Source of the DNA: a virus
Lineage: Duplodnaviria > Caudoviricetes
Strand: one strand, 5' to 3'
Virus record (IMG/VR): IMGVR_UViG_3300045591_000321
Location: 3 to 64,002 of that record
Length of the DNA stretch: 64,000 bases
Position numbers and translations under genes: made by a program. Numbering within the stretch: position 1 is the stretch's first letter; each line of letters opens with the position of its first letter. The notes beneath the pieces are model-generated. The model saw only the letters and a program-made list of their open reading frames with translations. It had not been told where the DNA came from and searched no databases. Shown one piece after another: positions 1 through 64,000 of this stretch.

Positions 1-16
1 CTCTTTTAGAATTCTG

Positions 17-586
17 ATGATTTGTTCCTCACTGAACCGTTTTTTCATGTTAATCACTCCATTTGCATTTTATCATATTGTGACTAACTTTTCTATTGGC
101 TCAGTTTTCGGGGTTCAGGTCAAACAAACATCCATTTTTTCCGGCGGTAACTCAATTCCCAACATTATGTCATCATATGATTTCGATAAGATTATGCTTC
201 GTTTTGAATTGCTTTTTGAACAGGTTATCTCTCATATGCCAAGCGCAGAAGAATCACACTATTCACATTATATCAAGGCCGCAGTCGATCTAATTCATCA
301 AGATTACAAAAAAAATATATCTCAGCAAAACATTGCAGACAAGTTGGGAATCAGCGGTTCCTATCTAAGTTCATTGTTTAAAAGCGAAACTGGCACCGGT
401 TTTTCCGAGTATGTGGCTGATTTCCGGTTAAAAAAAGCGGAAAATCTTTTTAAGAATGGTGAAAATAATATTCGTGAAGTTGCAATGATGTGTGGGTTTT
501 ACGATTACTATTACTTTTTTAAGGTTTTTAAGAAAAAATATAGTATGACACCAAATGAGTTTATTAAGAACTATGCGGCAGGTTAA
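17..586 (+). CDS. AraC/XylS-family transcriptional regulator (host gene; start uncertain, may begin before the window)
   Basis: C-terminal double HTH typical of AraC (SQQNIADKLGISGSYLSSLFKSETG...IREVAMMCGFYDYYYFFKVFKKKYSMTP); AT-rich; lies left of the putative att site. Confidence 0.8.
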   Translation: MICSSLNRFFMLITPFAFYHIVTNFSIGSVFGVQVKQTSIFSGGNSIPNIMSSYDFDKIMLRFELLFEQVISHMPSAEESHYSHYIKAAVDLIHQDYKKNISQQNIADKLGISGSYLSSLFKSETGTGFSEYVADFRLKKAENLFKNGENNIREVAMMCGFYDYYYFFKVFKKKYSMTPNEFIKNYAAG

Positions 587-898
587 ATTTGCAAGGTACA
601 CAATAAGCAAAGGTCGGAGCGCATGTCTCAGACTTCGTGAAATTTCAAAAAAACGTAAGGACTGCTTATCTACCCCAATGCATACTACAATTAAGGATAT
701 CGCGAGATTGCGTGTTATGCCGTCTGCTGCTGATAAAATTTTTTTCGAAATTCCGTTAGAATGACGTTACCAATGGCAGATTGCGGCGCTTTCGATTGTA
801 ATAAACCGCTTGTGTCAAGAGAAGTTTGCAATATAGCCAACAGGTAATAAAAATCCCCGCGAAGCCGCATGAATACTGGCTCCGTGGGGAAAGTGGTT

Positions 899-912
899 TT
901 ATTCCCACTCAA
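899..912 (-). other. Putative att core: duplicated 3' end of guaA (TTATTCCCACTCAA; minus strand reads GTT GAG TGG GAA TAA)
   Basis: Minus strand encodes ...E-W-E-stop like the GuaA C-terminus (TIEWE) and contains GAGTGGGA, the known core of guaA-targeting elements; a terminator-like imperfect inverted repeat follows at 854-890; the partner att is outside the window. Confidence 0.55.
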
Positions 913-1050
913 CATGACATAGGCATCAATGCATTTATATGGTCCACCTATGCCCGCCTTTCATCTTTAGCTTGCATATTTTACGCATTGTTTTTTCGCT
1001 TCAAAGCGGGAGTGTATCACAACTGTATCACGGCCCTCTTTCTGTTCACT

Positions 1051-1299
1051 TCACCCCTTTTCCCTATCGCCCAATCGCGTTTTCGCTGTCTTAACCTTGT
1101 TCGGAACGTACGTCATTATATCGGACAAATCGCATTCCAGCGCCTCACAGATCTTACTTAACTGATCGAGGCTTACCCGGTCGGTCACTTCATTATATAG
1201 CGCGTTGATGGTCGCCGCCCGGATGCCGGTGGCCCGCGCGAGATCAGCTTGTGTCCAGCGAAGCTCGCCCAGCTTGCGGGACAGTAAAATCTTTATCAT
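1051..1299 (-). CDS. Cro/C1-type HTH transcriptional regulator (HTH_26-like)
   Basis: WTQADLARATGIRAATINALYN...LDQLSKICEALECDLSDI. Confidence 0.85.
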   Translation of the reverse strand: MIKILLSRKLGELRWTQADLARATGIRAATINALYNEVTDRVSLDQLSKICEALECDLSDIMTYVPNKVKTAKTRLGDREKG

Positions 1300-1414
1300 A
1301 TGCTCTTACTCCTTTAAGTACGAGCATATAAAAAAGGCGATATAAAAATCTCGTTTTCGGAAGATTATTACCAATATTGTAATCTGGAATTTCCGAGCCG
1401 GGTTCCCCTACTCC

Positions 1415-1849
1415 CTACATTTTGTCTTGGGCTGGCGGCGTTTGGCTGTGTGGTATATTGAGGTAATCCCGGAGCGCCGTTTCGAGGATTCGCGAGTAGT
1501 TTACCCCCCGCTGCTCCGCAGCCTCTTTAAGCCATGCCGGCAAGGTGATATTCGTTTTCACGCGTCGGTTATCCAACTCGTCACGAACCATGTCCGGATA
1601 CACGGTAACAGGAGAGATCATATAACCCGGCGCAGTGTCTGGATCAACCATGGGGACCTGTGTCGGCTCCGGAACAGGATCGCCGTCCTGCTCCATCCCG
1701 TAAAGATGCAGACCGAGGGCGTCGGCAGCTTCCCGCTGCGCATCCTCGAACGTTTTTCCAAAGCTGACACAGCCGGGCAGATCGGGAAAATAAACGCCGA
1801 AACCGTCCTTGCTGGGCTCGAAGACGGCCAAATATGATAATTTGCGCAT
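1415..1849 (-). CDS. hicB: HicB-family antitoxin
   Basis: YLAVFEP..GFGVYFPDLPGCVSFGKTFEDAQREAADAL N-terminus and RHH-like C-terminus (KTNITLPAWL); directly downstream of hicA. Confidence 0.92.
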   Translation of the reverse strand: MRKLSYLAVFEPSKDGFGVYFPDLPGCVSFGKTFEDAQREAADALGLHLYGMEQDGDPVPEPTQVPMVDPDTAPGYMISPVTVYPDMVRDELDNRRVKTNITLPAWLKEAAEQRGVNYSRILETALRDYLNIPHSQTPPAQDKM

Positions 1850-1882
1850 AAACATAACTCCCTTCTCACCTCAGGTGGGGCT

Positions 1883-2071
1883 TTACTCAAGCCTTGCCTG
1901 TTTTTTTATGCTCTTCAACGTGCCAAGGGGAATATCGCCTGAATGGTTCGGTACGGTCACTCTGCCGGGCTTTGTGGGGTGTTTGAGCTGAATATGGGAC
2001 CCTTTCGTTCGGCCCGGCACTTCCTGCCAGCCGTCATTATGAAGTATCCTCAAAATCTCCCGAACCGTCAA
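1883..2071 (-). CDS. hicA: HicA-family mRNA interferase toxin
   Basis: GWQEV..TKGSHIQLKHP..GRVTVP.H.GDIPLGTLKSI, with the catalytic GSH motif. Confidence 0.93.
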   Translation of the reverse strand: MTVREILRILHNDGWQEVPGRTKGSHIQLKHPTKPGRVTVPNHSGDIPLGTLKSIKKQARLE

Positions 2072-2098
2072 CGTTCTTCCCCCTTCCTTATATTAACC

Positions 2099-2155
2099 AT
2101 TATACGCATATTCTATACGCATGTCAATAGATTTATGCGTATTTATTATGCGCAT
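2099..2155 (-). promoter_or_regulatory. hicAB sigma-A promoter with overlapping operator repeats
   Basis: Perfect TTGACA (2127-2122), 17 bp, TATAAT (2104-2099) on the minus strand; overlapped by ATACGCAT/ATGCGTAT direct and inverted copies. Confidence 0.8.
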
Positions 2156-2156
2156 A

Positions 2157-2354
2157 TTATTTGCCGATTTCTATAACGTCTTCGATGCGGCAATCAAGGG
2201 CAAGGCATATCTTTTCTAATATTGGAAGAGCCACATATTCTGACTTCCCCATCTTTGCGATCGTCGCCGTACTGATGCCGGCAATGTTGCACAATTCCAT
2301 CTTTTTAATTTTCTTATCAATTAAAAGCTTCCATAGCGGATCATAAGATATCAT
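2157..2354 (-). CDS. Cro/C1-type HTH regulator, divergent from the small-gene operon
   Basis: MISYDPLWKLLIDKKIKKMELCNIAGISTATIAKMGK, HTH_26-like. Confidence 0.85.
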   Translation of the reverse strand: MISYDPLWKLLIDKKIKKMELCNIAGISTATIAKMGKSEYVALPILEKICLALDCRIEDVIEIGK

Positions 2355-2399
2355 AATTTCGCCTCCTGCAATTTATGATAGCATAGTAATCCAGTGTTG

Positions 2400-2462
2400 T
2401 CAAAGATTATTTTTGAAACATCAAAGATTATTGTTGACATTTCAAAGATGTTGTAGTATCAT
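2400..2462 (+). promoter_or_regulatory. Promoter of the small-gene operon with three TCAAAGAT direct repeats
   Basis: TTGACA 2434-2439, 17 bp, TATCAT 2457-2462; TCAAAGAT at 2400, 2421 and 2442 (21-bp period). Confidence 0.65.
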
Positions 2463-2544
2463 ATAATTACAGAGAAATTAAAGAAATACTTTAATAACTT
2501 GCTAATTATATTTGAGAACTAATAAATTACAGGAGGGCACGAAA

Positions 2545-3156
2545 ATGATGATTCAGGAGTTCGAGAGCCGCACCGGATTTTACCCCAGTCAAGACCTTTA
2601 CAGCTTCATCGAAGCGGCTTACATGGAAAGCAATATTGATAAGGACGCTTTCTGCAAGGCCTACAAGGAAAACGAAAACGGAATGGCCGATGCTATCGCA
2701 CGGAAGGCCAGCATTACAAAAATCATTTCGTCAGACAAGGCCGAGAAGGAAACCTCCGCGAAGATTTCCGAACTTGAAAAAGAAGTTGAGAGGCTCAAGG
2801 CCCAGCTCGAAAGCGAGCAGGAATGGAAGCCCTACGAAAGCAATAACAACGTTAAACAGGCCGATTACGAAAAGCTGGCGGAGGGGGCTGCCGATGGGAA
2901 GTGTGCCCACTACATGACCGATGAAGAGGCCAAGGACTGGATTTGCAGCGAGTTCGATTTCGATCCTGCGAAGGTGACCATTCTCCATGAAATCGACGAA
3001 GAAGAGGTTAACCGCCATCACCAGTGCCGCAAGACCGGCAAAAAGATCGACCGCCGCCCTGTCTATTGCGCCACCGATTACCACTACATCAGGTTCAATA
3101 CCCGCAACTGGTACTACGAGGTCTGGAACGATACCCTCTGCCCGTTCTTCGATTAA
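2545..3156 (+). CDS. Phage hypothetical protein (coiled-coil segment)
   Basis: ORF with AGGAGG RBS; first gene of the plus-strand operon. Confidence 0.75.
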   Translation: MMIQEFESRTGFYPSQDLYSFIEAAYMESNIDKDAFCKAYKENENGMADAIARKASITKIISSDKAEKETSAKISELEKEVERLKAQLESEQEWKPYESNNNVKQADYEKLAEGAADGKCAHYMTDEEAKDWICSEFDFDPAKVTILHEIDEEEVNRHHQCRKTGKKIDRRPVYCATDYHYIRFNTRNWYYEVWNDTLCPFFD

Positions 3157-3203
3157 GCGCAACGACCCGCCCCGGAGGTTACGAGGGCAGAAAGGAAACC
3201 AGA

Positions 3204-3404
3204 ATGTACGGCCACATCTACATCAGGCACAACGGGGTAACCGTTATCTACAAGGCAAATGATTACGACGTGATCTATGATGCGCTCACCAACATGGGAT
3301 ATGATCACGAGGAAGCAGAGCACATTGCAAACTGGGCGGAAATGGCCACCATTGGCGATGAGTACGATAGCGGCAATCGAGACGAAATCACCCTCGGGGA
3401 ATAG
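3204..3404 (+). CDS. Small acidic hypothetical protein
   Basis: ATG after AAAGGA RBS; MYGHIYIRH... Confidence 0.65.
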   Translation: MYGHIYIRHNGVTVIYKANDYDVIYDALTNMGYDHEEAEHIANWAEMATIGDEYDSGNRDEITLGE

Positions 3405-3483
3405 GCAGAGTGACGGCCTCCGGGCCGGTAATGCGAGGCCAGGGTCACAAGCCCGGCAAGGTAAAATGAAAGGCGGTATTGAT

Positions 3484-3798
3484 ATGGACTTCTACGAAAT
3501 TCCAGAAGAAGCGGCGGCATTAGGCGGAATGTTGGAAATGGATTGCCCCAATAATGATTGCAAGGTTTATCGAAATACTTACAGGATGTACATTGAACTT
3601 AGACTGGACTATAAAACCGGAGAAGAAATATTCAGCGAGACAACAAAGCGAGCACTGCGTAAAGAAGCACGTGTTCTTGGCGGCGAAATTGAGGAAATGT
3701 ATTTTAGCAACTTTGCCATTCGAGAATACAGAAAAGCAGCTCGCAGAGCCTCACAAAAGGCGTTTGACCGCGAGTTTGGAGAGAAGCAAGGCGCGTAA
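3484..3798 (+). CDS. Hypothetical protein
   Basis: ATG after AAAGGCGGT RBS; MDFYEIPE... Confidence 0.6.
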   Translation: MDFYEIPEEAAALGGMLEMDCPNNDCKVYRNTYRMYIELRLDYKTGEEIFSETTKRALRKEARVLGGEIEEMYFSNFAIREYRKAARRASQKAFDREFGEKQGA

Positions 3799-3830
3799 TG
3801 CGAGGCCCGGAAGGGCGGAAAGGATGGAGC

Positions 3831-3986
3831 ATGAAAAGCGAAATTCAATCATTAAAAAGTGATTGCAACGAACCGAAAGAAAGGTTAATCAGCGTCATGA
3901 ACCATTTGTCCGAAATCGGAGCTGTCAAAGAGGCCGATCAACTTGAAAAGATAATCATCAAATTGGAGGTTTGGCAGAACCGATAA
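3831..3986 (+). CDS. Small hypothetical protein
   Basis: ATG after GGATGGAG; MKSEIQSLK... Confidence 0.6.
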   Translation: MKSEIQSLKSDCNEPKERLISVMNHLSEIGAVKEADQLEKIIIKLEVWQNR

Positions 3987-4031
3987 TCAATGCCGTGCTG
4001 GGCAACGTTCCCGGCAGAAAGGAAAAGGATT

Positions 4032-4376
4032 ATGACAAACGGTCTTGGAACGGTAACGGCGAACGTCACAGCATTCTTCGACGGAGGAGCTTTTACGACG
4101 CCGGAGGTCGGCATGGGAGCGACGCTGCTCATGTGGACGGATACCCACGCTTACACCATCAGCCGGGTAAGCCCCAGCGGAAAAACCTTCTGGATGCGTC
4201 AAGATGCTGCAGAGCGAACCGATCACAACGGGATGAGCGATTGTCAGGACTATCGTTACACGCCGCAGTCGGACGCACCCGAGGAATGCGTGCGGATGAC
4301 AAAGCGCGGTTGGATGCGCAGAGGGCAGTTCGTCCGCGTCGGCTATCGCCGGGAGTACTACGATTACTCATTCTAA
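4032..4376 (+). CDS. Phage hypothetical protein
   Basis: ATG after GGAAAAGGA; GMGAT...TDTHAYTISRVSPSGKT pattern resembles other phage small proteins. Confidence 0.7.
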   Translation: MTNGLGTVTANVTAFFDGGAFTTPEVGMGATLLMWTDTHAYTISRVSPSGKTFWMRQDAAERTDHNGMSDCQDYRYTPQSDAPEECVRMTKRGWMRRGQFVRVGYRREYYDYSF

Positions 4377-4530
4377 TCACCCGCCTGATGATGGCCCGGA
4401 GGGACCGGGCCGAAACGTCCGCGCAGCCAACGCGGGGAGCGTCGCGGGAACCCGTCGGCACAGGGGATCACACGCCGCCCCTTTCATTATATATTGTTCC
4501 TTGAAATGAGAATAATTTCGGAGGTGTGAA

Positions 4531-4698
4531 ATGCTCTCGCTCAAAATCAACTATGCCAATGGCGATTATGGGTACTCACGCATCAACGCCACACTAGAGG
4601 AGGCTCGTGAATACTACGAGGGCCAACTCTTCAATTTAGGGCCTGTCTTGGATAACATGCAGCAATGCACCAGCATCGAGATTCTGAAGGAGGAATGA
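4531..4698 (+). CDS. Small hypothetical protein (55 aa, absent from the ORF track)
   Basis: GGAGGTG RBS; MLSLKINYANGDYGYSRINATLEEAREYYEGQLFNLG...EILKEE-stop. Confidence 0.6.
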   Translation: MLSLKINYANGDYGYSRINATLEEAREYYEGQLFNLGPVLDNMQQCTSIEILKEE

Positions 4699-4914
4699 AT
4701 TACGAAAAAATTGACTTTAACCCACATTGGCCGCGATAGCTGGGACAGACCGGTTTATGAGTGCGACGGCCGGCTTTATGTCGACGTCGAACCGCGCAAA
4801 AATTGGAGCGCGAAGATTTGCACCAAGTACGGTAACGAATTCGACGGGGAACCGCTCGACCCGATTGCGGAAGATACCGAGGTGGATTTTATCCCTTGCC
4901 GGGATACATGGTGA
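4695..4914 (+). CDS. Small hypothetical protein; apparent +1 frameshift in an A6 run, or TTG start at 4711
   Basis: Coupled ATG at 4695 is out of frame with the long frame LTLTHIGRDSWDRPVYEC... Confidence 0.45.
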
Positions 4915-4940
4915 ATGATGGCCGGAAAATAAGCAAAAAA

Positions 4941-4982
4941 AATAAGCCCTCCCAGCCGCCGAAGCAGCCGAGAGGGCTTATT
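4941..4982. terminator. Intrinsic terminator between convergent operons
   Basis: AATAAGCCCTC...GAGGGCTTATT inverted repeat with a flanking A-tract. Confidence 0.7.
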
Positions 4983-4997
4983 GATCTTATGTGGGGA

Positions 4998-5546
4998 TTA
5001 TTTCGCGTCCGTGGTGACGGGCGCGACCGCCCCGCTTTCAGTCTGTACAGAGGTAGGAGCGGCCGAGACCGGAGCTGTAGCAGCATTGACGCTGTCGCTC
5101 TGCGTTCCGCTGGACAACGCTGTGCTCTGCTTTACTGCAGCTGCCTGATCCGCGCCGGTGGATGCCGTTGCCGCGACGTCCGTGCTCACCGTGCCAATCG
5201 GCTGGAGTGTTGCGGTTGCCGCCGATACTGTATTCATTGTCGTGTCCAGCAATTTGGTCGCGTACTGCTTCATGCTGTCAAATGTGCCCTGAACAATCAT
5301 CGAGAGAATTGTTTTGGTCAGAATGGGCTTCAGCCACGCCGGAAGGATCGCGTAAATCTGGCTGACAACCCAGTCCTTTTTCTCCGGGCCGGTCTTGCTG
5401 AGAGATTCCGCATCGTTAATCAGAGTGGCAACAAAGCTGCGGAACTTGGCGTTGGCCTTGTAGTAGGATACCAAGAAACCGAGGACAACGAGGACCACCG
5501 TGTAGAAGATGTGCGCATAGCTGATTGTAACACCAAGGATATTCAT
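4998..5546 (-). CDS. Putative holin (LL-H-like) with Ala/Thr-rich tail
   Basis: N-terminal TM helix, AE...GPEKKDWV motif, position in the lysis module. Confidence 0.65.
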   Translation of the reverse strand: MNILGVTISYAHIFYTVVLVVLGFLVSYYKANAKFRSFVATLINDAESLSKTGPEKKDWVVSQIYAILPAWLKPILTKTILSMIVQGTFDSMKQYATKLLDTTMNTVSAATATLQPIGTVSTDVAATASTGADQAAAVKQSTALSSGTQSDSVNAATAPVSAAPTSVQTESGAVAPVTTDAK

Positions 5547-5569
5547 ATGGACCTTCTTTCCGCCGGGGA

Positions 5570-5977
5570 TTACCCGGCCATGTTATTGTTAATGCCCTCT
5601 GCGGGCGGGTTGGCAGTATCATCAGACGGAACTTCGGTCGACGGTTCCGCCATTTGTTCCATCTGCTTTTCTGATTCATAGGTATTGATCGCGTTTTGGA
5701 CGCCGGAAACCGGATCGCCGCTCGACAGGCCGGAAGCCATCCCAGCAATCAGAGGCGTTGCCCATTTTGAATGTTCGAAGCCGGATTTCCCTGCATATTG
5801 GACGGAATTCGCCACAACAACCATCGCGGCGCAATTCATCATTCCGACGGCGTTCTCCAGCCCCCGGAACCACCCGATCATGACAATAACGATGAAGGCT
5901 GCGCAGCCAAAATAAACAAGCGTCGTGACGATTTTATGCGTGCTTGTGCCTTTCGCCCAATCGCGGATCCGCTTCAT
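5570..5977 (-). CDS. Membrane protein of the lysis module
   Basis: Two hydrophobic segments; overlaps the endolysin stop. Confidence 0.6.
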   Translation of the reverse strand: MKRIRDWAKGTSTHKIVTTLVYFGCAAFIVIVMIGWFRGLENAVGMMNCAAMVVVANSVQYAGKSGFEHSKWATPLIAGMASGLSSGDPVSGVQNAINTYESEKQMEQMAEPSTEVPSDDTANPPAEGINNNMAG

Positions 5978-7035
5978 ACGACGGTCCCCACGCAAATGCG
6001 TGTAGACCCGCAGTAAAAACCGGCCTCTCCCCTGCCGACCGCCTTGAACTTTGTCAACCAGTAGACACCGCTCTTCAAGGGCTGTCCAACCTGCTGGAAA
6101 ACAGAGGTGGTGCCGCAGACAACAGGGAAATCCGTCTTAAACTGATAGATTTCTCCAACCTTTTTTGAGAGTGCGGTTGTGTCGCTGAACGGTTTCCTGA
6201 CTACGGCAACGCACACGCGCTTCCCATTCTCATAAAAGCCGACGCCCGTGGTTAACGCCTGAGCCTTGAACTTTGTGTAGTGGTATCCATCTGCTCCCAC
6301 CACGTGAGAAACCTGCGCAAAGGAGCTGTTCGCGCAGGAAAGCTGAGAGCCAGATTTGAACTGATATTCCATGCCAGGGCACACAGTGAGAGAAGCTGTG
6401 TCGCAGAAATTCGGGTTCACGCTTCCGGCACCAATTCTGGCGACCAGTGCCGGATTGTAGCAAACATCGAGGTCTATGTACTGCGAACCGTTGCCGGCAA
6501 GGACGCCTGTCGACGAATACTGCCAGATGTCACAGGCACCAGAATAGTTCACATGTTCCGGCGATTCTCCGGAGTACATGGCCAGCCAGAAGCCGAAGCC
6601 TTTGTTTCGGCAAAAGGCCACGTCGATTTCGTTGATCTGCCAGTTGCGGTTGCAGTAGAGATATGGCAGGTAACCCGCCGCCTTTATCAGGCTAAGGAAC
6701 GCACAGGCGATATCGGTTGTCTGACTTTTGCTTTGGGCGGCCAGCGCGGCGCACTCGGCATCGTAAGCAACAAAAAGCGGTGAGCTCCCAGCAATCTGAG
6801 AAAGCGCGAACTTGGCCTCCGCCTGCGCTCCGGAAATTGTGTTTGCCTCGGCGTAAGCATAAACCGCATATGGGATTTTGTTGGCCTTACAGGCTGCAAG
6901 ATTTGATTGGAATTTTGAATCCACAGACGTCCCGCAGGACACTCGAAGCACGGCAAATCCGCATTTGCCACTTGCCTTTAATTTTGCAAAATCAATATTT
7001 CCATTCCATTTTGACACATCGACTCCATACAACAT
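5974..7035 (-). CDS. Endolysin, GH25 muramidase with two C-terminal beta-rich repeats
   Basis: GVDVSKWNG, AYDAE, DIWQYSSTG, IDLD GH25 motifs. Confidence 0.92.
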   Translation of the reverse strand: MLYGVDVSKWNGNIDFAKLKASGKCGFAVLRVSCGTSVDSKFQSNLAACKANKIPYAVYAYAEANTISGAQAEAKFALSQIAGSSPLFVAYDAECAALAAQSKSQTTDIACAFLSLIKAAGYLPYLYCNRNWQINEIDVAFCRNKGFGFWLAMYSGESPEHVNYSGACDIWQYSSTGVLAGNGSQYIDLDVCYNPALVARIGAGSVNPNFCDTASLTVCPGMEYQFKSGSQLSCANSSFAQVSHVVGADGYHYTKFKAQALTTGVGFYENGKRVCVAVVRKPFSDTTALSKKVGEIYQFKTDFPVVCGTTSVFQQVGQPLKSGVYWLTKFKAVGRGEAGFYCGSTRICVGTVV

Positions 7036-7050
7036 AAAGATTCTCCTTCC

Positions 7051-7365
7051 TTAACCTCCGTGGTTGCGTTCGGCGTTCTGTTGAAGCAAATAGGCGTTCA
7101 AGGCGTCTGTAAAGTTATGGTAGTATTCAAGCGCATCGTCCGTCTTTCCGTTTGCGTGCCCGAGTTTTTGATTCTCGGCCGTTGCCTCGGAGAGATGGCC
7201 TATCGCCTGAATTCCACGAAACAGCAAAACGCTTTCCTTTTTGCGAAATTCTTCGCGGTTGTCCTGTTTCTGATCCATCTTGTCGATTTTCCGCAGAACC
7301 AGCCTACTGATGATTGTGCCGACTCCGAGCGCGCTGAATATGATGGTTAAAACCTGCACTATCAT
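7051..7365 (-). CDS. Small membrane/holin-like protein
   Basis: N-terminal TM (MIVQVLTIIFSALGVGTIISRL) upstream of the endolysin. Confidence 0.6.
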   Translation of the reverse strand: MIVQVLTIIFSALGVGTIISRLVLRKIDKMDQKQDNREEFRKKESVLLFRGIQAIGHLSEATAENQKLGHANGKTDDALEYYHNFTDALNAYLLQQNAERNHGG

Positions 7366-7492
7366 TTTTACACCTGCTTTTAGAAAATTTAGCCACCCAC
7401 TTTTGAGCGGCCACGCAGCCGGCTCGGTTTCACCCGTGCCAGTATCTGGTCTTGAATCACTGACTATTTCATGATTACCATCTCCAAACATG

Positions 7493-7514
7493 AAAAAAGC
7501 CCTCTTCTGAGGGC
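7493..7514 (-). terminator. Intrinsic terminator after the DGR RT
   Basis: GCCCTC-AGAA-GAGGGC-TTTTTT on the minus strand. Confidence 0.75.
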
Positions 7515-7539
7515 GAATATATAAATTAAAAAAGAGCGG

Positions 7540-8889
7540 CTATTCGTCGCTCTCTTCATTACTGGTACTATTCCGTTGTAGGGAAAACCAACCCTCTGTC
7601 CATTCGGTTTCGGTGTACTCCCCGAAGATCCTTTTTCGAAGTGAATAGCTGTTGCAGTGTTTCAGCAGCGCCTCATAGGCGCTTATGGTCATTTTGGCCC
7701 GCTCCAGCGTGATTTCTCCGTTCCGGTAATCCTCCATCAATGCCCGCAGCTTCCGCCGCATTCGAAGGGCTGTACTCTTTCTCAACTTGACGTGGTTCGA
7801 CCATAGCCGGAACCCGCAAAATTCTATTCCCAAGCTGATCGGACGAATGCAGACCTTGTTGTTTAAGTCAAGCAGCAATCTTTCATTGATGAAGCGTTCC
7901 AGCGTCTCCTTCCACACCTTCAGCTGCTGCTTATCGTCTGATAGGATAATGACGTCGTCCATATAGCGAATGTAATACCTGATTCCAAGTTCCCTTTTCG
8001 CATACTGATCCAGGGGATTCAGGTTGAGATTGGCGAGCATTTGAGATGATAAGGAGCCGACTGGCATTCCCCGATCCGGGATGCGCTCGTTGCGCGGAAC
8101 TTCTTCCGGCCTCATTCCCGCCGGAAGCCCGAAATTGCGGTTGTTGTTGCATACCGTCGCCGCCATCCATGCCTGCACCTGCTTGTCGCTGACCTTTCGG
8201 TTGAACTCCCGCAATGCGACATCATGAGAAATCCGATAAAAGTACTTCGATATGTCCAACTTCAAATAATACCATTTGGGACCTTCCGGAGCATCCGGGA
8301 ATTCAATCCGTGACTTTCTGGCCACGGCCTGCAGATCGCCGATTGATATTTTTTCGGCCGTCGCATTCAGCAGGATTTCCCGAAATCCCGGATGAGTCCA
8401 AACTGACAGTTTGCCCTCGCCCCGAACACTCTGCCAGCCGGTTTCCGTCAAAGAATGAAAAACCGTGTTCATTGGGTAACACGGGACATTATTCGGTCTG
8501 TCCACCAGCTTCAGCCAATAATATAGCCTCTCTACCGCAGCTATTTGGCCCCTTCCGGGGATACATGCGTAGCTGTCAGAAATATAACCCGTCACAAATC
8601 GAGGGTTTAGTACCTGGTAGAAAGCCCACTGAATAACCCGATCCTCGAATGGCTGCGCCATAATCAGGCGGCACTTTGGCTCGTAAATATAAAATTCACG
8701 GTATGCGCCAGGTCGAAAATCACCAGACAGGAGCCGCTTCTGAATTCGGTGCAAATTGTCGATGAGATGTGCCGAAAACCTTAGGATTTCTTCTCGGTAC
8801 CGTTTGTCCCTTCTGGCATTGATGTACGCCCGGTGGATATTTTCGAAGCTTGCAATCTCTGAAAAAACGTTTTTTATTGTTTTTGGCAT
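7540..8889 (-). CDS. DGR reverse transcriptase with an internal HicA-like insertion
   Basis: EPKCRLI, FEDRVIQ, LKLDISKYF, GMPVGSLSSQMLAN (DGR-type SQ motif), YIRYMDD catalytic motif, GIEFCG; GAGGA RBS before the ATG at 8889. Confidence 0.96.
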   Translation of the reverse strand: MPKTIKNVFSEIASFENIHRAYINARRDKRYREEILRFSAHLIDNLHRIQKRLLSGDFRPGAYREFYIYEPKCRLIMAQPFEDRVIQWAFYQVLNPRFVTGYISDSYACIPGRGQIAAVERLYYWLKLVDRPNNVPCYPMNTVFHSLTETGWQSVRGEGKLSVWTHPGFREILLNATAEKISIGDLQAVARKSRIEFPDAPEGPKWYYLKLDISKYFYRISHDVALREFNRKVSDKQVQAWMAATVCNNNRNFGLPAGMRPEEVPRNERIPDRGMPVGSLSSQMLANLNLNPLDQYAKRELGIRYYIRYMDDVIILSDDKQQLKVWKETLERFINERLLLDLNNKVCIRPISLGIEFCGFRLWSNHVKLRKSTALRMRRKLRALMEDYRNGEITLERAKMTISAYEALLKHCNSYSLRKRIFGEYTETEWTEGWFSLQRNSTSNEESDE

Positions 8890-8899
8890 GAAATTCCTC

Positions 8900-9045
8900 A
8901 AAGAAGATTGCGCTTGGCGACTTTCACTCTGTTACTCGCAGCCTTCGCAATAGTTCATTTTTCTGCCTGTCGGCACGGAAACGAATTCCTTTATCCCCAG
9001 ACTCCGTGCGGCGTCCGTAGACGCGCGCCCCTGGTAATGGGGTAG
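8900..9045 (-). ncRNA. DGR spacer RNA segment 1 (downstream of TR1)
   Basis: Hairpin GCGTC-TACG-GACGC (9011-9024); motifs GATAAAGG..TTCC, AAAAATGAA and GC.AGTAAC..G.GAAAG.CGCC shared with spacers 2 and 3. Confidence 0.7.
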
Positions 9046-9156
9046 AGCGGCGCGGAAACCCACATCGAGATTAGTAAACGCGCGGGTGAAATTGAGGTTG
9101 AGGGCGAACACGCCAGCATTGGAATAGTTCCAGAAGGAACCACCGCGAAAAGGCAA
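9046..9156 (-). repeat. DGR template repeat TR1 (111 nt)
   Basis: Reads LPFRGGSFWNYSNAGVFALNLNFTRAFTNLDVGFRAA; matches the VR 5' part except at adenines. Confidence 0.92.
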
Positions 9157-9159
9157 AAC

Positions 9160-9316
9160 AAATTCGTTCCCATTTTGCAAAGGGGCGGCTTTCGCTTTCG
9201 TTACTTGCGGCCCCTTTACGGTTCATTTTTCACTTTAAAATCAAGTTTGGAAGCAGCTCCCTTTATCCTCAAGCTCTGTGTGGTGTCAATAGACACACAC
9301 CTCCGGCGTAAGGTAG
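9160..9316 (-). ncRNA. DGR spacer RNA segment 2 (downstream of TR2)
   Basis: Hairpin GTGTC-TATT-GACAC (9283-9296) and the same three motifs at equivalent spacing. Confidence 0.7.
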
Positions 9317-9427
9317 AGCGGCGCGGAAACCCACATTGACCCATGAGCCCGCGCGGGGATTGTTCAGATCAAGGGCGAACACGCCAGCATTCGCACCATT
9401 GAGAAAGGAACCACCGCGAAAAGGCAA
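9317..9427 (-). repeat. DGR template repeat TR2 (111 nt)
   Basis: Reads LPFRGGSFLNGANAGVFALDLNNPRAGSWVNVGFRAA; matches the VR 3' part except at adenines. Confidence 0.92.
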
Positions 9428-9429
9428 GC

Positions 9430-9600
9430 TATGAACTACTCCCGGATCTTCTCAAGTAATGCCATTTTTTGCGGGGTTCGCTTCGCTACTGCCGGCTTAT
9501 ATGGCACTTCATTTTTTTGCTTTTTGAAGCAAGGAAATAAGTCCCTTTAATCTCCGTTCCGTCCACTCGTTCGTAAACAAGCGGCTCTGACATGAGATAG
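9430..9600 (-). ncRNA. DGR spacer RNA segment 3 (downstream of TR3)
   Basis: Hairpin CCGCTTGTT-TACG-AACGAGTGG with G-U pairs (9563-9584) and the same three motifs. Confidence 0.68.
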
Positions 9601-9711
9601 AGCGGCGCGGAAACCCTCATCCCAGCTGGAATTCGCGCGGGAATCAGCAAAATAGAGGGCGAACACGCCAGCAGCCCCCGCATTGTTCCAGGAACCACCG
9701 CGAAAAGGCAA
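9601..9711 (-). repeat. DGR template repeat TR3 (111 nt)
   Basis: Reads LPFRGGSWNNAGAAGVFALYFADSRANSSWDEGFRAA; same adenine-free conserved blocks and same length as TR1, TR2 and VR. Confidence 0.88.
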
Positions 9712-9727
9712 GTATGACCTATTCCCA

Positions 9728-10246
9728 TCAGTCTTTAGAGATTTTCTTCTGACACGCATAGCACAGGGATTTTCCAAAATGCGCCGTGGAATAATCGCTG
9801 ATTCTCTTTGTTATAACGGTACCGCATTCCGAACAGAGATACTCCTTCCCGTCCGAATCAATCGTGCCTGACTTTTCTCGTTCAGATTTCAGCCATCCAC
9901 CCACCATTTGGCCAACCTCAATGATACAATTTGAAATATTCTCAAACTGTGGATCCTTCAAATACCCTAAATCATTCGCCCACTGAATATCCATCTTGAA
10001 AGCACCGATTTCAGTGTCCAATTGGCGCAAGGTGTCTTTTTTTGTATACTTTTTATTCGCAACAAAAACCAGCTTTTTGATAGAGTTGAATTCTTCCATC
10101 AGCGTCTGAACGATTACAAAGCGCTGCTCTTTACTCATTCTCCCAAGCACTGGCCAAAGATATAGGCCAAGGTCATACACCTTTTGTTGAATAAAAAGCT
10201 GCTCATATGATTTGCTGAAATGTCTATGATTGTTTTTTTCTGGCAT
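9728..10246 (-). CDS. avd: DGR accessory protein Avd (four-helix bundle) with a C-terminal C4 zinc finger; alternative start 10261
   Basis: FIQQKVYDL, ANKKYTKKDTLRQLDTEI, EVGQMVGGWLK Avd signature; lies between the target gene and the TRs. Confidence 0.9.
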   Translation of the reverse strand: MPEKNNHRHFSKSYEQLFIQQKVYDLGLYLWPVLGRMSKEQRFVIVQTLMEEFNSIKKLVFVANKKYTKKDTLRQLDTEIGAFKMDIQWANDLGYLKDPQFENISNCIIEVGQMVGGWLKSEREKSGTIDSDGKEYLCSECGTVITKRISDYSTAHFGKSLCYACQKKISKD

Positions 10247-10391
10247 AGGTGCTCCGTACATTTCAAAAATTTCTTATTGCGTAAAATTATACGCGAATTT
10301 CGACATGAAAATCTCAATTTTGGAACGAAATTACCATTTTCGTAATTTTAGAATGCAATAAAAGAAAACCAGAAATTTTGAATTTTCGCGA

Positions 10392-10434
10392 CCCGCTTAC
10401 GCGGGAATACAGAAAAGTGGCGCTACCGCGCCAC
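10392..10434 (-). promoter_or_regulatory. Two DNA hairpins downstream of the VR (DGR homing cruciform)
   Basis: GTGGCGC-GGTA-GCGCCAC (10417-10434) and CCCGC-GTAA-GCGGG (10392-10405), 4-nt loops, just past the target stop codon. Confidence 0.8.
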
Positions 10435-10457
10435 AGCAGAGTTCCTTATTCGCAAGA

Positions 10458-11606
10458 TCACAGGTCGCAAAAAGCGGCGCGGAAACCCACATTGACCCAC
10501 GAGCCCGCGCGGGGATTGTCCAGATCAAGGGCGAACACGCCAGCATCGGAATAGTACCAGAAGGAACCACCGCGAAAAGGCAAGCGTTCTCCGTAATTTC
10601 TAATCCAGAAATAATCACCATTCAGACTGTTGTCAACAGGGAAAATTCCAAGATCTTTCAGAAGCTGCGGAACGGTTACACCTGAAGCTGCCGCCACACT
10701 CTCAAACGTTGCATTTAATTCTCCGTAATAATCATCAACGTTTCCACCTGTGTAAGCCGGTTTATCGTTCTTGATGTCCAACACCGGCGCACCAACGTAA
10801 TTGTCTGCCTGCGTTGCATTGCCGACAGCGGATCCGTTATATTTCAGCGTATTCGCAGCTCCCGGAAGTGCGAGGCTGCCATCCTGAAGGATTGCCCGCC
10901 ACAGGTTGCTATTTCTGCTCTCGTCAACCGCAGCAGCCGAATTATTATCCGGAATAATCTGAATTTCGCCGTTCATGAGCCGCAGCCCGGAAGTCCATTC
11001 CCATACATTCCCATTCAGATCACACACACCATCAGGCGTGCCATCGTGTCGCCACGATGCAGGACCTGAACCCGTAAGAGTCCGGCCCGTGTGGTGATAT
11101 CCCTGCGCATCGTGGTAATTGGCCATGTTATTCCAGTTGTTGGCGTCGATCCAGTCGTAAGACTGGACGCCATGCTCCCACGCATGATCGACATCGCGTC
11201 CGCAATAATTATTTCCGCGCGGGATCGTTCCGTTTGTCTTACACCAATGAGCCAGCAACATCCATTCCGAATTGGACAGCAGATGCCATCCCTTCCCTTT
11301 CGCTTCGCAGGCCGCTTTTGCCTGGTCGAAATTTATCCACGCCGCCGGGTCGCGTCCAGGCAAGCTGTAGGCCCGCCCGCCCTCAACAACGTTCTGATAC
11401 TTCGAAACATAGATGTAATCGACTTCCTTTCCGTTGACAATGAACGCCGAGCATGTCGTAGGCGGGCCTCCTGCAACAATATCGGACCAACGGCATTTCG
11501 GGATTTTTACCATAACACTGGGAAGCCCAAGATCATCCAAAATCAGGGTGTTTCTGCCGCCTGTGGCGGATTCCAAGGCAAAGCGTTCCCTATCGAATCT
11601 GCTCAT
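10458..11606 (-). CDS. DGR target: Mtd-like receptor-binding protein with FGE-sulfatase/C-type lectin fold
   Basis: SKYQ, INFDQAKAAC, WHLLSNSEW, DLNGNVWEW, RGGS...GFRAA motifs; follows the baseplate and tail-fibre genes. Confidence 0.92.
   Translation of the reverse strand: MSRFDRERFALESATGGRNTLILDDLGLPSVMVKIPKCRWSDIVAGGPPTTCSAFIVNGKEVDYIYVSKYQNVVEGGRAYSLPGRDPAAWINFDQAKAACEAKGKGWHLLSNSEWMLLAHWCKTNGTIPRGNNYCGRDVDHAWEHGVQSYDWIDANNWNNMANYHDAQGYHHTGRTLTGSGPASWRHDGTPDGVCDLNGNVWEWTSGLRLMNGEIQIIPDNNSAAAVDESRNSNLWRAILQDGSLALPGAANTLKYNGSAVGNATQADNYVGAPVLDIKNDKPAYTGGNVDDYYGELNATFESVAAASGVTVPQLLKDLGIFPVDNSLNGDYFWIRNYGERLPFRGGSFWYYSDAGVFALDLDNPRAGSWVNVGFRAAFCDL
10473..10583 (-). repeat. DGR variable repeat (VR, 111 nt), a TR1/TR2 chimera
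   Basis: Encodes LPFRGGSFWYYSDAGVFALDLDNPRAGSWVNVGFRAA at the target C-terminus and ends in the GC-rich element GGTTTCCGCGCCGCT. Confidence 0.95.
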
Positions 11607-11932
11607 TCAGCATTCACCTCCCACAGCGTCAGCGTCGCATTATCGTGCGAGAAAGCCACAGGTACCTTTATCTGCTGCTGAATACCGTTGACGTCGACGC
11701 CGTTGTCCTGCAGGGTGTACGACCGGGCCGGTATGTCGATCTGCGCCACATAGTTGCTGGAAAGGCCCATCGTGAGCATCCCATAGGCGTTTCGGCACAC
11801 GTCCAGATGGACCGGGAAATCGCGTTCATATTTTGACATATCCAACGTCAGCTCGTCATTGAGCGTCAGTTTGGAGTCGGTCAGAGAATACGGAATTTTC
11901 GTTCCCTCATTTTTCTCAACAATTTTCATCAT
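11603..11932 (-). CDS. Tail-fibre-associated hypothetical protein
   Basis: Translationally coupled ORF upstream of the DGR target. Confidence 0.75.
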   Translation of the reverse strand: MMKIVEKNEGTKIPYSLTDSKLTLNDELTLDMSKYERDFPVHLDVCRNAYGMLTMGLSSNYVAQIDIPARSYTLQDNGVDVNGIQQQIKVPVAFSHDNATLTLWEVNAE

Positions 11933-12708
11933 GACTGCATTCCTCCTGATACAAAGTAATTGGCCTGAGCCGCCGTAGCAGAACCAGTGAACCCGATCTT
12001 GAATCCATTCAGTTGCTTGTCAAAGGCCTCCACTGCCTCTACGGAGCCGCTGGAGCTGATCACCTCGGCGTGAACCATATAATTCAAGTTCTTCCGGGGA
12101 GTAGCCAGCGTTACGGTCACAGCGGAATCATTGAAAGGATACTTTTTGCTGTTCGTCAAAGCCACAGTTCCCATCTCGACAATAAGATTCGCCAGCTGTT
12201 GCGTATGCTGGTCTACCAGCAACTCAACCGTATGGAACTGGCTGTAACGAACATACGCCGCCGGATCCACGGGAATGTCAACCGTGGAGGCATTGCCGAC
12301 ATCAACCGAGCCGAGATAATCCCTCACGGTTCCGGGTGCCTCAGTATTGGTGTAGATAATATCCGGCAACGTGGTCTGCCAAACCTGAAGAAGAATTCCA
12401 TTGTCGCTTGGATCGGGATCGGTGTCGCCAGTATAGCTTTTGGCATAGACTCCAATTTGGTACAGGCTGAACCGCTGCGTAACCGCAGCATTTATCAGCG
12501 TAAACCTCATTTTCGCCATTGCGCCGTCGGAGGAACTGTCCGTAATGGACATATCCATTGCATAATCCGTTAGCTGGGTCAGAGATTCCAAGTCACCGGT
12601 CGCGGCAGCTTTTCCGCAGACCGCTTTGGTAATCTTCAGCTTTTTGCCGTCTAGCCCCGCCAGCAGGGCCTGTCCCTGTCCTGTGACCGCAAAAGTCCAT
12701 CTGCTCAT
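11929..12708 (-). CDS. Tail-collar/tail-fibre protein
   Basis: N-terminal TGQGQALLA...ITKAVCG, INAAVT..FSLYQIGVYA pattern of tail-collar fibre domains. Confidence 0.7.
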   Translation of the reverse strand: MSRWTFAVTGQGQALLAGLDGKKLKITKAVCGKAAATGDLESLTQLTDYAMDMSITDSSSDGAMAKMRFTLINAAVTQRFSLYQIGVYAKSYTGDTDPDPSDNGILLQVWQTTLPDIIYTNTEAPGTVRDYLGSVDVGNASTVDIPVDPAAYVRYSQFHTVELLVDQHTQQLANLIVEMGTVALTNSKKYPFNDSAVTVTLATPRKNLNYMVHAEVISSSGSVEAVEAFDKQLNGFKIGFTGSATAAQANYFVSGGMQS

Positions 12709-13427
12709 GATATCGCCTCTTTCGTGTAATTGGTTGCGCTGCCGCCCTGCTGGGCGGTACCAGACAGCACCGTCTCGAATGTGCTGTTCATAGTTTCCTC
12801 TGAATGGCCCGTAATCGAGCCGCCGAACTTCAGGTGATATGCGGGAAGCACCGCATAATATCCGCTGTCCAGCGCTTCTGCTGAATAGTTGGTCATGGAC
12901 GCCACCACATTGGCCCGCACAGGCATCTTTTCTTCTACATATGTATCAAATATTAGGTGTGCCGGTTTCAACGCCTCAATCGCCGAATAGGCCATATTAA
13001 GGTTGCTCGGGTCAGCATCGGCATAAATAATAATCGTAAATTTGTTCTTCCCGGTACGCTCTTTAAGCTCACACGGACAACCTGTAATGGAAGACACCAT
13101 ATGCACGAGCTTGTACGGATTCGCTGGGCCACGTGTGCGAATAACGTTCAAGACATTTTGGCGGCGCTGTTCAATAGCGAGATTTTCGTTGCGGGTTACT
13201 CCGTAGGTGTCCTCCCAATAAGGGATGAGCCATGTTGCCGTCTGCGGCACGACCTGATTCAGCATTTCCTCGGAATATTTTTGTAAGTCGTCCCATTCTC
13301 GGCCTAAAACCTCGAAAATCCAGAGTGCGGTGTAGGCTTCCCCGTACACCGGCGACAATCGCTGAACAATGGCCTCCGCCTCTGGACTTTTCAGAATTGC
13401 CGCCATTTTTTCCGTCAGGATAGCCAT
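12705..13427 (-). CDS. Baseplate wedge protein (DUF2313/YmfQ/XkdU-like)
   Basis: PQTATWLIPYWE..YG, RRQNV, ALKPAHL motifs. Confidence 0.85.
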   Translation of the reverse strand: MAILTEKMAAILKSPEAEAIVQRLSPVYGEAYTALWIFEVLGREWDDLQKYSEEMLNQVVPQTATWLIPYWEDTYGVTRNENLAIEQRRQNVLNVIRTRGPANPYKLVHMVSSITGCPCELKERTGKNKFTIIIYADADPSNLNMAYSAIEALKPAHLIFDTYVEEKMPVRANVVASMTNYSAEALDSGYYAVLPAYHLKFGGSITGHSEETMNSTFETVLSGTAQQGGSATNYTKEAIS

Positions 13428-14578
13428 TACCCCACCTCCCCCGGCGTCAACGCGAGAGTATCAAGTACCGGGTATTGAGTCACCGTCAGCGGAATATTTG
13501 CGGTCGCATCGTTAATTTTGAGATCCTTGAAATCATCACACCCGCTCACTCCGGAAAGCAGCGCCGAAACATAGGTGTACTTCACCTCCGCTTTTTGGAG
13601 ATTGGCGTCCAAGTTTGCCCGGATGGACACAAAATAGTCCTTCAAGCTGCTTTGGAACGCCGCGACCACCGCGTCAAGAGTGGCCGTGCTGGCCAACTGG
13701 ATTACAGCGGATACCGATACCTGCACAATTTCCGGCGGCTGCACAAGGAGTAGAGCATTCGTCGGCGCTAAACGCAGATCGGGATCGTCCGGCTGCATGA
13801 TATAATCGTTGACGGCTTTGCATAAGTCGCTGGACGCCGGGGCTCCGTTGGCGTCCGTTAAAATAATTGTGACGAGTCCGGAATCATCTTTTGCCGAAAT
13901 AACTGTCGCGGTACCCGTTCCGGCAACCGACAGCGCCCACCTTTTATAATCGGATGGACTGCCGACGTATGACCGAATTTGATTTTGATTGTAATAAGCG
14001 ATTCGTGCCTGCAAGCTCTCGTCGCTTTCCTCGTCTGTTCCTCCGGAAAACGCCGCATTGTTGATAACCGCAGTTATCCCGGCAACCGAATCGCTGCCTT
14101 TTAGGACAATCGTTCCGGCTTGCACATTACCGACTGTGCCAGGTGTGGAACATGTAACAGAAATATCCACGGTGCCAGCAGCCGGGATTGTGGCGTCAGA
14201 CTGTGTCGTAAAATCCAGAGATTGAGCTCCGTTTACGCTGGTTGTCGAGAATACCGTTCCTATTGGGATAATAGTTCCGGCTGTCCCCGTCACTGTTACG
14301 CTTCCAGAGGACGGGACTGCTGCTTTGCGCGGCAGCGCTACATTCTCGGCATGATAATCAAGCCATTCTCCAGTGGAGTATTGAGGCAGTATCTGCCGCA
14401 TTGCCTGCACAAGCGTAAACTGCTTAAATCTGGATTCCTCTGATGCGAAGGGGCGTATACTGTCGCCGACATAGCTCCCGTCTGACGCATCAATATCCGG
14501 AGGAAATGATTCCTGCATGCGTTTTGAGATGGTATCCTGGTCCTCGACGAGAAAATCCGGGGCCTCAAAATCAGCCAA
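13427..14578 (-). CDS. Baseplate J-like protein (XkdT-like)
   Basis: GEWLDYHA, GTVGNVQAGTI, GGTDEESDESLQARI, GSPSDYKRWAL. Confidence 0.92.
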   Translation of the reverse strand: MADFEAPDFLVEDQDTISKRMQESFPPDIDASDGSYVGDSIRPFASEESRFKQFTLVQAMRQILPQYSTGEWLDYHAENVALPRKAAVPSSGSVTVTGTAGTIIPIGTVFSTTSVNGAQSLDFTTQSDATIPAAGTVDISVTCSTPGTVGNVQAGTIVLKGSDSVAGITAVINNAAFSGGTDEESDESLQARIAYYNQNQIRSYVGSPSDYKRWALSVAGTGTATVISAKDDSGLVTIILTDANGAPASSDLCKAVNDYIMQPDDPDLRLAPTNALLLVQPPEIVQVSVSAVIQLASTATLDAVVAAFQSSLKDYFVSIRANLDANLQKAEVKYTYVSALLSGVSGCDDFKDLKINDATANIPLTVTQYPVLDTLALTPGEVG

Positions 14579-15031
14579 TTATGTCACCTCCTTTGAAATG
14601 GCAATTGTTGCCGTGCTGCCGTCGATCCCAACTGCGGCAACCGACACATCAAGCGAAGTGCCGGTCCATGAATAGTCGATACTTTCGACATGGTCCAGTC
14701 TCCCGTACTGATCCGATTTGAGCGTGTCGGAGATTTCTCGGGAAAGAATGTTTTCTGTTAAGTCGCGGTCCCCGCTTGCAAGTGCATTTTTCCAATCCAC
14801 GCCATACCAGGCAGGATAATAGGGACTCGCCCCTTTCTGCGTTGCCAGACACTTCTCGCACCACTGCGCCCACGCCGTGGCCCCGTTGGCTATAACGACC
14901 CGATGGGCACCGTCGCGGGCAAAATCCTTCCCGTCGAAATAAGGGGCCGCCTTATACCCGATAAACCCGTTGTCAACATCATCCTCGGTGCCTACGTCCT
15001 GGCTGATCGCGTCAGGAAACAAATCCGGCAT
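14579..15031 (-). CDS. Baseplate protein (DUF2634/XkdS-like)
   Basis: AWAQWCEKCL.T..G...YP.WYG pattern and synteny. Confidence 0.78.
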   Translation of the reverse strand: MPDLFPDAISQDVGTEDDVDNGFIGYKAAPYFDGKDFARDGAHRVVIANGATAWAQWCEKCLATQKGASPYYPAWYGVDWKNALASGDRDLTENILSREISDTLKSDQYGRLDHVESIDYSWTGTSLDVSVAAVGIDGSTATIAISKEVT

Positions 15032-15032
15032 A

Positions 15033-15365
15033 TCATCCCTCCTCCACAATGTCCACCACGACAAATTCTGCTTCATCGGCCAGAGCTACCAAAACCCGGT
15101 CGCCGACCTGCAGGGGTCGCAAGGATTCGGGCAGCTTCACCGGCTCCGACTGCACGGTTGTCCAGTTTGAAGTCGGCTGTGAGAGCGAGCGGCATACAAG
15201 ATAGGAGCCGCGAGGAATAACGGCAGGAAACACGTCTAATTTGAGGCCGTCAGAGACAATCGTCCCCATGAAGCTTTGTTGCTGGCTGTGGTGTTCGGCA
15301 ATTTTATGCGACCGTTCCTCCATTGCCCGGTTCAGCCGGGCAATCCCATTATTTGAACTACTCAT
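15033..15365 (-). CDS. Baseplate spike-like protein (DUF2577/XkdR-like)
   Basis: LQVGDRVLVA...FVVVDIV C-terminus and synteny. Confidence 0.72.
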   Translation of the reverse strand: MSSSNNGIARLNRAMEERSHKIAEHHSQQQSFMGTIVSDGLKLDVFPAVIPRGSYLVCRSLSQPTSNWTTVQSEPVKLPESLRPLQVGDRVLVALADEAEFVVVDIVEEG

Positions 15366-16354
15366 GTTTCCAACTCCAAATTCATCGTGCAACCGATCAA
15401 ATCATGCGATACTGAAGCAACCGAAACTTTTATCTGGCTGCCATTTGCGCTGGTGTAATTATGAACGAGATCCCCTCGCCGCAAAAACGGGCAATCGACT
15501 GCATCGACGGCAAAAGTCTGTCCCGGCAATTTGTTATCGAACAGCATTTGCTCGGCCGTGGACTTCGCTGCCGCAAGCGAGGTATTAGAATCTCTCGCCT
15601 GAACCCGCTGAAGAGTTCCATACCGATAAGCATATTGTCCGTCGAGTGTGGCCTCTACCGGTGCGTTGCCGTTTTTATCCTCTTTGCCGGTAATCAGCAC
15701 CCGTGTAACAACGTTTTCCATGGAGCGCCCGAATGTCGCGGCCGTTGCATTTTGACCTGTACGGAGTTCATAAATTGTGGTGTTGCTCCCGCGATAGGCG
15801 ACGTCCAAGGCGTTATTTTCATACCTCATTCGATAGGATTTTCCGCTTTTGGCCTTTGTCTCCTTGAGCAGTTCCAGAAACATGTCAGAGATCTGGTTCC
15901 CCATCCATGCCTTCATCCCGTGCGTGATGCTGGAATAGGTATAGTGCAATGGAATTTTCCATCTGGAACAAATTGTCTGAAAGATGCTCTGAGTGTTCTT
16001 CCCGGAAGGGAAGAACAGAGCATCCTGACTGCTCTGCATGTAAATAAGCGGATCGTAACAGGTGATGGATAAAGACTGTGATTCCTGTCTGAAATCCTGC
16101 GTCCAGATTGGCCCATGGAATAGCTCTCCCTTCCGATCCCCGTCGTCACAGGACAAGTAGAGGATGTCACCGGGGTCCAACACGGAGCCGATATAGGTAC
16201 CGTCGGCCAGCACGTTCGCGAGCTCAATGGAAAGGGACTCGGCGAGCTGCCCTGACTGTTCTTCTAACACGCAGCGCGAGCAAGCACCCCGCAGTTGATA
16301 TTGTTTGCCGCCTTTATTGCACCACAGAGAGAATGCAGCGGGTAATGTAGCCAT
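15362..16354 (-). CDS. Baseplate hub protein (XkdQ-like)
   Basis: ITCYDPLIYM, SMENVVTRV, YGTLQ motifs and synteny. Confidence 0.82.
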   Translation of the reverse strand: MATLPAAFSLWCNKGGKQYQLRGACSRCVLEEQSGQLAESLSIELANVLADGTYIGSVLDPGDILYLSCDDGDRKGELFHGPIWTQDFRQESQSLSITCYDPLIYMQSSQDALFFPSGKNTQSIFQTICSRWKIPLHYTYSSITHGMKAWMGNQISDMFLELLKETKAKSGKSYRMRYENNALDVAYRGSNTTIYELRTGQNATAATFGRSMENVVTRVLITGKEDKNGNAPVEATLDGQYAYRYGTLQRVQARDSNTSLAAAKSTAEQMLFDNKLPGQTFAVDAVDCPFLRRGDLVHNYTSANGSQIKVSVASVSHDLIGCTMNLELET

Positions 16355-16367
16355 ACTGCACCCCCTT

Positions 16368-17345
16368 TCATGGAATCAGTAATTTTTCTCCAGGATAGAT
16401 ATATTTTCCGTTTGAGGAACTGCTCCGGCCGTGCTGTTTTGCGGTCGCTTCAATTGTGGATTTATTTGCGCTGTAGATCGCTGTCCATTTGCTCCCGTTA
16501 TGATATGCTTTTACAGCGATCCCCCATAGATTGTCACCGGAGACAACCGTGTATGTCTTTTGGGACGAAACGGCCGTGGCCTGACTTTTCGCTCCCCAGC
16601 CATGGAGATCAACAAGGCAAATGAAAACCGGCTTTGCGCTGCCGTTTATGTATATCCCGGAGCTCGCTCCCAAGCCGCCTTTAGCGGTACACGCATAATA
16701 CCAATTGTTCCCGCTCTGTTTTGTGAGGGATATATCCACGACACCGCTTGTGCCGGAAATAACGTTTGGGCGGCCAGCCGCACAGTACACGAGCGCCGTA
16801 TATTTCCCCCCTGGGGCAATTTTCACGGTCGTATGAGTATCGCACGTGTAACTGGACCCGTTCGCGGCCAAACTTCTCATGATCGTTCCGGAGGAAAGAA
16901 TCGAAACGACGCCGATAGTCGGGTTGAGGGCATTTTTTAGCTCGATACTGTAGCTGATATCCCCGAAGGCCCCGGCATAGGCCGGCAGGAAAGAAGAGAT
17001 GTAGACATCATAATTGATTCCGGTACCTGTGATGCTAAACTGCAGCCTCTGGTGATTCGCCCGCCATTTGTCGAATAAGGCCCGCAGCGTTTCCGGATCC
17101 TGCCATTCTCTCATAAATGCTGCGGGATAATTTTTCCGGGCCGCGCCGTAAAAAAAGCCATCCCATGAAGCAGTTGCAAGGTCAGAACCGCCCGGAAGAA
17201 TCATTTCCCCTTGGCCCATGACGTTGTAGCTAAGAAAGTTCGCTCCCGCCTGCATTGAAATTTTCGCCGGAAGCGTCGGCAGACGAATCCGGTTGCCATT
17301 CGCGGTAGCCGGATTCCCTGTCATTTCGGTAAAATAGATATCCAT
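16368..17345 (-). CDS. Tail-tube initiator/XkdP-like protein with an inserted beta-rich domain and C-terminal LysM
   Basis: IRLPTLPAKIS N-terminus; TYTVVSGDNLWGIAVKAY...IYPGEKLLIP LysM. Confidence 0.85.
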   Translation of the reverse strand: MDIYFTEMTGNPATANGNRIRLPTLPAKISMQAGANFLSYNVMGQGEMILPGGSDLATASWDGFFYGAARKNYPAAFMREWQDPETLRALFDKWRANHQRLQFSITGTGINYDVYISSFLPAYAGAFGDISYSIELKNALNPTIGVVSILSSGTIMRSLAANGSSYTCDTHTTVKIAPGGKYTALVYCAAGRPNVISGTSGVVDISLTKQSGNNWYYACTAKGGLGASSGIYINGSAKPVFICLVDLHGWGAKSQATAVSSQKTYTVVSGDNLWGIAVKAYHNGSKWTAIYSANKSTIEATAKQHGRSSSSNGKYIYPGEKLLIP

Positions 17346-20300
17346 TATGCAATTCCCTCCAGCGGCGTGTTGTCCTGACTCTTTTCAATGCCCTCCGCAA
17401 TCGCGTCGCTGACAACATTGGCAATTTCGTCCTTGTGGTCCTTGACCTGCTGCACAATGTCGCCGCCGGTACCGCCCTCAACAACGATCTTGATCTCCTG
17501 AATAACAACCTTGGTACCGCCGGTGCCGGTGACAACGCTGCCGGCAGAAACACGCTGCGGCTGCGGAGCCGGACTATCCGTTGAAGCCCTCGACGGAAAT
17601 TGGATGATTTGCCCGCCGAAGCCACCGTTGGCCTTGGCGTCAATCCTCTGGCCAAGTGCGCTCCCCGCCTGCTGCCAGAGCTGCACACCGCGGTCATGCC
17701 TTCGGCTACTGAGGGGAATTACCATCTCCGGGGTACCTTCCTCGCCGAGTAACGTTGTTGTCGGCCGTGAAACGAGACCGCCGGATGCCTTATGTGTTTG
17801 GGTGGACGCGTAGCCTTGCTGGTAGCCTTTACTCGCATTACTTATCACGCCAGCAAAGAAGTTTTTAATGTTTGTTGCCGCGTCGCCGACCCACCCTTTG
17901 ACTTTATCCGTTATCGACGAAAAAGCGGAAGAAACGGCCCCCGGCAGTGTTTGCGTGAAGAACGTCTTAATGGATGTTCCAGCGGCTTGTGCCGCCTGTG
18001 GAATAGTTTGCGTGAAAAATCCAGAAATGCCGGTCCAGAGCGTTCCAAAGAATGACGGTATCGTCGATGTGAAAAAGGTTCGTACCGTTGCCCCAACAAC
18101 TGCCAAGGCAGATGGCAGCGTCTGTGTAAAGAAGCCATACACACCGTTCCAGAGCATCCCGAAGAACGAAGGTACCGTCGACATAAAAAATGTGCTAATA
18201 GCTCCCCACACGGTTGCTCCAATGGCAGGAAGAGTTTTCGCGAAAAATCCGGATATTCCATTCCATACCATGCCAAAAAAGGACGGCAGAGTTGAGGTAA
18301 AGAACGTGCTAATGGCTCCCCAGGCGGTTGCCGCAGCAGCTGGCAGCGTCTGCATAAAGAAGCCGGATACTCCGGTCCAGAGCATTCCGAAAAACGATGG
18401 AATTGTATTTGTGAAAAATCCACCGACCGCGCTTCCAACCGCCGAAAGAGCCGGTCCGACCTGATTTACAAAAAATCCCCCGATACCGCTCATGAGTGTG
18501 TTGAACGCCTGAGGTAGGGTGTTTGAGAAAAAGCCAATAAAACGGCCTGCCGTAAACCCAATGGCATAGGGAATTTGCTGAGTAAACAGATTCGGAATCG
18601 TGTTCGTGAAAAAGTTTCCAACACCTGTACCCACCGTCTGAACGGCTTGAGGGACTGACTTCGTAAAGAAAGTTCCAAGGCCGGTTCCCATTGTCTGAAA
18701 GGCCTCGGGAACTTTTTTCGTGAAGACGTCGCCTATCGCTTTTTTCGCATTCGAAGCTGCCGGAGCAACCTTGGTACTCATGAAATTCCCGACGCTGTTG
18801 CCAAACTTACCTGCGGCGTCCGGGATCGTTTTTGTGAAAAATCCGCCAACAGCTTTCCCGGCATTATTCAAGGCGCCGCCCTTATCGGTGGAATTCGACA
18901 GGGCTTTTCCGGCGGCGTTCCCTCCTATGAGAGCACCGACACCACCCACGCCAGCACCAATAAGAGCTCCGGGGACAGCCCCAACTCCACCAAAGATCGC
19001 TCCGATACCGGCCCCGGCGGCAGCTCCGGTACCAATCATTCCAAGTTTTGTTCCACCCTGAAACTGTTTATCCTTTTGCGCCTTGCCGGCTTGCAACTTA
19101 CTGGAATCGTAAAAATCCTTCCCAGCGTCAACCGCCGCGACACCGGCCGTTAAGGCACCAGCGGTCGCGGCGGTTCCAGCCAGTGCCGCTCCACCAGCGG
19201 TAGCAGCGCCGGTACCCAGTTTAGTTCCGATGTTTCCGAACAGGCTCCCCGCTTTTGATGCACCGAATTTCTGTAAAAGGCTTCCGCCTGCGGCGGCCTC
19301 TCCCGCTTCCAACAGCGGCGTGCTCCTCCCGGACGGAAGCTCCGGAAGGCTACTGGACTTCGAGCCAGAAACAGGAACGCCCCCAGCAGGGCCGCCAAAA
19401 GTCTTTCCGGCGAGATTGACCACGTTTGCCAACACGTTCATTGTACTGACAGACGAGGCCGACGGCATGCTCATTCCTGCCCCGCCACCCGTGCTCTTTT
19501 TCCCGAATATGCCTTTCACGGAATCCAGTAAAGTTTTGCTGGATTGAATACCGTTTGCCATGCCTTTTACGAGGTTCGCACCAAGTTTTAGGCCCAGCGT
19601 GACCATAAGGACTTTATGCTGTTCGGCAAAATTCTGAAAAGCGTTTCCAATCTTTTGAAGATCGAAGCCCTTCATAAAGCCGGAAATAAAGCTTGATCCG
19701 AGATTTACCCCCTGTTGTTTCGCGTCACCTTCATTGAACCCGAGGATTGTGGTAATGCCTCCGGTAATTCCGGACCCAAGGCTTTCCCCGATACCGGATA
19801 GTTTCTTTGCAATTTTTCTTTTTCCAGTGCTATCCCACCAGGTAGAGAACGGCTGCGCGATTACCGAGTCCCAAGCAATTTTTATCTTCCCGCCGAGATC
19901 GGCGTTTTTGAACTGGTCCGAATTAAACACCTTTGTCATGCGGTCTTCGACGCGGCCCAGCACATCAAAAACCTTTGTGGAGAGCGCAGAGCCAAATGCT
20001 TCGAGGCTCGTTCCTGCTTTTTGAAGCGTTGGATCAATGTCCGAAAGGAATTTATTGAACCGCGAGAGACCTTTGATCGCGCCAGTCTGGAGGCCACGCC
20101 CCCATTTCGTGATAATACCAATGTCGAAGGTGTCTTGAATCTGAGACATTAAGCCAGAAGCCGTGCGGTTTGCCGTCTTATCCATCATGCCGTTGAACTC
20201 GCCCATACCTTTTACGATGGCATCAACGGCTTTATCTGCCGGGATCAGGCCTTTTTCGGCCATCTTCTGGATTTCCGGCACTGTTTTCCCCATGGATTGA

Positions 20301-21121
20301 GCGACATATTTCCAAGCATTGATGCTGTTGTCAGTCATTTGCAGCATTTCAGCAGAGGACATCTTGCCCTTCATCTTCATCTGTCCCAGGGCAACGATAA
20401 CACGCTGAATGCCCTCCGAACCGCCGCCAAGGGCGGCCTCGGCGTTTCCGATAGCGTTCAATGTCGGGATTATCTGCTTTGCGTTGAAGCCGTAAGCGAG
20501 CATTTGCTGGCTGTCTTTTACCAGGTCTTGCGTCCCGAAAGGCGTTGCAATCGCAAATTGTTGAATAGAAGACATCATTTGCTGCGCTTTTGAGGCGCTG
20601 CCGAGCATCGTCTCGAATCCCACGGACGCCGTGGAAAGATTGTCTGCCAAAGCCAGCGGAGCCCCTACGAACGCCTTTGCCGCCGCGCCGGTTACCATTC
20701 CGGCAATCAGAGTCTTTACCGACAGCAGCTTATCGGTGATCGTTCGGAGCGGCTCGGTAACTTTGTCAACGACCTTCAGTGTCGCGCTGAACACGGTCGA
20801 TGCAAAGGATTTGCAGCTTCCACGGACCAGATCGACCGTCTTCGTTACTTTGTCGGTTGCGTCCAGTGTCGCATTGAACGCACGCCGGGCGAAGGATTGG
20901 CCGCTACTGGTAGCCTCATGAATCTTTGCTGTGGCCCTGTCGTTCACATCAATCGTAGGCCGGGCGTGTGTTGCTCCGAATTTTGCTGTGTTTTTCTGCG
21001 CCCGTTCCACGGTTTCGTCGAATTTTGAGACGGTTTGTTCTTCTTGCTTAATATCCCGCGACATTTTATCTTGAAATTTTGCAACGACGTCAATTACGAC
21101 CTCGTTATTCCCACCATCCAC
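17345..21121 (-). CDS. Tape measure protein
   Basis: 1258 aa; tape-measure domain (FETMLGSASKAQQMM..FAIATPF) and periodic FF/W repeats. Confidence 0.93.
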   Translation of the reverse strand: MDGGNNEVVIDVVAKFQDKMSRDIKQEEQTVSKFDETVERAQKNTAKFGATHARPTIDVNDRATAKIHEATSSGQSFARRAFNATLDATDKVTKTVDLVRGSCKSFASTVFSATLKVVDKVTEPLRTITDKLLSVKTLIAGMVTGAAAKAFVGAPLALADNLSTASVGFETMLGSASKAQQMMSSIQQFAIATPFGTQDLVKDSQQMLAYGFNAKQIIPTLNAIGNAEAALGGGSEGIQRVIVALGQMKMKGKMSSAEMLQMTDNSINAWKYVAQSMGKTVPEIQKMAEKGLIPADKAVDAIVKGMGEFNGMMDKTANRTASGLMSQIQDTFDIGIITKWGRGLQTGAIKGLSRFNKFLSDIDPTLQKAGTSLEAFGSALSTKVFDVLGRVEDRMTKVFNSDQFKNADLGGKIKIAWDSVIAQPFSTWWDSTGKRKIAKKLSGIGESLGSGITGGITTILGFNEGDAKQQGVNLGSSFISGFMKGFDLQKIGNAFQNFAEQHKVLMVTLGLKLGANLVKGMANGIQSSKTLLDSVKGIFGKKSTGGGAGMSMPSASSVSTMNVLANVVNLAGKTFGGPAGGVPVSGSKSSSLPELPSGRSTPLLEAGEAAAGGSLLQKFGASKAGSLFGNIGTKLGTGAATAGGAALAGTAATAGALTAGVAAVDAGKDFYDSSKLQAGKAQKDKQFQGGTKLGMIGTGAAAGAGIGAIFGGVGAVPGALIGAGVGGVGALIGGNAAGKALSNSTDKGGALNNAGKAVGGFFTKTIPDAAGKFGNSVGNFMSTKVAPAASNAKKAIGDVFTKKVPEAFQTMGTGLGTFFTKSVPQAVQTVGTGVGNFFTNTIPNLFTQQIPYAIGFTAGRFIGFFSNTLPQAFNTLMSGIGGFFVNQVGPALSAVGSAVGGFFTNTIPSFFGMLWTGVSGFFMQTLPAAAATAWGAISTFFTSTLPSFFGMVWNGISGFFAKTLPAIGATVWGAISTFFMSTVPSFFGMLWNGVYGFFTQTLPSALAVVGATVRTFFTSTIPSFFGTLWTGISGFFTQTIPQAAQAAGTSIKTFFTQTLPGAVSSAFSSITDKVKGWVGDAATNIKNFFAGVISNASKGYQQGYASTQTHKASGGLVSRPTTTLLGEEGTPEMVIPLSSRRHDRGVQLWQQAGSALGQRIDAKANGGFGGQIIQFPSRASTDSPAPQPQRVSAGSVVTGTGGTKVVIQEIKIVVEGGTGGDIVQQVKDHKDEIANVVSDAIAEGIEKSQDNTPLEGIA

Positions 21122-21140
21122 CCACCGTCACCTCCCGTCC

Positions 21141-21332
21141 TCATTGTTCTTTGTGCGGCAAAGCCTGAATCGTCAGAGGAATTTCACCTTTTTCAAGGGC
21201 AGTGGTTATTGATGCCAGCGCGAAACCTCGCTGATTTTCGCTCCACGACATGACCTCCTGCGCCGGGTGCCCGGTGTACAGAAATATGTAGTGGAGCTTT
21301 GCAGCGAGTGGGCTGACCTGAATTAGTTTTTT
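21141..21332 (-). other. -1 programmed frameshift (A AAA AAC) and extension ORF of the tail assembly chaperone
   Basis: Canonical X XXY YYZ heptamer at 21332-21326 just before the stop; the -1 frame is open (KLIQVSPLAAKLHYIF...) to a stop at 21141, just ahead of the TMP. Confidence 0.8.
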
Positions 21333-21865
21333 GCGTATTCCTCAGAAGTCACCTTATTGGTATCATCGGGATAGCTGAGGCCCTGAATCTGCTGAACAAC
21401 GGCTTCTTTTTCGCCGATGGTCAGCACGGCATCGATAACCTGCACTCCCATCGCAATCGCCGGGTATTTCGCCTGAAGAGCGCGGATAACCTGAGGATTA
21501 TCCCAAGTTTTTGTGCGGTCTTCCGTAACCGTAGCAGTATAGATGATGTAGCTGTCCTCCAAAGAGCCGTCCGTAGATTTTTCAATCTTCGGCAGTCGGG
21601 GGTTTGCGGGGTTCGCCATATATGTCGTTGCCGATTTGTGCGCCTGAAAAGCTTCGTCCTCCGAAATGGGACGCACCCGGAACGTCGGAAGGACCTGTTT
21701 CCCGGCGCGCTTGATCGTGATAGGCACAAACAGCGATTCGTCCGTCTTATACCCGGCAGCCGACAGGAACATGGAAACGACGTCGGTTTCAGCTTCGGGA
21801 GTAGACACCGCAGCCGCATCAATACCGGTCTGCTCGACCGGCTGGTTCAAAATATTATCATCCAT
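21323..21865 (-). CDS. Tail assembly chaperone (XkdN-like)
   Basis: Between tube and TMP; FRVRPISEDE, VLTIGE motifs. Confidence 0.82.
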   Translation of the reverse strand: MDDNILNQPVEQTGIDAAAVSTPEAETDVVSMFLSAAGYKTDESLFVPITIKRAGKQVLPTFRVRPISEDEAFQAHKSATTYMANPANPRLPKIEKSTDGSLEDSYIIYTATVTEDRTKTWDNPQVIRALQAKYPAIAMGVQVIDAVLTIGEKEAVVQQIQGLSYPDDTNKVTSEEYAKN

Positions 21866-21883
21866 ATTATTTTTTCCTCCTTC

Positions 21884-22360
21884 TTACGAAAACAGTGATT
21901 GATAGCTCGGGATAGAATTGCAGCGGAATTTCCATTCACGCTTGACGATCTCGCCGGGGCTCAGAGACATGATGTCGATATCCCCATCAGGGATACAGTA
22001 GTTTGCAATGACCCGCTCTTCCTGAACGTCATAGCGACGGTTATATTTTCCTTGGAAGTCATACCACGGAATTTGACCCGCCGCGATTGCGTCCAGCAGA
22101 GGCCCAAGCATCAGATCGTCGCGGATAATGATCTCTGTCATAGAGAGGGAAACCGTTATTCCGGTGGGAATGCCATACGAAAGGATATTGCCTACAGGCT
22201 GAAGATCCGTGTTGTTGAAACTTGAGGTGATTTTGAAGGTGTCGCAATTTGCCAGGGGAATCGGTGCGTTGTCCCCCACCCCGACAAGAAGGAGTCCGTC
22301 TTTGCCGGTAATGACCTTCCGGGGGTCGAGGCCTTCAGGAACGATTGTTCTATTTGCCAT
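21884..22360 (-). CDS. Tail tube protein (XkdM-like)
   Basis: 158 aa directly after the sheath gene; VITGKDG N-terminus. Confidence 0.8.
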   Translation of the reverse strand: MANRTIVPEGLDPRKVITGKDGLLLVGVGDNAPIPLANCDTFKITSSFNNTDLQPVGNILSYGIPTGITVSLSMTEIIIRDDLMLGPLLDAIAAGQIPWYDFQGKYNRRYDVQEERVIANYCIPDGDIDIMSLSPGEIVKREWKFRCNSIPSYQSLFS

Positions 22361-22378
22361 AATTTTTTATGTCTCCTT

Positions 22379-23812
22379 TCACGCTGCGGAGCTGAACCGG
22401 AAGCGATAATGCAGATAGATTTTCTCCAAGCTGTCAAGATCGTCCGCATCGATGATAAACCACGCGCTATCCACAAGTGCGGGTTTGCTTGGGTCGACGT
22501 AGATAGTCGCACCATCCGCAAGTTTTTTCTCGCCGATCATCGCATCGAGGACCTTTTGAGCCGTCTGCATGGCGCTCGAAACCCCGTCGCTGTCGCAGTT
22601 CACTTTTCCCACGAGCGGCGCGAGCGCGCGGTCGACGCGATCCATTGTTTCATTGCGCGTAACGAGGCGACGGATATGTTCCCAGCCTTTATCCTCGTCC
22701 TTGCCGGGCTTGACGAGCGTGGTAACCTGAGAATCCAGCTGGACATTCCCGTTCGCATCCATGGAAATAGCGAGCATTCCGTGGGTGATGGCGTCCTCGT
22801 AGGCGGTATTGCTCAGATTTTCAATCAACGACACCGCGCCGGGAATTTCCGAGTGTACGACGCTCTGACTGGCCGGGGTGGATGATATCAAGCCGCAAAT
22901 GCGGCATACCGCCTGGTACCCGTCAATAGGCCCCGTGCTGTCATTCCAACCGCCGCCAACATAGATTCCCAGCTTGTCGTTACACTGGGCCGCACGAGCC
23001 AGACGATTGGCCCACCCTACGGACGTCGGATCACCAATGACCGCATAGCTCCACTTCCCGGATTCATATACACGGTCGATGTATTCCTGCAGCAGTGACT
23101 TCACCGCATCGTCGCAGGTGTCGACCGTGATAGCATTGAACCTGTAGGCTTCCAAGGCATTGAAGGCGTTGGAATAGTCACTGGTAACCACCGTCGGGTC
23201 CGTACCTCCCGCGAGGGCCGCACTTGACACGGTGGCAATTTCCCCGCTGCCGGCTGCGACCTGTTTCAGCGTGATATATTGGCTGCCGGCTTCCGCGACA
23301 GTCGCAATCAGTGTATCAATCTCGGAAGGAGAGTCGCTGCTTTTCGCCGCGAAATCGAATGTCTCCAAAATTTCCGTTCCTTCCGTAACGATCAGCTCTT
23401 TCTGCAAAGAATCACTGAGCTTCGCGCGGATTGTAACGGAAAGATTGCGGTTGCCGGGATACAGTGCGGACACAGTAAGCACGTCGGCGGGAGTGGAAGC
23501 TGTATCTTTCAGATTGACCGTCCCGGCCGTTCCTCCGGTACCCAGCCGATACACATAGACCTTGGATGCGCCGCCGTTGAAAAGTTCCAGCGCCGCATTT
23601 ACGGTCCCTCCTGTGCCATACATGGATTTCAGTTTCTCGACCTCCGAGGCCGTAAACAGGTTCACCGTCTCAAGAGGTCCCCAGCTCGCGTGAATCGGAA
23701 CCGCGCAAATGCCGTAAATTGCCCCGGTATTGTCCGTCGTGCCGCGATTGGAATAGCGATTGTATACGCCGGGCCGAATCTTTTCCTCATTTTCAAGGTA
23801 AAACTGTCCCAT
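22379..23812 (-). CDS. Tail sheath protein (XkdK-like)
   Basis: KIRPGVY, PIHASWGP, ALYPG, LAGGTD sheath motifs. Confidence 0.92.
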   Translation of the reverse strand: MGQFYLENEEKIRPGVYNRYSNRGTTDNTGAIYGICAVPIHASWGPLETVNLFTASEVEKLKSMYGTGGTVNAALELFNGGASKVYVYRLGTGGTAGTVNLKDTASTPADVLTVSALYPGNRNLSVTIRAKLSDSLQKELIVTEGTEILETFDFAAKSSDSPSEIDTLIATVAEAGSQYITLKQVAAGSGEIATVSSAALAGGTDPTVVTSDYSNAFNALEAYRFNAITVDTCDDAVKSLLQEYIDRVYESGKWSYAVIGDPTSVGWANRLARAAQCNDKLGIYVGGGWNDSTGPIDGYQAVCRICGLISSTPASQSVVHSEIPGAVSLIENLSNTAYEDAITHGMLAISMDANGNVQLDSQVTTLVKPGKDEDKGWEHIRRLVTRNETMDRVDRALAPLVGKVNCDSDGVSSAMQTAQKVLDAMIGEKKLADGATIYVDPSKPALVDSAWFIIDADDLDSLEKIYLHYRFRFSSAA

Positions 23813-24093
23813 TAGGCTTTAACCTCCTTGCTCTTGTACTTTGTGATAATTGCCTGGGCCTCTCCCTTGGTATAGGCCGTTTTCCCGGCCATGCGCAAGG
23901 CGGCCCGGATTACATCCGGCGTCGCGCCCATTGTCCGGAAAGCCGAGGCAAAATCGTCAATAGAATATGTGTCCAGTGCCGGAGCCGCGGTGACCGGGGT
24001 ATTGGCTCCGGTTGCTGGTGACGGGCTCGCTGCAGTGGGGGCCGGGGTGCTTGCTGCAGCGGTATTCGCCGCAGTGCCATTGTCACTTGCCAT
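23812..24093 (-). CDS. Small tail/neck protein
   Basis: Coupled ORF before the sheath gene. Confidence 0.6.
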   Translation of the reverse strand: MASDNGTAANTAAASTPAPTAASPSPATGANTPVTAAPALDTYSIDDFASAFRTMGATPDVIRAALRMAGKTAYTKGEAQAIITKYKSKEVKA

Positions 24094-24106
24094 AATTTTG
24101 AACCTC

Positions 24107-24982
24107 CTATCCAATAGTGATTGATTTGAACGGCGTTCCTCCGCCCATCTGGGCTTGGAGAACACCGTATGAGCCAGAAATGGTAATTTGGCCGCTTTTC
24201 AACGGATCGGCCCCGTTGTCAATCCGCATATTGCCGATGGAAAATGGGGAGCCGTCCGGGAAAAGAAGCCGCTGTCCTTGGCATAGAGCCTCGCCGAGAG
24301 CCTTTACAATACCGTTCCTGCGCGTTTGCGTGGGAGCGAATACATGGCCCTGCAACGTTGCCTGAAGCCACGCGACGGCCCAGTTGTCGTGATTCGACAT
24401 GACCGGGTCGCTCCGCACGTCGGACAAGCGCCAGTAGATGGCCGGGGCCTCGTCAGTCGGAGCCCAGGCATTATCAAGGCTGTCGACGGCGATTATTTTT
24501 GATTCGGGTATCTGCTTTTTCGTCTCGAAATTTACAAGGGCGACCGGATCCATGCTGTCTTCAGAGGTTTGCGCGGGAAACGCATATAGGTCATAGGTGT
24601 GGGTGCACCCGAAGATGCTATGGCTTTCGTCTGTCGTGAAATTGTCTGTGCGCAGCCACCGGGCCGCCACAGCCGGACCCTCATCAGACATAAAAAAGAG
24701 GCCGTCGATCGCGGCCTTGAGAATGGGGGATATTTCATCGAACTGAGCGCTTGAATCGGTACTTTCGACGTCAACGCGGAGCGTCCCGGTCGTTCGCCGG
24801 GTCGGGGACGCTTCCGTGTCAATATCGTACACGATGCGGCTGAATTGTTTTCCATCCCACCCGGCATCGTTGTCGGCGGGAACGATCTGCTCAAATACTG
24901 CCGGTTTGGAATTGTACGTCGCCAGCATTGGACCGAGTTGCTCATTTGCAAGAAGGTGCTGGTACAACTGACTTTCAATCAT
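24107..24982 (-). CDS. Tail terminator/neck protein
   Basis: Synteny in the head-tail module. Confidence 0.6.
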   Translation of the reverse strand: MIESQLYQHLLANEQLGPMLATYNSKPAVFEQIVPADNDAGWDGKQFSRIVYDIDTEASPTRRTTGTLRVDVESTDSSAQFDEISPILKAAIDGLFFMSDEGPAVAARWLRTDNFTTDESHSIFGCTHTYDLYAFPAQTSEDSMDPVALVNFETKKQIPESKIIAVDSLDNAWAPTDEAPAIYWRLSDVRSDPVMSNHDNWAVAWLQATLQGHVFAPTQTRRNGIVKALGEALCQGQRLLFPDGSPFSIGNMRIDNGADPLKSGQITISGSYGVLQAQMGGGTPFKSITIG

Positions 24983-24996
24983 TCACTGCACCTCCC

Positions 24997-25446
24997 TTAG
25001 AAATAAGGTCGGCTGTAAATGCGGTCGATCTGTTTCTTTGATTTTTCCCTTACTGTCTGCATGTAGGGCCTTGGCTTTATTTTTCCTTTTGGTGTGCCAT
25101 CTTCAAGCATTCGACCAAGGACGCGGCCACCAACCTTATAGGTGCTGACTGCATTTGAATGCACTTCCAAGTTATCCCCCACGCCCTCGGAATGGGTCTC
25201 GGGCCGCCATGAAGCCCGGAAAACGCCGGTTCTGTTAGCCGGTGATTCTCCGGGTGCCGAAGCGGTGTAATGCCTGCGTGTGTTCGGAATCAGATAGGTT
25301 CGGCCGTGGCGGCTCCCACGGAGAACAAGCTGTGTGTTGTTATACAGCACCATGGCCGCCGAAAAGCCGCGAGCGATCATCTGATTCGCGATGTGGCCCT
25401 TGATATCGCTGCAAATTTCTTCGATTTTTGCTGCCGCCTCATCCAT
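24997..25446 (-). CDS. HK97 gp10-like neck protein
   Basis: ASAPGESPANRTG.FR.SW, LEDGT..IKPRPY. Confidence 0.8.
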   Translation of the reverse strand: MDEAAAKIEEICSDIKGHIANQMIARGFSAAMVLYNNTQLVLRGSRHGRTYLIPNTRRHYTASAPGESPANRTGVFRASWRPETHSEGVGDNLEVHSNAVSTYKVGGRVLGRMLEDGTPKGKIKPRPYMQTVREKSKKQIDRIYSRPYF

Positions 25447-25795
25447 CTAATCCCTTCCTTTCTTGGCAAAAATAAATTACATACTGGTAAAGGTCGCCGG
25501 GGTTTGAAATCCCCTGCACATAAAAATATCGCGGTTTGGCCCCCTCTATTTCTATGGCGAGGACGTCTTCCGTCTCCGCGACGCAATCGGGGTTTTCCTG
25601 CACAATTTTACAGGTGATCGGGTGGTCCTTTTGCTTCCATGCAAGAATTTCATCCGACGTCGCATCGGTTATGATTCCATCAAGAAATCCACAAGGCGTT
25701 AGCCCCGCGCTCTTCGGACGACCTCCGGGCGTGCTGCCACCCTGCTTTGAGTAACAGGTAAATGTCTGCCACCCATCACCGGGACGTAAAAACAT
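25439..25795 (-). CDS. Head closure protein
   Basis: Size and synteny. Confidence 0.6.
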   Translation of the reverse strand: MFLRPGDGWQTFTCYSKQGGSTPGGRPKSAGLTPCGFLDGIITDATSDEILAWKQKDHPITCKIVQENPDCVAETEDVLAIEIEGAKPRYFYVQGISNPGDLYQYVIYFCQERKGLDG

Positions 25796-25802
25796 AGAAG
25801 CA

Positions 25803-26231
25803 TCACCCTTCCCGCCGATTGGATAGCATACCAGGATAAAAATAGGCTGGACTATTCAGCGCCTGGGCGCTTCCGCACGGAATTCCTCCCACCAGCTGCC
25901 GCTTCAACTTGTCGCGCATCTTCATCCAGCGGTCTGCGCGGGCAGAAAGTGAATAAGAAAGCTCTCCCACCGAGGTATCAACCTCGAAGGAGAGCTTCAT
26001 CACAATAGCCTCAAGGCAAGTCAATTTTGCCTGATTCCATGACCCTTTGCCTTTTATCATAGCGGTATACTCTTCGTTGCAGAGCGCCGCCGTCCGGCTT
26101 TTCCCACGCACATCGGTATCTCCAAGCTCAAAGCGCATCTGATTGACGCTTTTATCCTGACATTTACCCGGATCGTAAGAATAAGTAGCCCCAGATGTGT
26201 CAGGAACGGTGCTATTCTGTACTTCCTTCAT
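25803..26231 (-). CDS. Head-tail adaptor
   Basis: YSYDP..QMRFELGDT..L..EE pattern and synteny. Confidence 0.65.
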   Translation of the reverse strand: MKEVQNSTVPDTSGATYSYDPGKCQDKSVNQMRFELGDTDVRGKSRTAALCNEEYTAMIKGKGSWNQAKLTCLEAIVMKLSFEVDTSVGELSYSLSARADRWMKMRDKLKRQLVGGIPCGSAQALNSPAYFYPGMLSNRREG

Positions 26232-26622
26232 TCACACCACCGCCATTCTCTGGTGTAAGCGTCTCCTGAACCGCTTCACCCTCGTCTTTTGGAGCGTTGA
26301 ACGCCTCCTGAACCGCCTTGCGGCCGTCGACACGCTTCAGGTATTCCACCAGCGGCGGCGAAGTGATCGTTGGCACCGACTTTGCCGCATTCGCCGGGGT
26401 CTGCTGCAAAAATAGCAGTGCTGCTTTCACATCCTCCGGCTCCAAAACGACGGCCGCTATGCTGCCGTCGTTTTCAAGGATCGGAGCGGATATGGTTTTG
26501 CTCGGAATGCGCTTTACAAACCCGGTAACTTCCAGGCGAGGCGTTATGTACTCGTCTGGGATCTCTTCATCGATGCGGTAGTCACGGCCCGCAATGTGCA
26601 TGGGGCGCAATGCGATATACAT
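26212..26622 (-). CDS. Head-associated hypothetical protein
   Basis: ORF directly after the major capsid gene. Confidence 0.6.
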   Translation of the reverse strand: MYIALRPMHIAGRDYRIDEEIPDEYITPRLEVTGFVKRIPSKTISAPILENDGSIAAVVLEPEDVKAALLFLQQTPANAAKSVPTITSPPLVEYLKRVDGRKAVQEAFNAPKDEGEAVQETLTPENGGGVNEGSTE

Positions 26623-27650
26623 CACACACACTCCTTCAGGAATGTACCGAGGTCGTCCGCCGTCTTTTTGGTGGAGACGCCCATGAGCCCCTCGATAAAC
26701 TCCGCGTGAGAGCCGTTTTCGCCCGGATACTGGAGAACCGGCATATAGTTGCCGTCACCGAGCATGTCCCAAGTGAACATATAACCGGCAGACGGTTCAT
26801 CGACAGCCGGGGAATCCGTTGCGTAGACCAGAAGGGCGGAATCCGGAGAGCAGATGAATTCCATATCTTCCTCCTGACCAAAATCCGCTTTATTATAGGT
26901 GGACCCGAAGACAGAAACTTTATCCAGACCGAACATCTCGGCAAGAACATTTTCGTTGACGATGGCCGGGTTTGCTGTGCTGCCGCCGTATTTCACATGG
27001 TCGAGGATGATCGGGTTTTCCTTCAGGGCGTTGAACGCGTCCTCGCCAAGTCCAAGCTTGTTCGGGGCGCGGCGGCCTCTCTTCTTCATGCGGGTGCGAA
27101 GATCGTCGAACAGCTTAATCGGATTGCAGTTAGCATCGGAAAATTTAATAAATTGATGGCTGTCCGGAGTGTAGGACGCGCCGCCAGTCCATTCGTCTGT
27201 CCAGACGCCGGCTTTGAAGAAGCCGTCCGCGAAAATGATATCCTGATGGATATTCATCTGCTCGGCAATGGTGCGAGTCTTCGCTTTGCGGGGGTCGCTT
27301 GCGCCGGGAACCGGCTGCCGCTGAATATTTGTCTGCGCGATCTGGTCGATCCCGAGAAGGATCTGATCGATTGCGACCGAATAGGTTTCCAGATGGTTAC
27401 TGATAATGGTCGGCGCTACCCTGCCGAGAGCAGGCTTGCGGCGCACATTGTCGCGGGCAAGGTCCGCCCGTTCAAAGACGTAATAAGCCGCCGTGGAGAG
27501 CTGCACCGGCAAAATGGGAAAAAGCTGTTTTGCCACATAAGCATCCTGCGCCTGAAAATAGGCCATAGCCATATTCGTCAGCACAACATTGGGATGAAAA
27601 AGCCCTTTTGCGATCTGGGACTGAATAGAGCTTGCGTTAACTGCATTCAT
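26622..27650 (-). CDS. Major capsid protein
   Basis: 342 aa; LTNMAMAY, LFPILPV motifs; position after scaffold and decoration genes. Confidence 0.85.
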   Translation of the reverse strand: MNAVNASSIQSQIAKGLFHPNVVLTNMAMAYFQAQDAYVAKQLFPILPVQLSTAAYYVFERADLARDNVRRKPALGRVAPTIISNHLETYSVAIDQILLGIDQIAQTNIQRQPVPGASDPRKAKTRTIAEQMNIHQDIIFADGFFKAGVWTDEWTGGASYTPDSHQFIKFSDANCNPIKLFDDLRTRMKKRGRRAPNKLGLGEDAFNALKENPIILDHVKYGGSTANPAIVNENVLAEMFGLDKVSVFGSTYNKADFGQEEDMEFICSPDSALLVYATDSPAVDEPSAGYMFTWDMLGDGNYMPVLQYPGENGSHAEFIEGLMGVSTKKTADDLGTFLKECV

Positions 27651-27670
27651 CGGTTATTTTCCTCCTTGTT

Positions 27671-28105
27671 TTAGCCGTTCGCCACAGCCGCGAGACGGTA
27701 TTTGGTAATCTGGACAAACACCATTGCGCCCGAAGCTGCGGATTCGAGCGCGGTGGCCACGATGTAACTGGAGCCGGTTGCCGGGATAAGGTTGCCATGG
27801 GTATCGGTCGTAAGCTCCGCGCCCGCCGCAATTGCGGCACCGGCCATACCGTAGCCCATTTCCTTCACCTGAAGGTCGATGTCGTCTCCTTTATTGGCCG
27901 CGCCGTCCTTACCGTCCATGCTGTTGCTTGCGCCCGCCGTAAGCAGCCCAATACCGATGATCGGCTTCGTGGCGTCGGTCGCGAGGGCCGCGTTCCCGTT
28001 GGCGTCGATGGTAAAGGCGCGTCCCCGCACGTCGTCAACGGCCGCAGCGGCTTTTTTCGTAATCGTGATGGATTCCTGAATACCGGAAGTTGTGAAAGTT
28101 GCCAT
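27671..28105 (-). CDS. Capsid decoration/cement protein (DUF2190-like)
   Basis: AGAAIAAGAELTTD..G...A.ALESAA motif. Confidence 0.75.
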   Translation of the reverse strand: MATFTTSGIQESITITKKAAAAVDDVRGRAFTIDANGNAALATDATKPIIGIGLLTAGASNSMDGKDGAANKGDDIDLQVKEMGYGMAGAAIAAGAELTTDTHGNLIPATGSSYIVATALESAASGAMVFVQITKYRLAAVANG

Positions 28106-29232
28106 TACGCTCTGCCTCCTTCATAATCTTGCTCGTACTCGGTCTCAAGCTCCGGATGTTCTTCGAACGCGCGGACCATAGCCTGCTGAGGGGTCAGCTC
28201 CGGGTGCTCGGACCGGATGGACTTCGCGATTTCCTGTGCTTTCTGGACGGAGCCGGTCGCCGCTTCGTACTGATGGGACGATTTCCCGATCTCGTTAAAC
28301 AGGCCGGAATCACTCTTCTGAACTGCGGCAAGCGCCTTATCGAGCGCGCCGACGTAGGCGTCATAGGCAGTAGGCCCGGCGGTCTTCATCGCGCACAGCG
28401 TTTTCACAAGGTCTTCCGATTTTTCACCGAGCAGAGCGTATTTTTTCGCGACCTCCTGCATAGCGCCCTCTTCCTGTTGCTGAAGCGACTTTTCCATCCG
28501 CTCGGAAAGCGCGTTCATACGGTCGATGGCTTTCTGTACAGCGGGATCCGACGAGGTACCCTCAGGAACCGCAGCGGGCACGGGCGTCTGAACCGATGCC
28601 GGTGCAGCAGCGGGGGCCGTTGCCGTAGTAGGCGTGGAAGTAGGCTCCGAGGCGGGGGGCGTCTGTTCGCTGGGAATCTGAGATGCGGATTTTTTTGCGG
28701 GTTCCTTCTTGGCTGCGGGTTTCACCTTCCCGAGCAGACCCTTAAAGGTTTTCTGTTCATCCTCCGACAGTGCGGAAAGATCCATGTTTTCATCGTTCAT
28801 GTCATTGTCTCCTTTATCATTTTTTTCGAGAGATTCGCCGGAAAACATCGTGCCGATCCAGCCGCTCATAGCATCGGTATACTCGGAGAGGCTTTGAAGC
28901 AAAAGATCGCGCTTTGCGGGACCGTCCTGTTCATCGTCTTCCAAAATGCTCTGAATGCTGGTGTAGAAGGCGTCCTGGTACTGATAGAAGGCCCGGCGCT
29001 GCTCCTGAGTGCTTTCCACATCTCCGAACGTCTGCGCGTCCTTTTGGATCCCGCCGTTCGAAAATGTATTTTTGAGCATCGACCAAGCCCGCTTCACCGG
29101 GGATTCTTCCTCCTGGGGGGCGCTTTTGTACAGCGTGATATTGGCGTCAGGATTTGCACCCTGCTGGCAAAGATCAACGCTGGTAAGGTGGATATTCTTG
29201 AGCTTCGTTTTACTGTTTTTTTTGATTGCCAC
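28105..29232 (-). CDS. Putative scaffolding protein
   Basis: Charged and low-complexity; located between protease and capsid genes. Confidence 0.65.
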   Translation of the reverse strand: MAIKKNSKTKLKNIHLTSVDLCQQGANPDANITLYKSAPQEEESPVKRAWSMLKNTFSNGGIQKDAQTFGDVESTQEQRRAFYQYQDAFYTSIQSILEDDEQDGPAKRDLLLQSLSEYTDAMSGWIGTMFSGESLEKNDKGDNDMNDENMDLSALSEDEQKTFKGLLGKVKPAAKKEPAKKSASQIPSEQTPPASEPTSTPTTATAPAAAPASVQTPVPAAVPEGTSSDPAVQKAIDRMNALSERMEKSLQQQEEGAMQEVAKKYALLGEKSEDLVKTLCAMKTAGPTAYDAYVGALDKALAAVQKSDSGLFNEIGKSSHQYEAATGSVQKAQEIAKSIRSEHPELTPQQAMVRAFEEHPELETEYEQDYEGGRA

Positions 29233-29234
29233 GT

Positions 29235-29765
29235 TTATTCACCCCCTTCCCCTTCATCTTCGACCGGGACCCGGGTGCCCTGCCCCTCAATAGAAAACAT
29301 CCGGTAGGTGCCATCCTTGATTTTTTCCCAGGCATCATCGTCGTCTACGTAGAAGCCAATCCACCACCCGAGCGGCACCGCGTCGGCATCAAGGCCCATT
29401 GCCTTGAGCTTATCCGGGGTAAATACGCAACTTTCGACGAGACTGGCAATCTGTCTTCGGCTCGGGTCGTGTTCCTCGCCGCCGTCTCTAAAGTTGAGCA
29501 CATATTCATAAACGGCGTCTTCCAGATCCTCCGGATCGATCATGTCCTGCTGAAGGTCAACGATCTGTTCCCCGTCCGTGCGCACAGCGACATTCGCCCA
29601 GCCGAAAACAAGGTGTTTATCGTCGTCGGTCTTGACAATCTGGAACGATTCTTCCTGTTCTTTCTGCTCTTTCAGTGCTTCACGGAATGTCTTACCGACA
29701 TTTTGCTTTTCAAGATGAAAAGGGGTATCATCCTCAGCCCACCGCTCGATTAAACTCATGTTCAC
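29235..29765 (-). CDS. XkdF-like prohead protease
   Basis: LVFGWA, DLQQD, GEEH, GWWIG, MFSIEG. Confidence 0.85.
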   Translation of the reverse strand: MNMSLIERWAEDDTPFHLEKQNVGKTFREALKEQKEQEESFQIVKTDDDKHLVFGWANVAVRTDGEQIVDLQQDMIDPEDLEDAVYEYVLNFRDGGEEHDPSRRQIASLVESCVFTPDKLKAMGLDADAVPLGWWIGFYVDDDDAWEKIKDGTYRMFSIEGQGTRVPVEDEGEGGE

Positions 29766-30598
29766 ACCTCACTTAAATAAACGTATGTCACACCGCGGCC
29801 CTTTTTGGTTTGCTCCACGGTGAACTTGCTTTTCTTGGACACAATCACCTCATGCTCACCCGGAATACTGGAAAGATGATTGATGCTCGTCCCGCGCTTG
29901 GTAGACGGAAGCACAAACATGACCTTGCTGCCGCCTCCCCGGAGGAACGTCTCGGCATTTTTCTTGTCGCTGCTCCAGCTGCTTGTTCCGGCCATGTCCA
30001 GAGTGGAGCCTTTTGAGAGGCTTTTTATTTGTTCTGATGAAATATTGATTCCTCGGTAAAGCTCTCCGCCGCCCCATTTAGGTGACAAGTCGATCAGCTT
30101 TTCAAGGCGGTCACCGGCCTGTTTGTCCTTTGCGCTACCGCCTTTCCCAGATTGTGCCGCGCGGATTTTCTTGTAACTGCTTCCAGAGTAGTCAACGACG
30201 GAATTCCACATATCATCGGCTTCTTTTGTAGTGACCTTTTTTCCGCTGTTTTTTGATAAGTCGTTCCGGAGAACCTCAACGGCCTTTTTTTCATCTTTGG
30301 TACCACCAAAATATTCTTTCGCGGATACATGATCACGGGTTCCAGCCGGCTTTTCGGCTTTCGGCTTTTCACTTGAACCTTTGCTGGAACCCTTACCGGC
30401 TCCCCTACTGGAACCTTTCGGGGACGAATGGTTCTCCCCGCCGGTACGCACTTTTTCCCGAGCAATCGCGGCGCGTCCGGACGCCGTATGCGGATGGAAA
30501 GTAAATGATGCGGCCCCGTGAGAACTGCTGAATCTGCCACGACTGTCGTGGTAGGGATTGAATTTTTCGATTATTTCATCAAATGTTGCCGCTGCCAT
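29762..30598 (-). CDS. MuF-associated ADP-ribosyltransferase (R-S-E clade)
   Basis: N-terminal FNPYHDSRGRF motif; catalytic LYRG...SSWS...EHEV. Confidence 0.8.
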   Translation of the reverse strand: MAAATFDEIIEKFNPYHDSRGRFSSSHGAASFTFHPHTASGRAAIAREKVRTGGENHSSPKGSSRGAGKGSSKGSSEKPKAEKPAGTRDHVSAKEYFGGTKDEKKAVEVLRNDLSKNSGKKVTTKEADDMWNSVVDYSGSSYKKIRAAQSGKGGSAKDKQAGDRLEKLIDLSPKWGGGELYRGINISSEQIKSLSKGSTLDMAGTSSWSSDKKNAETFLRGGGSKVMFVLPSTKRGTSINHLSSIPGEHEVIVSKKSKFTVEQTKKGRGVTYVYLSEV

Positions 30599-30599
30599 T

Positions 30600-31511
30600 T
30601 TAGGCCACTTCCTCTTCTTCGTCTTCCTCATAAAGTGTGGTACAGCGGCAATGAGGGTGAGCGGGCGGAACACGTGCCATACCGTGGGCTTTTGAAAGCT
30701 TGGCCTTAAATTCAAAATTTTCGTTCATTTCGATACTTTGACCTTCAAGAGAGCCACAAATTTCACATGTGCGCTCATCATCCGCAGTGCACCACACCTT
30801 GTTGACGTGGCCCATATAGCCTTTTGCCTGCGCCTGTCGAACGACTTCATACTCGGCGTTGTTATAAGCCATTGTGGCTTCGGTCCGGGCTATCATCTGT
30901 GCGCGGTATCGGTGCTGCTGCTCTGAATACTTCATTGACCGCTGTGCTGCCTTTTCAGGCTTCATGCCGTTGTCAAGCAGACGATTGTAATAGTTCTGGT
31001 TCGCAATCACCTGAGGGCGCGTAAGGCCCACCATTGGGCGAATGACCTTTGCCAGCTCATCCACACTGATTTCTTCGTGATATACCGAATGCTTCAGCGC
31101 CGCGCGGATACCGGCCTGTGTATCCTTGGAACAGCCGGTAACAAAATCGGCGGCCCGGTTCTCCGTCCATTTCCGGACAGCCGGAGCCGCCGGATCATAC
31201 TGAAAGCCATCCCGTACCGTACTGATTTGCTGTGCTGCGGTTTCAAAAGCTTCATCCCACAACGGTTGTAGAGCGTCCACGACAAACATTGCATAGGTTT
31301 GCTGCCATTCGAGCAACATCTGTTTTGAAATCTTTCCGCTTAACAGGGCGTCCCGAATGTCCTTATACGAAACATTGTTTTCGTCCCGGCCACCGACAAT
31401 AAACCGCTTTAGATCAGGTTCCCAGCTGTCCGTGAACTTCTTCAGACGGTCCAACGCCTCTTGATGCGGGTCAACATCGGCTTTTCGCACGGTATTGAGC
31501 AACAGTATCAC
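30600..31511 (-). CDS. Phage Mu F / SPP1 gp7-like minor head protein
   Basis: RAQMIARTEA, WCTADDERTCEICG, PPAHPHCRC. Confidence 0.92.
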   Translation of the reverse strand: MILLLNTVRKADVDPHQEALDRLKKFTDSWEPDLKRFIVGGRDENNVSYKDIRDALLSGKISKQMLLEWQQTYAMFVVDALQPLWDEAFETAAQQISTVRDGFQYDPAAPAVRKWTENRAADFVTGCSKDTQAGIRAALKHSVYHEEISVDELAKVIRPMVGLTRPQVIANQNYYNRLLDNGMKPEKAAQRSMKYSEQQHRYRAQMIARTEATMAYNNAEYEVVRQAQAKGYMGHVNKVWCTADDERTCEICGSLEGQSIEMNENFEFKAKLSKAHGMARVPPAHPHCRCTTLYEEDEEEEVA

Positions 31512-32857
31512 GAATCATCACCATCCACGCCTGAGTCATCCTCAAGCTGATCAGAATCATTGTCCACGTCGCGGGCCTCCGGCTCTTCCCCGTCCTCAGG
31601 CGGCGTATCGGACGGATACTCTTCTGTCCGCTCCGGAAGGTGGCCCGCCTGCCGCAGGTAATCCTCAAGGCCGGCATCCGGGGTAAGTGCGCCGCACCCG
31701 ACCATCTGATTCACAAACGACCCAAGCGCAGTCAAATCCACATTCTCGACGTCGCCATGCGTCATTGTCGGGTAGTCCGAAAAACCGTTGAAATGCTCGG
31801 CATTCAGATCTACCAAGCGCGGAATTGCCTGGGTATTGAACACGTTGCAAATAATATCAAGGTAGGTACCCATTGCGGTACCGAAAAGCTCTGTTTTGTC
31901 AGAGGAAAGGGCGAAGCTCCCGGTACTCTGCTGCCCAAGAAGGATGAAATCCGCGAGGGTTGTCATTGCAATGCGTTTATCCCAACGTTCTATGATCTGG
32001 CCGGTATCGAAATTCCGCTTTCCTCCGGCAGACAGCAGATCAAGCTTCCAGCCGTCCGGTATGACGAGCCCCTCCTGCGTGTCGCGGCGAATAGATGTGA
32101 CAACCTTTTCGGCCCGCTGTAGATATTGCTTGGATTCTTCACTTTCATCCCATATATCTACATCCGTTGGTGCCGTAAGGACCGGGAAACCGGCGAGGTC
32201 GCGTTCAACGCCGATTCCTTCGATCTCCTGAATGCGCTTTTTAAAGTACCAGGAGCGGTAAGCGCCGCGCAGGATGGACCGGCCTTCCGGGTTTTCCTTG
32301 CTGGACCGCGTTCGGAAGTGCAGTGCCTTTTCAATCGGAATCATCACTTCCGTGTAAGTGGGCGGCGCGGTCTGCACCATGCCCTGCAGTTCGTCCGTGA
32401 CCGGGTCGTACTGCCAGCGGGAAAGCGTGTCCTGTGCGCGAACCGGAAGCTTACGCCACCCGATCAGCCCATCATCGTACTTGCTGGAATACCGCGAGTC
32501 TTTCGAGCGCCCACAGCGGCGCTTATAGACGATTTCGTGATATGACCAGCCGTATGTGAGAAACGAGAGAATTTCCGAAAGCGTGTCTTGCCAGGTATAC
32601 TGCATGTCGTTGATGCAGCTATCTACAAAGTCCGATGCAGCCTTATCAACCGTCTTGCTGCTGGCAGGTTCGATATTGAATTTTGTTTGCCGAAGCAGCA
32701 TTTCGATGGCGTACAGCATAGCGAAAATAATTTCGTCGTTGTTGGCCATTTCCTTATAGGTTTCAATGCCGCGCGTCCCGGACAGCTCCGGGAGAAATTC
32801 CTCGTAAAAAATGCCGGCATATTTTTTCTGGCCGACACGTCCAATTTCCTGTGGCGT
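31508..32857 (-). CDS. Portal protein (DUF935-like); no canonical start codon at the expected position
   Basis: EIGRVG, EEFLPEL.G, GFSYHE-like GWSYHEIVYK, NPEGRSILR, GIERD-like motifs; follows terminase. Confidence 0.85.
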   Translation of the reverse strand, partial: TPQEIGRVGQKKYAGIFYEEFLPELSGTRGIETYKEMANNDEIIFAMLYAIEMLLRQTKFNIEPASSKTVDKAASDFVDSCINDMQYTWQDTLSEILSFLTYGWSYHEIVYKRRCGRSKDSRYSSKYDDGLIGWRKLPVRAQDTLSRWQYDPVTDELQGMVQTAPPTYTEVMIPIEKALHFRTRSSKENPEGRSILRGAYRSWYFKKRIQEIEGIGVERDLAGFPVLTAPTDVDIWDESEESKQYLQRAEKVVTSIRRDTQEGLVIPDGWKLDLLSAGGKRNFDTGQIIERWDKRIAMTTLADFILLGQQSTGSFALSSDKTELFGTAMGTYLDIICNVFNTQAIPRLVDLNAEHFNGFSDYPTMTHGDVENVDLTALGSFVNQMVGCGALTPDAGLEDYLRQAGHLPERTEEYPSDTPPEDGEEPEARDVDNDSDQLEDDSGVDGDDS

Positions 32858-32861
32858 AATA

Positions 32862-34271
32862 TCACCTGCCTCTCCAATAGCTTGATTTTGTATTTCCGAG
32901 ATTTTGCGGCGGCGGGCCGCCGGTGTACCCCTTTTGCAGTTCCGCAAACCCGTCCGCCGAAGCGTCCACCTGGTCTTTGAATTTTCCCTCTGGGAAGCCT
33001 TCCAACTCATTCAGGAAGTCTTCTGTCCATGGGCCGAGGACAACATCGACGTTACCGTGCTGCCATTGCGCGGCGAACGGCTCGGCGCGAGCTTCCTTTG
33101 AGCCGGTCTCACGCTCGGTGACAACAGAAAAACCAGACAGAAACTTGATAAAGTTCTCTGCCTGGTCCTTCCCGGCCTGCCCCGGATCCTGCGGCAAGCG
33201 GATTTTAACGGTTTTATACCGGCTCTTATCCATGCGGGCAGTCGCTAAAATATGATCACGTACCCTCCCGGCGCTCAACCGTGCGCGGGTGACGTCGCCA
33301 ATGACATAGCGCCCACAGCGGCGCTTTCCAATCAGGACGCCCGCCGTGTAGGCCGGGTCGCCGTTTTCGTCGGTATCCGTGGCCGCCAAGTCCCAGCAAC
33401 GCACCCAGCGAACGACATCATCCGGTATTGCGTCGAGCCAACCGTCCGGCGGTACCTGTGACCGCTTGAAATAGAGACCGGCTGCCGGCTTGATTTTCCA
33501 GTTTCCCATTAGAAGCCGTTCCCGGTCGATTAGCGCCATGGCTTTCAGGTTCGCAAGATAACCGGGGTCATTTTCCAGAAGGACCTTGTTATCCTGAACG
33601 CTGGACGCGATAAACGTCACGCTTTTACAGTCTTCCGGGTTGCAATCGGTCTTCTTGACCAACTCGGCAGGCGTATCACCCCAATGGATAACGTCGTTAA
33701 TCTGCACCATGTAGCGGAGGACGCCGCTCCGTTCGGGAATTGCATACCCGGTCGCCGGGTCCCACCACCATTGAATGAACTCGGCCACCCATGATTCAGC
33801 GTCCGGGTTCGTGGTCGCTCTCACATATGGTCTGATTCCGCACACAGAGCGGTTGCGCGATAACATATAGAAGAACTGCTTGCGGCTGAAATGCGTCAGC
33901 TCGTCAAAGCCGATCATCGTAATTTGTGCGCCCTGCCAGGATAAGCGGTCCTGATCGTACTGCATATGGGCGAAAGACACCTTCGCGCCGGAAGGGAACT
34001 TCCATGTAGCCCTCGGCGAAAGCGACGGCCGCCCGTGCGCATATGGATAGATCGTCATGGACGTATCCCAAAGGCCGCCCTCGTTGGTTATCTGATTGGC
34101 ATTGCGACGGAAAATTACAGCGCCAAAGGACGGATTGTCAATATGCCGCAATGGCTCCAATAGCAGACCGTAGCTTTTGCCGCCGCCTGCCGCGCCGCCG
34201 TAAAAAACAATATCCGCCGGGCTGGACAGGAAGCGCTCCTGCGGCCCAGGTTGAGGACCGATTTCGATCAC
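32862..34271 (-). CDS. Terminase large subunit
   Basis: YGGAAGGGKS Walker A, IGFDELTHF Walker B, WDLAAT and DQVDA nuclease motifs. Confidence 0.95.
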   Translation of the reverse strand: MIEIGPQPGPQERFLSSPADIVFYGGAAGGGKSYGLLLEPLRHIDNPSFGAVIFRRNANQITNEGGLWDTSMTIYPYAHGRPSLSPRATWKFPSGAKVSFAHMQYDQDRLSWQGAQITMIGFDELTHFSRKQFFYMLSRNRSVCGIRPYVRATTNPDAESWVAEFIQWWWDPATGYAIPERSGVLRYMVQINDVIHWGDTPAELVKKTDCNPEDCKSVTFIASSVQDNKVLLENDPGYLANLKAMALIDRERLLMGNWKIKPAAGLYFKRSQVPPDGWLDAIPDDVVRWVRCWDLAATDTDENGDPAYTAGVLIGKRRCGRYVIGDVTRARLSAGRVRDHILATARMDKSRYKTVKIRLPQDPGQAGKDQAENFIKFLSGFSVVTERETGSKEARAEPFAAQWQHGNVDVVLGPWTEDFLNELEGFPEGKFKDQVDASADGFAELQKGYTGGPPPQNLGNTKSSYWRGR

Positions 34272-35053
34272 TTCTTATCCCTCCCATTATCGGGTAGAAC
34301 GATCACGACCTTATTTTCACCATTGGCCAAGTCACTCGAAGGCTGCCCGTCAGATTTTTTTGACTCCCGGATTGCGTTCAGCTGTTCGATGCACTTTGCT
34401 TTTTGCTTCTGAACGCGGGTAAGCTCGGCCTCAAAGCGGACAATTGTCTCGGTGACGGACACCATTGTCGTGTTGAGATGGACGCTATGCCCGTTTTTCT
34501 TTTCATCTTCGGTTGGAACCTTCCACACGCGTCCGGTGCTATCCGATTGCTCATGATTAAACTCTCCCCGGCTGACCGTATAGAGCATCATGCCCATGTT
34601 ATTGCTCTTGCCGTCCTGACCGATCCGGCGCATTCGGTTCAGATCAATCATCAATCTGTGTTCACGCACGGAGAGCATTGCGATCTGTTGTTGAAGCTGT
34701 TCTTCCTCGTCGGAGAAATCCATGTTTTCAAGCATGGCCTTTTCGTCGTCTGAAAGGACGTCCCAATACACTCCCGCGTACAGGCCGTGTTTTAAGTTGT
34801 TCTGGTTCCGCAGCGGAGCACCATGCCCTACCGCGTGCTGATTGCCTAACTGCGCCTTACTCCTCGCGCTGCGTCCTTTTTGGTTGCAACTTTTCTTTTT
34901 TTCGGTTGCAACTTTTCGTACCTTCCAATCGCGGGTGGCCCACGATTTTACCGCGCTCAAAGTGACGCCGTATTTTTCGGCAATCTCCTTATACTTCATG
35001 CCGCTTTGCCAATCCTTGAAAGCGTCCTCATACGCGGGATCGTGCTTGTCCAC
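34268..35053 (-). CDS. Terminase small subunit
   Basis: N-terminal HTH (KYKEIAEKYGVTLSAVKSW), GNQHAVGHGAP..N.N.LKHG motif. Confidence 0.85.
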   Translation of the reverse strand: MDKHDPAYEDAFKDWQSGMKYKEIAEKYGVTLSAVKSWATRDWKVRKVATEKKKSCNQKGRSARSKAQLGNQHAVGHGAPLRNQNNLKHGLYAGVYWDVLSDDEKAMLENMDFSDEEEQLQQQIAMLSVREHRLMIDLNRMRRIGQDGKSNNMGMMLYTVSRGEFNHEQSDSTGRVWKVPTEDEKKNGHSVHLNTTMVSVTETIVRFEAELTRVQKQKAKCIEQLNAIRESKKSDGQPSSDLANGENKVVIVLPDNGRDKK

Positions 35054-35094
35054 TACATATCACCACCTCCGGCGTTACGTTTGTCCCGCAAAAT

Positions 35095-35337
35095 TTACCG
35101 CCGACCGATAATTTGCGGACCGTATTCTTCATTTTCTTTTTCGGAATTAATTGTCTTTGAGTCGCCTATGGCCTGCATCTGCTTCCGCTTTTTCCAGTAT
35201 TCATCGGCTCTCTTTTCAGCAGCGCCATAGACCTGCCAATTGAATTCCGGATGATATCGACAATGTTTCATGGCGCATTTCACCACACAAAAAGACGGCC
35301 CGAAGGCCGCCCTGTAATATTCGGCTTGTGTCAGCAT
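35095..35337 (-). CDS. Hypothetical protein
   Basis: ORF upstream of the small terminase. Confidence 0.45.
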   Translation of the reverse strand: MLTQAEYYRAAFGPSFCVVKCAMKHCRYHPEFNWQVYGAAEKRADEYWKKRKQMQAIGDSKTINSEKENEEYGPQIIGRR

Positions 35338-35457
35338 CCGGCTAACACGCCGACGCCGATCCGGTTGGACCGGTTGTGCTGCTGACATATAAAGGCGGAC
35401 TTACGGATTCTTGACAGGTTACTTACGCGTTTCACCTGTGGTCGGCTCCCGCCGCCG

Positions 35458-35533
35458 TGGAGCTGGAAGAAGGTTTCGAACCCTCGACAACCTGATTACA
35501 AAACAGGTGTTCTGCCAACTGAACTATTCCAGC
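35458..35533 (-). tRNA. tRNA-Thr(UGU), 76 nt, CCA encoded
   Basis: Acceptor GCTGGAA/TTCCAGC-TCCA, D arm GTTC/GAAC, anticodon loop TT-TGT-AA, T arm GAGGG-TTCGAAA-CCTTC. Confidence 0.92.
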
Positions 35534-35613
35534 ATTTATGCGCCGCCCGTGCCACTCAGACAGCGCACCGAAAGGAGGATTACCGCTTCAGGCTCTCGCA
35601 CCCTTGGCGGCAT

Positions 35614-35648
35614 ATAAAAAGCCGCTGTGATTTTGCTCACGGCGGCTA
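35614..35648 (-). terminator. Intrinsic terminator
   Basis: AGCCGCCGTGA-GCAAAA-TCACAGCGGCT-TTTT on the minus strand. Confidence 0.65.
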
Positions 35649-35653
35649 TCGGC

Positions 35654-35851
35654 TTATCTGAAAAACGCTATAACTGAAAACTGTTGCGGCCTTCTGTGGT
35701 ATTTTCTGGCCAGTTCACGCGATTTTGCATTGAACGCATCCGCATATGGCTTTATCAACGATTCGGCTTCCTCCCGCGAGATTTCCCCGGCCAAATACCC
35801 GATTTTCGCGCACTCGGCTTTCTCCCGGAGCATTCTGATTTCATCCGTCAT
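35654..35851 (-). CDS. Hypothetical protein
   Basis: Short basic ORF with RBS. Confidence 0.55.
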   Translation of the reverse strand: MTDEIRMLREKAECAKIGYLAGEISREEAESLIKPYADAFNAKSRELARKYHRRPQQFSVIAFFR

Positions 35852-35923
35852 GCTGCATCATCCTTCCAATTTGCTCAATCTTAATACAGCAGCGGTTATT
35901 CTTCGAGATGGAAAGCTCACGAA

Positions 35924-37279
35924 TTATTCCGAATCATCTTGGACCATATTGGCAACTTCATCGTCGTTTATTTCCTTGAGCTCCGGAAAATAGTCTTTGA
36001 CGTTTTTGGGATTGCCCTTATAGAAGACCATCACGTTCTGATGCGTCCGAACCACCTTCCGCATTACCATGTTCCGGCGTACCCGGCAGGCGCCCGAGCC
36101 GATCTGGTTGATCAAGATGATATCATTGTACAGGCCGAGGCCCTTTTCAGCCATTACCCGTCTTGTCAACCCGGTCAGATCGCGATAAAATCCGTAATCC
36201 TCCCGCACGTCCGAAAGGATTATCACAGCGAAGCGGTTTTCTTTCAGCTTTTCGGCCGCTTTGCCCATGATGGCGGAGTACACTTTAATAAATCCGGCAT
36301 AGTCCATGTTGCTAACGTCGCGGGGATCGTCGCTGTAAACCTCAAGGTCAAAATAAGGCGGGCACGTCAAAATCATGTCCACTGTCCCGTTATCGACATG
36401 CGCGTCCATGTTCAGCGAGTCGTCCGCGACCCATTTGAGCGTATCCCCCACCGGTATTCCGAGATCCTTCGCATTCTGAAGGTTGGAATTGATCTGCTCC
36501 GGTCGCAGGTCTATGCCGACATAGGGCATTTTTGAAATGCTGGCGACGATTCCGCGCACAGAGCCGCCCGCGAACGGGTCCAATACCATGCCACCTTCTA
36601 CATTGAACCACCGATACATGATTTCACACAATACCGGGTCAAAAACGCTGGTGCCATTATCGTTTTTTCCCATCTGGAGCGATTTTGCGAACGTGAGATT
36701 TTCTCCCCGGCCGTCGCCGCTTTTCAGACCTAATTCCAGCCACTGTTTTTTCCTGTCCTGCCAGTACCCTTTACGGGCATCCAGCACGGAAAATGGCGGG
36801 ATTAAAAACGTGTCCGCCAGCGTGCCGGCAACATTGTTTTGCAGTTTGCTCATGATTCCGTTGGCGTCCTCAGCCATGCTCGCACTGATCTGGTCGATTT
36901 CGTCCGGGTCAAAGCCGGTCAGTGAGATATCGAAATCAGCATCGTCGCACAACTCGGAAAGGATTTCACTTAATTTGGCTTCATCCCACTCGCCAGAGAT
37001 CTTGTTCAGGGCGATATTCAGCGCCTTTTCATGGCTATCGTCCAGGTCAACGACGCTTACATCCGCTTCCGTCAGGCCCAAGTCCCTCAAGATCTTCAGC
37101 GTTTGATGGCCGCCGACTACGTTACCCGAGCGCTCATTCCATACTATGGTTTGAACGCAGCCGAACGTCTCAATCGAGTTTTTCAGCTTTTCATACTCGG
37201 GATCCCCTGGCCGGAGATCCTTGCGTGGGTTATACGCCGCCGGGTTAAGCTTATCCAGCGGCATTTTCTTCACGACCAT
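35924..37279 (-). CDS. ParB-like N-domain plus amino-DNA methyltransferase
   Basis: LNPAAYNPR, VVGGHQ (ParB-like); VLDPFAGG and LTCPPY methyltransferase motifs. Confidence 0.88.
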   Translation of the reverse strand: MVVKKMPLDKLNPAAYNPRKDLRPGDPEYEKLKNSIETFGCVQTIVWNERSGNVVGGHQTLKILRDLGLTEADVSVVDLDDSHEKALNIALNKISGEWDEAKLSEILSELCDDADFDISLTGFDPDEIDQISASMAEDANGIMSKLQNNVAGTLADTFLIPPFSVLDARKGYWQDRKKQWLELGLKSGDGRGENLTFAKSLQMGKNDNGTSVFDPVLCEIMYRWFNVEGGMVLDPFAGGSVRGIVASISKMPYVGIDLRPEQINSNLQNAKDLGIPVGDTLKWVADDSLNMDAHVDNGTVDMILTCPPYFDLEVYSDDPRDVSNMDYAGFIKVYSAIMGKAAEKLKENRFAVIILSDVREDYGFYRDLTGLTRRVMAEKGLGLYNDIILINQIGSGACRVRRNMVMRKVVRTHQNVMVFYKGNPKNVKDYFPELKEINDDEVANMVQDDSE

Positions 37280-37503
37280 GTGAATACTCCTTGCATTGTA
37301 TTCCTCCGCGCTGGCTGTTTGGCGTAACGCCCGGCACCTCGGTAACGGAGCAGGAAGGAGTAACCTGCCTCGCTTACATTTTCACCTCCACGCATAAAAA
37401 TAGGGCCGCCCGAAAGCGACCCCAAGCATCTGATAAAATTTTACGGTATCAGAATATCACATTATTCATGGCACGTCAACGACACGTTTGCGACATTACC
37501 TCC

Positions 37504-38076
37504 CTATCGCTGGTGATCATTCCGAGTTTCGAGGCCGTCAAGCCCGAAAAAAAGAGCCGATAATTTCTCCGTTGCAAATTTCATGTCGCGCTGGATTGTC
37601 CGGGTATCGCAATTTTCATCTTTTGCAAGTTCTGCAAAGGTTTTTTCGGGATCTTCGATGTACGCACCGCTGATTACTCTCCAGCGCCGCCCGTCTTCCG
37701 GCCGTGGGGACAGTTCACAGATGGTATGATACAGTTCCAGCATCGATGTGACGTGCTCCATGAGGATGTGTGTCCTGGCCACGCTGCGTTTGATGCTCTC
37801 AATCTCGACGTCCTCAGTTTTCCATGCTTCCGCGCACATGCAGTCGAGTATATCAATGGCGTTTTCGTCCTCGGGCGTCTGTGTGTAAACTGCCTCCTCG
37901 ACATAGGCGGCCAACATGCGGTAATTGCGCAGCAGAAGCTTTGTATTGTGAAGCCGGCGATCATAGCGGGTCGCTTTTTCCTTCTGGCGCTCTTTTTCAA
38001 GACGTTCCATGGTGGCCTTGCTGGCTTCTTTCGCGGCTATTTTCACGATTTCCTCGGTAGAAAGATTGTTTTCCAT
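37504..38076 (-). CDS. Late-gene transcriptional activator-like protein (C-terminal HTH)
   Basis: RRLHNTKLLLRNY; C-terminal TFAELAKDENCDTRTIQRD; located just before the late operon. Confidence 0.7.
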   Translation of the reverse strand: MENNLSTEEIVKIAAKEASKATMERLEKERQKEKATRYDRRLHNTKLLLRNYRMLAAYVEEAVYTQTPEDENAIDILDCMCAEAWKTEDVEIESIKRSVARTHILMEHVTSMLELYHTICELSPRPEDGRRWRVISGAYIEDPEKTFAELAKDENCDTRTIQRDMKFATEKLSALFFGLDGLETRNDHQR

Positions 38077-38189
38077 GCTCTTGCCCTCCCTATTGATGTG
38101 TAAAGTAAAATTTGATATACTGAATTATAGGTGTGAGGGAGGACGAGCCTCCTTGGCTCCGTTCTGCTGGCGGGCAGGCGGGGCCATTT

Positions 38190-39005
38190 TTATGCCGTTT
38201 CCGCTGTTTGACGAAGGCCGACGCGCTTAAATTCATAGGCCCATATCCATGGATTCGCGGCCCAGCCGTAAAGTGGCAGGTCTGCTTTCTTGATGGTACT
38301 GTCCCATAATGGGTGAAATTGATCATAGGCCATTAAACCAGTATAATCTAATCCATCGGCCGTCATTTTCGCCGTGGAAACAAGCCCTTCGTCCTTTGCA
38401 CCATCCTCAGTAATGTCTCGCAGCCGTTCGGCCCGGACACCTTTCACGCGCAGGAACAGGCGGGCGGCCTCTTTGGGCATATGAATGGATGGGTGCCAAT
38501 CCGGTTCTGCTTCTGACATTCCTTCATAATACTTCTGGAACTTTTCCTCGGGAAGAACAATGCTTGCATTGGCTCCATCTGCCTTGTATTCAACAAACAT
38601 TTCATTGCTTTCCGGGTCAAAGCCTCCGATTCCCCACGTTTCCCTCACATAGAGGATATCTCCGGGTTGAGACGGGGAGCGAACCCCTATTGCGTGTTGC
38701 GGTGCTATACGATTCTCCCATCGTTGACCAAATTCCCAAAGATCGTCAGAAAAGTTCTGCGCGAAGTCATTTATGGGATCGTGTATTTTATCATCATATC
38801 CTTTACGCTTAACCACCCGCCGTGTGTTCGTTTTCCGATTTTCCAAAATTGCTTGCACCATGGGCGTGTTGAAAAGGATGGGCTTCATCGCCTCGGCGCA
38901 AGCGCTGCACAGATCTTCGGCGAACCAGTAATCATGATCGTTGCAGGCGTGGTTCCAGTCGCAGCCGCAAATGCGGCATTTTTGCTCATAAAAAGATTTA
39001 GCCAT
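38190..39005 (-). CDS. Phage protein, possibly ASCH-like
   Basis: KPILFNTPMVQAILENRKT.TRR, GDILYVRETW, WHPSIHMPKEAAR, ANPWIW. Confidence 0.65.
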   Translation of the reverse strand: MAKSFYEQKCRICGCDWNHACNDHDYWFAEDLCSACAEAMKPILFNTPMVQAILENRKTNTRRVVKRKGYDDKIHDPINDFAQNFSDDLWEFGQRWENRIAPQHAIGVRSPSQPGDILYVRETWGIGGFDPESNEMFVEYKADGANASIVLPEEKFQKYYEGMSEAEPDWHPSIHMPKEAARLFLRVKGVRAERLRDITEDGAKDEGLVSTAKMTADGLDYTGLMAYDQFHPLWDSTIKKADLPLYGWAANPWIWAYEFKRVGLRQTAETA

Positions 39006-39151
39006 GGTTATCTCCACGCTCCTTTGCTTTGTTCAGCTTTTTACGCCGCCACCGCAAGAAACGTAGGTGAAGGTTAATGACGGCGATATTGACTTTGTGT
39101 CTGAATATTTCAAAATCGTACCAGAGAATCAAATTTGCAAGAAGAAATTTG

Positions 39152-39751
39152 TCATGCTCCATTTTCGCCACCCATCGATTTCAGCTCATCGAAAAGCCAG
39201 TAATGCTCATTCTGTGTCAGGCAGTTATACGGAATACTCTCGTCGTTCTCCTCGTCGTATCCGCCAATGGTGCCCCATGTGTCGCCGTTTACGCTGGTCT
39301 GATTCCAGCCGACCGCAATGCACTTTTCATCATCAAGTGCCTGTTGTAAAACGTCAGCCTGTTCATTCAGCGAGGTTTCGCCCTCGAAATTTCGGAAGGC
39401 TTCGATCACCTTCGGAATGTCGGCCCTTTTGACAAGGCATTTGTCGAAGGTGGTGAAAAGCACGATTTTGTCCGTGGTGGAAACTTTTTTGCTGTCGGAG
39501 AGATCCCATATCTCTTTCATGGCCTTTTCATCCATGATGGACGATGTCCGCGTAGGCCTCCAGCCCAAGTGACGCTCAAATTCATCGACAGATAAGACAC
39601 CGGGAGGCGCATAAGACGGCAGATACGGCGGTAAGTACTTCTCTTCAAGAATTCCCCAGACCGCCATGCCGCCGCGCCATGAATTCTTAGTCTCTCCGAG
39701 GAAGTAGGCGCTGCCGTCTTTTGCGAATCCAAAAATTTCTGTAGTGCTCAT
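39152..39751 (-). CDS. Hypothetical protein
   Basis: Coupled ORF in the early operon. Confidence 0.65.
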   Translation of the reverse strand: MSTTEIFGFAKDGSAYFLGETKNSWRGGMAVWGILEEKYLPPYLPSYAPPGVLSVDEFERHLGWRPTRTSSIMDEKAMKEIWDLSDSKKVSTTDKIVLFTTFDKCLVKRADIPKVIEAFRNFEGETSLNEQADVLQQALDDEKCIAVGWNQTSVNGDTWGTIGGYDEENDESIPYNCLTQNEHYWLFDELKSMGGENGA

Positions 39752-39948
39752 TTTTCTTCATCCTCCAATTCGTAAATTTCCGTATATTTTGTTCTCAGCG
39801 CTTGGTATTTCTGCCGGCTTACCTCATGTAATTTAGCGTGGAGAAATTTTTCAAACTCGCTAACCGGAGCCGTAGTGGCCGGGCTTCCGTTCACAAGGTC
39901 AAGCTCCGCGCACTGTTTCTTTTCGTAAAAGTCAAAGTAGCGTTTCAT
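39748..39948 (-). CDS. Hypothetical protein
   Basis: Coupled small ORF. Confidence 0.55.
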   Translation of the reverse strand: MKRYFDFYEKKQCAELDLVNGSPATTAPVSEFEKFLHAKLHEVSRQKYQALRTKYTEIYELEDEEK

Positions 39949-40292
39949 TTGATTTCGCTCTCCTCACGTTCTCCCTGACTGCAGAAGTCATCATCGTCGA
40001 AATCACGGCGGGGGGGATCGTCCAGTATACACTTGTTATTGCAGCACCTGAACCGGCACTCCCCGCATTTTACAGGAGCTGGCACCAATTCGCCGGCATC
40101 AATTTTGTGCCGAATAGCGAACAGCTCCCCCATGTAGTTGCTGACGGCGGTCAAAAACGCTTTATTCACCTGCATGGTTTCCTTTTCCCCCATGCCGAGC
40201 AATCCGGCGTCAAGGTTGAGCATCCTTTCGTTGAGAAGTTCCAAATTGCACGATAACAGCATTCCGTCAAGGCTTTCAGCCATCACCGACAC
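39945..40292 (-). CDS. Hypothetical protein with C-terminal Cys cluster
   Basis: CGECRF..C..FCSQGER. Confidence 0.55.
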   Translation of the reverse strand: MSVMAESLDGMLLSCNLELLNERMLNLDAGLLGMGEKETMQVNKAFLTAVSNYMGELFAIRHKIDAGELVPAPVKCGECRFRCCNNKCILDDPPRRDFDDDDFCSQGEREESEIK

Positions 40293-40483
40293 CTCCCTTT
40301 ATACGTTTTTCTGCACGAAGGACAGATGTTTTCTCCATCTGCATCTGTGCGCCACCCGAGCCGGTGGAAATACCGGCTCGGAGTATCGTTCCAGTGATAT
40401 TCACTATCAGAATCGTAAATAGCCTCCACGTTCTGGCAATGGCCGCAGGCAATGGTGTATTCCCTCTCAGTAAAGCATTTCAT
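40283..40483 (-). CDS. Small zinc-finger protein
   Basis: CGHC...CPSC. Confidence 0.6.
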   Translation of the reverse strand: MKCFTEREYTIACGHCQNVEAIYDSDSEYHWNDTPSRYFHRLGWRTDADGENICPSCRKTYKGRCR

Positions 40484-40869
40484 CCCTGCTCACCCATCTT
40501 GTGACAGCCGACAATCCATTTTGGCGGGATATTGCCCCGGTATATGTACCATTTTTCACCACCGGGCCAACCGGTTACGAGCTGCCGGTCCTCTGCCGGC
40601 ATGTCCCGGATGAAGTCAAGCGCCCGGACAAGCTTTTTATGGTGACTTTGTGGAATGTTGATGGTCAAGCGGAATGCCGTGCGGCTGTAATCAATCATTT
40701 GCTGAGTCGCCCAACTCTGATTTTGCGGATCCGGGTCCGCCGTGAGCCATTGGCACCGAAGAATTGGTTTGAGCTCACGCCCCTCCCAGTGTGGAAACGC
40801 CCCTTCCGTCAGGCCCTCGGCGAGAATATCATCTTTCATGTGAGCTGCGCAAAAATGGTAAAGAATCAT
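40480..40869 (-). CDS. Putative ADP-ribosyltransferase-fold protein
   Basis: LYHF....ILAEGL, QWLT, WYIYRGNIPPKWI pattern. Confidence 0.45.
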   Translation of the reverse strand: MILYHFCAAHMKDDILAEGLTEGAFPHWEGRELKPILRCQWLTADPDPQNQSWATQQMIDYSRTAFRLTINIPQSHHKKLVRALDFIRDMPAEDRQLVTGWPGGEKWYIYRGNIPPKWIVGCHKMGEQG

Positions 40870-41282
40870 TTTTGCGTCTCCTGTTCTTGCGCCTGGCTCA
40901 GTACATTCCGAAGCGCATAGATGATGGTTGCGTCCAACTCACTGATTGTTTCCGGTTTATGCTCTAAGCGGAAATTGTACTTGAGAATTTCTGACCGGAG
41001 CGCCGCAGCTACTTTAATTGGCTCAAGCGGATTATTAATATCATTAAGCCATTGTGTGGGATTCTCGTACCGTTCCAGCGCTTTTTTCAGGGTATCGCGC
41101 TCTCCAAGGAGCTTGTTGGCCAGCCGCATTGCGTCCCCATCGTGCTTTCTGAGCCGTTCCATGTCCGCAAGCGCTGTTTTGATGGCGGCAATCAGCTGAC
41201 TATCCGCACCCGGAATGACAACCTGGTTCCCAATTGCGGAATACGCGCCGTTCATAAGCTCCAGCGCCTTTTCATTCTCCAT
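40866..41282 (-). CDS. Hypothetical protein
   Basis: Coupled ORF. Confidence 0.55.
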   Translation of the reverse strand: MENEKALELMNGAYSAIGNQVVIPGADSQLIAAIKTALADMERLRKHDGDAMRLANKLLGERDTLKKALERYENPTQWLNDINNPLEPIKVAAALRSEILKYNFRLEHKPETISELDATIIYALRNVLSQAQEQETQK

Positions 41283-41535
41283 CGTGCGCCTCCGATCCAT
41301 GGCCCGCACCGTCAATTTTGCAATCAGTAATTTTTCCGAGCGCTGCCATCAGTTTCTCGGCACACGACTTGCAAATCCAAAGTTCGTGATATTTTGCGGA
41401 TAAGTTTTTTCCATCAAAATAGAGCGTTAATGGTATATGCACTTTAAGCACTTTTGTAGTGTCATGGCAACAAGCGCAAAGGCAATTTACTTGCTTACTC
41501 ACTACTCCCTGAAATGTAACATTAAGTTTATCCAT
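41272..41535 (-). CDS. Small Cys-containing hypothetical protein
   Basis: CACC...CKSC. Confidence 0.5.
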   Translation of the reverse strand: MDKLNVTFQGVVSKQVNCLCACCHDTTKVLKVHIPLTLYFDGKNLSAKYHELWICKSCAEKLMAALGKITDCKIDGAGHGSEAHDGE

Positions 41536-41559
41536 CAGATTTCCTCCTTCGGCTCTTGC

Positions 41560-43338
41560 TTACGACGAGAGCCGCCTTTTTTTACTCTCCGAATTTTCGG
41601 ACCGTTGTTTCAGCTTTTCAACAATCCGCGACATATGCTGAGTGGCAACGGCCTGGGCGATGGCCTTGTCCTCTTCGGTTTCGGTGCGGTCCCCCATGAT
41701 TCCATTGAACTGAGAAATCTTGAGGCCGAGGAATTCCTGAATCACTTCATCCGTCCCCTCTTCCGCGACCAGATAATAGCACAGGACGCTGTCTTTTTGC
41801 CCGATCCGGTGCGCCCGGTCCTCCGCTTGGCTGTGCACCGCTGGGCTCCAGTCGAGCTCCCCGAACACGACGCACGTCGCGCGCTGAAGGTTCAGGCCGG
41901 CAGCTGCCCGCAGGCTAACAATGCAGATATTAGTCTTTCCGCCCATGAAGTCCTGAACAGCCATGTCCTTTTCCTTTGCCGTCTCACGGCCAGTGATTTC
42001 CACCGGGTTGTAATCCTTCAAAGCTTCCTGATAGATATCAAACACGGCATGGTGATACGCGAACACCAGTACCGTTTCCCCGGCGTCCAGCAGCATTTTC
42101 AAGAAATCAGTCACAAACGGGGCCTTGGCAATTCCAATAGCCATTCTGCTGTCATTGACAATTTCACGGGTGACGCGGCCTTTTTCAAAATGGTCTTTTA
42201 TGCCGTCAATGGTTTGGGCTTTACAGACTGCATTTTGAATTAGCTCGCCATATGTACCGCTGTCGAAATCCACCGTCTGGACAACCCGCCGCTTGGGCGG
42301 CAACTCCTTCAGCACCTGGTTTTTTGTCCGGCGCAGCATCAGACCCTCACGTTTTAGGTAGCTTCCAAGAGCATCGGGATCTTTCACAACGTCGCTGCCA
42401 TAGCCGTCGCACCACTCGCGGGTGAAACTGTCCCAATCTCCGAGGCAATGATATTCAATGATGTTCATTACCGACCATATCTCTCCACCGCGGTTATAGA
42501 TCGGTGTGCCGCTCAGGCCGATGCAATATGGAGTATGTGACGCCACCAGAGACGCGGCGCTGTATTTTGACGTGTTTGGATGGCGCAAATCTTGAATTTC
42601 ATCAAAGACCACAGCCTTAAAGTCATACTCTGGAAGCGCGTTCTGCCATCCCCGCAGAAGCAGGTAATGCATCAGGTAAATATTTGCGGGCGGCAGCTCA
42701 TACGGCTTCAGACCATGGATAACATGTACGGCTCCTTGTGGATTTTCGTCGGAAAAGGACATTTGCCCGGTACCTGGGAGCCGAATAAAGCGATTGATTT
42801 CGTGCTCCCAATTCTTCACCAAGTGGGGTGGAACAATAATCAACGCCGGATAAGCTTTTTTCGCGGCAAGGAAGGCGAGTGCCTGGGGAGTCTTCCCGAG
42901 TCCCATTTCATCTGCCAAGAGCGCCCGCTCGGCCCCGACAAGGTACGAAAGACCTTCTTGCTGAAAATCCATCAAAGTGCCGATGAAATCCGGAGGCTGC
43001 TCCACCTTATCGGGCCGGTTGTTGAATTCCCTAATTCTCAAGGCATGTTCAACGGCCCCTTTGTAACTTTCTTCCCACGCCACCGAGTCCAGTATTTTGA
43101 GGGGAAACCGAAGCATCAGCCAATTGAGGCTTTCGGCGTTACGCTTCGTATTTGGGAATCGGCACTGACCACGGCCCGCCGAGGTGGACCCGGGAAATAG
43201 TCTCTTCACAAATTCGACCATACCGGCGTCCCCACGTATCAGCCACTCCTGTACCCGACCGCCGCTGCGGCACGGTTCAAGCGACCCGAATGGTTTATCG
43301 CCGGCTTCCGGGGCGCGTTGCAGATATGCCGGGATCAT
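41560..43338 (-). CDS. SNF2/SWI2-family helicase
   Basis: LADEMGLGKT, VFDEIQ, LSGTP, LRRTK, QAEDRAHRIGQ. Confidence 0.93.
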   Translation of the reverse strand: MIPAYLQRAPEAGDKPFGSLEPCRSGGRVQEWLIRGDAGMVEFVKRLFPGSTSAGRGQCRFPNTKRNAESLNWLMLRFPLKILDSVAWEESYKGAVEHALRIREFNNRPDKVEQPPDFIGTLMDFQQEGLSYLVGAERALLADEMGLGKTPQALAFLAAKKAYPALIIVPPHLVKNWEHEINRFIRLPGTGQMSFSDENPQGAVHVIHGLKPYELPPANIYLMHYLLLRGWQNALPEYDFKAVVFDEIQDLRHPNTSKYSAASLVASHTPYCIGLSGTPIYNRGGEIWSVMNIIEYHCLGDWDSFTREWCDGYGSDVVKDPDALGSYLKREGLMLRRTKNQVLKELPPKRRVVQTVDFDSGTYGELIQNAVCKAQTIDGIKDHFEKGRVTREIVNDSRMAIGIAKAPFVTDFLKMLLDAGETVLVFAYHHAVFDIYQEALKDYNPVEITGRETAKEKDMAVQDFMGGKTNICIVSLRAAAGLNLQRATCVVFGELDWSPAVHSQAEDRAHRIGQKDSVLCYYLVAEEGTDEVIQEFLGLKISQFNGIMGDRTETEEDKAIAQAVATQHMSRIVEKLKQRSENSESKKRRLSS

Positions 43339-43712
43339 AGGGCAATCCCCCACTGTTTCAAAAGCCCAATGACTTTACACGGCTTCCCATTGCTGGAATG
43401 ATTGATGGGGTCCTGTAAGCTTGTTTCCACCACGATGATAACGGAATGCACTTCGTCAAATGCCGCATACCGATTGATCTGATCCACCAGCCTCGCCCGG
43501 TTCGGCTTGCCTTTTTTCACCTCAACCGCGATCCCCGTCGCGGTAAGAAAATCAACACGGTTACCACGGCCGAGATAATGCTCCTTGTCGTACTCCACCC
43601 CAGCAGCGTCGAAGACGGTCGCTATTTTCTTCTGAAGGTCGTATTCTTCCGAAATCCGGCCAACCCGGAGAGTATGTAGGGCGGAGACCACTTTTTCAAA
43701 TTCAGCCGCCAT
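43335..43712 (-). CDS. PD-(D/E)xK nuclease-like protein
   Basis: RVDFL...IAVEVK motif, QI.RY. Confidence 0.7.
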   Translation of the reverse strand: MAAEFEKVVSALHTLRVGRISEEYDLQKKIATVFDAAGVEYDKEHYLGRGNRVDFLTATGIAVEVKKGKPNRARLVDQINRYAAFDEVHSVIIVVETSLQDPINHSSNGKPCKVIGLLKQWGIAL

Positions 43713-43716
43713 GATT

Positions 43717-44193
43717 TCACTTCCTCGCTTGTTTTTTGCGGTGCGTCTTCTTTTTCTGATTCGACGACGGGGCGGAGCGCGGCGGCCTCGGTGGTATCAC
43801 TTCCTCGGAAACCACCTCAATTTCCTCAACGTCTTCCTTGTCAAAGCACAGGGAGCAGCCGGGGTCGTATGTCCCCGCCTTCCAGTCTGCTTTGAATTTT
43901 TCGAGATCGTTTTTATATTGCGGGAAGGGATGAACCTGTTCGGAATAATAAATACCCATCATCACCCGCTCGTCGTCCGCCGGGTCCCAACCGTGCATGT
44001 GATAGCTTTCGTGTTTGTCATAATCCCACAGAGCCAGGACCAGGACCAACTCGTCGAACTGTTCATTTGCCCGCTGTATGTTCTCAAAATCCCGGTATAC
44101 CATGCCCTGCCCTATATACTTCGTGCGGATCTGTTCTATGCTCTTGCCGCCCGTTTTCAGGCGGCATTTTACGATTTTAGGCTGATAATTCAT
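43717..44193 (-). CDS. Hypothetical protein
   Basis: Coupled ORF. Confidence 0.6.
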   Translation of the reverse strand: MNYQPKIVKCRLKTGGKSIEQIRTKYIGQGMVYRDFENIQRANEQFDELVLVLALWDYDKHESYHMHGWDPADDERVMMGIYYSEQVHPFPQYKNDLEKFKADWKAGTYDPGCSLCFDKEDVEEIEVVSEEVIPPRPPRSAPSSNQKKKTHRKKQARK

Positions 44194-44654
44194 ACTTTTT
44201 CCTCCAACATCGGCAGCATTGCCGGCATTTTTTGTGTATGATAGGCGTTTTCGATCTGCGGCACCATGAAATCCCCTGCGGTGCGGCCATCAGGAAGAAC
44301 TATGTTCGCAAGAAATTCCTCATCAAAAACTGAAATTCCGCATTCCACAGCTTCAAGCTTGGCCTTGATTACCAGGAGCAGAGCCCGCCACCGCTGGCGG
44401 CAGGCCTGTTCCCACGCATCATACTGGCTCTTTTCGCTCCGGTCTCTCCCTGTCGGGGTCAACCGATATTCATCGCGGGTAGGCAACGGCAGGATAAAAC
44501 GCGCTTGTCGCCCTCGCATCGTAAACCCGACCATTGCTTTCCCGCTCGCCGAAGCGTAAGCAAAATTGTCCGCCCCGTACCGAATCAAAGTTTTCTCAAT
44601 CTCCAGGCGCGACAGCTCACTTGAAACATTCGTGTCCTTTGCATAAGTCGGCAT
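44190..44654 (-). CDS. Phage hypothetical protein
   Basis: YAKDT.VS..SR.EIE.TL.RYGA...QRWRALLLVIKAKLEAVECG. Confidence 0.7.
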   Translation of the reverse strand: MPTYAKDTNVSSELSRLEIEKTLIRYGADNFAYASASGKAMVGFTMRGRQARFILPLPTRDEYRLTPTGRDRSEKSQYDAWEQACRQRWRALLLVIKAKLEAVECGISVFDEEFLANIVLPDGRTAGDFMVPQIENAYHTQKMPAMLPMLEEKV

Positions 44655-45766
44655 CACTTTTCCCCGTCCTTTAGTCGCACCGGCAGCACAACGAAAAGGA
44701 AGCTGTTCCCCGACATTGGCGAGACCAGCATCGGGGAAAGCGGGCCGTTCAGCTTCAGCCGCACCTCGTCGCAATCCGCGTTTTGGAGCGCCTCCACCAA
44801 GTAGCGGTCGTTGAACCCGATCTCCAGCGGATCGCCGGTGTACTTGATATCACACTGATCGTCTGCCGTTCCTGTCACGTTGCGACTGGAGAGGCTGACG
44901 CTGTTGTCCTCAAACTGGCAGCGAACCGGGCTTTTCAGCGCGTCTGTGATAATTAGGGCCACGCGCTGGACGCTCGAAATCAGATCATTAGTGGAAACCA
45001 CCGCGGTCTGCTCGCTGGACTTCGGCAGGGCGGCACGCCAATCGAGGAACTGTCCCTCCAGTAACCGGGAAATAACCGTGTAATCTCCCAGCGCGAACAT
45101 GGCGTGACGGTCGCCAATAGTAATGGAGCAGGGCTTATCGTTATCCGGAATAAGCCGGCTCACTTCCTGAAGCGTCGTGCCGGGTACGACGAAGTGAAGA
45201 TCCTTTTCGTCGCATTTCACCGCTTCCTCACGAATGGCAATTCGGTAACCGTCCACCCCGACCATGTAGATTTTTCCATTGCCGATTTCCACCAGAGCGC
45301 CGGTATGTATGGGCTTCGCTCCACCTTTGGCAACTGCAAACAGCGTCTGCCGGATCATGCTTTTCAGGGCATTATCGGGAATGGTCACGCTGTGATTGCA
45401 GGATGGCTGCGGCAGTTGCGGGAACTCGCCGGGCTTGTAACCGGTCACCTTGTATTTGCTCTTGCCGCTCCGGATTCGGACGACCTCTTTTTCCTCGGTC
45501 TCGATGGTCACGTCCTGATCCGGCATTTTGCTGATAATTTCACTGAACAGCTTAGCGGGGATGCACACTTCTCCGGATTCCAGCACATTTGCTTTGATTT
45601 CTGTGCGGATGGCCATATCGAGGTTGTTTCCGCAAATGGTAATGGAGCTATCCTCCGCCACCATATAAATTCCTTCAAGCGCCGCGATTGAAGCAGCCCT
45701 GGAGACGGCGCGGGAAGCGGCGGCAACCGCCTCCGATAATTTTGATTTTTCGCAGATGATTTTCAT
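44654..45766 (-). CDS. dnaN: DNA polymerase III beta sliding clamp (phage-encoded)
   Basis: MKIICEKSKL, GNNLD, EFPQLP, VGVDGYRIA, RLLEGQFLDW, IGFNDRYL, VVLPVRL. Confidence 0.93.
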   Translation of the reverse strand: MKIICEKSKLSEAVAAASRAVSRAASIAALEGIYMVAEDSSITICGNNLDMAIRTEIKANVLESGEVCIPAKLFSEIISKMPDQDVTIETEEKEVVRIRSGKSKYKVTGYKPGEFPQLPQPSCNHSVTIPDNALKSMIRQTLFAVAKGGAKPIHTGALVEIGNGKIYMVGVDGYRIAIREEAVKCDEKDLHFVVPGTTLQEVSRLIPDNDKPCSITIGDRHAMFALGDYTVISRLLEGQFLDWRAALPKSSEQTAVVSTNDLISSVQRVALIITDALKSPVRCQFEDNSVSLSSRNVTGTADDQCDIKYTGDPLEIGFNDRYLVEALQNADCDEVRLKLNGPLSPMLVSPMSGNSFLFVVLPVRLKDGEK

Positions 45767-46029
45767 TTTTGTTCCTCCATCTCGTTTTCACGGCCCAGCA
45801 GCCAGTCAACGGAAACGTTCAGAATGTCGGCCAGCGCGGCAAGCTCGCGGTCATTGACGTAACGGATCTGCCCCTCCAGCTTCGACAGGCCGGAGGCATT
45901 CATATCCACCCCGTTCACCTGAAGCTGTGCCAGAAGCTCTTTTTGCTTCATACCCTGCTTTTTGCGGGCGGCCTCAATGCGGGCACCCACCATATTCCGG
46001 GTACCCAACTCCCTTTTACGCAATCTCAT
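45763..46029 (-). CDS. XRE-family HTH regulator
   Basis: VGARI..AR...MKQKELLAQL...LSKLEGQ.R. Confidence 0.85.
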   Translation of the reverse strand: MRLRKRELGTRNMVGARIEAARKKQGMKQKELLAQLQVNGVDMNASGLSKLEGQIRYVNDRELAALADILNVSVDWLLGRENEMEEQK

Positions 46030-46034
46030 GATTT

Positions 46035-46229
46035 TTATCTCCCTTCGTTCTGATGGTGAAGTTTCCTGATGGATTCTTTGGAAGTGCGGCTTCTTTTGGC
46101 TTCACGCATATATTCCTCGAAAATCGTATTAGCGCGGTCGGTATCAATCGGAAGGCCAAACGCTGAACTCTGCATTCTGACAATATCGCGGGCGGCAAGC
46201 TGCAGGGCGATTTCGGCATCAGTTTTCAT
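46035..46229 (-). CDS. Hypothetical protein
   Basis: Coupled small ORF. Confidence 0.5.
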   Translation of the reverse strand: MKTDAEIALQLAARDIVRMQSSAFGLPIDTDRANTIFEEYMREAKRSRTSKESIRKLHHQNEGR

Positions 46230-46468
46230 GGCTCGTCCCCCACTGGCTTGCGTGCGTAGGCAAATAAAGCCTGCTGATATTGGGCGCTAACATTTCTGAT
46301 TTCTGGCGGCACCGTCTGCCCTCTTTTTCTTGCTTTTTCCCAACCGGCCAGAAACTTCTGCACATGGATAAACGCTGGAAAATCTTTTGCTGGAATATCA
46401 AAATCTCTCAGGTCGTAAAAGCCTGGGATTGGGACATAGTTTTCGGTGCTTTCTTTGTATCTCTTCAT
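46226..46468 (-). CDS. Hypothetical protein
   Basis: Coupled small ORF. Confidence 0.5.
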   Translation of the reverse strand: MKRYKESTENYVPIPGFYDLRDFDIPAKDFPAFIHVQKFLAGWEKARKRGQTVPPEIRNVSAQYQQALFAYARKPVGDEP

Positions 46469-46686
46469 GCGTCGCTCCATTCCGGCTTGTATTCCCGGTT
46501 CCAGCATTCACGGCACAGGTTTAGTGCTTTGACCTGAATCGGCTTTTTCTGCCGCCCGACGTACTCGATTCGCGGGCATCCCGTAATATTAGGCAGACCA
46601 TACCACGACGGGCAATGAACTGCTGCAATTGAGTCGGCATCCATACCATCAGGATTTAGCTGGGCGGCTTTGTCGACAATTCTCAT
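46465..46686 (-). CDS. Small Cys-containing hypothetical protein
   Basis: CP..YGL...C...CRECWN. Confidence 0.55.
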   Translation of the reverse strand: MRIVDKAAQLNPDGMDADSIAAVHCPSWYGLPNITGCPRIEYVGRQKKPIQVKALNLCRECWNREYKPEWSDA

Positions 46687-47168
46687 GTTTCGCTCCCTTC
46701 CGGTTTGCGGGCGTGGCGGTCAGGCCAATGGCGGCGGCACCTCATGCAATCCTCATAGCTAAAAGCACTGTGCTTCGGGCTGCATTTCTGGTTATCGCAT
46801 CCTTCACACGTCAGCGGCTTGTTTTCCGGGGCGGCTACGGTTGCCTGATCATCAATAGTCCGCAGAATGGTTTCTTTTATCGCGGGCGTAAAAAGACTCT
46901 CGCCGGCGAGGAAAATTTGCAAGTGCTGTATTTCTTCCGACAGCACGTCGGCATCAATCAGCCTTTTGTTTTCCGGGGCGGCGCGGCGGAGCTGTTCGGC
47001 AAGGCTATCACTGATGGCCTTCAGGTGTTCATCCGTATCCTTTTTTTCGGCGGCCATTTTCTCCAGCGCATCAGCGGCGAGGTCCATAATGCCCATATGC
47101 CGCCCTAAACTGCCTCCGTTCGACAGTCCATAACGGCGCAGTTCTTCAATTAATTCAGGAATCTCCAT
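46683..47168 (-). CDS. Hypothetical protein
   Basis: Starts MEIPELIEELRR; C-terminal Cys cluster. Confidence 0.55.
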   Translation of the reverse strand: MEIPELIEELRRYGLSNGGSLGRHMGIMDLAADALEKMAAEKKDTDEHLKAISDSLAEQLRRAAPENKRLIDADVLSEEIQHLQIFLAGESLFTPAIKETILRTIDDQATVAAPENKPLTCEGCDNQKCSPKHSAFSYEDCMRCRRHWPDRHARKPEGSET

Positions 47169-47553
47169 CTTTATGCGCCTCCTCATACTCATCAAGAGCA
47201 TCAACGTAAGTATGATCAACGGCCCGATATGCGGTATCCAGCATATCTGTAATGCGGTCCTCATACCGCTTGTTGGCCGTTCTCGCAAGCTCTCGGCCGT
47301 CCCACAGGTCCCACAGCCGATCACGCTCGGCGTCCGTGATATCGCCGTACCCGTAAGCTTCAGCGATATCGTCTCGGCTACCATAACCGTCAAGGTCCGT
47401 ATAGGCCGTGTCCGGGTGCTCCATTTCCTCCTTGTTGCGCAGCCCGAGTTTGCGCTTGCGGTACTGTACGGTCGCATTGGCAATAATTTTACGGGCGACC
47501 GCAATATCTTTTTTGATCTGGCGATACTCGACCTCGGATTGGATTTTTTCCAT
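47155..47553 (-). CDS. Hypothetical protein
   Basis: Coupled ORF. Confidence 0.6.
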   Translation of the reverse strand: MEKIQSEVEYRQIKKDIAVARKIIANATVQYRKRKLGLRNKEEMEHPDTAYTDLDGYGSRDDIAEAYGYGDITDAERDRLWDLWDGRELARTANKRYEDRITDMLDTAYRAVDHTYVDALDEYEEAHKDGDS

Positions 47554-48158
47554 CAGCGCTCAACCTGCCTTTCCAGAAAACAAATGATTCCATTGCGCTC
47601 CGTCACCCGCATTTCTGAAATATCATCTGGGGTTATGTAGCATCTGCCGTAAATTTCGCGCATATGGCTCCAGGTATACCATGGGATTCGGTAATAGACC
47701 CTGAGGCTGAACGACACAACCACATAACAGTCCGCGCCCAGGGCCAAATGGGAATCGAGATTCCTTTGCTGTTCATCGGTGACGGCCGTCCGCTCGATCC
47801 GGTCCTTTTCGGTTGCCTTGGCGTCAAACACAATGGATTTTCCACCCCGAAGAGTGCCTTTGAAATCCGGCTGCGCTTTTTTCTCGAAATGGCCCAAGAA
47901 GCCAAGGAACTTTCCTTTTTTGTCATATTGCTTGTCCGTCACTGCGAACGGCTCCGGAGTCTTTTCGATGAAAGCGACGCCCTCGTTCTTGTAGGCTTCA
48001 CAGGCCACCTTTAAGCGTTCCTCAAACGCAAGGCCAAGTTCGCGGCTGCGGCGGCCCTGCCATTGCCGCTTGGGGTCCCGATGCTGTTTCAGCATTGCCG
48101 GGGAGAAGTTCTCCCATCCCCTATACCCCAAGATATCCACGCTCCTCGGCCAGATCAT
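47553..48158 (-). CDS. recU: RecU-family Holliday junction resolvase
   Basis: G..FE, IEKTPEP, KAQPDFKG, FDAKAT. Confidence 0.85.
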   Translation of the reverse strand: MIWPRSVDILGYRGWENFSPAMLKQHRDPKRQWQGRRSRELGLAFEERLKVACEAYKNEGVAFIEKTPEPFAVTDKQYDKKGKFLGFLGHFEKKAQPDFKGTLRGGKSIVFDAKATEKDRIERTAVTDEQQRNLDSHLALGADCYVVVSFSLRVYYRIPWYTWSHMREIYGRCYITPDDISEMRVTERNGIICFLERQVER

Positions 48159-48360
48159 GGAGCTTTTTCAGCGTGACGGCTCCAATACCGCGAATCCCGT
48201 CAATATCGTGAAGAAAAGCTTCCACGCCATCTCTGAAGGCCTCGCTTTTCTCCTGCTCAAGATATTCCACGAGCTCCTTGTCGGTCTTTTTACGAACCCG
48301 AACCGCGACCGCGTGATTTTCCTTTTCCTCCGGTGTACACCGGCAATTACGTTTCTTCAT
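48121..48360 (-). CDS. Small protein with HhH-like motif
   Basis: IRGIGAVTLKKL. Confidence 0.5.
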   Translation of the reverse strand: MKKRNCRCTPEEKENHAVAVRVRKKTDKELVEYLEQEKSEAFRDGVEAFLHDIDGIRGIGAVTLKKLHDLAEERGYLGV

Positions 48361-48793
48361 TTTTGCTATCCCTCGATTTCCATTTTTCCCAGCATTGCTT
48401 GCATGCGTCATCACAGGCTTTTTCTCCATCAGAGCCACAGGGCCACATGCTGGGCTTGGTTGTATGCGAAACCCACTCGCACGCCTCACCGATTTCGCTT
48501 TCCGGAGCCCACCGTGGCGGCAACTTTGCCTTTTGTCTGGATTTTTCCTGAGGCGGCACCGAACCGGTTTTATCCAAAAATTTTATTTTGTGGGGGAAGC
48601 ATTCAATCACAGACCCGTCGTCAAGCTCAACAATTCCGAGCGTATATGTAAGTTGCCCGGCGGGTGCACCGCCGATGGTGGCCGCTGCGGCGACGGGCTG
48701 CGCCTTTTCTTCCCACTGGTGGAACAACCCCTTCTGCTTCTTGTCTACCATGCAGGGCCTCAGACCGTGATTCTGCTCACCCATGACGCTCAT
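48347..48793 (-). CDS. Hypothetical protein
   Basis: KGLFHQW...GIVELDDG pattern. Confidence 0.55.
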   Translation of the reverse strand: MSVMGEQNHGLRPCMVDKKQKGLFHQWEEKAQPVAAAATIGGAPAGQLTYTLGIVELDDGSVIECFPHKIKFLDKTGSVPPQEKSRQKAKLPPRWAPESEIGEACEWVSHTTKPSMWPCGSDGEKACDDACKQCWEKWKSRDSKNEET

Positions 48794-49787
48794 ATCCCTT
48801 CACTGCCTTGTCCGTTCCAATGGCCGCCATGAATTTGGCGTAGCAGTCCGGGCAAGCATATCCGATTGCCATTGCCGCCGCGCCGCGCTTCTCGCGGGAC
48901 AGAAGCGCCATCATCGCCTTTTTGGGCTGCTCCTGTTTACAGAACGAGCACCGACCATCACGAAGGGGATGCTTGACGTGCCTGTGAACCTGCAGTTGCT
49001 GTGGAAATTCCTGAATGAGTTCTTCTCCCATGATGGGAGCCAGCTTCTCCTTGAGAAAAACCGGAACCTTATTCCGTTGGGCCTCCTCGACGATGAATTC
49101 GATTTCGGCCCGATTCGGCTTGACTTTGCCTTTCCGGTTCCCTGTTTCCGGCCCGACGATGATCCAATCAACGAGGGGGGCCGCGCCGGTGTCCGGCGTC
49201 AAGCAGAGGAAAATCGGCTCCATGATGGGTTCAATACTAACGAATCGACGAGCTTCACCCGGTAGGGCCTGTAACGCTTGGAGCCGATAAAGCTCCGACG
49301 TTCGCGTGACGGTGGTCCCATACCAGTAATTCTCCCCATGTGGGAGGATTCCCTCCGCCTCCAGCTGCCCGTATCTGGCCGGGTTTTTCGTCAGGAAAAG
49401 ATAGTTGTTCTGCGGGAATTTCGCACAGGCGTCCATGACCATCTGAATCCACTCGTTTGGCACCCAGGCCCCGAAGAGGTCAGCCATGGAGCACACGAAT
49501 ACGTTGACGCCGGTTTTGAATTGCCGCAGGGTATCCAAGCGGTAACGGTGAAGCGTCGGATTGAATCCATACGGGTAAGAGATATGCCGCCCGCTGGACG
49601 CATCCATAGGCTCGTCCAGCACAAAAAGGTCCGTATCCTGCCACCTCTGCGCACCCGAAATATTCAAGCGCACATCCCCGGAGAACCGCCGTGATTGCTT
49701 TTCCGCGTAGCAGTAAGGGCAGCCATGCCGGCAACCGGTAACAGGATTCCAAGTGTAATCAGCCCAATCTATTCGCGTTTTGTTCAT
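48777..49787 (-). CDS. DUF5131 (Gp37/Gp68) family protein
   Basis: TRIDWAD.TWNPVTGC..GC.YCYA, FVCSMADLF, FLTKNP, WIIVGPETG. Confidence 0.88.
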   Translation of the reverse strand: MNKTRIDWADYTWNPVTGCRHGCPYCYAEKQSRRFSGDVRLNISGAQRWQDTDLFVLDEPMDASSGRHISYPYGFNPTLHRYRLDTLRQFKTGVNVFVCSMADLFGAWVPNEWIQMVMDACAKFPQNNYLFLTKNPARYGQLEAEGILPHGENYWYGTTVTRTSELYRLQALQALPGEARRFVSIEPIMEPIFLCLTPDTGAAPLVDWIIVGPETGNRKGKVKPNRAEIEFIVEEAQRNKVPVFLKEKLAPIMGEELIQEFPQQLQVHRHVKHPLRDGRCSFCKQEQPKKAMMALLSREKRGAAAMAIGYACPDCYAKFMAAIGTDKAVKGYERHG

Positions 49788-51739
49788 GCTGCGCCAACTC
49801 CAATCTTTGTTTTTCCGGTTCGAGCGGCCATGTCTCGCTCAAATTTTTGTATGGCTGCGTGGATCTCCTTTGTCATGTCCCCATTGCCAAAACGACGGCA
49901 CTGAATGACCCGGCCTTTGTTGTATTCAACGGTGTAATACGATTTATCCGGTTCTGACGCCTTCCGTAAGAAAAGGATTACGGTGCCTTTCCGAGCGACT
50001 CTTTCGACATAAGTCGCGACGCAGTTGTGCTGATCTTGGCCCTCTTTGCGGATATCCTCCGCACAGCGCGGAATTACCATAACCAGATCCTTGTACTCCC
50101 AATGAAAACGTGAGTTATAATCTTGGTACATTTCCCGAATCTTCCGATCCGCCGCTTCGTCTTTCTTTGCTTCCCACAGATCCATTGCTTCATCGTGCGC
50201 CTTCTGCAAGTCTTTCGGGAACAGAATGAATTCATTTTTGAGGTTCCACCTCAACCCTTTGCAGAAGCCGATATAATCACGCCAGGTGGTAAATGAATCA
50301 GACGCGTCACAGCCATTCCAATGTTTGTGAACCATCGGTTTGAAATATTTGAGAATTTTGTACGTCGTGCTGACCCTCAGTGAAAAGATTTCCCTGTGAG
50401 CGCCGATGATGGCTTCTATCTCACGGACTTCATCGGCCGTGGTGGCTTTCCCAGCCTTATAAGCCGCTTGGAAAAGACGTAGCTCATCTTTGGTCGGATT
50501 CATCGCTTTCAACTCGGGAATCCATGATTTTGGCACACCAAGCAGCTCCGGAATACTCTTCGCTTTTTCGCTGAGATCGCCGCCGTGGAAGTCTTCATCG
50601 ACCAACCGTGAAAATCCCATCTTGATCAGGTACTCATAGCACGGCTTGTACCTTTGCAGAAATGCCAGCACATTGAATTTTTTCCCCGGGTTGGACTCGA
50701 GAAGAGTCCAGAGGCTGCTATATTGGCACTTGGTATCTGCGAGAATTCCCTTCAGGTTTTTTGAGTAGACCGCGCTGTCGTAATAGACTCCGGCATTTAC
50801 ATCATCTTTCCAGCGGGTGACATTGTAATCCGGGCGGAATTCGGCATAGCTAAAACAGTCAGAGCCCTTAATTTCAAATTTTTTATCGGAAAATGCCCTC
50901 ATTTCCTCGCTTACATAGAATCCGGGTGCGCGGTAATTTTCCCTGTAGTTTTTGCAAACGCTGAACCCTCGAAAGACGAATTCGTTTCCAACGCGCTGTA
51001 TGAGCGTGGCATATTTCCGATCAACGACACACGTTGATTTTCCAATTGCTTTGAAAGTGACCGGACTGCCGCACCGCGGGCATACTCCCGATTTCCCATG
51101 GTGAGGATGCTCAACCTTGACGTCGTGGTGGCAATGAGTGCAGTAGCCGTCCATCTGTTTCCGGTCTTTGTATTCGTAAAATATGTACCGGCTCTCGAAC
51201 AGCGCCGTTTCCTCAACCCAGTGTTTCCATCCGTGCGGCAAAGAGGGGACAACCTCCATCCGCTTGTCAATTTTCGCAATAATCTTTTTGTAGCGAACCA
51301 TTTTACGATTCATCAGGACTTCTTCCTGAAATTTTCTGATGATTTCGAGTGGATCGCCGGATTTTTTGAAGCTCTTATAGAACTGCGTGACCCGTTCAAC
51401 CGATTCATCGTCTGCGAAGGTCACCCAGTCTTTATTTGAGTAGTCCTCCCAGTGCCATGCAATGGAATAAAGTTGCCCGGTAAGCCAGTGGACGGATTTA
51501 CTTCCGAGGTCCTGCGTGATATAATTATCGTGTGTGAGAAATACACGGTATGCTGCTTCTGCCTTTCCTTTCCGCATTTCCGCTGCGGGGAAAAGATACA
51601 GGAGCAGCGTTTTTTTGTGCCCGCAGAGGCGCACATCGGTCCGCGCGATATACTTTGCGGCTTTGACCCGCTTTGCCAGACTGATATCCTGCGGTGTCGC
51701 CACCATGGCCGGAACCTGTCTGCAAGCTCGTTTATCCAA
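49784..51739 (-). CDS. PcfJ-like protein
   Basis: WRDYI.FC..L.W.L....LFPKDL..AHD, EG.DQHNCVATY, YYTVEY. Confidence 0.85.
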   Translation of the reverse strand: MDKRACRQVPAMVATPQDISLAKRVKAAKYIARTDVRLCGHKKTLLLYLFPAAEMRKGKAEAAYRVFLTHDNYITQDLGSKSVHWLTGQLYSIAWHWEDYSNKDWVTFADDESVERVTQFYKSFKKSGDPLEIIRKFQEEVLMNRKMVRYKKIIAKIDKRMEVVPSLPHGWKHWVEETALFESRYIFYEYKDRKQMDGYCTHCHHDVKVEHPHHGKSGVCPRCGSPVTFKAIGKSTCVVDRKYATLIQRVGNEFVFRGFSVCKNYRENYRAPGFYVSEEMRAFSDKKFEIKGSDCFSYAEFRPDYNVTRWKDDVNAGVYYDSAVYSKNLKGILADTKCQYSSLWTLLESNPGKKFNVLAFLQRYKPCYEYLIKMGFSRLVDEDFHGGDLSEKAKSIPELLGVPKSWIPELKAMNPTKDELRLFQAAYKAGKATTADEVREIEAIIGAHREIFSLRVSTTYKILKYFKPMVHKHWNGCDASDSFTTWRDYIGFCKGLRWNLKNEFILFPKDLQKAHDEAMDLWEAKKDEAADRKIREMYQDYNSRFHWEYKDLVMVIPRCAEDIRKEGQDQHNCVATYVERVARKGTVILFLRKASEPDKSYYTVEYNKGRVIQCRRFGNGDMTKEIHAAIQKFERDMAARTGKTKIGVGAA

Positions 51740-51753
51740 AAAAACACCCCCTT

Positions 51754-52248
51754 TTAGAAAAATGATATCTGGCCGGCATCCTGCTTCTTAGCCTCTTTCT
51801 CGGCGGCCTTTTCGGCCTTTTTCTCGGCCTCGGTCTTCTTTTTTTCTTCCTCCTGCTGTTTTCGGCGCTCCGCAGATTTGGCGCGCTCTTCGGCAGCCCG
51901 TTTGTCTGCCTCTTCCTTTTTGCGCTTGTTCTCGGCCTCTATGGCCGCGTCATCGAGGTTGTAATACTCCCGCATCCAGCCATAAACCGTATCCGCTGGC
52001 ATCGGAACGCAAGCGGTATTTCCGTGCTCCTTTGGAACATACTCCTTAGCTTTCTGAGTGATATAGGCGATGCACTTGTCGAGCGTCTTCTGTTCCTGAA
52101 GAATCAGTTTGGCAAGCGCTTCATCTGATTGGCAGGCTTCTATCGCGTAATCGGCAATGGACTCTGCCATATAGGCATTTACGTTTTTCTTTGAATCTTC
52201 TTTTTCGGCATCAAGCTTTTTCATTGCCGCATCAATTGCTTCTGACAT
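51754..52248 (-). CDS. PcfK-like / AcrIIA9-family-like protein
   Basis: KTLDKCIAYI..KAK...DTVYGWMREYY directly upstream of pcfJ; QISFF tail. Confidence 0.6.
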   Translation of the reverse strand: MSEAIDAAMKKLDAEKEDSKKNVNAYMAESIADYAIEACQSDEALAKLILQEQKTLDKCIAYITQKAKEYVPKEHGNTACVPMPADTVYGWMREYYNLDDAAIEAENKRKKEEADKRAAEERAKSAERRKQQEEEKKKTEAEKKAEKAAEKEAKKQDAGQISFF

Positions 52249-53056
52249 TTTCGATTTCAGCTCCTTTCTGAAATGTAAAAAAGTAATATTTCTTCGAATC
52301 TACTTTTAATTCTGCTGGCTGGCACAACCTGTCCATCATGAGCATCGCCCGCCGCCAGTGCCACACATCGGAGCAATACATCGGGGTTATCCAAGTGTCT
52401 TCTGCCGGCTGCACAAGCAGTGGGTGTCCAGTCATGGGGTGCGCCAACGAATCCCTGACGATCACATAGCCGGGGCAGCCGAGTAAGGAAAGCTGTATGT
52501 AACACATGAGTCCGGCCGTCATGTCGATGTCCTGAGCCGCAAAAATAACGTGCTCTTGATAGTTGATATTCTGCTTCATACACGTCTCCGCAAACGCGAT
52601 CAGCATCGCACCGCCGCCGCAACACGGGTCGCATACGCTTGTCCAGCCCTTTTGTTTTATTTCATCTTTCAACCCGGAATCACATATGTCGGCCATGAAC
52701 TGGCAGATGTGGTATGGGGTGAAAAACTGGCCGTGCCAATGGCTTCCGAGGTCCAGCGCCATAAACATAGCGCCAAGGAAGTCCTGCCAGGGGTCCATTT
52801 CCAGCGCCTCAATGACGGCCTGTGCCATCACGGGGAACCGCTGCTGATCATCCTTGCCGTATCTCTGGATAATTTGCAGATACTGCTTTTCGCGGGAATC
52901 ATACTGACTTTTGTCTATGCTGTTGGAGATGGCCGCCGCGAACATATAGCAGAAATCGCTCCAGACTTCCCATGAACTGTGCGACCGGCAAATAGCCGAA
53001 AAGGAGTCCAACAAGAGTTTTTCATGGGCCGTCCTGGCCCTAATCGTTGATTTCAT
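52232..53056 (-). CDS. N-6 DNA methylase-like SAM-dependent methyltransferase
   Basis: GQFFTPYHIC, DPCCGGGAML, AQDID motifs. Confidence 0.8.
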   Translation of the reverse strand: MKSTIRARTAHEKLLLDSFSAICRSHSSWEVWSDFCYMFAAAISNSIDKSQYDSREKQYLQIIQRYGKDDQQRFPVMAQAVIEALEMDPWQDFLGAMFMALDLGSHWHGQFFTPYHICQFMADICDSGLKDEIKQKGWTSVCDPCCGGGAMLIAFAETCMKQNINYQEHVIFAAQDIDMTAGLMCYIQLSLLGCPGYVIVRDSLAHPMTGHPLLVQPAEDTWITPMYCSDVWHWRRAMLMMDRLCQPAELKVDSKKYYFFTFQKGAEIENVRSN

Positions 53057-53745
53057 GCCCGCCTCCCTTCATGTGACATGTCGTAATCGGCCATATCCCC
53101 CATGTCCTTGATTCCACGGCCCCGTAGTCGATTCAGGATTCCTCGGACATAGGCAAGATTCTTCTGGCCCATTTCCGCCGCGCGCTCAAATGCATATTCC
53201 ACCAGGTCGGGATCATGGATTATAAGCAGCTGCGCACAATTTTTTATTTCCGTTGGTGACGGGCTCTGCTGAAAGCATTCGGAAAACAGTATCTCCGGCG
53301 TAATCAAATTTCCGTTCTCGTCGCGGGCGCGCACATCATCACCATCATCATTATTTGTCTGGTTTGGTTTGGTTTCGTTTGGTTTATTATTGTTCGGGGT
53401 TTGTGTCGGGGTTTGTGTCGGGGTTTGTGTCGGCACTTGCGTCGGGGTTTGTGTCTGGAATTCAGACGCAAACGGGATTATATGATAAAGAGTTGACTGG
53501 TTCCCTTTTCGCTCCCGGTAATCGATTCGGCCCTTCTGCTTCAATTGGTTTCGGGCGGTATACAATGCATCCTTCCCTATACCAGTCTTAGATCGAAGCG
53601 TTGATATAGCCACGGAAAAATCCTTTGGCCATCTGGCTTTATTATCAATTGACATTAAAGCGTGCCATAGAGCGATTGCCGATGAGCTCATAGAATTCGA
53701 TTCCAGCCAATCATAGAACGCATTGATCTCTGCGATATAGTTCAG
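53053..53745 (-). CDS. Replication initiator with DnaD domain; probable CTG start
   Basis: GGAGG RBS, 7 nt, CTG AAC TAT ATC GCA GAG (xNYIAEINAFYDWL); C-terminal YAFERA...NLAYVRGIL DnaD-like domain. Confidence 0.82.
   Translation of the reverse strand: MNYIAEINAFYDWLESNSMSSSAIALWHALMSIDNKARWPKDFSVAISTLRSKTGIGKDALYTARNQLKQKGRIDYRERKGNQSTLYHIIPFASEFQTQTPTQVPTQTPTQTPTQTPNNNKPNETKPNQTNNDDGDDVRARDENGNLITPEILFSECFQQSPSPTEIKNCAQLLIIHDPDLVEYAFERAAEMGQKNLAYVRGILNRLRGRGIKDMGDMADYDMSHEGRRA
53361..53454. repeat. Iteron array (putative phage origin) within the initiator gene
   Basis: Five 12-bp units CGGGGTTTGTGT (53395-53454, one degenerate) next to 5-bp GGTTT repeats. Confidence 0.75.
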
Positions 53746-53825
53746 ACTGCTCCCTCCCTTCGGCGGATTTGAGGAATGAGCATTGGGGCGGGGAGCGGAT
53801 AAGCTTTCTTTTCATATTTTCCGCC

Positions 53826-56800
53826 TCATTCCAGCATAACGTGGCTGCCTGTATCGTCTTTGATTATATCTATGCTTTGTGGGAACCGAGATTTCATTTC
53901 GGGGTCGTGGGTAATTGCCATGACCTTCAGACCAGTGTACCGATGCTGTATGGTTTCCAACGCGTCGCAGTAGGCCTGTATGCCGTCGGCGTCCAGGAAG
54001 GGCGGCTCGTCAATGAACAGCATCCCGAGTTGAATGCCCGCCTGACTGCTCTTGATTTCGGCCAGTGAAAGGATTGCGGAAAGAGAAGCTTTTACCTTTT
54101 CACCGCCGGACTTAGAAAGGTAAGGCAAACTGTCCTTGCCGTATTCGTTGATCACAATGTCCAGCGTCGGCACTTCCTTCCGGGAATTGGATTTCAGCAC
54201 CTTGTCGGTGATGAATTCCATCCCCATCTTTCCACCAGTCATTTGGCCGAGAATGGTGTTGGCCGTCGTGGTGAGCAGCGGGAGCATGGAGCGGATAATA
54301 TTGTGAGGAATGCCATCCTGCGAAAAAGCCTGTTTGAGAGTGCTGTAAGTCGCCGATTGGTGGGAAAAGGCGTTCACTTCATCCTGCATGGAGCGAATCT
54401 CGGATTCTTTCTTTTTGATCTGCTCCAGACGCTCCGACAAACTACCGAGGCGGGCATGGATGGCGCTGATCTGGTCCTGCTTGGTAGAAACCAGGGCGGC
54501 AGCATCTTTCAGCTGCGCTTCCAGCTCATCCTTGCCGGCTGCATCCTTCATGGCCGCGTCATATTCGGCCCGAAGCATGGAAAGGCGGCTGAAGGTGTCG
54601 GAGATTTCCTTGTCGATTTCTTCAACGCGGCGCTGGGCCGTTGCTTTGCGTTCAGTGGCAACGGGGAGCTGTTTTCCTTTCTCGACCCATTCGCTTACCT
54701 GATTGATCTGTTCCCGCAGGGCACTGAGTTCTGCATCCATAGCCGCGATATTTGCCTTCAGCTTTTCAAGACCAGAAATTTCACTTTGCAGGGATTCCAG
54801 CCTTTCATTGGAATCATGGAGATTTTGTTCAATATGGGCTTTATTTTCGGTTTCCCGGTAAAGCATGTCCTGGTAAAGTCCAACCTTGGCATACTCGGCG
54901 GCCTGTGGCCGCAGTGTGTCCGCGCGGCCCCGGAGCCCCATGAGAGCGTCTGGGTCGTACCCGGTCCCCTGCTGCTTCGATTTGCCGGCTTCAAGCTCGC
55001 TTTTCATCTGCTCGAGACGGTGAAGCTGATTACTCTTCCATGCCGTGCAATCCGGGATATAGGTTTCAAGCTGTTTTTGGGCTGCCTTGGCGTCTGCAAG
55101 GAAACGGCATGATGCGTTTGCAACATCGACGCACTGGCTGTCCTTGAGCATTTTGGCTTTCGCCTGATACGTCTCGACGGCCCGCTTGCGCTCCGCCGCT
55201 TCGACCTTAAAAGAAGTCTCCGCTTCCGCAAATACAGCCTGCGCCTTGGAAAGCTGGTCGGAAATGTCCCGGTATTCGCGCTCCTTGGATTCCATGGCCG
55301 CGATCCCTGCGACAACGGATTGCAATTCTGCGGAAGCGCTCTCGCCCTTTTGAGCAGTGGCAATCTGCTGACCGATCGCCTCAATGCGCTGTCCGGCAGA
55401 AAGTTTGTTTTTTTCGGCCTGTCCAATATTGATTTTCAGAGTGGTAATTTGGGCCGACGTGGCATTCAGCGTTTCCAGCCGGGTGACGGCCGCCGAACGC
55501 CGCTGAAGAAGTTCCTTTTCCTTTTCTGCCAAAGCAGTGCTTTTTGAAGCGTTCGCGTGGATTACATCTTCGTCCCGCAAGATATCATCAGCCGAAGAGA
55601 TAATGCCGCGCTGTTCATTCTGAAGCCGTGTCAGCTCTGCGTTCTTGCCCTCGGCGGTATTGATATCCGTGGTAAGCTTTACGGCCTTGTCGAACGCCTC
55701 ACGTCGCCCGGCCAGCTTCAGTGAAATATTTTCCTTTTGGAGCATCGCCGTATCCAGCGCTGACTTTGCCGCAGTCGCTTCCTGACCGGTGGATTCGTAC
55801 TCGGCCCGAACAGCATCGGCCCCGGAAGCCTCCTGCGCTAGATTCGCGATAACAGCTTGCCGCCGCGCAATCTGCCGGCTTGCCTCCGCAACGCGATCCC
55901 GCGCAATGCCTTCCATTCCGTCGTAGATACCAAGGCCGAGGATATTACCGAGAATCGTCATGCGGTCCTCTTTGCTGGCCTCCAAAAACAAACCGTACTG
56001 GTCCTGCATGATAAGAGCGCAGCTCCGGAAGGTGAGGCTGTCCATGCCGAGGACGTCAATAATGGCCGCTTGGGTCTCTTTGATTCTTTCGGAAGACCTG
56101 TCTTCCCACTCTCCGCTCACAAATTCGGAGAGATTCAACGTTGCCTTCCCGGATTTTGTCCGGGTGCGCGTAACCCTGAAAGTGTGGTCTCCAATGGAAA
56201 ACACGAAAATGATGGAACCGCTGTGAGCACTCTCGTCGGCCCGTATCCACCCGGTAAGGTCCCCTTCGCGCGGTTCTTCATATAGGCAATCGAGAATCGC
56301 GTCCATGAACAGACTTGACTTTCCGGCACCATTTTTTCCGTTAATAGTACAAAAAGAAACATTACCAAAATCGAAATGCTCGTCTGAATAGTTACGGTAA
56401 TTTTTTACCTCAATGCTGATTGGAACAAAGGCGCCGGTGTACCGCGACGCCTGATTTCCAGCCGTGGCCTCCGCAATTATCGGACGGGCGGCTTCGATGA
56501 TCACGCCGATATCGGAATCCGGCAGCCCTTTTTCCTTCAGATAATCCACCAGGTTTTTTTCCGGGTCTGTCTTTTCGGAAAGTTCCTCCTTGCTGGTTCC
56601 AATGGTCACCTTTTCCGGCTCAATCCCGGCCACCCAAAACGCCCCGAACGCATCATAGAGATCATGCTCCATCTCAGCACGGTTCAGCGCCTTGTTTTGC
56701 TCTTCGGTGCAGGTATAGAGGACGCGGACAATTTTGTCTTTTGCCTCTATGCACGGATTTACCGGAAGAAAGCCACCATTGATATAGGCGTCAATCTTCT

Positions 56801-57650
56801 GACTGTCCAAGCGGACGGTCAGAAAGCGGCGGGCCGGGGTTTCGTAGAAAGAATGCATCCCTGTGTCCAGATCGTGTATGTAGAATCCGCGCTGCTGCCC
56901 TTCGTCATTGAAATTTAGGGAATTTACAGCCCCACAGTAAAACGTGTTGTGGCAGCTCTCCACCTGCTGTGGCCGATGTATGTGGCCCATTGCCACGAGG
57001 TCCCACCCGGCGGCGTCCAGAGTCTCCGGCATCAGAACCGGCTCAAACTGCGCAAAAAACTGCGTCTGGCCGCTCTCGGTGTTGCACCCGGGGACCGTGT
57101 AATGGGCCATCAAAACTGATTTCATGGCCGGATCGCATTGGGCTTTCAGTCCGAGCACAATCTTGCTGATTTCCTCCGTAAATACACGGCTTTCGTCCTC
57201 TTTGGAGAGGCCGGGGAACTTTGCCCGGAAGACACCGCGGTCAAACCCGGGGACGCAAGCGATATTCAGACCGCATACCTGGGTAACGCATGGCCGCGTG
57301 ATGATCTGTACTGCCTTGCTGTGCGAAAAATAGGTTTGGAGCGATTCGAACTGTTCTTCCCCATCGTGATTTGGCGTTCCTCGCATCACCACAACTGGGC
57401 AGATATCTCCCAGCGTGTCAATGACGCGGATGGCGGTCTGTACTTCGGTAAGACCACGGTCGGCCCACACCCGTGCCTGGTGGAAGATATCGCCGGAGAC
57501 AAGGATGATATCCGGCTTCTGGAGCAGAGCAATGTCGTGCAGATGATTGAGGCACATTCCGGTATCGACGGCGCGGAGATTTCGGCCGTCCTTATCCACC
57601 GGCCCGGAAAAGTTGCCGATGTGCCAGTCGGCGGTATGAAGGATTTTCAT
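53826..57650 (-). CDS. SbcD-SbcC (Mre11-Rad50-like) fusion nuclease/ATPase
   Basis: HTADWHIG, SGDIFH, GTPNHD, MGHIH nuclease motifs; GKNGAGKSS Walker A, long coiled coil, SGGEK, LFIDE. Confidence 0.92.
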   Translation of the reverse strand: MKILHTADWHIGNFSGPVDKDGRNLRAVDTGMCLNHLHDIALLQKPDIILVSGDIFHQARVWADRGLTEVQTAIRVIDTLGDICPVVVMRGTPNHDGEEQFESLQTYFSHSKAVQIITRPCVTQVCGLNIACVPGFDRGVFRAKFPGLSKEDESRVFTEEISKIVLGLKAQCDPAMKSVLMAHYTVPGCNTESGQTQFFAQFEPVLMPETLDAAGWDLVAMGHIHRPQQVESCHNTFYCGAVNSLNFNDEGQQRGFYIHDLDTGMHSFYETPARRFLTVRLDSQKIDAYINGGFLPVNPCIEAKDKIVRVLYTCTEEQNKALNRAEMEHDLYDAFGAFWVAGIEPEKVTIGTSKEELSEKTDPEKNLVDYLKEKGLPDSDIGVIIEAARPIIAEATAGNQASRYTGAFVPISIEVKNYRNYSDEHFDFGNVSFCTINGKNGAGKSSLFMDAILDCLYEEPREGDLTGWIRADESAHSGSIIFVFSIGDHTFRVTRTRTKSGKATLNLSEFVSGEWEDRSSERIKETQAAIIDVLGMDSLTFRSCALIMQDQYGLFLEASKEDRMTILGNILGLGIYDGMEGIARDRVAEASRQIARRQAVIANLAQEASGADAVRAEYESTGQEATAAKSALDTAMLQKENISLKLAGRREAFDKAVKLTTDINTAEGKNAELTRLQNEQRGIISSADDILRDEDVIHANASKSTALAEKEKELLQRRSAAVTRLETLNATSAQITTLKINIGQAEKNKLSAGQRIEAIGQQIATAQKGESASAELQSVVAGIAAMESKEREYRDISDQLSKAQAVFAEAETSFKVEAAERKRAVETYQAKAKMLKDSQCVDVANASCRFLADAKAAQKQLETYIPDCTAWKSNQLHRLEQMKSELEAGKSKQQGTGYDPDALMGLRGRADTLRPQAAEYAKVGLYQDMLYRETENKAHIEQNLHDSNERLESLQSEISGLEKLKANIAAMDAELSALREQINQVSEWVEKGKQLPVATERKATAQRRVEEIDKEISDTFSRLSMLRAEYDAAMKDAAGKDELEAQLKDAAALVSTKQDQISAIHARLGSLSERLEQIKKKESEIRSMQDEVNAFSHQSATYSTLKQAFSQDGIPHNIIRSMLPLLTTTANTILGQMTGGKMGMEFITDKVLKSNSRKEVPTLDIVINEYGKDSLPYLSKSGGEKVKASLSAILSLAEIKSSQAGIQLGMLFIDEPPFLDADGIQAYCDALETIQHRYTGLKVMAITHDPEMKSRFPQSIDIIKDDTGSHVMLE

Positions 57651-58817
57651 TTACCGCACCTCCAGCTGGCATTTCACACAGAGTGGGCGACCGTATTTAT
57701 CGACAGAGTAGTCATAGACTTTCGCCGAAATTATGGCTCCACATACCTCGCAGACATAATTGTCTTCGAGACTTTCCTCTTTGTACGACTGTGCCGGAGG
57801 CTGTTTTACTGCACTTTCGGGAATCCGCTCCTCCGCTGGTTCCTCGCCGTCGGGTAACTCAGAGGCAAATGCGGGGTTCGCGGCAAAAGCTTCAGCGTCA
57901 AAGGCTTTTTCCGGAGCCGTCGGCAAGCTGTCCTGAAGGACCGGGGCCGAAGCTGCCGGGGCGCTCCCAAACAGTGCCGCGGTGGAACCGATCTCCTGAT
58001 TAAGCAGCGCCGCGCGAATCTGCGGATCGTTGTAGTCCGGGCTGAACGTAACGCGGGGAATGGCAAACGGCTTTGAAAGCTCCGCCTTTGTGTATGTGCC
58101 TTTCAACCCGGTCAGGGCACGCACCGTGCGGAGTATTGCGCCGGTCAAGGCCTTTTCACACATGGTCTTCCGGAGAAGTGCCATATTCACCATGACGCCG
58201 CGTTCAATGTACTGCTCGCGGTCCTTCTCGTCGACAAAGAACGCTTGAACTTCTTTTCCATACTTGTTCTTTACCGGTTTCCAACTGCCGGAAAACATCT
58301 CGGCGGCGGCCTTGGCCTGCCGCTCGTCAGCAATGCCTTTCAAGCTTTTGTCCATGAATTCCAGCCGGTAGTTATCCTCGGAATCATGGAGATTGATAAT
58401 TTTTTCGTCCGCATGGGTTTTCCATGTGCCATCCGGCATCTTCATGGCCCCATAGGCACGGCCGCGATAGACGTTTTTGTCACCGCCGACGTATTCACCG
58501 CCGGTGTGAGCCGGGTCGAACTGGATGCCGGCTGCCGCCGCAATCTTCATCAGGAGCGGCTTCGCGGGAGAATAGACATCCTCATAGATGCCCTTTTCGT
58601 ACTCTTCCCCCTGCCGGTTCGTCCTTGTTTCGCTCCCAACCTTGACGTTCCCAACCTTGAAAATATCTCCGGAATTATCCGAAGTGTCAGCCTTGACCTC
58701 CATTACCGTCATTTTATAGAACGGCGACATTTGCTCCGAGGTGCTCATAGGCATCAACAGATTGCAGCCTTTATACCTCTCGTTGATAATCGAGAGAGAA
58801 TCGTTATTGTCTTGCAT
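57651..58817 (-). CDS. Putative recombination protein with C-terminal C4 zinc finger
   Basis: Adjacent to sbcCD; ends YVCEVCG...YGRPLCVKCQ. Confidence 0.65.
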   Translation of the reverse strand: MQDNNDSLSIINERYKGCNLLMPMSTSEQMSPFYKMTVMEVKADTSDNSGDIFKVGNVKVGSETRTNRQGEEYEKGIYEDVYSPAKPLLMKIAAAAGIQFDPAHTGGEYVGGDKNVYRGRAYGAMKMPDGTWKTHADEKIINLHDSEDNYRLEFMDKSLKGIADERQAKAAAEMFSGSWKPVKNKYGKEVQAFFVDEKDREQYIERGVMVNMALLRKTMCEKALTGAILRTVRALTGLKGTYTKAELSKPFAIPRVTFSPDYNDPQIRAALLNQEIGSTAALFGSAPAASAPVLQDSLPTAPEKAFDAEAFAANPAFASELPDGEEPAEERIPESAVKQPPAQSYKEESLEDNYVCEVCGAIISAKVYDYSVDKYGRPLCVKCQLEVR

Positions 58818-58826
58818 ATATCCTCC

Positions 58827-59024
58827 TTAGTCCACGCGAACGGCGCGGAAGTGATCGTCCCCGGCACTGTCTTTCCAAGCGGAAATGACTGTGTCGGCAA
58901 GGGAAGCCGTGCCGGTGTGCTGCACTTTGGAAATGGCTCTCATGACGTCCAACGGCGGCTTGGAAAGGCCATCGACCAGCAAACAGAACATTTCACTGGC
59001 GCACTGTGCTTCATACGTTTTCAT
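58827..59024 (-). CDS. Hypothetical protein
   Basis: Small ORF with GGGAG RBS. Confidence 0.5.
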   Translation of the reverse strand: MKTYEAQCASEMFCLLVDGLSKPPLDVMRAISKVQHTGTASLADTVISAWKDSAGDDHFRAVRVD

Positions 59025-59529
59025 AATCCACTCCCTGTTCGGCGATCCATTGCAGGATCGCATCCTTCTTGATGGTTCCACCTGAAGCCGGCAGCGGAGC
59101 AATGAACTGCTCTTTAAATCGCTGGTACAGGCCGCCGCGCTCGGCGGCAACCTGGCCAATGAAAGCCGAAAGGACATTCAGCGCTAAATCCGCAGGGCCG
59201 CTCCCCGCATAGCCCCACTCGAACCCGTCCGGGCTGTGCCGGACGATCCGTTGCTGAATGTTAACCGAAGCAGTCCCGTCCGGATTTCTTGAACAGACGA
59301 TATCGTGCTGGAACAAAGGTCCAACGGCTCTTACGGGCGCATCGGGGGCCTGTCTCCCATCGCCCTTCCGGCTGGAAATCGAAGCCTTAGTCTTTCGGCT
59401 CGGTGTCTTCGGCTGATGCGGAATGGCGGTCCCGAACAGTTTTCTGTAGCAGTACGGACCATACCCGGCTTCCACGGATTCGGGGGATTTCAGCCGCCGC
59501 CCGCAGCGATTACATTGCATCAGGATCAC
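59011..59529 (-). CDS. DUF6011 plus DUF6166-like protein
   Basis: C.RCGR.L..PES...GYGP.C and HSPDGFEWGY.GSGPA.LA motifs. Confidence 0.75.
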   Translation of the reverse strand: MILMQCNRCGRRLKSPESVEAGYGPYCYRKLFGTAIPHQPKTPSRKTKASISSRKGDGRQAPDAPVRAVGPLFQHDIVCSRNPDGTASVNIQQRIVRHSPDGFEWGYAGSGPADLALNVLSAFIGQVAAERGGLYQRFKEQFIAPLPASGGTIKKDAILQWIAEQGVDYENV

Positions 59530-59809
59530 CTTCCAAGAGATTTACGTCATGATCCGGTTCGGTTTCCGGGACGCTTGAATCATCCGTCATGGTGTTTGTA
59601 ATTTCCGCTGTACCAAAATTCTCAATAACCAAGGAAACCGTCCCGGGAAATTTTGCACTCTCCCGATCTTTCTTGATCAGTCCCAAGGCATCCGCAATGT
59701 AAGCGGCAATTGCCTTTTCGTTGATCTCAATGTCCGGAAAGTCCCCGCTCGTAATATTAACCGTGCCAGTGACATTAAGGCTGATGGTCCCTTTTTTCAG
59801 ACCTTTCAT
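59510..59809 (-). CDS. Hypothetical protein
   Basis: Coupled ORF. Confidence 0.55.
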   Translation of the reverse strand: MKGLKKGTISLNVTGTVNITSGDFPDIEINEKAIAAYIADALGLIKKDRESAKFPGTVSLVIENFGTAEITNTMTDDSSVPETEPDHDVNLLEGDPDAM

Positions 59810-59893
59810 TTGACATTCTCCGATCTGCGATATATAATCGCGATAAGGTGTTTTTTACTGCCGCTTTTCCGATTGCAGTCGGAAAGCGGCTTT

Positions 59894-60283
59894 TTATTTG
59901 TCATTTTCGTCCCTTGCGTAATCGGGATACCTAATTTTTACGGCTTCCAGCATGTAAGGCAAAAAGCAATTACAGAACAGACTTTCCGGCGTGAAGTCGG
60001 CTGCTTCTTCGTCCGTCTGGCCGCAGTAGCCGTTGTACAAATTGAACGCAAGTCGAGTGATTTTGATGCTTGTCCCGGTCTGCCACGCGGAATGCGGGCC
60101 ATATAAGCCGGCAAATTCGATTCCGTTTTCTTTGAAGTCGTACAGCGTGTTGATGTTGTTGCGCGTCTCATCGGTAAGGCCAAGCGCATAGAACAATGAT
60201 TTGCGGTATGGGTCTTCCTGGCTGTGTGTCCGGGCAATCATTTTTTCAAAAAAGCTCTGGTGAAGACCGTCCTTAAACCTCAT
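59894..60283 (-). CDS. DUF6075-like protein
   Basis: D.Y..SLFY.LG, WQTGTS.KITRLAFNLYNG. Confidence 0.75.
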   Translation of the reverse strand: MRFKDGLHQSFFEKMIARTHSQEDPYRKSLFYALGLTDETRNNINTLYDFKENGIEFAGLYGPHSAWQTGTSIKITRLAFNLYNGYCGQTDEEAADFTPESLFCNCFLPYMLEAVKIRYPDYARDENDK

Positions 60284-60536
60284 GCTGTCTCTCCCCTTCC
60301 ATATCGCGTTTACTGCGGCGAAATCCAAGCCGATAAGCGGTGGAAGCGGTGTGTATAGTCCGAGCCTTGGTGCCGATCTGGCGAACATGAATCACTCCGG
60401 CAAAACACACCAGGCAACCTACGACGGCCGTCGGCACCGTATAAACCAAATCAGAGCCGGTATGAGAAGCTTCGGCGGCCAAGAGAACAACGGCAATGCC
60501 AATCACAGATGCGGACTTCCAAAGAATCTTTTTCAC
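60273..60536 (-). CDS. Small membrane protein
   Basis: Two hydrophobic segments. Confidence 0.55.
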   Translation of the reverse strand: MKKILWKSASVIGIAVVLLAAEASHTGSDLVYTVPTAVVGCLVCFAGVIHVRQIGTKARTIHTASTAYRLGFRRSKRDMEGERQHEV

Positions 60537-60702
60537 GCCACGTTCACCTCCTTCTGGCGCAGCCCATCGGTAAACTCACGCAAGCCATCCCAGGTCGGCG
60601 CTGTGTCCGCCATACCGCAACAGGCAAAATAGAGAGTAGCGACGCGGAACGGAATGGCTTTCCAGCCGGAGATTTGCTCTTTGCTCATAATCTCTTTCCT
60701 CC

Positions 60703-60903
60703 TTACGCTTCAAAATTGATTGATTTCGGGTCCACTTTCATGCGTTCGCAAAAATATTTCGTGGATACCCGCCCTGGCCGTACATATGCCCCCTTTTCGC
60801 TCAACTCAGCGTTAAGGTCGCGAATCACCTTATATGCGGCGCTGGTCTTGCAATCCATGAGGGTCATTACGTCGGCTGGGCGGAGAAACGACGTGCCAGG
60901 CAT
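60703..60903 (-). CDS. Excisionase-like winged-helix protein
   Basis: FLRPADVM.LM.C..S.AYKVIR.LN.EL..KG....GRV. Confidence 0.75.
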   Translation of the reverse strand: MPGTSFLRPADVMTLMDCKTSAAYKVIRDLNAELSEKGAYVRPGRVSTKYFCERMKVDPKSINFEA

Positions 60904-61394
60904 TATGTATCACCTCCCAGGTTTTTTTCCACCCAAAGCTTTAGACTTTTCGCACCCTTTGAGATGGCGTCCAGATCAATTAAAATCTGTTCCAGCTTAG
61001 GGCGCTCTGTTTCATCGATTTGTCCGTCCGCCGCTATGTCAAGAAGATTCTCCCGGTCCGGCCCCGCCGCTTTGAGAAAACCCTGTAATTCAATGACCAA
61101 CCGGTCGAGCTCGTCTAAATGTACTGGGGCCACGTCGGTGCGTCCGATCGGACAATCGTGAGTGCAATAGTAATTTCGAAGTTCTGGCGCGTTATAAAGG
61201 TCTGCCATTCGCACAACCGCTTCTACCGGCACTGATTTGGTGATCCCCAGTTCATAGTCAGAAAGCGTCGAGACAGATATGTTGAGTTGCTCGGAAGCAC
61301 CTTCCCGGCTGTTAAGGCTATCGTTGTATTTTGCAGCGTTCTTCCTACACTGACAGTAGATGTTGGCAGCCGCCTTAGTAGGGGAAAATCCCAT
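60903..61394 (-). CDS. HTH regulator (CII-like)
   Basis: SREGASEQLNISVSTLSDYELG..VP...V.RMADLYNAPEL. Confidence 0.75.
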   Translation of the reverse strand: MGFSPTKAAANIYCQCRKNAAKYNDSLNSREGASEQLNISVSTLSDYELGITKSVPVEAVVRMADLYNAPELRNYYCTHDCPIGRTDVAPVHLDELDRLVIELQGFLKAAGPDRENLLDIAADGQIDETERPKLEQILIDLDAISKGAKSLKLWVEKNLGGDT

Positions 61395-61441
61395 TTTGTG
61401 CCACCTCCTTTGGCTGTAAAATAAAAGAAGCAGGTGATTAT

Positions 61442-61808
61442 TTTCTCATTTGGACATCTGTTGCCCTATTATTGTCCGTTTAAGACAATTCATCAGCAAA
61501 AAAAATTTCCTCGATAGGAAGGTGAAAAAATTCACTGATTTTTTTTGCATCATCCAATGAGAATTTTACTGTTCCAGCCTCTTTTTTGTAGTAGGCGGCT
61601 TGGGTTTTCAATCCCAACACTTCCGCCATCTGCTCACCAGATACATTTTTGCTGGTTCTCATAGACCTAAGCTTTTCAAACGTATCTATCACCTCACCTG
61701 TTTTCCAATTTGGCAACTTTATTATAGTGTCTTATTTGGAAACTGTCAATAGCATTTTAAAATAAAATTATCTGATTAAGACATTTTTTACACTTTCCTA
61801 TTTGGATA
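61442..61808. promoter_or_regulatory. Lysis/lysogeny switch: consensus lytic promoter and six 15-bp operators
   Basis: Minus-strand TTGACA (61749-61744), 17 bp, TATAAT (61726-61721); imperfect palindromes related to TTTCCAATTTGGAAA at 61442, 61473, 61702, 61728, 61769, 61794. Confidence 0.78.
61480..61692 (-). CDS. Cro-like repressor (GTG start)
   Basis: KLRSMR...EQMAEVLGLKT..AYYKKE.G..FS; divergent from cI. Confidence 0.85.
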   Translation of the reverse strand: MIDTFEKLRSMRTSKNVSGEQMAEVLGLKTQAAYYKKEAGTVKFSLDDAKKISEFFHLPIEEIFFADELS

Positions 61809-61829
61809 ATATATAATCGTGCAGAGGGG

Positions 61830-62171
61830 GTGATTGTCTTGAACAGGTTACGCGAACTGCGACAGGAAAAAGAAATCAGTCAAAAAGAACTTGCGAAGAT
61901 GCTCAAAGTGCAAAATTCCGCCATCTCGAAATATGAGACCGGACGAGTTGCCTTATCGGATGAAACCATAAAAAAGCTGACCGCGATATTTGATGTTTCT
62001 GCTGACTACCTTTTGGGGATTTCAGACATAAAAAAAGAGCCCACCATAAAAAGGCAGGCTCTTCCCCCCGTGCAACAGGAGTTGCTAAAATCCGTTGAAG
62101 ATCTTTCGGTCGATGAAACTAAGAAAGTTCGTGAGTACGCAGAATTTGTAAAGTCTCAGCGTAAGAAATAA
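61830..62171 (+). CDS. CI-like XRE repressor
   Basis: RLRELRQEKEISQKELAKML.V..SAISKYETG; short helical C-terminal domain, no peptidase domain. Confidence 0.9.
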   Translation: MIVLNRLRELRQEKEISQKELAKMLKVQNSAISKYETGRVALSDETIKKLTAIFDVSADYLLGISDIKKEPTIKRQALPPVQQELLKSVEDLSVDETKKVREYAEFVKSQRKK

Positions 62172-62262
62172 TTCGCTGGACTTCATCATCGGTCATTTCT
62201 TGAGTTATCTGCAGAAGCTTCTGGAGCTCAAATTCTTTCTCCCTTTCTGGGTCATTTTCCAC
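62119..62262 (-). CDS. 47-aa ORF antisense to the cI 3' end, resembling the cI C-terminal helix pair (absent from the ORF track)
   Basis: AGGTGA RBS, 5 nt, GTG; MENDPEREKEFELQKLLQITQEMTDDEVQRIISYAETLQILRTHELS. Confidence 0.55.
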   Translation of the reverse strand: MENDPEREKEFELQKLLQITQEMTDDEVQRIISYAETLQILRTHELS

Positions 62263-62402
62263 TTGTATCACCTGATTTTATAAAAAATCTGATACACGCG
62301 TGTACTGATTACATTATAACTTATAAATGGTTCTTTGCCCATAATAATTTTAGATAAATTTACCATCCACATAAGCAAATTTCATGTAAGGAAGCATTAG
62401 CC

Positions 62403-62861
62403 ATGGAAGAGAAGGTACTTATTGAAGGTGTCGCAAACCCTCTGTCAAAACATAATCTTGCATTGAAAAACGGTCATGGTGTACTAACTAATAAGCGGTT
62501 CATATTCTGTAAACACAATATCGCCAAAATATTAGCTATTGGTATATGGGTCAATCTGACCAAAGGCGATTACGATTACGATATTCCAATTGAAAAAATC
62601 GTAAAGGCAGAGGTCATAAGCAAGGGGATCCGTGGAGATATACTTTACATCTATACGGACGACGGAAACGTACATAAATACGGAATCTTAAAGGCTGTGG
62701 ATTGGAAGATTGCTTTTTCAAACGCTCTTTCTGGACACGAGCAGAGCCAGGATAAGGCCCCGCAGCCGGCAGCGGATGTACAAAAGAACTTTTGCTCGAA
62801 TTGCGGAGGGAAGCTCTCCGAAGCCGATAAATTTTGCCCCAATTGCGGAGCAAAGATTTAG
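62403..62861 (+). CDS. PH/GRAM-like domain plus zinc-ribbon protein (lysogeny module)
   Basis: G.LTNKRFIF...IPIEKI pattern; C-terminal CSNCG...FCPNCG. Confidence 0.7.
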   Translation: MEEKVLIEGVANPLSKHNLALKNGHGVLTNKRFIFCKHNIAKILAIGIWVNLTKGDYDYDIPIEKIVKAEVISKGIRGDILYIYTDDGNVHKYGILKAVDWKIAFSNALSGHEQSQDKAPQPAADVQKNFCSNCGGKLSEADKFCPNCGAKI

Positions 62862-62875
62862 AAGGAGGTGCGATC

Positions 62876-64000
62876 ATGCCGGTCTATAAGGACGAAAAAA
62901 GGAAAACATGGTACGCCTCCGTTTGTTATAAGGATTGGACTGGCACGCTGCGGCGCAAGGTCAAGCGCGGGTTCAAAAAGGAACGCGACGCCAAGGCATG
63001 GGAACACGAATTCTCCCTCCAACAGAGCAAAACCTGCGATATGTCATTGAAAGCTTTGTCTGAACTATATTTCAAGGATATGGCTACCAGAATTAAAACC
63101 AGCTCCATAGAAACCAAAATGTCGATATTCGAAACTCACATTCTCCCCTTTTTAGGTAAACTCCCGGTCAATGAGATTTCGCCCGCTGCCATCCGTTCCT
63201 GGCAATCGGAATTGATGTCCGCCACCAAAACGAATAAAAGCGGCGAAAAGGTTCCAAAATACAGCCAGCCGTACCTCAGAACCATACACGCGCAAATGTC
63301 TTCAATCATGAACTACGCCATAAAATATTATGCGCTCGATAAAAATCCATGTTTGGCAGCTGGCAGTATGGGTAAAAAGCGCACTCACGAAATGCGCTTT
63401 TGGACTGACGCACAATTCAACTTGGCCATTGAGTATTGCACGAACCCGGCCAAAAAGCTGGCGCTAAAAATCATGTTCTGGTGCGGGCTCCGTGTCGGCG
63501 AATGCCTGGCGCTTCGGCCAGTCGATATTTCAGATGGCAGCATTCGGGTAGACAAGACCTTTGTTCGAAAAGATGGTGAGGACGACAAAACCGCACCAAA
63601 GACGGATAACAGCTACCGCATCGTAACGGCCCCTGATTTCTTGTTGGCCGATATTGAAGACTATACCAGTCGGCTTTATGGGCTTCAACCGGAAGACCGT
63701 ATCCTCTATTTTGGGAAGGGGACGCTCAACAAAGAGTTGGATCGCATTGCCACAGCCGCAGGGCTTCCCCGGATCCGGATTCATGACCTCCGGCATTCTC
63801 ACGCCGCTGAACTGATCGACATGGGTTACAGCATCAGCGCGGTGGCAAAGCGGCTGGGCGATACCGAGGAAACCGTCATGTCTACATATGCGCATCTATA
63901 CCCCACAATTCAGGACCAAATCGTCGGAGATCTGGAAAAACGGCAAAACTGTATCACAAAAAAAGAAAAAGCGCATAACGATGCGCCTTCTCAGCCTTAA
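62876..64000 (+). CDS. int: Tyrosine integrase
   Basis: Arm-binding N-terminus (KRGFKKERDAKAWE); GLRVGE, PKT, HDLRHSHA, TYAHLY catalytic residues. Confidence 0.95.
   Translation: MPVYKDEKRKTWYASVCYKDWTGTLRRKVKRGFKKERDAKAWEHEFSLQQSKTCDMSLKALSELYFKDMATRIKTSSIETKMSIFETHILPFLGKLPVNEISPAAIRSWQSELMSATKTNKSGEKVPKYSQPYLRTIHAQMSSIMNYAIKYYALDKNPCLAAGSMGKKRTHEMRFWTDAQFNLAIEYCTNPAKKLALKIMFWCGLRVGECLALRPVDISDGSIRVDKTFVRKDGEDDKTAPKTDNSYRIVTAPDFLLADIEDYTSRLYGLQPEDRILYFGKGTLNKELDRIATAAGLPRIRIHDLRHSHAAELIDMGYSISAVAKRLGDTEETVMSTYAHLYPTIQDQIVGDLEKRQNCITKKEKAHNDAPSQP

What the first reader, a model, noticed from the sequence alone, without database searches (positions are those of the whole stretch)
8305..8472. 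HicA-like (dsRBD-fold) domain inserted in the DGR reverse transcriptase
Seen: a 56-aa core (MNTVFHSLTETGWQSVRGEGKLSVWTHPGFREILLNATAEKISIGDLQAVARKSRI) interrupts the RT just before WYYLKLDISKYF. It resembles this phage's own HicA: LxxxGWQxV, HP, and ISIGDLQAVARKSRIE vs IPLGTLKSIKKQARLE. The catalytic GSH is replaced by GKL. Known: HicA toxins are RNases with a dsRBD-like fold that need this His. Inference: a catalytically dead RNA-binding module captured by the RT, possibly for binding or choosing among several TR-spacer RNAs, or linking DGR activity to HicB.
Basis: partly seen in the sequence, partly recalled or inferred. Interest (0 to 1): 0.82.

Follow-up and report, generated by a model that had tools for sequence, protein, structure and literature searches.

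The report
Dead HicA domain inside DGR transcriptase
A prophage's mutagenic reverse transcriptase carries, in a surface loop next to its active site, a 72-residue domain that descends from a HicA toxin but has lost the catalytic histidine. I found no earlier report of an extra folded domain inside this class of enzyme, and what the domain does is still untested.

Summary
The DGR reverse transcriptase (RT; window 7540-8889, minus strand, 449 aa) has a clean 72-aa insertion (8278-8493) between RT motif 2 and the strand carrying the motif-3 catalytic Asp. Its closest relatives (374-391 aa) lack it.

The insert is HicA-like by several tests:
- A profile of the inserts finds only HicA at the top of the PDB sequences.
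- hhalign against 45 phage HicAs gives P = 6e-6; 200 column shuffles never came close.
- The AlphaFold model matches HicA crystal structures: the Foldseek top six are all HicA, and VIA-align gives Z 8.1-8.8.

The catalytic G-S-H is G-K-L here, and no insert copy has a His there.

The insert was probably acquired once. It evolves at dN/dS about 0.1-0.2. It occurs in about a dozen fermentation-metagenome or prophage contigs, and in none of 185,579 species genomes.

It is not tied to multi-template arrays. Insert-bearing loci have 1 to about 4 template repeats (TRs), and an insert-less sister locus has 6.

My best guess is a nuclease-dead RNA-contact or structural subdomain on the RT fingers. A tolerated passenger remains a serious rival. 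The scan holds no look-alike stretch on other DNA.

The parts
7540..8889 (-). DGR reverse transcriptase gene (449 aa from the ATG; the mechanical ORF starts at a TTG at 8901)
   Evidence: PF00078 E = 4e-16. Best PDB match by sequence profile and by fold is the Bordetella phage bRT, 8ub7_A (E = 5.6e-61; Foldseek E = 8.6e-22, TM 0.85 on the target). YMDD, the motif-A Asp and VGSLSSQ are all present. AF2 model pLDDT 89.8.
8278..8493 (-). 72-aa insertion (RT residues 133-204), absent from sister RTs
   Evidence: Alignments A1 and A3. The site corresponds to bRT T129-H133, the loop before the strand with catalytic D138.
8305..8472 (-). HicA-fold core of the insert (alpha-beta-beta-beta-alpha, colinear with a whole HicA ORF)
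   Evidence: hmmsearch against PDB: the top three hits are HicA, E = 0.03-0.05. hhalign probability 85%, P = 6e-6 over 55 columns, with shuffle control. Foldseek top six are HicA, probability 0.99-1.00. VIA-align Z 8.1-8.8. AF2 pLDDT 80 when folded alone and 82-94 within the full RT.
8407..8415 (-). G-K-L (RT residues 159-161) at the place of HicA's G-S-H catalytic motif
   Evidence: Alignments. The His position is Leu, or Pro in L010, in all insert copies. The role of the His is taken from PMC11594946 and PMC6159526.
8473..8493 (-). N-terminal linker NNVPCYP, nearly invariant across the clade; predicted to add a short strand to the domain
   Evidence: Invariant N5, N6, P8, C9, Y10 in A2/A5. 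Strand E8-11 in the model.
8278..8304 (-). C-terminal linker E-FPDAPEGP leading into K-W-YYLKLD
   Evidence: F69 and P73 are invariant and A72 nearly invariant.
8242..8274 (-). RT motif 3/A strand WYYLKLDISKY with the catalytic Asp (D212)
   Evidence: Invariant columns in A1/A3, aligned to bRT FLKSDFSKF with D138.
1883..2071 (-). Free-standing HicA toxin gene of the prophage (comparator and possible donor family)
   Evidence: PF07927 E = 6.2e-22.
1415..1855 (-). HicB antitoxin gene
   Evidence: PF15919 E = 9.3e-16 plus a C-terminal RHH.
8932..9777 (-). Three TR-plus-spacer units between avd and the RT (TR cores 9046-9156, 9317-9427, 9601-9711): context for the RT's substrate
   Evidence: Repeat family D1 and the mosaic analysis.
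9728..10261 (-). Avd with a C-terminal zinc-ribbon extension
   Evidence: PF22296 E = 5.4e-16; weak Zn-ribbon hits at residues 134-175.
10458..11606 (-). DGR target gene (FGE-sulfatase/C-type-lectin-like) with the VR at 10473-10583
   Evidence: PF03781. The VR is a mosaic of two TRs with 4 mismatches, all at template adenines.

Best explanation
A complete hicA-like coding unit became fixed in frame in a permissive surface loop of a prophage DGR reverse transcriptase. The loop lies at the end of the RT2a region, directly before the motif-3 strand that carries the catalytic Asp. The unit is about 58 residues, from start to last codon, and is flanked by two short linkers.

The domain kept the HicA alpha-beta-beta-beta-alpha fold but lost the catalytic His (G-S-H became G-K-L). 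By the known HicA mechanism it cannot be an RNase. The RT that carries it still works in an active DGR.

Shown here: fold and homology, loss of the His, a probable single acquisition, purifying selection, and adenine-specific VR/TR differences.

Inferred: the domain now serves as an extra, nuclease-dead subdomain on the fingers. It would touch the DGR RNA that wraps the enzyme (the template entry side or the spacer), or simply buttress the RT2a region. This would be analogous to the RT2a/NTE expansions that tighten template binding in group II intron RTs.

My odds: identity as a degenerate HicA-derived insert 0.9; RNA-contact or structural accessory role about 0.45.
For: Identity:
- Profile hits to HicA only.
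- PF07927 hits for 2 of 6 insert copies.
- hhalign P = 6e-6 with shuffle control.
- Foldseek and VIA-align put HicA structures on top with a clear gap to the next rows. Viral HicA/toxin models lead in BFVD.

Placement: a clean 72-aa block against sister RTs. The site maps to bRT T129-H133. The same loop carries a 15-aa expansion in another clade, so it tolerates insertions.

One origin: the insert-bearing RTs sit on one side of a branch, SH-aLRT 97, with the insert columns removed.

Constraint: dN/dS is 0.1-0.2 in the insert against 0.02-0.08 in the rest of the RT in unsaturated pairs.

Active enzyme: RT motifs are intact, and VR/TR mismatches fall at template adenines in the window and in relatives.

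RNA plausibility:
- bRT is almost entirely enveloped by spacer RNA and has no accessory subdomain of its own (10.1101/2023.10.23.563531).
- RT2a/NTE expansions tighten binding pockets in related RTs (PMC11761039).
- Two basic positions in helix 2 are kept in all insert copies.
- A 3' spacer hairpin is about 10 nt shorter in the insert clade than in two insert-less loci.
Against: - No RNA-binding test was possible.
- The core's net charge (+1 to +4) is well below that of free HicAs (+4 to +9), and the whole insert in the window is about neutral.
- Between the two subclades (38% identity in the insert), the conserved positions are mostly the linkers and the hydrophobic core, not an obvious surface patch.
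- Purifying selection could reflect only the need to stay folded inside an essential enzyme.
- The spacer RNAs of insert-bearing and insert-less clades share the same ordered elements.
Confidence: 0.5

Rival explanations
1. Tolerated passenger. A hicA gene landed in a loop that accepts insertions and is retained only because a misfolded or deleted version would damage the RT. It adds nothing to DGR function.
For: - The loop is length-variable: 0, 15 or 72 extra residues in three clades.
- Conservation is concentrated in the core and linkers.
- The insert evolves 2-5 times faster than the RT body.
- Sister DGRs do the same things without it, including multi-TR arrays and mosaic VRs.
- The clade is rare.
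- An earlier scan note describes a HicBA cassette as a passenger inside another DGR (not checked here).
Against: - dN/dS of 0.1-0.2 has persisted across lineages that are saturated at synonymous sites.
- No insert-bearing copy shows decay or partial deletion of the domain.
- The linkers are nearly invariant, which suggests a fixed docking geometry.
Confidence: 0.3
2. HicB dock. The dead HicA domain still binds the phage's HicB antitoxin. Either HicB gates the RT, or the RT titrates HicB, coupling mutagenic retrohoming to the toxin-antitoxin module.
For: - Every sufficiently long contig of the main insert subclade carries hicA-hicB about 4-5.5 kb downstream of the RT (window, L007, L008, L096, L097, L098, L101).
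- Two insert-less sister prophages have no hicAB within 10 kb; one has ParE there.
- In solved complexes HicB binds the face that carries the catalytic His (PMC11594946, PMC6159526).
Against: - The co-occurrence is confounded by shared phage ancestry, and the sample is small.
- Several polar HicB contacts listed for S. pneumoniae HicA (Ser35, His36, Lys38 and other lysines) are changed in the insert (S to K, H to L, loss of basic residues).
- The insert is only about 24% identical to the phage's HicA and lacks that HicA's 2-residue loop insertion.
- For the second subclade (L102/L103) no hicAB is visible in the short flanks.
Confidence: 0.1
3. Template selector. The domain exists to handle or choose among several TR-spacer RNAs in multi-template DGRs.
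For: The window and several relatives have 2-4 TR units, and their VRs are mosaics of two TRs.
Against: - Insert-bearing L103 has a single TR, while L102, with the same RT sequence, has three.
- Insert-less L013 has six TR units and also a mosaic VR.
- Insert-less P0013 occurs with one TR (L012) and with a gap large enough for about four (L105).
Confidence: 0.05
4. Not HicA at all: a chance alpha/beta mini-domain, or a generic dsRBD.
For: BLASTP and Pfam on the window's own insert are silent. The PDB E-values are only 0.03-0.05.
Against: Four independent kinds of comparison all pick HicA first, with a clear gap below. Canonical dsRBDs (the Dicer-like proteins) reach only Z 2.7-2.9.
Confidence: 0.03

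Closest known systems
HicA toxins of type II HicAB systems (PF07927; structures 6G26, 4P78, 5YRZ, 1WHZ)
   Same: Same alpha-beta-beta-beta-alpha fold, over essentially the whole length of a HicA. It keeps the DGW-type helix end, the Gly before the active-site strand (in one subclade), the HP turn (in most copies) and the basic C-terminal helix.
   Different: Not a free-standing protein. The catalytic His is Leu or Pro. Net charge is much lower. It fails the Pfam gathering score. It is not encoded next to hicB but inside an RT gene.
Bordetella phage BPP-1 bRT in the bRT-Avd-RNA ribonucleoprotein (8UB7; Handa et al., 10.1101/2023.10.23.563531)
   Same: Best sequence and fold match for the RT body. 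The locus has the same architecture: target gene with VR, avd, TR plus spacer, RT.
   Different: bRT (328 aa) is described as lacking any additional subdomain. Here 72 residues are inserted where bRT has the 5-residue turn T129-H133.
[quoted passage not shown]
   Same: An expansion between RT2 and RT3 on the fingers. In those enzymes such expansions shape template/primer binding and are sites of lineage-specific adaptation.
   Different: Those expansions are helical elaborations of the RT fold itself. This one is a foreign, autonomous domain of recognisable toxin ancestry.
HicB-HicA cassette lying between TR and RT of a Candidatus Kaiserbacteria DGR (earlier scan note e1-1564629)
   Same: Shows that hicAB genes can land inside DGR loci, which gives a plausible route for the capture.
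   Different: There the genes are intact, separate passengers. Here only a degenerate HicA-like domain remains, and it is translated as part of the RT. I did not check that note.

Membership tests
HicA toxin family (PF07927) | dsRBD-like alpha-beta-beta-beta-alpha fold superposable on solved HicA structures | tested here: met
   AF2 model pLDDT 80. Foldseek top six are all HicA (TM on target 0.64-0.85, rmsd 1.8-3.4 A). VIA-align Z 8.1-8.8, rmsd 1.4-2.8 over 56-66 residues, next unrelated row 6.3.
HicA toxin family (PF07927) | Sequence passes the Pfam gathering score (27 bits) | tested here: not met
   The window's insert gives no hit at E <= 10. Two of six insert copies hit PF07927, best E = 0.0033. 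Profile-profile homology is nevertheless supported (hhalign P = 6e-6).
HicA toxin family (PF07927) | Conserved catalytic His in the G-S-H motif (His24 BpsHicA, His28 YpHicA3, His36 StpHicA) | tested here: not met
   The aligned residues are G-K-L in the window, and Leu or Pro in all copies. The role of the His is from PMC11594946 and PMC6159526.
HicA toxin family (PF07927) | Small free-standing protein encoded beside a hicB antitoxin gene | tested here: not met
   Embedded at residues 133-204 of a 449-aa RT. The phage's real hicA-hicB pair lies about 6 kb away.
HicA toxin family (PF07927) | Binds and is neutralised by HicB | not testable with these tools
HicA toxin family (PF07927) | RNase activity / growth arrest on expression | not testable with these tools
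   Needs an experiment. Absence of the His predicts no activity.
DGR reverse transcriptase | RT motifs with catalytic Asp residues (motif A Asp, YxDD) and the DGR-type motif 4 [ILV]GxxxSQ | tested here: met
   LKLD(212)ISKYF, VGSLSSQ and YMDD are present and conserved. PF00078 E = 4e-16.
DGR reverse transcriptase | Closest to bRT among solved RTs | tested here: met
   8ub7_A: E = 5.6e-61 by profile; Foldseek E = 8.6e-22.
DGR reverse transcriptase | Neighbouring Avd, and a TR/VR pair differing at template adenines | tested here: met
   bAvd PF22296. The VR equals a mosaic of two TRs with 4 mismatches, all at A. In the single-TR sister L012, all 9 of 9 mismatches are at A.
Canonical dsRBD (e.g. 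Dicer/Staufen type) | Fold match to RNA-bound dsRBDs, with the helix-1, loop-2 and helix-2 KKxAK RNA-contact motifs | tested here: inconclusive
   Dicer-like dsRBDs appear only at Z 2.7-2.9. There is no KKxAK; two basic residues are kept in helix 2.

The most novel reading that the evidence does not exclude
The dead HicA domain is a working interface rather than ballast. Either it docks the prophage's HicB, so that the toxin-antitoxin module gates when the RT may mutate the receptor-binding gene. Or it grips the DGR RNA at the template entry and changes processivity or template switching in these multi-template elements. Either way it would be the first toxin-derived regulatory or RNA-handling subdomain built into a DGR enzyme.
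Probability: 0.12. Interest if true: 0.8.

Novelty: new variant of a known kind. Interest (0 to 1): 0.55.

Why it matters
DGR reverse transcriptases are regarded as minimal enzymes that rely on Avd and on an enveloping RNA. The only solved one is explicitly described as lacking accessory subdomains.

A naturally occurring DGR RT that carries a foreign, folded, toxin-derived domain beside its active site, and still mutagenises, shows three things:
- The RT2a-RT3 loop is a permissive site for domain grafting. That is useful for engineering DGR or group-II-type RTs.
- Toxin-antitoxin genes can be exapted into retroelement enzymes.
- There is a natural with/without pair (sister RTs at about 60% identity) for asking what an extra RNA-binding-fold module does to cDNA synthesis.

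If the domain turned out to bind HicB, it would link a toxin-antitoxin system to targeted hypermutation.

Tried and rejected
- BLASTP of the insert against the phage HicA: no alignment at E <= 100.
- Pfam on the window's insert, three lengths: nothing.
- phmmer of the 83-aa insert against 1.84 billion representatives: only the clade's own cluster, P0005.
- Word-indexed search restricted to the insert region: only P0002-P0005 and P0007.
- Insert profile against proteins of 42-137 aa, looking for a free-standing donor: nothing at E <= 10. The donor HicA lineage stays unidentified.
- Pattern scan of 185,579 species genomes: no insert.
- ESM Atlas: busy the first time, then no usable hit.
- Complex prediction (whole RT alignment A3 + HicB N-domain alignment A4): unreachable ten times (include these attempts). 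There is therefore no verdict on HicB binding.
- Literature searches for HicA together with DGR or RT insertion found no description of such a domain.
- Intein or mobile-element origin of the insert: considered and dropped, because the block is too short and folds as HicA.
- An internal start at Met140 (as in the gene call for P0105): rejected, because that contig simply holds a 5'-truncated RT whose upstream frame continues into motif 2.
- Model coordinates are not exposed by the tools, so I could not determine which face of the domain packs on the RT.

Full report
**What is there**

The window is a complete IMG/VR provirus record of 64,002 bp. On the minus strand it carries a DGR:
- a target gene (10458-11606) with its VR at the 3' end;
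- avd with a zinc-ribbon tail (9728-10261);
- three TR-plus-spacer units (8932-9777);
- the RT (7540-8889).

Alignment of the RT with its nearest homologues shows that most of them are 374-391 aa. They lack one clean block of 72 residues, RT residues 133-204, window 8278-8493. The block sits between motif 2 (SYACIPGRG) and the strand WYYLKLDISKYF that carries the motif-3/A catalytic Asp.

In the solved Bordetella phage enzyme this place is the short turn T129-H133, just before D138. In the nomenclature of non-LTR-retroelement RTs it is the end of the RT2a region.

**Is it HicA-like?**

Simple tools say nothing. BLASTP against the phage's own HicA (1883-2071, PF07927 E = 6e-22) finds no alignment, and Pfam is silent on the window's insert.

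With a profile of six insert copies the picture changes:
- The three best hits among 177,635 distinct PDB sequences are all HicA (6G26, 4C26, 4P78; E = 0.03-0.05). They cover the whole domain.
- Two of the six copies hit PF07927 on their own, best E = 0.0033.
- hhalign of the insert alignment against 45 phage HicAs collected from IMG/VR gives probability 85% and P = 6e-6 over 55 columns. Two hundred column shuffles reached at most score 16.3, against 31.7.

An AlphaFold2 model of the insert alone (pLDDT 80) has the order strand-helix-three strands-short strand-helix.
- Foldseek ranks six HicA structures first (probability 0.99-1.00, TM on target 0.64-0.85) and then drops to probability 0.33.
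- VIA-align, which does not depend on Foldseek, puts four HicA family chains on top at Z 8.1-8.8 (rmsd 1.4-2.8 A over 56-66 residues).
- The E. coli HicA scores Z 4.9, canonical Dicer-type dsRBDs only 2.7-2.9, and general background is about 3.
- In the viral model library the hits are phage HicA/toxin proteins.

I conclude the insert is a diverged member of the HicA fold lineage, not a generic dsRBD. The aligned region runs from within two residues of HicA's start to its last residue. This is what one expects if a whole hicA reading frame was captured together with a few flanking codons. That origin is an inference.

**Catalytic state**

In every alignment the G-S-H motif of HicA falls on G-K-L (8407-8415). 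The other insert copies have Leu, or in one case Pro, at the His position. That His is the one residue shown to be needed for RNase activity or toxicity in Y. pestis, B. pseudomallei, S. pneumoniae and E. coli HicAs. It is also the residue that HicB masks (PMC11594946; PMC6159526). By that criterion the domain is not a nuclease.

**Distribution and evolution**

- The insert occurs in a small set of RTs (P0002-P0007, P0105).
- It is found in one further IMG/VR contig and eight metagenome contigs, most of them labelled fermentation metagenomes.
- It is in none of 185,579 species-representative genomes.
- With the insert columns removed, the insert-bearing RTs fall on one side of a branch with SH-aLRT 97 in a quick ML tree. 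This is consistent with one acquisition. The careful search did not finish, and two short rows were left out.
- Where synonymous sites are not saturated, dN/dS in the insert is 0.11-0.20. One very close pair, based on few changes, gives 0.40. The rest of the RT gives 0.02-0.08. The domain is therefore kept, but more loosely than the polymerase.
- The most conserved positions are the two linkers (NNxPCYP, FPDAPE) and core hydrophobics. Surface residues differ a great deal between the two subclades.
- The same loop carries an unrelated 15-residue expansion in another clade of these RTs, so it is a permissive site.
- No free-standing close relative of the insert could be found.

**Is the enzyme working?**

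- The full-length model is confident throughout, insert included (pLDDT 89.8).
- Its best structural match is bRT in the DGR ribonucleoprotein.
- All catalytic motifs are intact.
- The window's VR equals positions 1-36 of the RT-proximal TR joined to positions 37-111 of the middle TR, with four mismatches, all at template adenines.
- Relatives with the insert show the same pattern: L096 has 6 mismatches at A and 1 elsewhere; L005 has 5 at A and 1 elsewhere.

So DGRs with this RT have been mutagenising.

(a) Template choice.
- TR number varies from 1 to about 4 among insert-bearing loci, even for one and the same RT sequence (L102 has three, L103 has one).
- Insert-less sisters range from one TR (L012) to six (L013).
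- L013 also has a mosaic VR.
- The insert is therefore neither needed for, nor restricted to, multi-template DGRs.

(b) RNA binding: not testable here.
- In favour: bRT is almost wholly wrapped by spacer RNA. The insertion site is on the fingers, where related RTs have template-binding expansions. Two basic positions in helix 2 are kept. One 3' spacer hairpin is about 10 nt shorter in the insert clade.
- Against: the core's net charge is only +1 to +4, compared with +4 to +9 for free HicAs. No conserved surface patch is evident. The spacers of both clades share the same elements.

(c) HicB link.
- All sufficiently long contigs of the main subclade carry hicAB about 4-5.5 kb downstream of the RT.
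- Two insert-less sister prophages have none within 10 kb.
- This is what shared ancestry would also give.
- Several polar HicB contacts described for S. pneumoniae HicA are altered in the insert.
There is no verdict.

**Verdict**

I found no description of this in the searchable literature, and the one solved DGR RT is stated to lack extra subdomains.

I rate it a new variant of a known kind. My odds on mechanism:
- about 0.45: an RNA-contacting or buttressing accessory subdomain;
- about 0.3: a tolerated passenger;
- about 0.1: a HicB dock;
- about 0.05: a template selector.

The scan's index holds no look-alike of this insert on other DNA.

Noticed in passing
window 10473-10583 (VR) against 9046-9156 and 9317-9427 (TRs), minus strand: The VR matches no single TR. 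It is a two-piece mosaic: positions 1-36 come from the RT-proximal TR and positions 37-111 from the middle TR. All 4 residual mismatches are at template adenines. The same mosaic pattern appears in L096, L005 and the insert-less L013. This suggests template switching, or successive partial homing, among arrayed TRs.
   Followed up: partly
L102 vs L103; L012 vs L105; L013:2240-4000: The number of TR-spacer units is highly polymorphic, even with an identical RT. L102 has 3 and L103 has 1. P0013 occurs with 1 (L012) and with a roughly 1.1-kb avd-RT gap, room for about 4 (L105). L013 has six units.
   Followed up: partly
window 9728-9860 (minus), C-terminus of Avd: Avd carries a C-terminal extension of about 45 aa with two CxxC pairs (weak zinc-ribbon Pfam hits). 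Sister Avds of 167-181 aa seem to have it too.
   Followed up: no
A3 alignment, proteins P0085, P0086, P0089, P0106, P0110, P0119: Another clade of these RTs has an unrelated 15-residue expansion (Y-x-A-x-K-x-G...) at exactly the same loop. It also ends in K-W before YYLK.
   Followed up: no
L104:1-1480: The target gene is followed after about 150 nt by the RT, with no avd or separate TR between. This looks like a deletion by VR/TR recombination, or an assembly collapse.
   Followed up: no
L010:862-1986: An insert-bearing RT is truncated at its 5' end inside motif 2 (the frame opens at ...DSYACITGRG) and abuts unrelated, oppositely oriented genes. It is either a dead copy or a chimeric contig.
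   Followed up: partly
A6 columns 127-136 (window about 8925-8945): The spacer RNAs of insert-bearing and insert-less clades align with the same ordered motifs. The insert clade lacks about 10 nt in the loop of a 3' hairpin (AGTA-C ... GAAAG).
   Followed up: no
L105:16686-16946; L106: Insert-less sister prophages lack hicAB within 10 kb downstream of the RT. L105 has a ParE-family toxin gene in the comparable end region.
   Followed up: no

Follow-up and report, generated by a model that had tools for sequence, protein, structure and literature searches.

The window, by which we mean the whole stretch of 64,000 nucleotides that was analysed, carries a complete diversity-generating retroelement (DGR) on its minus strand. 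This DGR consists of a target gene with one variable repeat (VR), the gene avd, a reverse transcriptase (RT) gene and, between avd and the RT gene, three template repeats (TRs). A spacer RNA lies behind each TR; the spacers are given below with their scores for the Rfam family RT-14 (RF02921) and for R1, our own covariance model of the spacer RNA.

10458..11606, minus strand: target gene, 382 aa, TaqVP-like variable protein
10473..10583, minus strand: VR, 37 codons, ends 12 nt ahead of the target stop codon
10417..10434, minus strand: hairpin GTGGCGC-GGTA-GCGCCAC, 7-bp stem, 4-nt loop
9728..10261, minus strand: avd, 177 aa; Pfam bAvd (PF22296), E 5.4e-16, residues 23-126
9601..9711, minus strand: TRa (unit 1, adjoins avd), 11 adenines, 3 AAY codons, in frame, stop-free
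9459..9600, minus strand: Sp-a (spacer RNA of unit 1), RT-14 67.4 bits, R1 131.9 bits
9317..9427, minus strand: TRb (unit 2), 12 adenines, 5 AAY codons
9172..9316, minus strand: Sp-b (spacer RNA of unit 2), RT-14 56.1 bits, R1 114.9 bits
9046..9156, minus strand: TRc (unit 3, adjoins the RT), 14 adenines, 5 AAY codons
8905..9045, minus strand: Sp-c (spacer RNA of unit 3), RT-14 60.6 bits, R1 133 bits, ends at the RT start
7540..8901, minus strand: DGR RT, 453 aa from TTG at 8901, or 449 aa from ATG at 8889

The ATG at 8889 is the start used in the gene call on other contigs (L252 and L253). The RT matches Pfam RVT_1 (E 4e-16), and in an alignment with the RT of the related locus L083 it shows the motifs VGSLSSQ and YMDD as well as approximately 100 extra residues in its N-terminal half. 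The motif [I/V/L]GxxxSQ is diagnostic of DGR-type RTs. Avd consists of the bAvd four-helix-bundle domain followed by a C-terminal CxxC...CxxC zinc-ribbon extension, which is conserved across the RT clade containing most of the arrays described below. A promoter scan predicted no minus-strand promoter in the DGR region. Two more contigs, listed for other sample accessions, match this region at 100% and 99.98% identity, and phages with RTs of 81-93% identity have the three units at orthologous positions; the array is therefore no artefact of assembly.

The target protein has a match to Pfam FGE-sulfatase (E 2e-6). Its AlphaFold model (pLDDT 92.8) finds its best PDB match in the DGR variable protein TaqVP of Thermus aquaticus (5VF4; TM 0.88-0.90, 38-39% identity), on which it superposes over the full length, a comparison that concerns the target protein alone, and it also matches TvpA, FGE and Mtd, more weakly. 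The modelled fold is thus of the C-type-lectin/FGE type. Baseplate J and Mu gp48-like genes lie upstream of the target gene, which occupies the position of a tail fibre or receptor-binding protein. VR and TRs have the GC-rich block GGGTTTCCGCGCCGCT in common, behind which the flanks diverge as between IMH and IMH*, the VR continuing with TTTTGCGACC and the TRs with CTAYCYYA. The hairpin at 10417-10434 is likely to represent a target-site hairpin/cruciform. Target-site hairpins are reported to have a GC-rich stem of 7-10 bp and a 4-nt GRNA loop (Guo 2011, PMC3240598); the loop GGTA fits GRNA, and the distance of 38 nt from the VR end is slightly past the published 4-34 nt (PMC3240598).

The three TRs are co-oriented repeats of 111 nt between avd and the RT with start-to-start distances of 271 and 284 nt, by which the coordinates of the original prediction were reproduced. 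Read in the VR frame, they contain neither indels nor stops. They share four invariant blocks, 64 nt in total and without a single adenine, which had been quoted correctly and are read on the minus strand, whereas the TRs are only 28-40% identical over the 47 nt between the blocks, so that these segments are indeed diverged in the way that had been described, without indels or in-frame stops. Altogether, two TRs differ at 28-34 of the 111 positions, mostly non-adenine ones. Four exact copies of the 17-nt block were observed in the 64-kb record versus 0.22 expected by chance, which excludes a chance origin of the repeats. Besides the three TRs and the VR no copies of the repeat were found in the 64-kb provirus record, and therefore there is one VR. 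A candidate for another VR or a remote target at 4438-4453 turned out to be a weak look-alike with no other block and was attributed to chance.

Compared with the best single TR, the VR of the window has 9 non-adenine mismatches, and 9 or more with any single TR. With one switch, however, in which nt 1-36 are taken from TRc and nt 37-111 from TRb, no non-adenine mismatch is left, and all four remaining substitutions are at TR adenines. Three of them are in AAY codons (N to Y, N to D and N to D), and one is silent (TCA to TCG). The VR is therefore a chimera, and the idea that the TRs serve one VR agrees with the only VR of the 64-kb record being drawn from two of them. The identical VR is present in all three assemblies of the window's phage, among them a Logan contig and a JGI contig; the source samples are Logan run SRR16377041 and JGI 3300044556, with SRR26288045 for the relative. 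TRa was seen as donor neither in this VR nor in that of the close relative L248. The direction of transfer is one-way, as the TRs remain adenine-rich and the VRs adenine-poor.

All three spacers score above the RT-14 gathering score of 48.1 over the full model length (1-144). Each TR thus has its own complete spacer RNA, and therefore the repeated unit is the TR plus the spacer. RT-14 was described near RT genes without an assigned role, whereas here three members of this family are arranged in tandem, one behind each TR. RT motifs such as RT-10 have been proposed to be DGR spacers, possibly priming the RT (Weinberg et al., 2017, PMC5737381). Across 18 units of 8 loci, 93.6% of the cells are paired in the spacer structure versus 40-51% with the partners slid; compensatory changes are found in 19 of 29 pairs of this structure, and none of 500 shuffles reached the observed value. 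The three spacers of the window likewise retain their helices by compensatory changes. Within arrays, identity amounts to 100% in the blocks, 51-92% in the spacers and 13-57% in the variable segments. The TRs of the arrays, including those of the relatives, have no stops or indels and contain 2-8 AAY codons each, and hence the TR copies in relatives do not decay by indels. Since the spacer is truncated in the first units of L083 and L092 and a relic unit is present at L168, TR-spacer units can nevertheless decay.

Loci with more than one TR were sought among approximately 240 fetched RT-relative loci, in which the spacers were counted by covariance model. Arrays of 2-4 TR-spacer units are present at eight other loci, six of which belong to one well-supported RT clade (quick tree with SH-aLRT support); more than 200 of the RT relatives each adjoin a TR/VR pair. 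RT-14 matches occur in 4 of 150 Clostridia genomes, with tandem copies in L190 only, which is too sparse for prevalence, and no match similar to the locus was found among GenBank phage records. In L248 the VR is copied whole from the middle TR, TR2, with eight substitutions at adenines and none elsewhere. Likewise, the VR of L093 corresponds to TR3 of four (ten and none) and that of L092 to TR2 (seven and none). Chimeric VRs, written here as 5' donor/3' donor, are TR2/TR3 in L001 and TR2/TR1 in L190 (six substitutions at adenines, none elsewhere). In some relatives the VR also has non-adenine differences (n=3 in L089, n=10 in L083). Phages with TR arrays identical to that of L001 have VRs of the parentage TR2/TR3, TR3, TR2 and TR3/TR1.

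Donor use was further analysed in four related arrays, on the basis of 40 assembled variants of the VR. Compared with their own array, 32 of the 40 have 0-1 incompatible residues, versus 4-11 with foreign arrays. Every TR is found as a donor, first units included, so that a single TR cannot account for the VRs; six loci had given the impression that the unit next to avd never donates, which these data overturned. Fifteen variants are chimeras, 13 of which break at one conserved block, after residue 10-13. Some chimeras from short-read metagenomes could have arisen where the assembler joined co-existing variants at the block of 18-20 nt. This caveat spares the assignments of whole VRs, and it spares the Logan contig of the window's phage if that was built with k = 31, as Logan contigs presumably are. 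L254 has a "VR" that is identical to the unmutated TR1 and has the TR1 flank; as this may be a misjoin at low coverage, it was left aside. In three assemblies from separate sample accessions (L256-L258), avd and TR1 are missing, apparently through a VR x TR1 deletion.

Judged from its sequence, the locus is a real multi-template DGR in which more than one TR appears to feed one VR. The canonical architecture of a single TR per VR fails here; the locus still belongs to the DGR family, and the departure that defines the variant is the presence of three TR-spacer units for one VR. The original prediction of a multi-template DGR is supported by the TRc/TRb chimera as well as by the mixed VR parentage in relatives. 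Its "library of alternative loop scaffolds" describes the TRs fairly, because the differences between the TRs are mostly non-adenine and therefore beyond the reach of adenine mutagenesis; the chimeras at conserved blocks add a combinatorial layer to that account. Very probably, the DGR is a working one that belongs to a temperate tailed phage, and its template module of TR and spacer RNA is present in three diverged tandem copies.

The following mechanism can be proposed, for which we infer the priming site, the co-transcription of the units and the order of the events that make the chimera. The RT-Avd complex could use each of the three spacer RNAs as its loading site. It would prime on that spacer, with an adenosine of the invariant AUAAAGG motif, approximately 52-56 nt into the spacer, as the predicted priming nucleotide, and copy the adjoining TR from the adenine-free 3' block toward the 5' end, thereby misreading adenines. 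The cDNA would then replace the single VR of the tail-fibre gene, with the 3' junction set by the shared GC-rich block and the downstream hairpin, and the 5' junction by homology within a shared adenine-free block. Full-length transfer would bring in all three loop segments of one TR. If the transfer is resolved in the middle block of 18 nt, replacement would be limited to the 3' ~75 nt, and the VR would become a chimera of two templates. Such a system would have three layers of diversity, namely template choice, template combination and adenine mutagenesis. TRa presumably takes part in the window's phage as well, the donor role having been observed for the equivalent unit in relatives only. 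For 5' cDNA integration, at least 8 bp of TR/VR identity suffice, at least 19 are better, and internal sites are possible (PMC3240598). The RT-Avd of BPP-1 primes from A56 of the spacer and yields cDNAs of 90 nt and 120 nt from a 134-nt TR (PMC6182149).

The chimeras might also arise within a multi-template DGR during cDNA synthesis, by a jump in which the RT begins with one TR and, at a shared adenine-free block, continues with another TR of its own or of a different transcript, so that a chimeric cDNA replaces the whole VR in one step. The identical blocks of 16-22 nt in all TRs could re-anneal the nascent cDNA, a template switch has already been proposed for 5' integration (Guo 2011, PMC3240598), the breakpoints cluster at one block, and the donor order has no fixed direction (TR3/TR2 in the window, TR2/TR3 in L001, TR2/TR1 in L190). 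However, the retained 5' part is always short (~32-36 nt), as an incomplete 3'-to-5' replacement predicts, and jumps should be equally possible at the other blocks, yet breaks there are rare (2 of 15). The data are compatible with both a jump and sequential partial homing; we regard the jump as rather doubtful. Exchange independent of the RT, with the TRs as silent cassettes that recombine or undergo gene conversion at the blocks in the manner of pilS/pilE and the RT adding adenine mutations later, copied from the TR that happens to match, is clearly less probable than that. Direct repeats with identical blocks of 16-22 nt do recombine, and the apparent deletion in L256-L258 would be of this kind, but the blocks are short for RecA-type exchange, the transferred segments all have adenine-specific changes and almost no others, the transfer is one-way from adenine-rich TRs to adenine-poor VRs, and a full priming spacer per TR under structural selection would be needless for silent DNA cassettes.

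Least of all do we expect a single functional TR in the window's phage, with the other TRs as duplicates in decay and the VR chimera left over from an earlier array state; this is very improbable. In favour of this reading, no TR has fewer AAY codons than TRa (3), an adenine is found within its last shared block region (GATGAGGG), a TRa-derived VR was not seen in the window's own lineage, and relatives have truncated units. On the other hand, the VR of the window draws on two TRs with changes at adenines only, all three spacers exceed the curated RT-14 threshold, the TRs have zero stops and zero indels, the units keep their positions where the RTs are 81-93% identical, and the equivalents of the first unit act as donors in four related arrays.

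The DGR of BPP-1 (mtd VR - avd - TR - spacer - brt) has the same order of target, avd, TR, spacer and RT. Moreover, in both the differences between TR and VR are adenine-specific and concentrate in AAY codons, TR and VR have a common 3' end that is GC-rich and free of adenine with differing flanks beyond, a GC-rich hairpin with a GRNA loop is located 3' of the VR, the spacer between TR and RT is structured, and the target is a phage receptor-binding protein with a C-type-lectin fold, here as modelled. In contrast to BPP-1 with its single unit, three TR-spacer units are aimed at one VR here, which is composed of segments from two TRs, the spacer is RT-14 and not RT-10, Avd has a zinc ribbon, and the TRs are adenine-poor, with 11-14 adenines in 111 nt, whereas BPP-1 has 23 upstream of its GC element. 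DGRs in which two or more TRs are associated with one RT are known (Yan et al., 2019, PMC6642488), also from the zeta crAss-like phages Lera/ct1yV3 (PMC12386605). There, the VR or VRs of each TR are its own and lie in separate places or genes, whereas here several TRs compete for and mix into one VR as a tandem TR-spacer array. In the full-text literature that is searchable without a subscription, no description of a multi-template DGR with one VR was found, but only TRs with their own VRs.

The way of working resembles that of silent-cassette systems such as Neisseria pilS/pilE, Borrelia vls and the avian immunoglobulin pseudo-V genes, which act by DNA recombination. In these banks, untranslated in-frame variants with conserved blocks donate whole or partial segments to one expressed site, which leads to mosaics. 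However, the adenine-mutation signature of reverse transcription and an RT priming RNA for each cassette set the locus apart, and it is probably not a member of the silent-cassette families.

A DGR as currently understood has one template and hence one mutational neighbourhood, in which only the residues of adenine-containing codons vary on a fixed scaffold. With several templates that are mixed at conserved blocks, the fixed residues become changeable too. Since the VRs of such loci fail an "adenine-only mismatch" test against any single TR, they can be missed or mis-scored by annotation pipelines. The chimeras are also a natural read-out of the extent of cDNA replacement: partial 3'-to-5' conversion is hidden in single-template DGRs but marked by chimeras here, and therefore 5' cDNA integration is testable by sequencing alone. 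Tandem TR-spacer units with common adenine-free crossover blocks are moreover a suggested design for DGR-based directed evolution. For the phage, the arrays indicate that it can swap and shuffle whole binding-loop designs besides mutating them, which would allow much larger jumps in the receptor specificity of its tail fibre. As a tentative extension, it is possible that this phage DGR clade maintains a combinatorial template bank, in which all units are active, block exchange is selected for and the bank is renewed much faster than the flanking spacers, possibly by block-guided exchange among the TRs or by back-transfer of successful VR segments. If this is true, up to 9-27 scaffold combinations would be available here before adenine mutagenesis, and the array would be an evolving memory of useful receptor-binding designs.

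All relevant genes of the diversity-generating retroelement (DGR) region are located on the minus strand of the window, which was taken from a 64,002-nt provirus record of IMG/VR.

Features of the DGR region in transcription direction (TR, template repeat; VR, variable repeat; RT, reverse transcriptase)
14578..13427, minus, baseplate J
13427..12705, minus, Mu gp48-like protein
between the Mu gp48-like gene and the target gene, minus, two small ORFs
11606..10458, minus, target protein of 382 aa with FGE-sulfatase/C-type-lectin domain
10583..10473, minus, VR, a fourth copy of the repeat forming the 3' end of the 382-aa gene
10261..9728, minus, bAvd protein of 177 aa
between the bAvd gene and the RT, minus, non-coding stretch of 826 nt containing the three TRs
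9711..9601, minus, TRa (unit 1), 111-nt repeat
9427..9317, minus, TRb (unit 2), 111-nt repeat
9156..9046, minus, TRc (unit 3), 111-nt repeat
9712-9727, 9428-9445 and 9157-9173, minus, GGGARUAG...CAU motif upstream of the TRs
8901..7540, minus, RT of 453 aa
7051-7491, minus, 146-aa ORF directly downstream of the RT, no Pfam match
5974-7035, minus, GH25 lysin

Since the 146-aa ORF and the GH25 lysin adjoin the RT, the DGR is flanked by the tail-fibre module on one side and by the lysis module on the other. The RT contains the motifs VGSLSSQ and YMDD. It is ~50-95 aa longer than most of its relatives, and the extra residues are found in the N-terminal half (residues ~77-190, window ~8330-8670, minus strand), where they have little or no alignable counterpart in the RT of the related locus L083 and are unnamed by Pfam. 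The Avd protein has a C-terminal CxxC...CxxC zinc-ribbon extension of about 45 aa (9728-9850, minus strand). The model of the target protein (pLDDT 92.8) matches the DGR variable protein of Thermus aquaticus with a TM of 0.9. Past the shared GC-rich block the VR runs on as TTTTGCGACC and all TRs as CTAYCYYA. Downstream of the VR lies a GC-rich hairpin with a 7-bp stem and the loop GGTA, which agrees with the GRNA consensus known for target hairpins in phage DGRs (PMC3240598).

The TR coordinates, the periods of 271 and 284 nt and the shared blocks of the original prediction were all correct on re-examination. Read in the VR frame, the three TRs contain neither stops nor indels. Their common invariant blocks comprise 64 nt with zero adenine, and across the other 47 nt they are 28-40% identical. 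The translations are LPFRGGS-WNNAGA-AGVFAL-YFADS-RA-NSSWDE-GFRAA for TRa, LPFRGGS-FLNGAN-AGVFAL-DLNNP-RA-GSWVNV-GFRAA for TRb and LPFRGGS-FWNYSN-AGVFAL-NLNFT-RA-FTNLDV-GFRAA for TRc, with three, five and five AAY codons, respectively. Since the differences between the TRs are mostly non-adenine, DGR mutagenesis of one TR is unable to yield the others. The loosely conserved GGGARUAG...CAU motif is present ~15 nt upstream of most TRs in the window and its relatives, and not of the VR; cDNA synthesis in BPP-1 needs 20 nt upstream of the TR (PMC6182149).

The repeat unit is not the TR alone, but the TR plus a spacer of about 140 nt with the motif order CCAGA, hairpin, GAGGAUAAAGG, second hairpin, AAAAAAUGAA and closing stem domain. 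In an alignment of 18 units from eight loci, compensatory changes occur at 19 of the 29 pairs predicted by RNAalifold, and 93.6% of the alignment cells are paired versus 40-51% with the partners slid by 1-3 columns; covariation as high as observed was reached in none of 500 shuffles. The first hairpin varies between the window units yet remains paired (GGUGUGUGUC-UAUU-GACACCACAC in unit 2, GGCGCGCGUC-UACG-GACGCCGCAC in unit 3). Independently of this alignment, the curated Rfam model RT-14 (RF02921) matches all three spacers over its full length with 67.4, 60.6 and 56.1 bits, each exceeding the gathering score of 48.1 bits. The motifs RT-1 to RT-19 are RNAs near RT genes (Weinberg et al., 2017; PMC5737381), among which RT-10 was identified as the TR-RT spacer of BPP-1 and its likely primer (PMC5737381). 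The minimal cDNA template of BPP-1 extends from 20 nt before the TR to 140 nt into the spacer, and the cDNA is primed from spacer A56 (PMC6182149). In the window, a predicted helix joins CCUC just 3' of the TR to the GAGG in front of the invariant AUAAAGG (spacer positions ~48-58). A candidate priming adenosine would be expected there.

The VR of the window is a chimera of TRc and TRb. Compared with TRb alone it has 13 differences (nine non-adenine) and with TRc alone 22 (14 non-adenine), but as TRc (nt 1-36) plus TRb (nt 37-111) only four remain, all at template adenines; three change AAY codons (N>Y, N>D, N>D) and the fourth is silent. The nine mismatches to TRb at non-adenine positions are confined to the first variable segment (16 nt), where the VR has the TRc base every time, which rules out drift as their source. 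The DGR region including the exact VR is also contained in a Logan contig (SRR16377041; 100% identity across 8,149 nt) and a JGI contig (3300044556; 99.98% identity). Logan contigs are assembled from 31-mers. Since these, if that length holds, exceed the 19-20 nt common to both donors at the junction, the junction would reflect real molecules and not an assembler join.

About 250 loci were collected by searching viral, metagenome and genome collections for RTs and by target-protein look-ups, and spacers were counted with a spacer covariance model. In nearly all of them there is just one spacer, which immediately precedes the RT; more than one was found only in the following.

Loci with more than one spacer (identity refers to the window RT)
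Window, three spacers
L248, three spacers, RT 93% identical
L001, three spacers, RT 81% identical
L089, three spacers, RT 61% identical
L093, four spacers (L093:4888-5982), RT 53% identical
L083, three spacers, the first truncated, RT 38% identical
L190, two spacers, Lachnospiraceae MAG, different RT lineage
L092, two spacers, the first truncated
L168, one spacer and a probable relic fused to avd, Thermincola MAG

In a quick RT tree the window, L248, L001, L089, L093, L083 and the single-TR locus L020 form a clade (99% SH-aLRT). The same seven share the Avd zinc ribbon; no other relative has it, and it is missing in the two-unit loci L190 and L092 as well. The spacers of the window, L248 and L001 are 0.68-0.86 identical at the same position versus about 0.6 at different positions and thus positionally orthologous; therefore, the three-unit array is older than these phages and has been kept since. 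Three further loci (L249-L251) encode target proteins 69-75% identical to that of the window; each has only one TR, together with a short Avd of 98-123 aa that lacks the zinc ribbon and an RT of 358-380 aa from a different lineage. As the target is similar and the DGR core different, tail-fibre gene and DGR core have recombined between phages.

The original prediction would have failed if VRs derived from one TR only; we found the opposite. At the nucleotide level, the VR of L248 is the whole TR2 (eight adenine substitutions), that of L093 TR3 of four (ten) and that of L092 TR2 (seven), each without any other change. Two relatives have chimeric VRs: L001 combines TR2(1-32) with TR3(33-111) (six adenine changes, one other; seven non-adenine mismatches to the best single TR) and L190 TR2(1-34) with TR1(35-111) (six and none; six for the best single TR). 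The VR of L089 is near TR3 with three non-adenine changes, and that of L083 fits its TRs poorly. For populations, target-protein variants of L001, L089, L093 and L083 were taken from 90%-identity protein clusters, and in the 40 variants with native C-terminal tail each VR residue was checked for reachability from a TR codon by adenine changes only. Their own array is matched by 32 of 40 with 0-1 exceptions; control arrays from other loci gave 4-11. Every TR is a donor across the four array types: TR1, TR2 and TR3 once, three and four times in the L001 type, five, three and four times in the L089 type and three, ten and five times in the L083 type, and TR1 to TR4 two, five, five and five times in the L093 type. 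Fifteen variants are two-donor chimeras, some of which may be joins of co-existing variants in short-read assemblies, a caveat that leaves the whole-VR assignments and the window's own chimera untouched; in 13 of them the donor changes after residue 10-13, at the AGVFAL block, as it does in the window. Furthermore, contigs with TR arrays identical to that of L001 bear different VRs at the nucleotide level: TR2 followed by TR3 in L001 itself, whole TR3 in L255, TR3 followed by TR1 with native flank in L259 and L260, and whole TR2 with eight adenine substitutions in L256-L258.

In the account that we favour, RT-Avd can load on any of the three spacer RNAs, which then primes cDNA synthesis on the TR of the same unit, and the adenine-mutagenised cDNA would take the place of the VR. 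The GC-rich block common to TRs and VR would host the 3' junction, and one of the common adenine-free blocks the 5' junction. Integration at the 5' side was shown to require no more than 8 bp of identity, to be better with 19 or more bp and to be able to use internal sites (Guo et al.; PMC3240598), and in BPP-1 cDNAs of 90 and 120 nt arise from the 134-nt TR (Handa et al.; PMC6182149). Since short identity and internal sites suffice and shorter cDNAs occur, the 18-nt middle block would be a natural early exit. Leaving there would keep the 5' 32-36 nt of an earlier event, and nearly all chimeras fit this pattern exactly. The window VR would formerly have been TRc-derived, its 3' 75 nt being overwritten later from TRb. 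If the RT switched templates among the TRs while making cDNA, the product would be the same as that of partial replacement from a second TR; we consider template switching as the origin of the chimeras rather unlikely. Recombination that moves TR segments into the VR without the RT is less likely and in our view quite improbable, as the adenine signature is present in the moved segments, transfer runs in one direction only and each cassette retains its priming RNA.

TR units are able to decay, as seen from truncated spacers and from a partial spacer (L168:5570-5690, 55.8 bits) upstream of the single TR, fused to the truncated avd 3' end and probably the relic of a deleted upstream unit. The first-unit spacers L083:9812-9928 and L092:1235-1354 are without the 3' stem domain (66.6 and 38.8 bits), and TR1 of the L083 type is still a VR donor in cluster members despite this truncation. 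In an L001-type phage (L256:5252-5541, L257:3437-3726, L258:3237-3526; three assemblies with separate sample accessions) a TR2-derived VR with adenine mutations runs into the unit 1 spacer at the last shared block, avd and TR1 are deleted, and the target gains a 27-aa C-terminal extension (485 aa). The fusion looks like a product of recombination between VR and TR1, a price of maintaining direct repeats. The turnover of TR variable segments is far more rapid than that of the adjoining spacers, whereas the blocks are identical within each locus. Units 1 and 4 of L093 share 92% identity in their spacers and 48% in their TR variable segments, the middle variable segment AACCTGAACAAC being the same in all four TRs; between the window and L001 the spacers are orthologous, but the TRs are without positional signal.

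In the open literature that was searched, the DGRs with several TRs all pair every TR with a separate VR (PMC6642488, PMC12386605). The large surveys searched for these features (PMC5758913, PMC8144416, PMC3521204, PMC10907252 and bioRxiv 10.1101/2024.11.15.621889) mention neither tandem TR arrays for one VR nor mosaic VRs. The window locus has the enzyme, chemistry and parts of a DGR; its novelty lies in a template module that is multiplied, with priming for each copy, and used in combination.

Follow-up and report, generated by a model that had tools for sequence, protein, structure and literature searches.

The variable repeat (VR) of the diversity-generating retroelement (DGR) described here is a true mosaic: its 5' third derives from one template repeat (TR1) and its 3' two-thirds from another (TR2), with adenine errors in both parts. 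The element lies in the window, by which we mean the whole 64,000-nt stretch of DNA analysed, from an IMG/VR provirus record of 64,002 nt that is of metagenome origin (bioreactor sludge). Along the minus strand, baseplate and tail-fibre genes are followed by the target gene, avd, the templates in the order TR3, TR2 and TR1, the reverse transcriptase (RT) gene, a small gene, and a gene for a GH25 lysin; domain and PHROG matches upstream of the target identified Baseplate J, Mu gp48, and tail-fibre PHROGs. The parts of the element are the following.

10458..11606, minus strand: target gene, 382 aa, encoding a lectin-fold DGR variable protein in the tail-fibre module
10473..10583, minus strand: VR, 111 nt (37 codons), 4 codons from the end of the target gene; the fourth copy of the repeat family
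10418..10435, minus strand: target-site hairpin with a 7-bp GC stem and a GGTA loop, 37 nt past the VR
9728..10261, minus strand: avd, ORF of 177 aa with a probable start at 10246 and a C-terminal extension
9601..9711, minus strand: TR3, the first template after avd, unused in the present VR
9428..9600, minus strand: TR3 spacer, a structured RNA module
9317..9427, minus strand: TR2, the middle template, donor of VR nt 57-111
9157..9316, minus strand: TR2 spacer, a structured RNA module
9046..9156, minus strand: TR1, the RT-proximal template, donor of VR nt 1-36
8890..9045, minus strand: TR1 spacer, a structured RNA module that runs up to the start of the RT
7540..8889, minus strand: RT, 449 aa from its ATG (ORF open from 8901), with an insertion of ~70 aa

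The target protein matched the FGE-sulfatase domain (E 2e-6), and its residues 5-379 aligned with PDB 5VF4 (E 6e-70), a whole-length homology with what we take, from the title of PMC6328139, to be the Thermus aquaticus DGR variable protein TaqVP. Its VR ends 13 nt ahead of the stop codon, which meets the criterion of a C-terminal VR in a C-type-lectin/FGE fold. The elements by which a DGR target is recognised are all present, namely (i) a GC-rich 3' block common to the VR and all TRs; (ii) a divergent 3' flank, T-rich behind the VR and CTCTAC behind the TRs; and (iii) a downstream hairpin with a 4-nt loop, the structure of which is kept in 14 relatives, where the stems differ in sequence and the loop reads G(G/A)TA (covarying stems, 15 loci). 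The product of avd matched bAvd (E 5e-16) and the PHROG "Avd protein of DGR" (E 4e-23), and supplies the TR-adjacent Avd of such systems. The RT carries VGSLSSQ and YMDD, satisfying the DGR-clade motifs [ILV]GxxxSQ and YxDD, and matched RVT_1 (E 4e-16) and PHROG 1423; its relatives were retrieved at E-values down to 3e-95, with DGR architecture checked only in the few that were examined closely. Every testable defining feature is that of a BPP-1-type DGR, template number excepted, and the locus is a complete, active-looking DGR in a prophage tail-fibre module.

The canonical architecture of one TR per RT and VR is not met by this locus. Between avd and the RT gene lie three tandem, co-oriented modules, each composed of a 111-nt TR and its own spacer of ~160 nt. 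Since the framework motif occurs at four places only, in the window as in the 64,002-nt record, the repeat family consists of one VR and three TRs. All four copies have four adenine-poor framework blocks in common, and it is the variable segments between these blocks that differ. The spacers diverge in sequence, with their fold preserved in all three modules. In a covariation alignment of 20 TR-spacer units from the window and its relatives, 93.6% of the cells at 33 predicted pairs were paired, versus 36-49% with partners slid; 112 cells had changed on both sides, versus 11-26 in the slid controls; and compensatory changes were present in 20 of the 33 pairs, with the observed score reached by none of 500 shuffles. 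Each spacer also has an A-rich conserved motif 52-58 nt from its beginning. The BPP-1 spacer primes cDNA synthesis in cis, from adenosine 56 (PMC6182149). Given this precedent and the structured spacer that was observed behind every TR, all three templates look individually competent, a property that is inferred, as is cDNA priming from the present spacers. The notion that the TRs are themselves targets of adenine mutagenesis, or archives of past VRs, gained no support and was dropped, as differences between orthologous TRs involve A in about half of the cases, the same as in the spacers.

To identify the parentage of the VR, we compared it with each template position by position (numbering in gene orientation, with nt 1 at 10583) and ran an exhaustive search in which the candidate parents were the single templates and every mosaic with one crossover. 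Against single templates, the VR showed 22 mismatches with TR1, 13 with TR2, and 33 with TR3, of which 14, 9, and 26, respectively, were at non-A positions. The search returned a unique best parent, whose 5' part is TR1 and whose 3' part is TR2, with a crossover at any point after nt 36-56 (10547-10528). From this parent, the VR differs by only four mismatches, A28T (10556), A37G (10547), A64G (10520), and A84G (10500), all at template adenines. The resulting segments of the VR are the following.

VR nt 1-36, 10548..10583, minus strand: TR1-derived, with A28T; non-A positions 24-36 all TR1-type
VR nt 37-56, 10528..10547, minus strand: 20-nt block identical in TR1 and TR2, the junction interval, containing A37G
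VR nt 57-111, 10473..10527, minus strand: TR2-derived, with A64G and A84G; non-A positions all TR2-type; ends in the GC-rich shared block

A TR1/TR2 chimera had been proposed in the first-pass annotation, which matched nt 1-56 to TR1 except for A>T at 10556 and A>G at 10547, matched nt 37-111 to TR2 except for A>G at 10547, 10520, and 10500, and placed the junction in the shared block 10528-10547. Alignment reproduced both matches, the position-wise four-way comparison returned the same single-template counts of 14 and 9 non-A mismatches, and the exhaustive parent search recovered the chimera itself, with four mismatches in 111 nt, as well as its junction. Nt 39-56 of the central block are identical in TR3 too. 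With 13 adenines in the 111-nt parent, four of four mismatches on A corresponds to a hypergeometric P of 1.2e-4. Moreover, the nine non-A differences between the VR and TR2 are confined to nt 24-36, and at each of them the VR has the TR1 base, a pattern unexpected by chance. The defining rule that TR and VR differ at template adenines is therefore met only when two templates are allowed (four of four at A, versus 9 or 14 non-A). Because each segment was found to be changed A-specifically relative to its own donor, both must have passed through the mutagenic RT, which excludes simple conversion of the VR by TR DNA.

We searched for relatives of the locus by framework-pattern and protein look-ups over viral contigs, metagenomes, MAGs, and one isolate genome. 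Seven loci, each with the VR and TRs on one contig, are tabulated here, with letters for the donor templates and the 5' donor given first.

L005 (RT 81% identical): VR composed of b (5') and c (3'); 6 A and 1 non-A mismatches
L142: VR composed of c and a; 5 A and 1 non-A mismatches
L146: VR composed of a and d; 5 A and 0 non-A mismatches
L159: VR composed of a and the last TR (a|d); 4 A and 1 non-A mismatches
L155 (target 84% identical): VR from the whole middle TR; 8 A (all A>G) and 0 non-A mismatches
L161: VR from the whole first TR; 3 A and 1 non-A mismatches
L150: VR identical to its own last TR; 0 A and 0 non-A mismatches

When the seven loci were pooled, 32 of 35 best-parent mismatches fell at a template A, with A occupying 106 of 777 positions (Fisher P 1e-26); the transferred tracts differ from their donors almost only at adenines. 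Further VRs are a|d in L167, d|a in L164 and L165, and whole-template in L166 and L168. Mosaics make up 8 of 13 nucleotide-level VR alleles, that of the window included, and their junction intervals include the central block, except in L142, where the crossover lies after nt 58-66, just past the block. All positions of the array act as donor in one locus or another, and the donor of the 5' part can lie before or behind that of the 3' part. The earlier suggestion that two templates lie behind one VR is thus supported both by the A-specific changes in the two segments and by the observed recurrence of mosaics, in both orders, among relatives.

The isogenic set comprising L146, L150, and L164-L169 is identical throughout the 1300 nt that precede the VR and the compared stretch of up to 600 nt that follows it. 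These eight contigs nevertheless carry seven VRs, namely one unmutated and one mutated d|d, one d|a, one d|a2, one a|a2, and two that are a|d. Isogenic flanks combined with seven VRs indicate an active system that uses two templates within one population: a single phage population has been diversified at adenines from two templates, with mosaics in both directions. Many of the alleles were compared with the TRs of isogenic contigs rather than with those of their own contig, as assemblies break at the TR array. At the peptide level, 13 alleles in the protein cluster of the isogenic population comprise six a|d, two d|a, three a|a, and two d|d, and a sister protein cluster contains b|a, b|b, b|c, c|a, and c|c.

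Just 8-9 conserved nt lie between variable segments 2 and 3, and no mixing of donors between these segments was found in ~22 alleles. Three-segment shuffling was rejected on this ground, and, because no allele mixes donors between segments 2 and 3, the shuffling for which there is evidence is two-segment (3x3 in the present array) rather than 3x3x3. Of the first-pass proposal, therefore, segment shuffling on top of adenine mutagenesis stands, and the 3x3x3 scaffolds do not.

Tandem units were found only in L005 among the 76 nearest viral-contig RT relatives, and the nearest target homologues L156-L158 (68-75% identical) have one TR, an Avd of 110 aa, and an RT of 358 aa. Among near-identical phages (L146, L150, L159, and L160), the TR copy number as assembled is 2, 3, or 4, and one array includes an exact duplicate unit. 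In contigs L143, L145, and L154, and in proteins P0249, P0264, and P0267, the VR runs straight into a TR spacer, with avd deleted. An Angelakisella/Anaerotruncus subfamily (L140, L149, L151, and L153; N-masked parts or truncated contigs) was left out of the counts; its VRs are a poor fit to the resident TRs, from which they differ at many non-A positions.

In BPP-1, transfer begins at the GC-rich 3' end. The best explanation of the present VR, one that we consider probable without regarding it as secure, is successive 3'-anchored retrohoming, in which a later cDNA was resolved by homology in the 20-nt block. A TR1-derived cDNA would first have replaced the whole VR; subsequently, a TR2-derived cDNA, anchored at the GC-rich 3' end beside the target hairpin, would have overwritten just the 3' 55-75 nt, its other end being resolved by homology to the resident VR in the 20-nt block. 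The order of these events, the partial length of the cDNA, and the resolution by homology are all inferred, from a single VR allele in this lineage and without read-level or time-resolved data. For the 5' integration of cDNA in BPP-1, TR/VR homology alone is needed, with at least 8 bp sufficing and at least 19 bp being more efficient (PMC3240598), and some BPP-1 cDNAs are short, 40-59 nt long, with an end within the TR (PMC6182149). The 20-nt shared block and the 55-75-nt 3' segment fit the BPP-1 homology and short-cDNA data well.

It is also possible, in our estimate unlikely, that the mosaic was made by copy choice within one cDNA, the RT starting at the TR2 3' end and jumping to TR1 in the 20-nt block, on the same or another transcript; the chimera would then predate integration and be installed by a single full-length homing event. 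Tandem co-oriented TRs with an identical 20-nt block would let a nascent cDNA end re-anneal, and template switching has been invoked for the BPP-1 5' step (PMC3240598). Two observations that favour copy choice also count against the sequential model. Roughly one in two sampled alleles is a mosaic, and the donors of the mosaics occur in both array orders; under sequential retrohoming, such a frequency requires that partial events be at least as frequent as full-length ones, or that mosaics be selected. In addition, L146 and L159 have the same donor pair, a|d, and independent A-changes that differ in both segments, which is more simply explained by one-step chimeric cDNAs. Copy choice does not readily account for L165 and L168, which contain an identical mutated 5' segment (only A19T) despite 3' halves from different donors, although this match is possibly a coincidence (roughly ~2% per pair, with some 9 comparable pairs). 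Nor does it account for L147, a locus with a single TR, where the 3' half of the VR equals the resident TR with 6 A-only changes, whereas the 5' half matches no resident template (11 non-A differences, including a 3-nt indel) and resembles a template type found only in relatives. Furthermore, a BPP-1 cDNA remains attached to its own spacer, covalently and in cis (PMC6182149), and the absence of junctions in the 8-9-nt block between segments 2 and 3 is fitted at least equally well by homology-length-dependent integration. The choice between partial overwrite and template switch is unsettled, with the two observations on L165/L168 and L147 leaning to partial overwrite.

Recombination independent of the RT, either a crossover between VRs of co-infecting or co-resident phages or conversion of the VR by TR DNA, has some support in the VR-to-TR-spacer fusions with avd deleted, which suggest that these repeats do recombine with one another. 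We consider it improbable, because conversion by TR DNA would leave unmutated tracts, in contrast to two segments that differ from their donors only at adenines, and because a VR-by-VR crossover would have to hit the 20-nt window repeatedly in many lineages; the parental VR alleles would, moreover, themselves prove the use of two templates. Even less likely is a lost hybrid TR (TR1 5', TR2 3', formed by unequal crossing-over) that was copied whole, or a reshuffling of TR1 and TR2 after the VR was made. Arrays do vary in copy number among near-identical phages and can hold an exact duplicate unit, as noted above, but L155 retains the full block combination of TR1 (5 differences in 111 nt), so that TR1 was not recently reshuffled; deletion-type hybrids, which join an upstream 5' part to a downstream 3' part (b|c in L005 and a|d in L146), occur with both parents kept, which an array crossover cannot yield; and all four combinations of two templates are present in the isogenic population. 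Least credible of all, to the point of being nearly negligible, is an assembly chimera of a mixed VR population, a concern raised by the metagenomic record and by a comparison that used contigs only and not raw reads. The stretch was found in only two public runs, as contigs, the second of which holds TR/spacer fragments and no VR. In the probable source run, a Logan contig (22,855 nt, depth 16) equals 8800-11700 with 0 differences. Logan contigs are built from 31-mers, and, as whole-TR1 and whole-TR2 alleles would have only 20 nt in common at the junction, words spanning the junction must exist in the reads. Independent assemblies, for which other assemblers and k values were used, contain mosaics as well, and the mosaic segments carry A-mutations of their own.

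DGRs are usually seen as having one template and one type of change (A to N), the non-A positions of the binding site being fixed. Template choice and mixing change these otherwise fixed positions, and template mixing adds a combinatorial layer to adenine mutagenesis. The receptor-binding repertoire of the tail fibre is thereby multiplied, and includes residues (such as Trp and Glu) that are unreachable from AAY codons. We can also envisage, as a conjecture that we rate as doubtful, a programmed combinatorial library, in which the invariant 20-nt block serves as a switch point where the RT, or the integrating cDNA, passes from one template to another. Each half of the receptor-binding surface would then be taken from any of three scaffolds, almost independently of the other half, giving 9 combinations that adenine mutagenesis would diversify further; in its boldest form, chimeric cDNAs would be made in one pass, by copy choice between the modules of a single transcript. 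Mosaics of this kind are natural marker-coconversion experiments, since the many non-A template differences reveal tract ends in ordinary metagenomic data, and they bear on the long-open question of how the 5' end of DGR cDNA is integrated and how frequent partial homing is. For engineering, template modules that are arranged in tandem and have switch blocks in common suggest how cassette shuffling might be combined with targeted hypermutation.

Comparison with the BPP-1 DGR (mtd VR, avd, TR, spacer, brt) shows that in both systems the genes follow the same order and close a tail-fibre module. The two systems also resemble each other in (i) a lectin-fold target with a C-terminal VR, an Avd, and an RT with SQ and YMDD; (ii) A-specific TR-to-VR differences; (iii) a GC-rich 3' block followed by a hairpin with a 4-nt loop; (iv) a structured spacer after the TR, with an A-rich motif near the position of A56 in the BPP-1 spacer, a parallel that is an inference only; and (v) a 20-nt junction block that matches the at least 19 bp efficient for 5' integration. 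Unlike in BPP-1, three tandem TR-spacer modules feed one VR pieced together from two of them; non-A differences between the templates are numerous, so that template choice alters residues beyond the reach of adenine mutagenesis; and the RT has its ~70-aa insertion and the Avd its C-terminal extension. The Thermus element is not known to have more than a single TR. Its TaqVP (PDB 5VF4) aligns with our target over the whole length, including the VR framework RGG...GVFAL...VGFR. More than one TR per RT, as here, is found in surveyed DGRs (e.g., that of Stenotrophomonas sp. SKA14), where, in the accessible portions of that survey, the extra TRs accompany several VRs or target genes (PMC6642488). 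A tandem TR-spacer array serving one VR, or a mosaic VR, is undescribed in the accessible portions of PMC6642488, PMC5758913, and PMC8144416, and tandem TR arrays combined with mosaic VRs were not found in the openly searchable full-text literature, subscription-only papers being outside the scope of the search.

A parallel in logic is provided by silent-cassette systems (Neisseria pilS/pilE, Borrelia vls, and the chicken immunoglobulin pseudo-V genes), in which unexpressed donors with shared framework blocks rewrite an expressed locus. There, too, the donors stay intact and mosaics result, and the chicken system adds point mutation. In contrast to these systems, transfer in the present locus proceeds via RNA and an error-prone RT, as A-specific errors are found in every transferred segment, and it is directional, from TR to VR, and anchored at one end. 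The faithful, bias-free DNA-to-DNA copying of a RecA-type process is not met by tracts that differ from their donors almost only at adenines, and no evidence points to such a mechanism. The first-pass annotation had likened the combination of shuffling and mutagenesis loosely to V(D)J joining plus hypermutation; this likeness proved poor, because TR1 and TR2 remain intact in place and no intervening DNA has been excised, the VR keeping its length and position. The logic of the locus is closer to silent-cassette conversion with hypermutation, as in the chicken immunoglobulin genes, than to V(D)J joining, with retrohoming as its mechanism.

In the related loci (L numbers) and target proteins (P numbers), variable repeats (VRs) differ from their templates at few non-adenine positions, and nearly all of these changes are T>G. 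The sites of non-adenine change are as follows:

L005:4367
L142, VR nt 60
L161, within the VR
L164 and L167, VR nt 22
L159, VR nt 15
P0246 compared with P0250

In most of the T>G changes, the T adjoins an adenine, for example in TAT>TGG, TATAC>TCGAC, and CTA>CGA, and the change at VR nt 22 is found in two different alleles, namely those of L164 and L167 from one isogenic phage population. The T>G changes may represent a second, minor error mode of this reverse transcriptase (RT).

Two further VRs were noted:

L150:5300-5410, minus strand, VR identical to its last template repeat (TR) across all 111 nt, with zero adenines changed
L140:8861-8971, VR carrying the framework variants C54G and G96T

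The unmutated VR of L150 reflects either a non-mutagenic homing event or a recent conversion. The two framework variants of L140 are present in none of its three resident TRs and are typical of the sister subfamily; the 3′ half of this VR was apparently not written by resident templates.

The template units number two, three, or four among near-identical phages (L146:7691-8633, L150, L159, and L160), and the array of L146 contains one unit as an exact duplicate, spacer included. These differences in unit number can be read either as real array dynamics or as assembly collapse or expansion of the repeats. In this population, most contigs are broken at the array. In the sister subfamily, an isolate genome, Anaerotruncus sp. 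G3(2012) (L153, NZ_KE159668.1, 3286-3915), has an array with three templates, of which the middle one is adenine-poor and 114 nt long; the VR of L153 is mostly N-masked in the sequence examined.

Repeat copies flanked on the 5′ side by VR-type sequence and on the 3′ side by TR-type sequence were identified in the proteins P0249, P0264, and P0267 and at three loci:

L143:1674-1783
L145:1439-1552
L154:3241-3353

In these copies, which are without avd, the target ORF runs into a TR spacer. They are either deletions from VR × TR recombination or misassemblies, and in P0264 an adenine-mutated VR of template type b is fused to the spacer of TR a, a combination that is hard to obtain by misassembly.

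Elsewhere in the window, a 32-nt motif occurs five times within 18000-18853, the last three copies at 114-nt spacing; these copies are probably repeated domains within a structural gene.

Two protein segments were compared with single-template relatives:

window 8270-8475, RT insertion of ∼70 aa, RT residues about 143-210
window 9728-9860, C-terminal extension of Avd, residues about 126-177

The extension weakly matches zinc ribbons (E 0.005 in Pfam; E 5e-9 for PHROG 13782). The RT is 448-453 aa long at the multi-template loci of the window's subfamily, and the insertion is missing in the 358-aa RT of single-template L156. Avd is 110 aa long in the single-template closest target homologs (L156-L158), but long (181 aa) in L147, which also has a single template.
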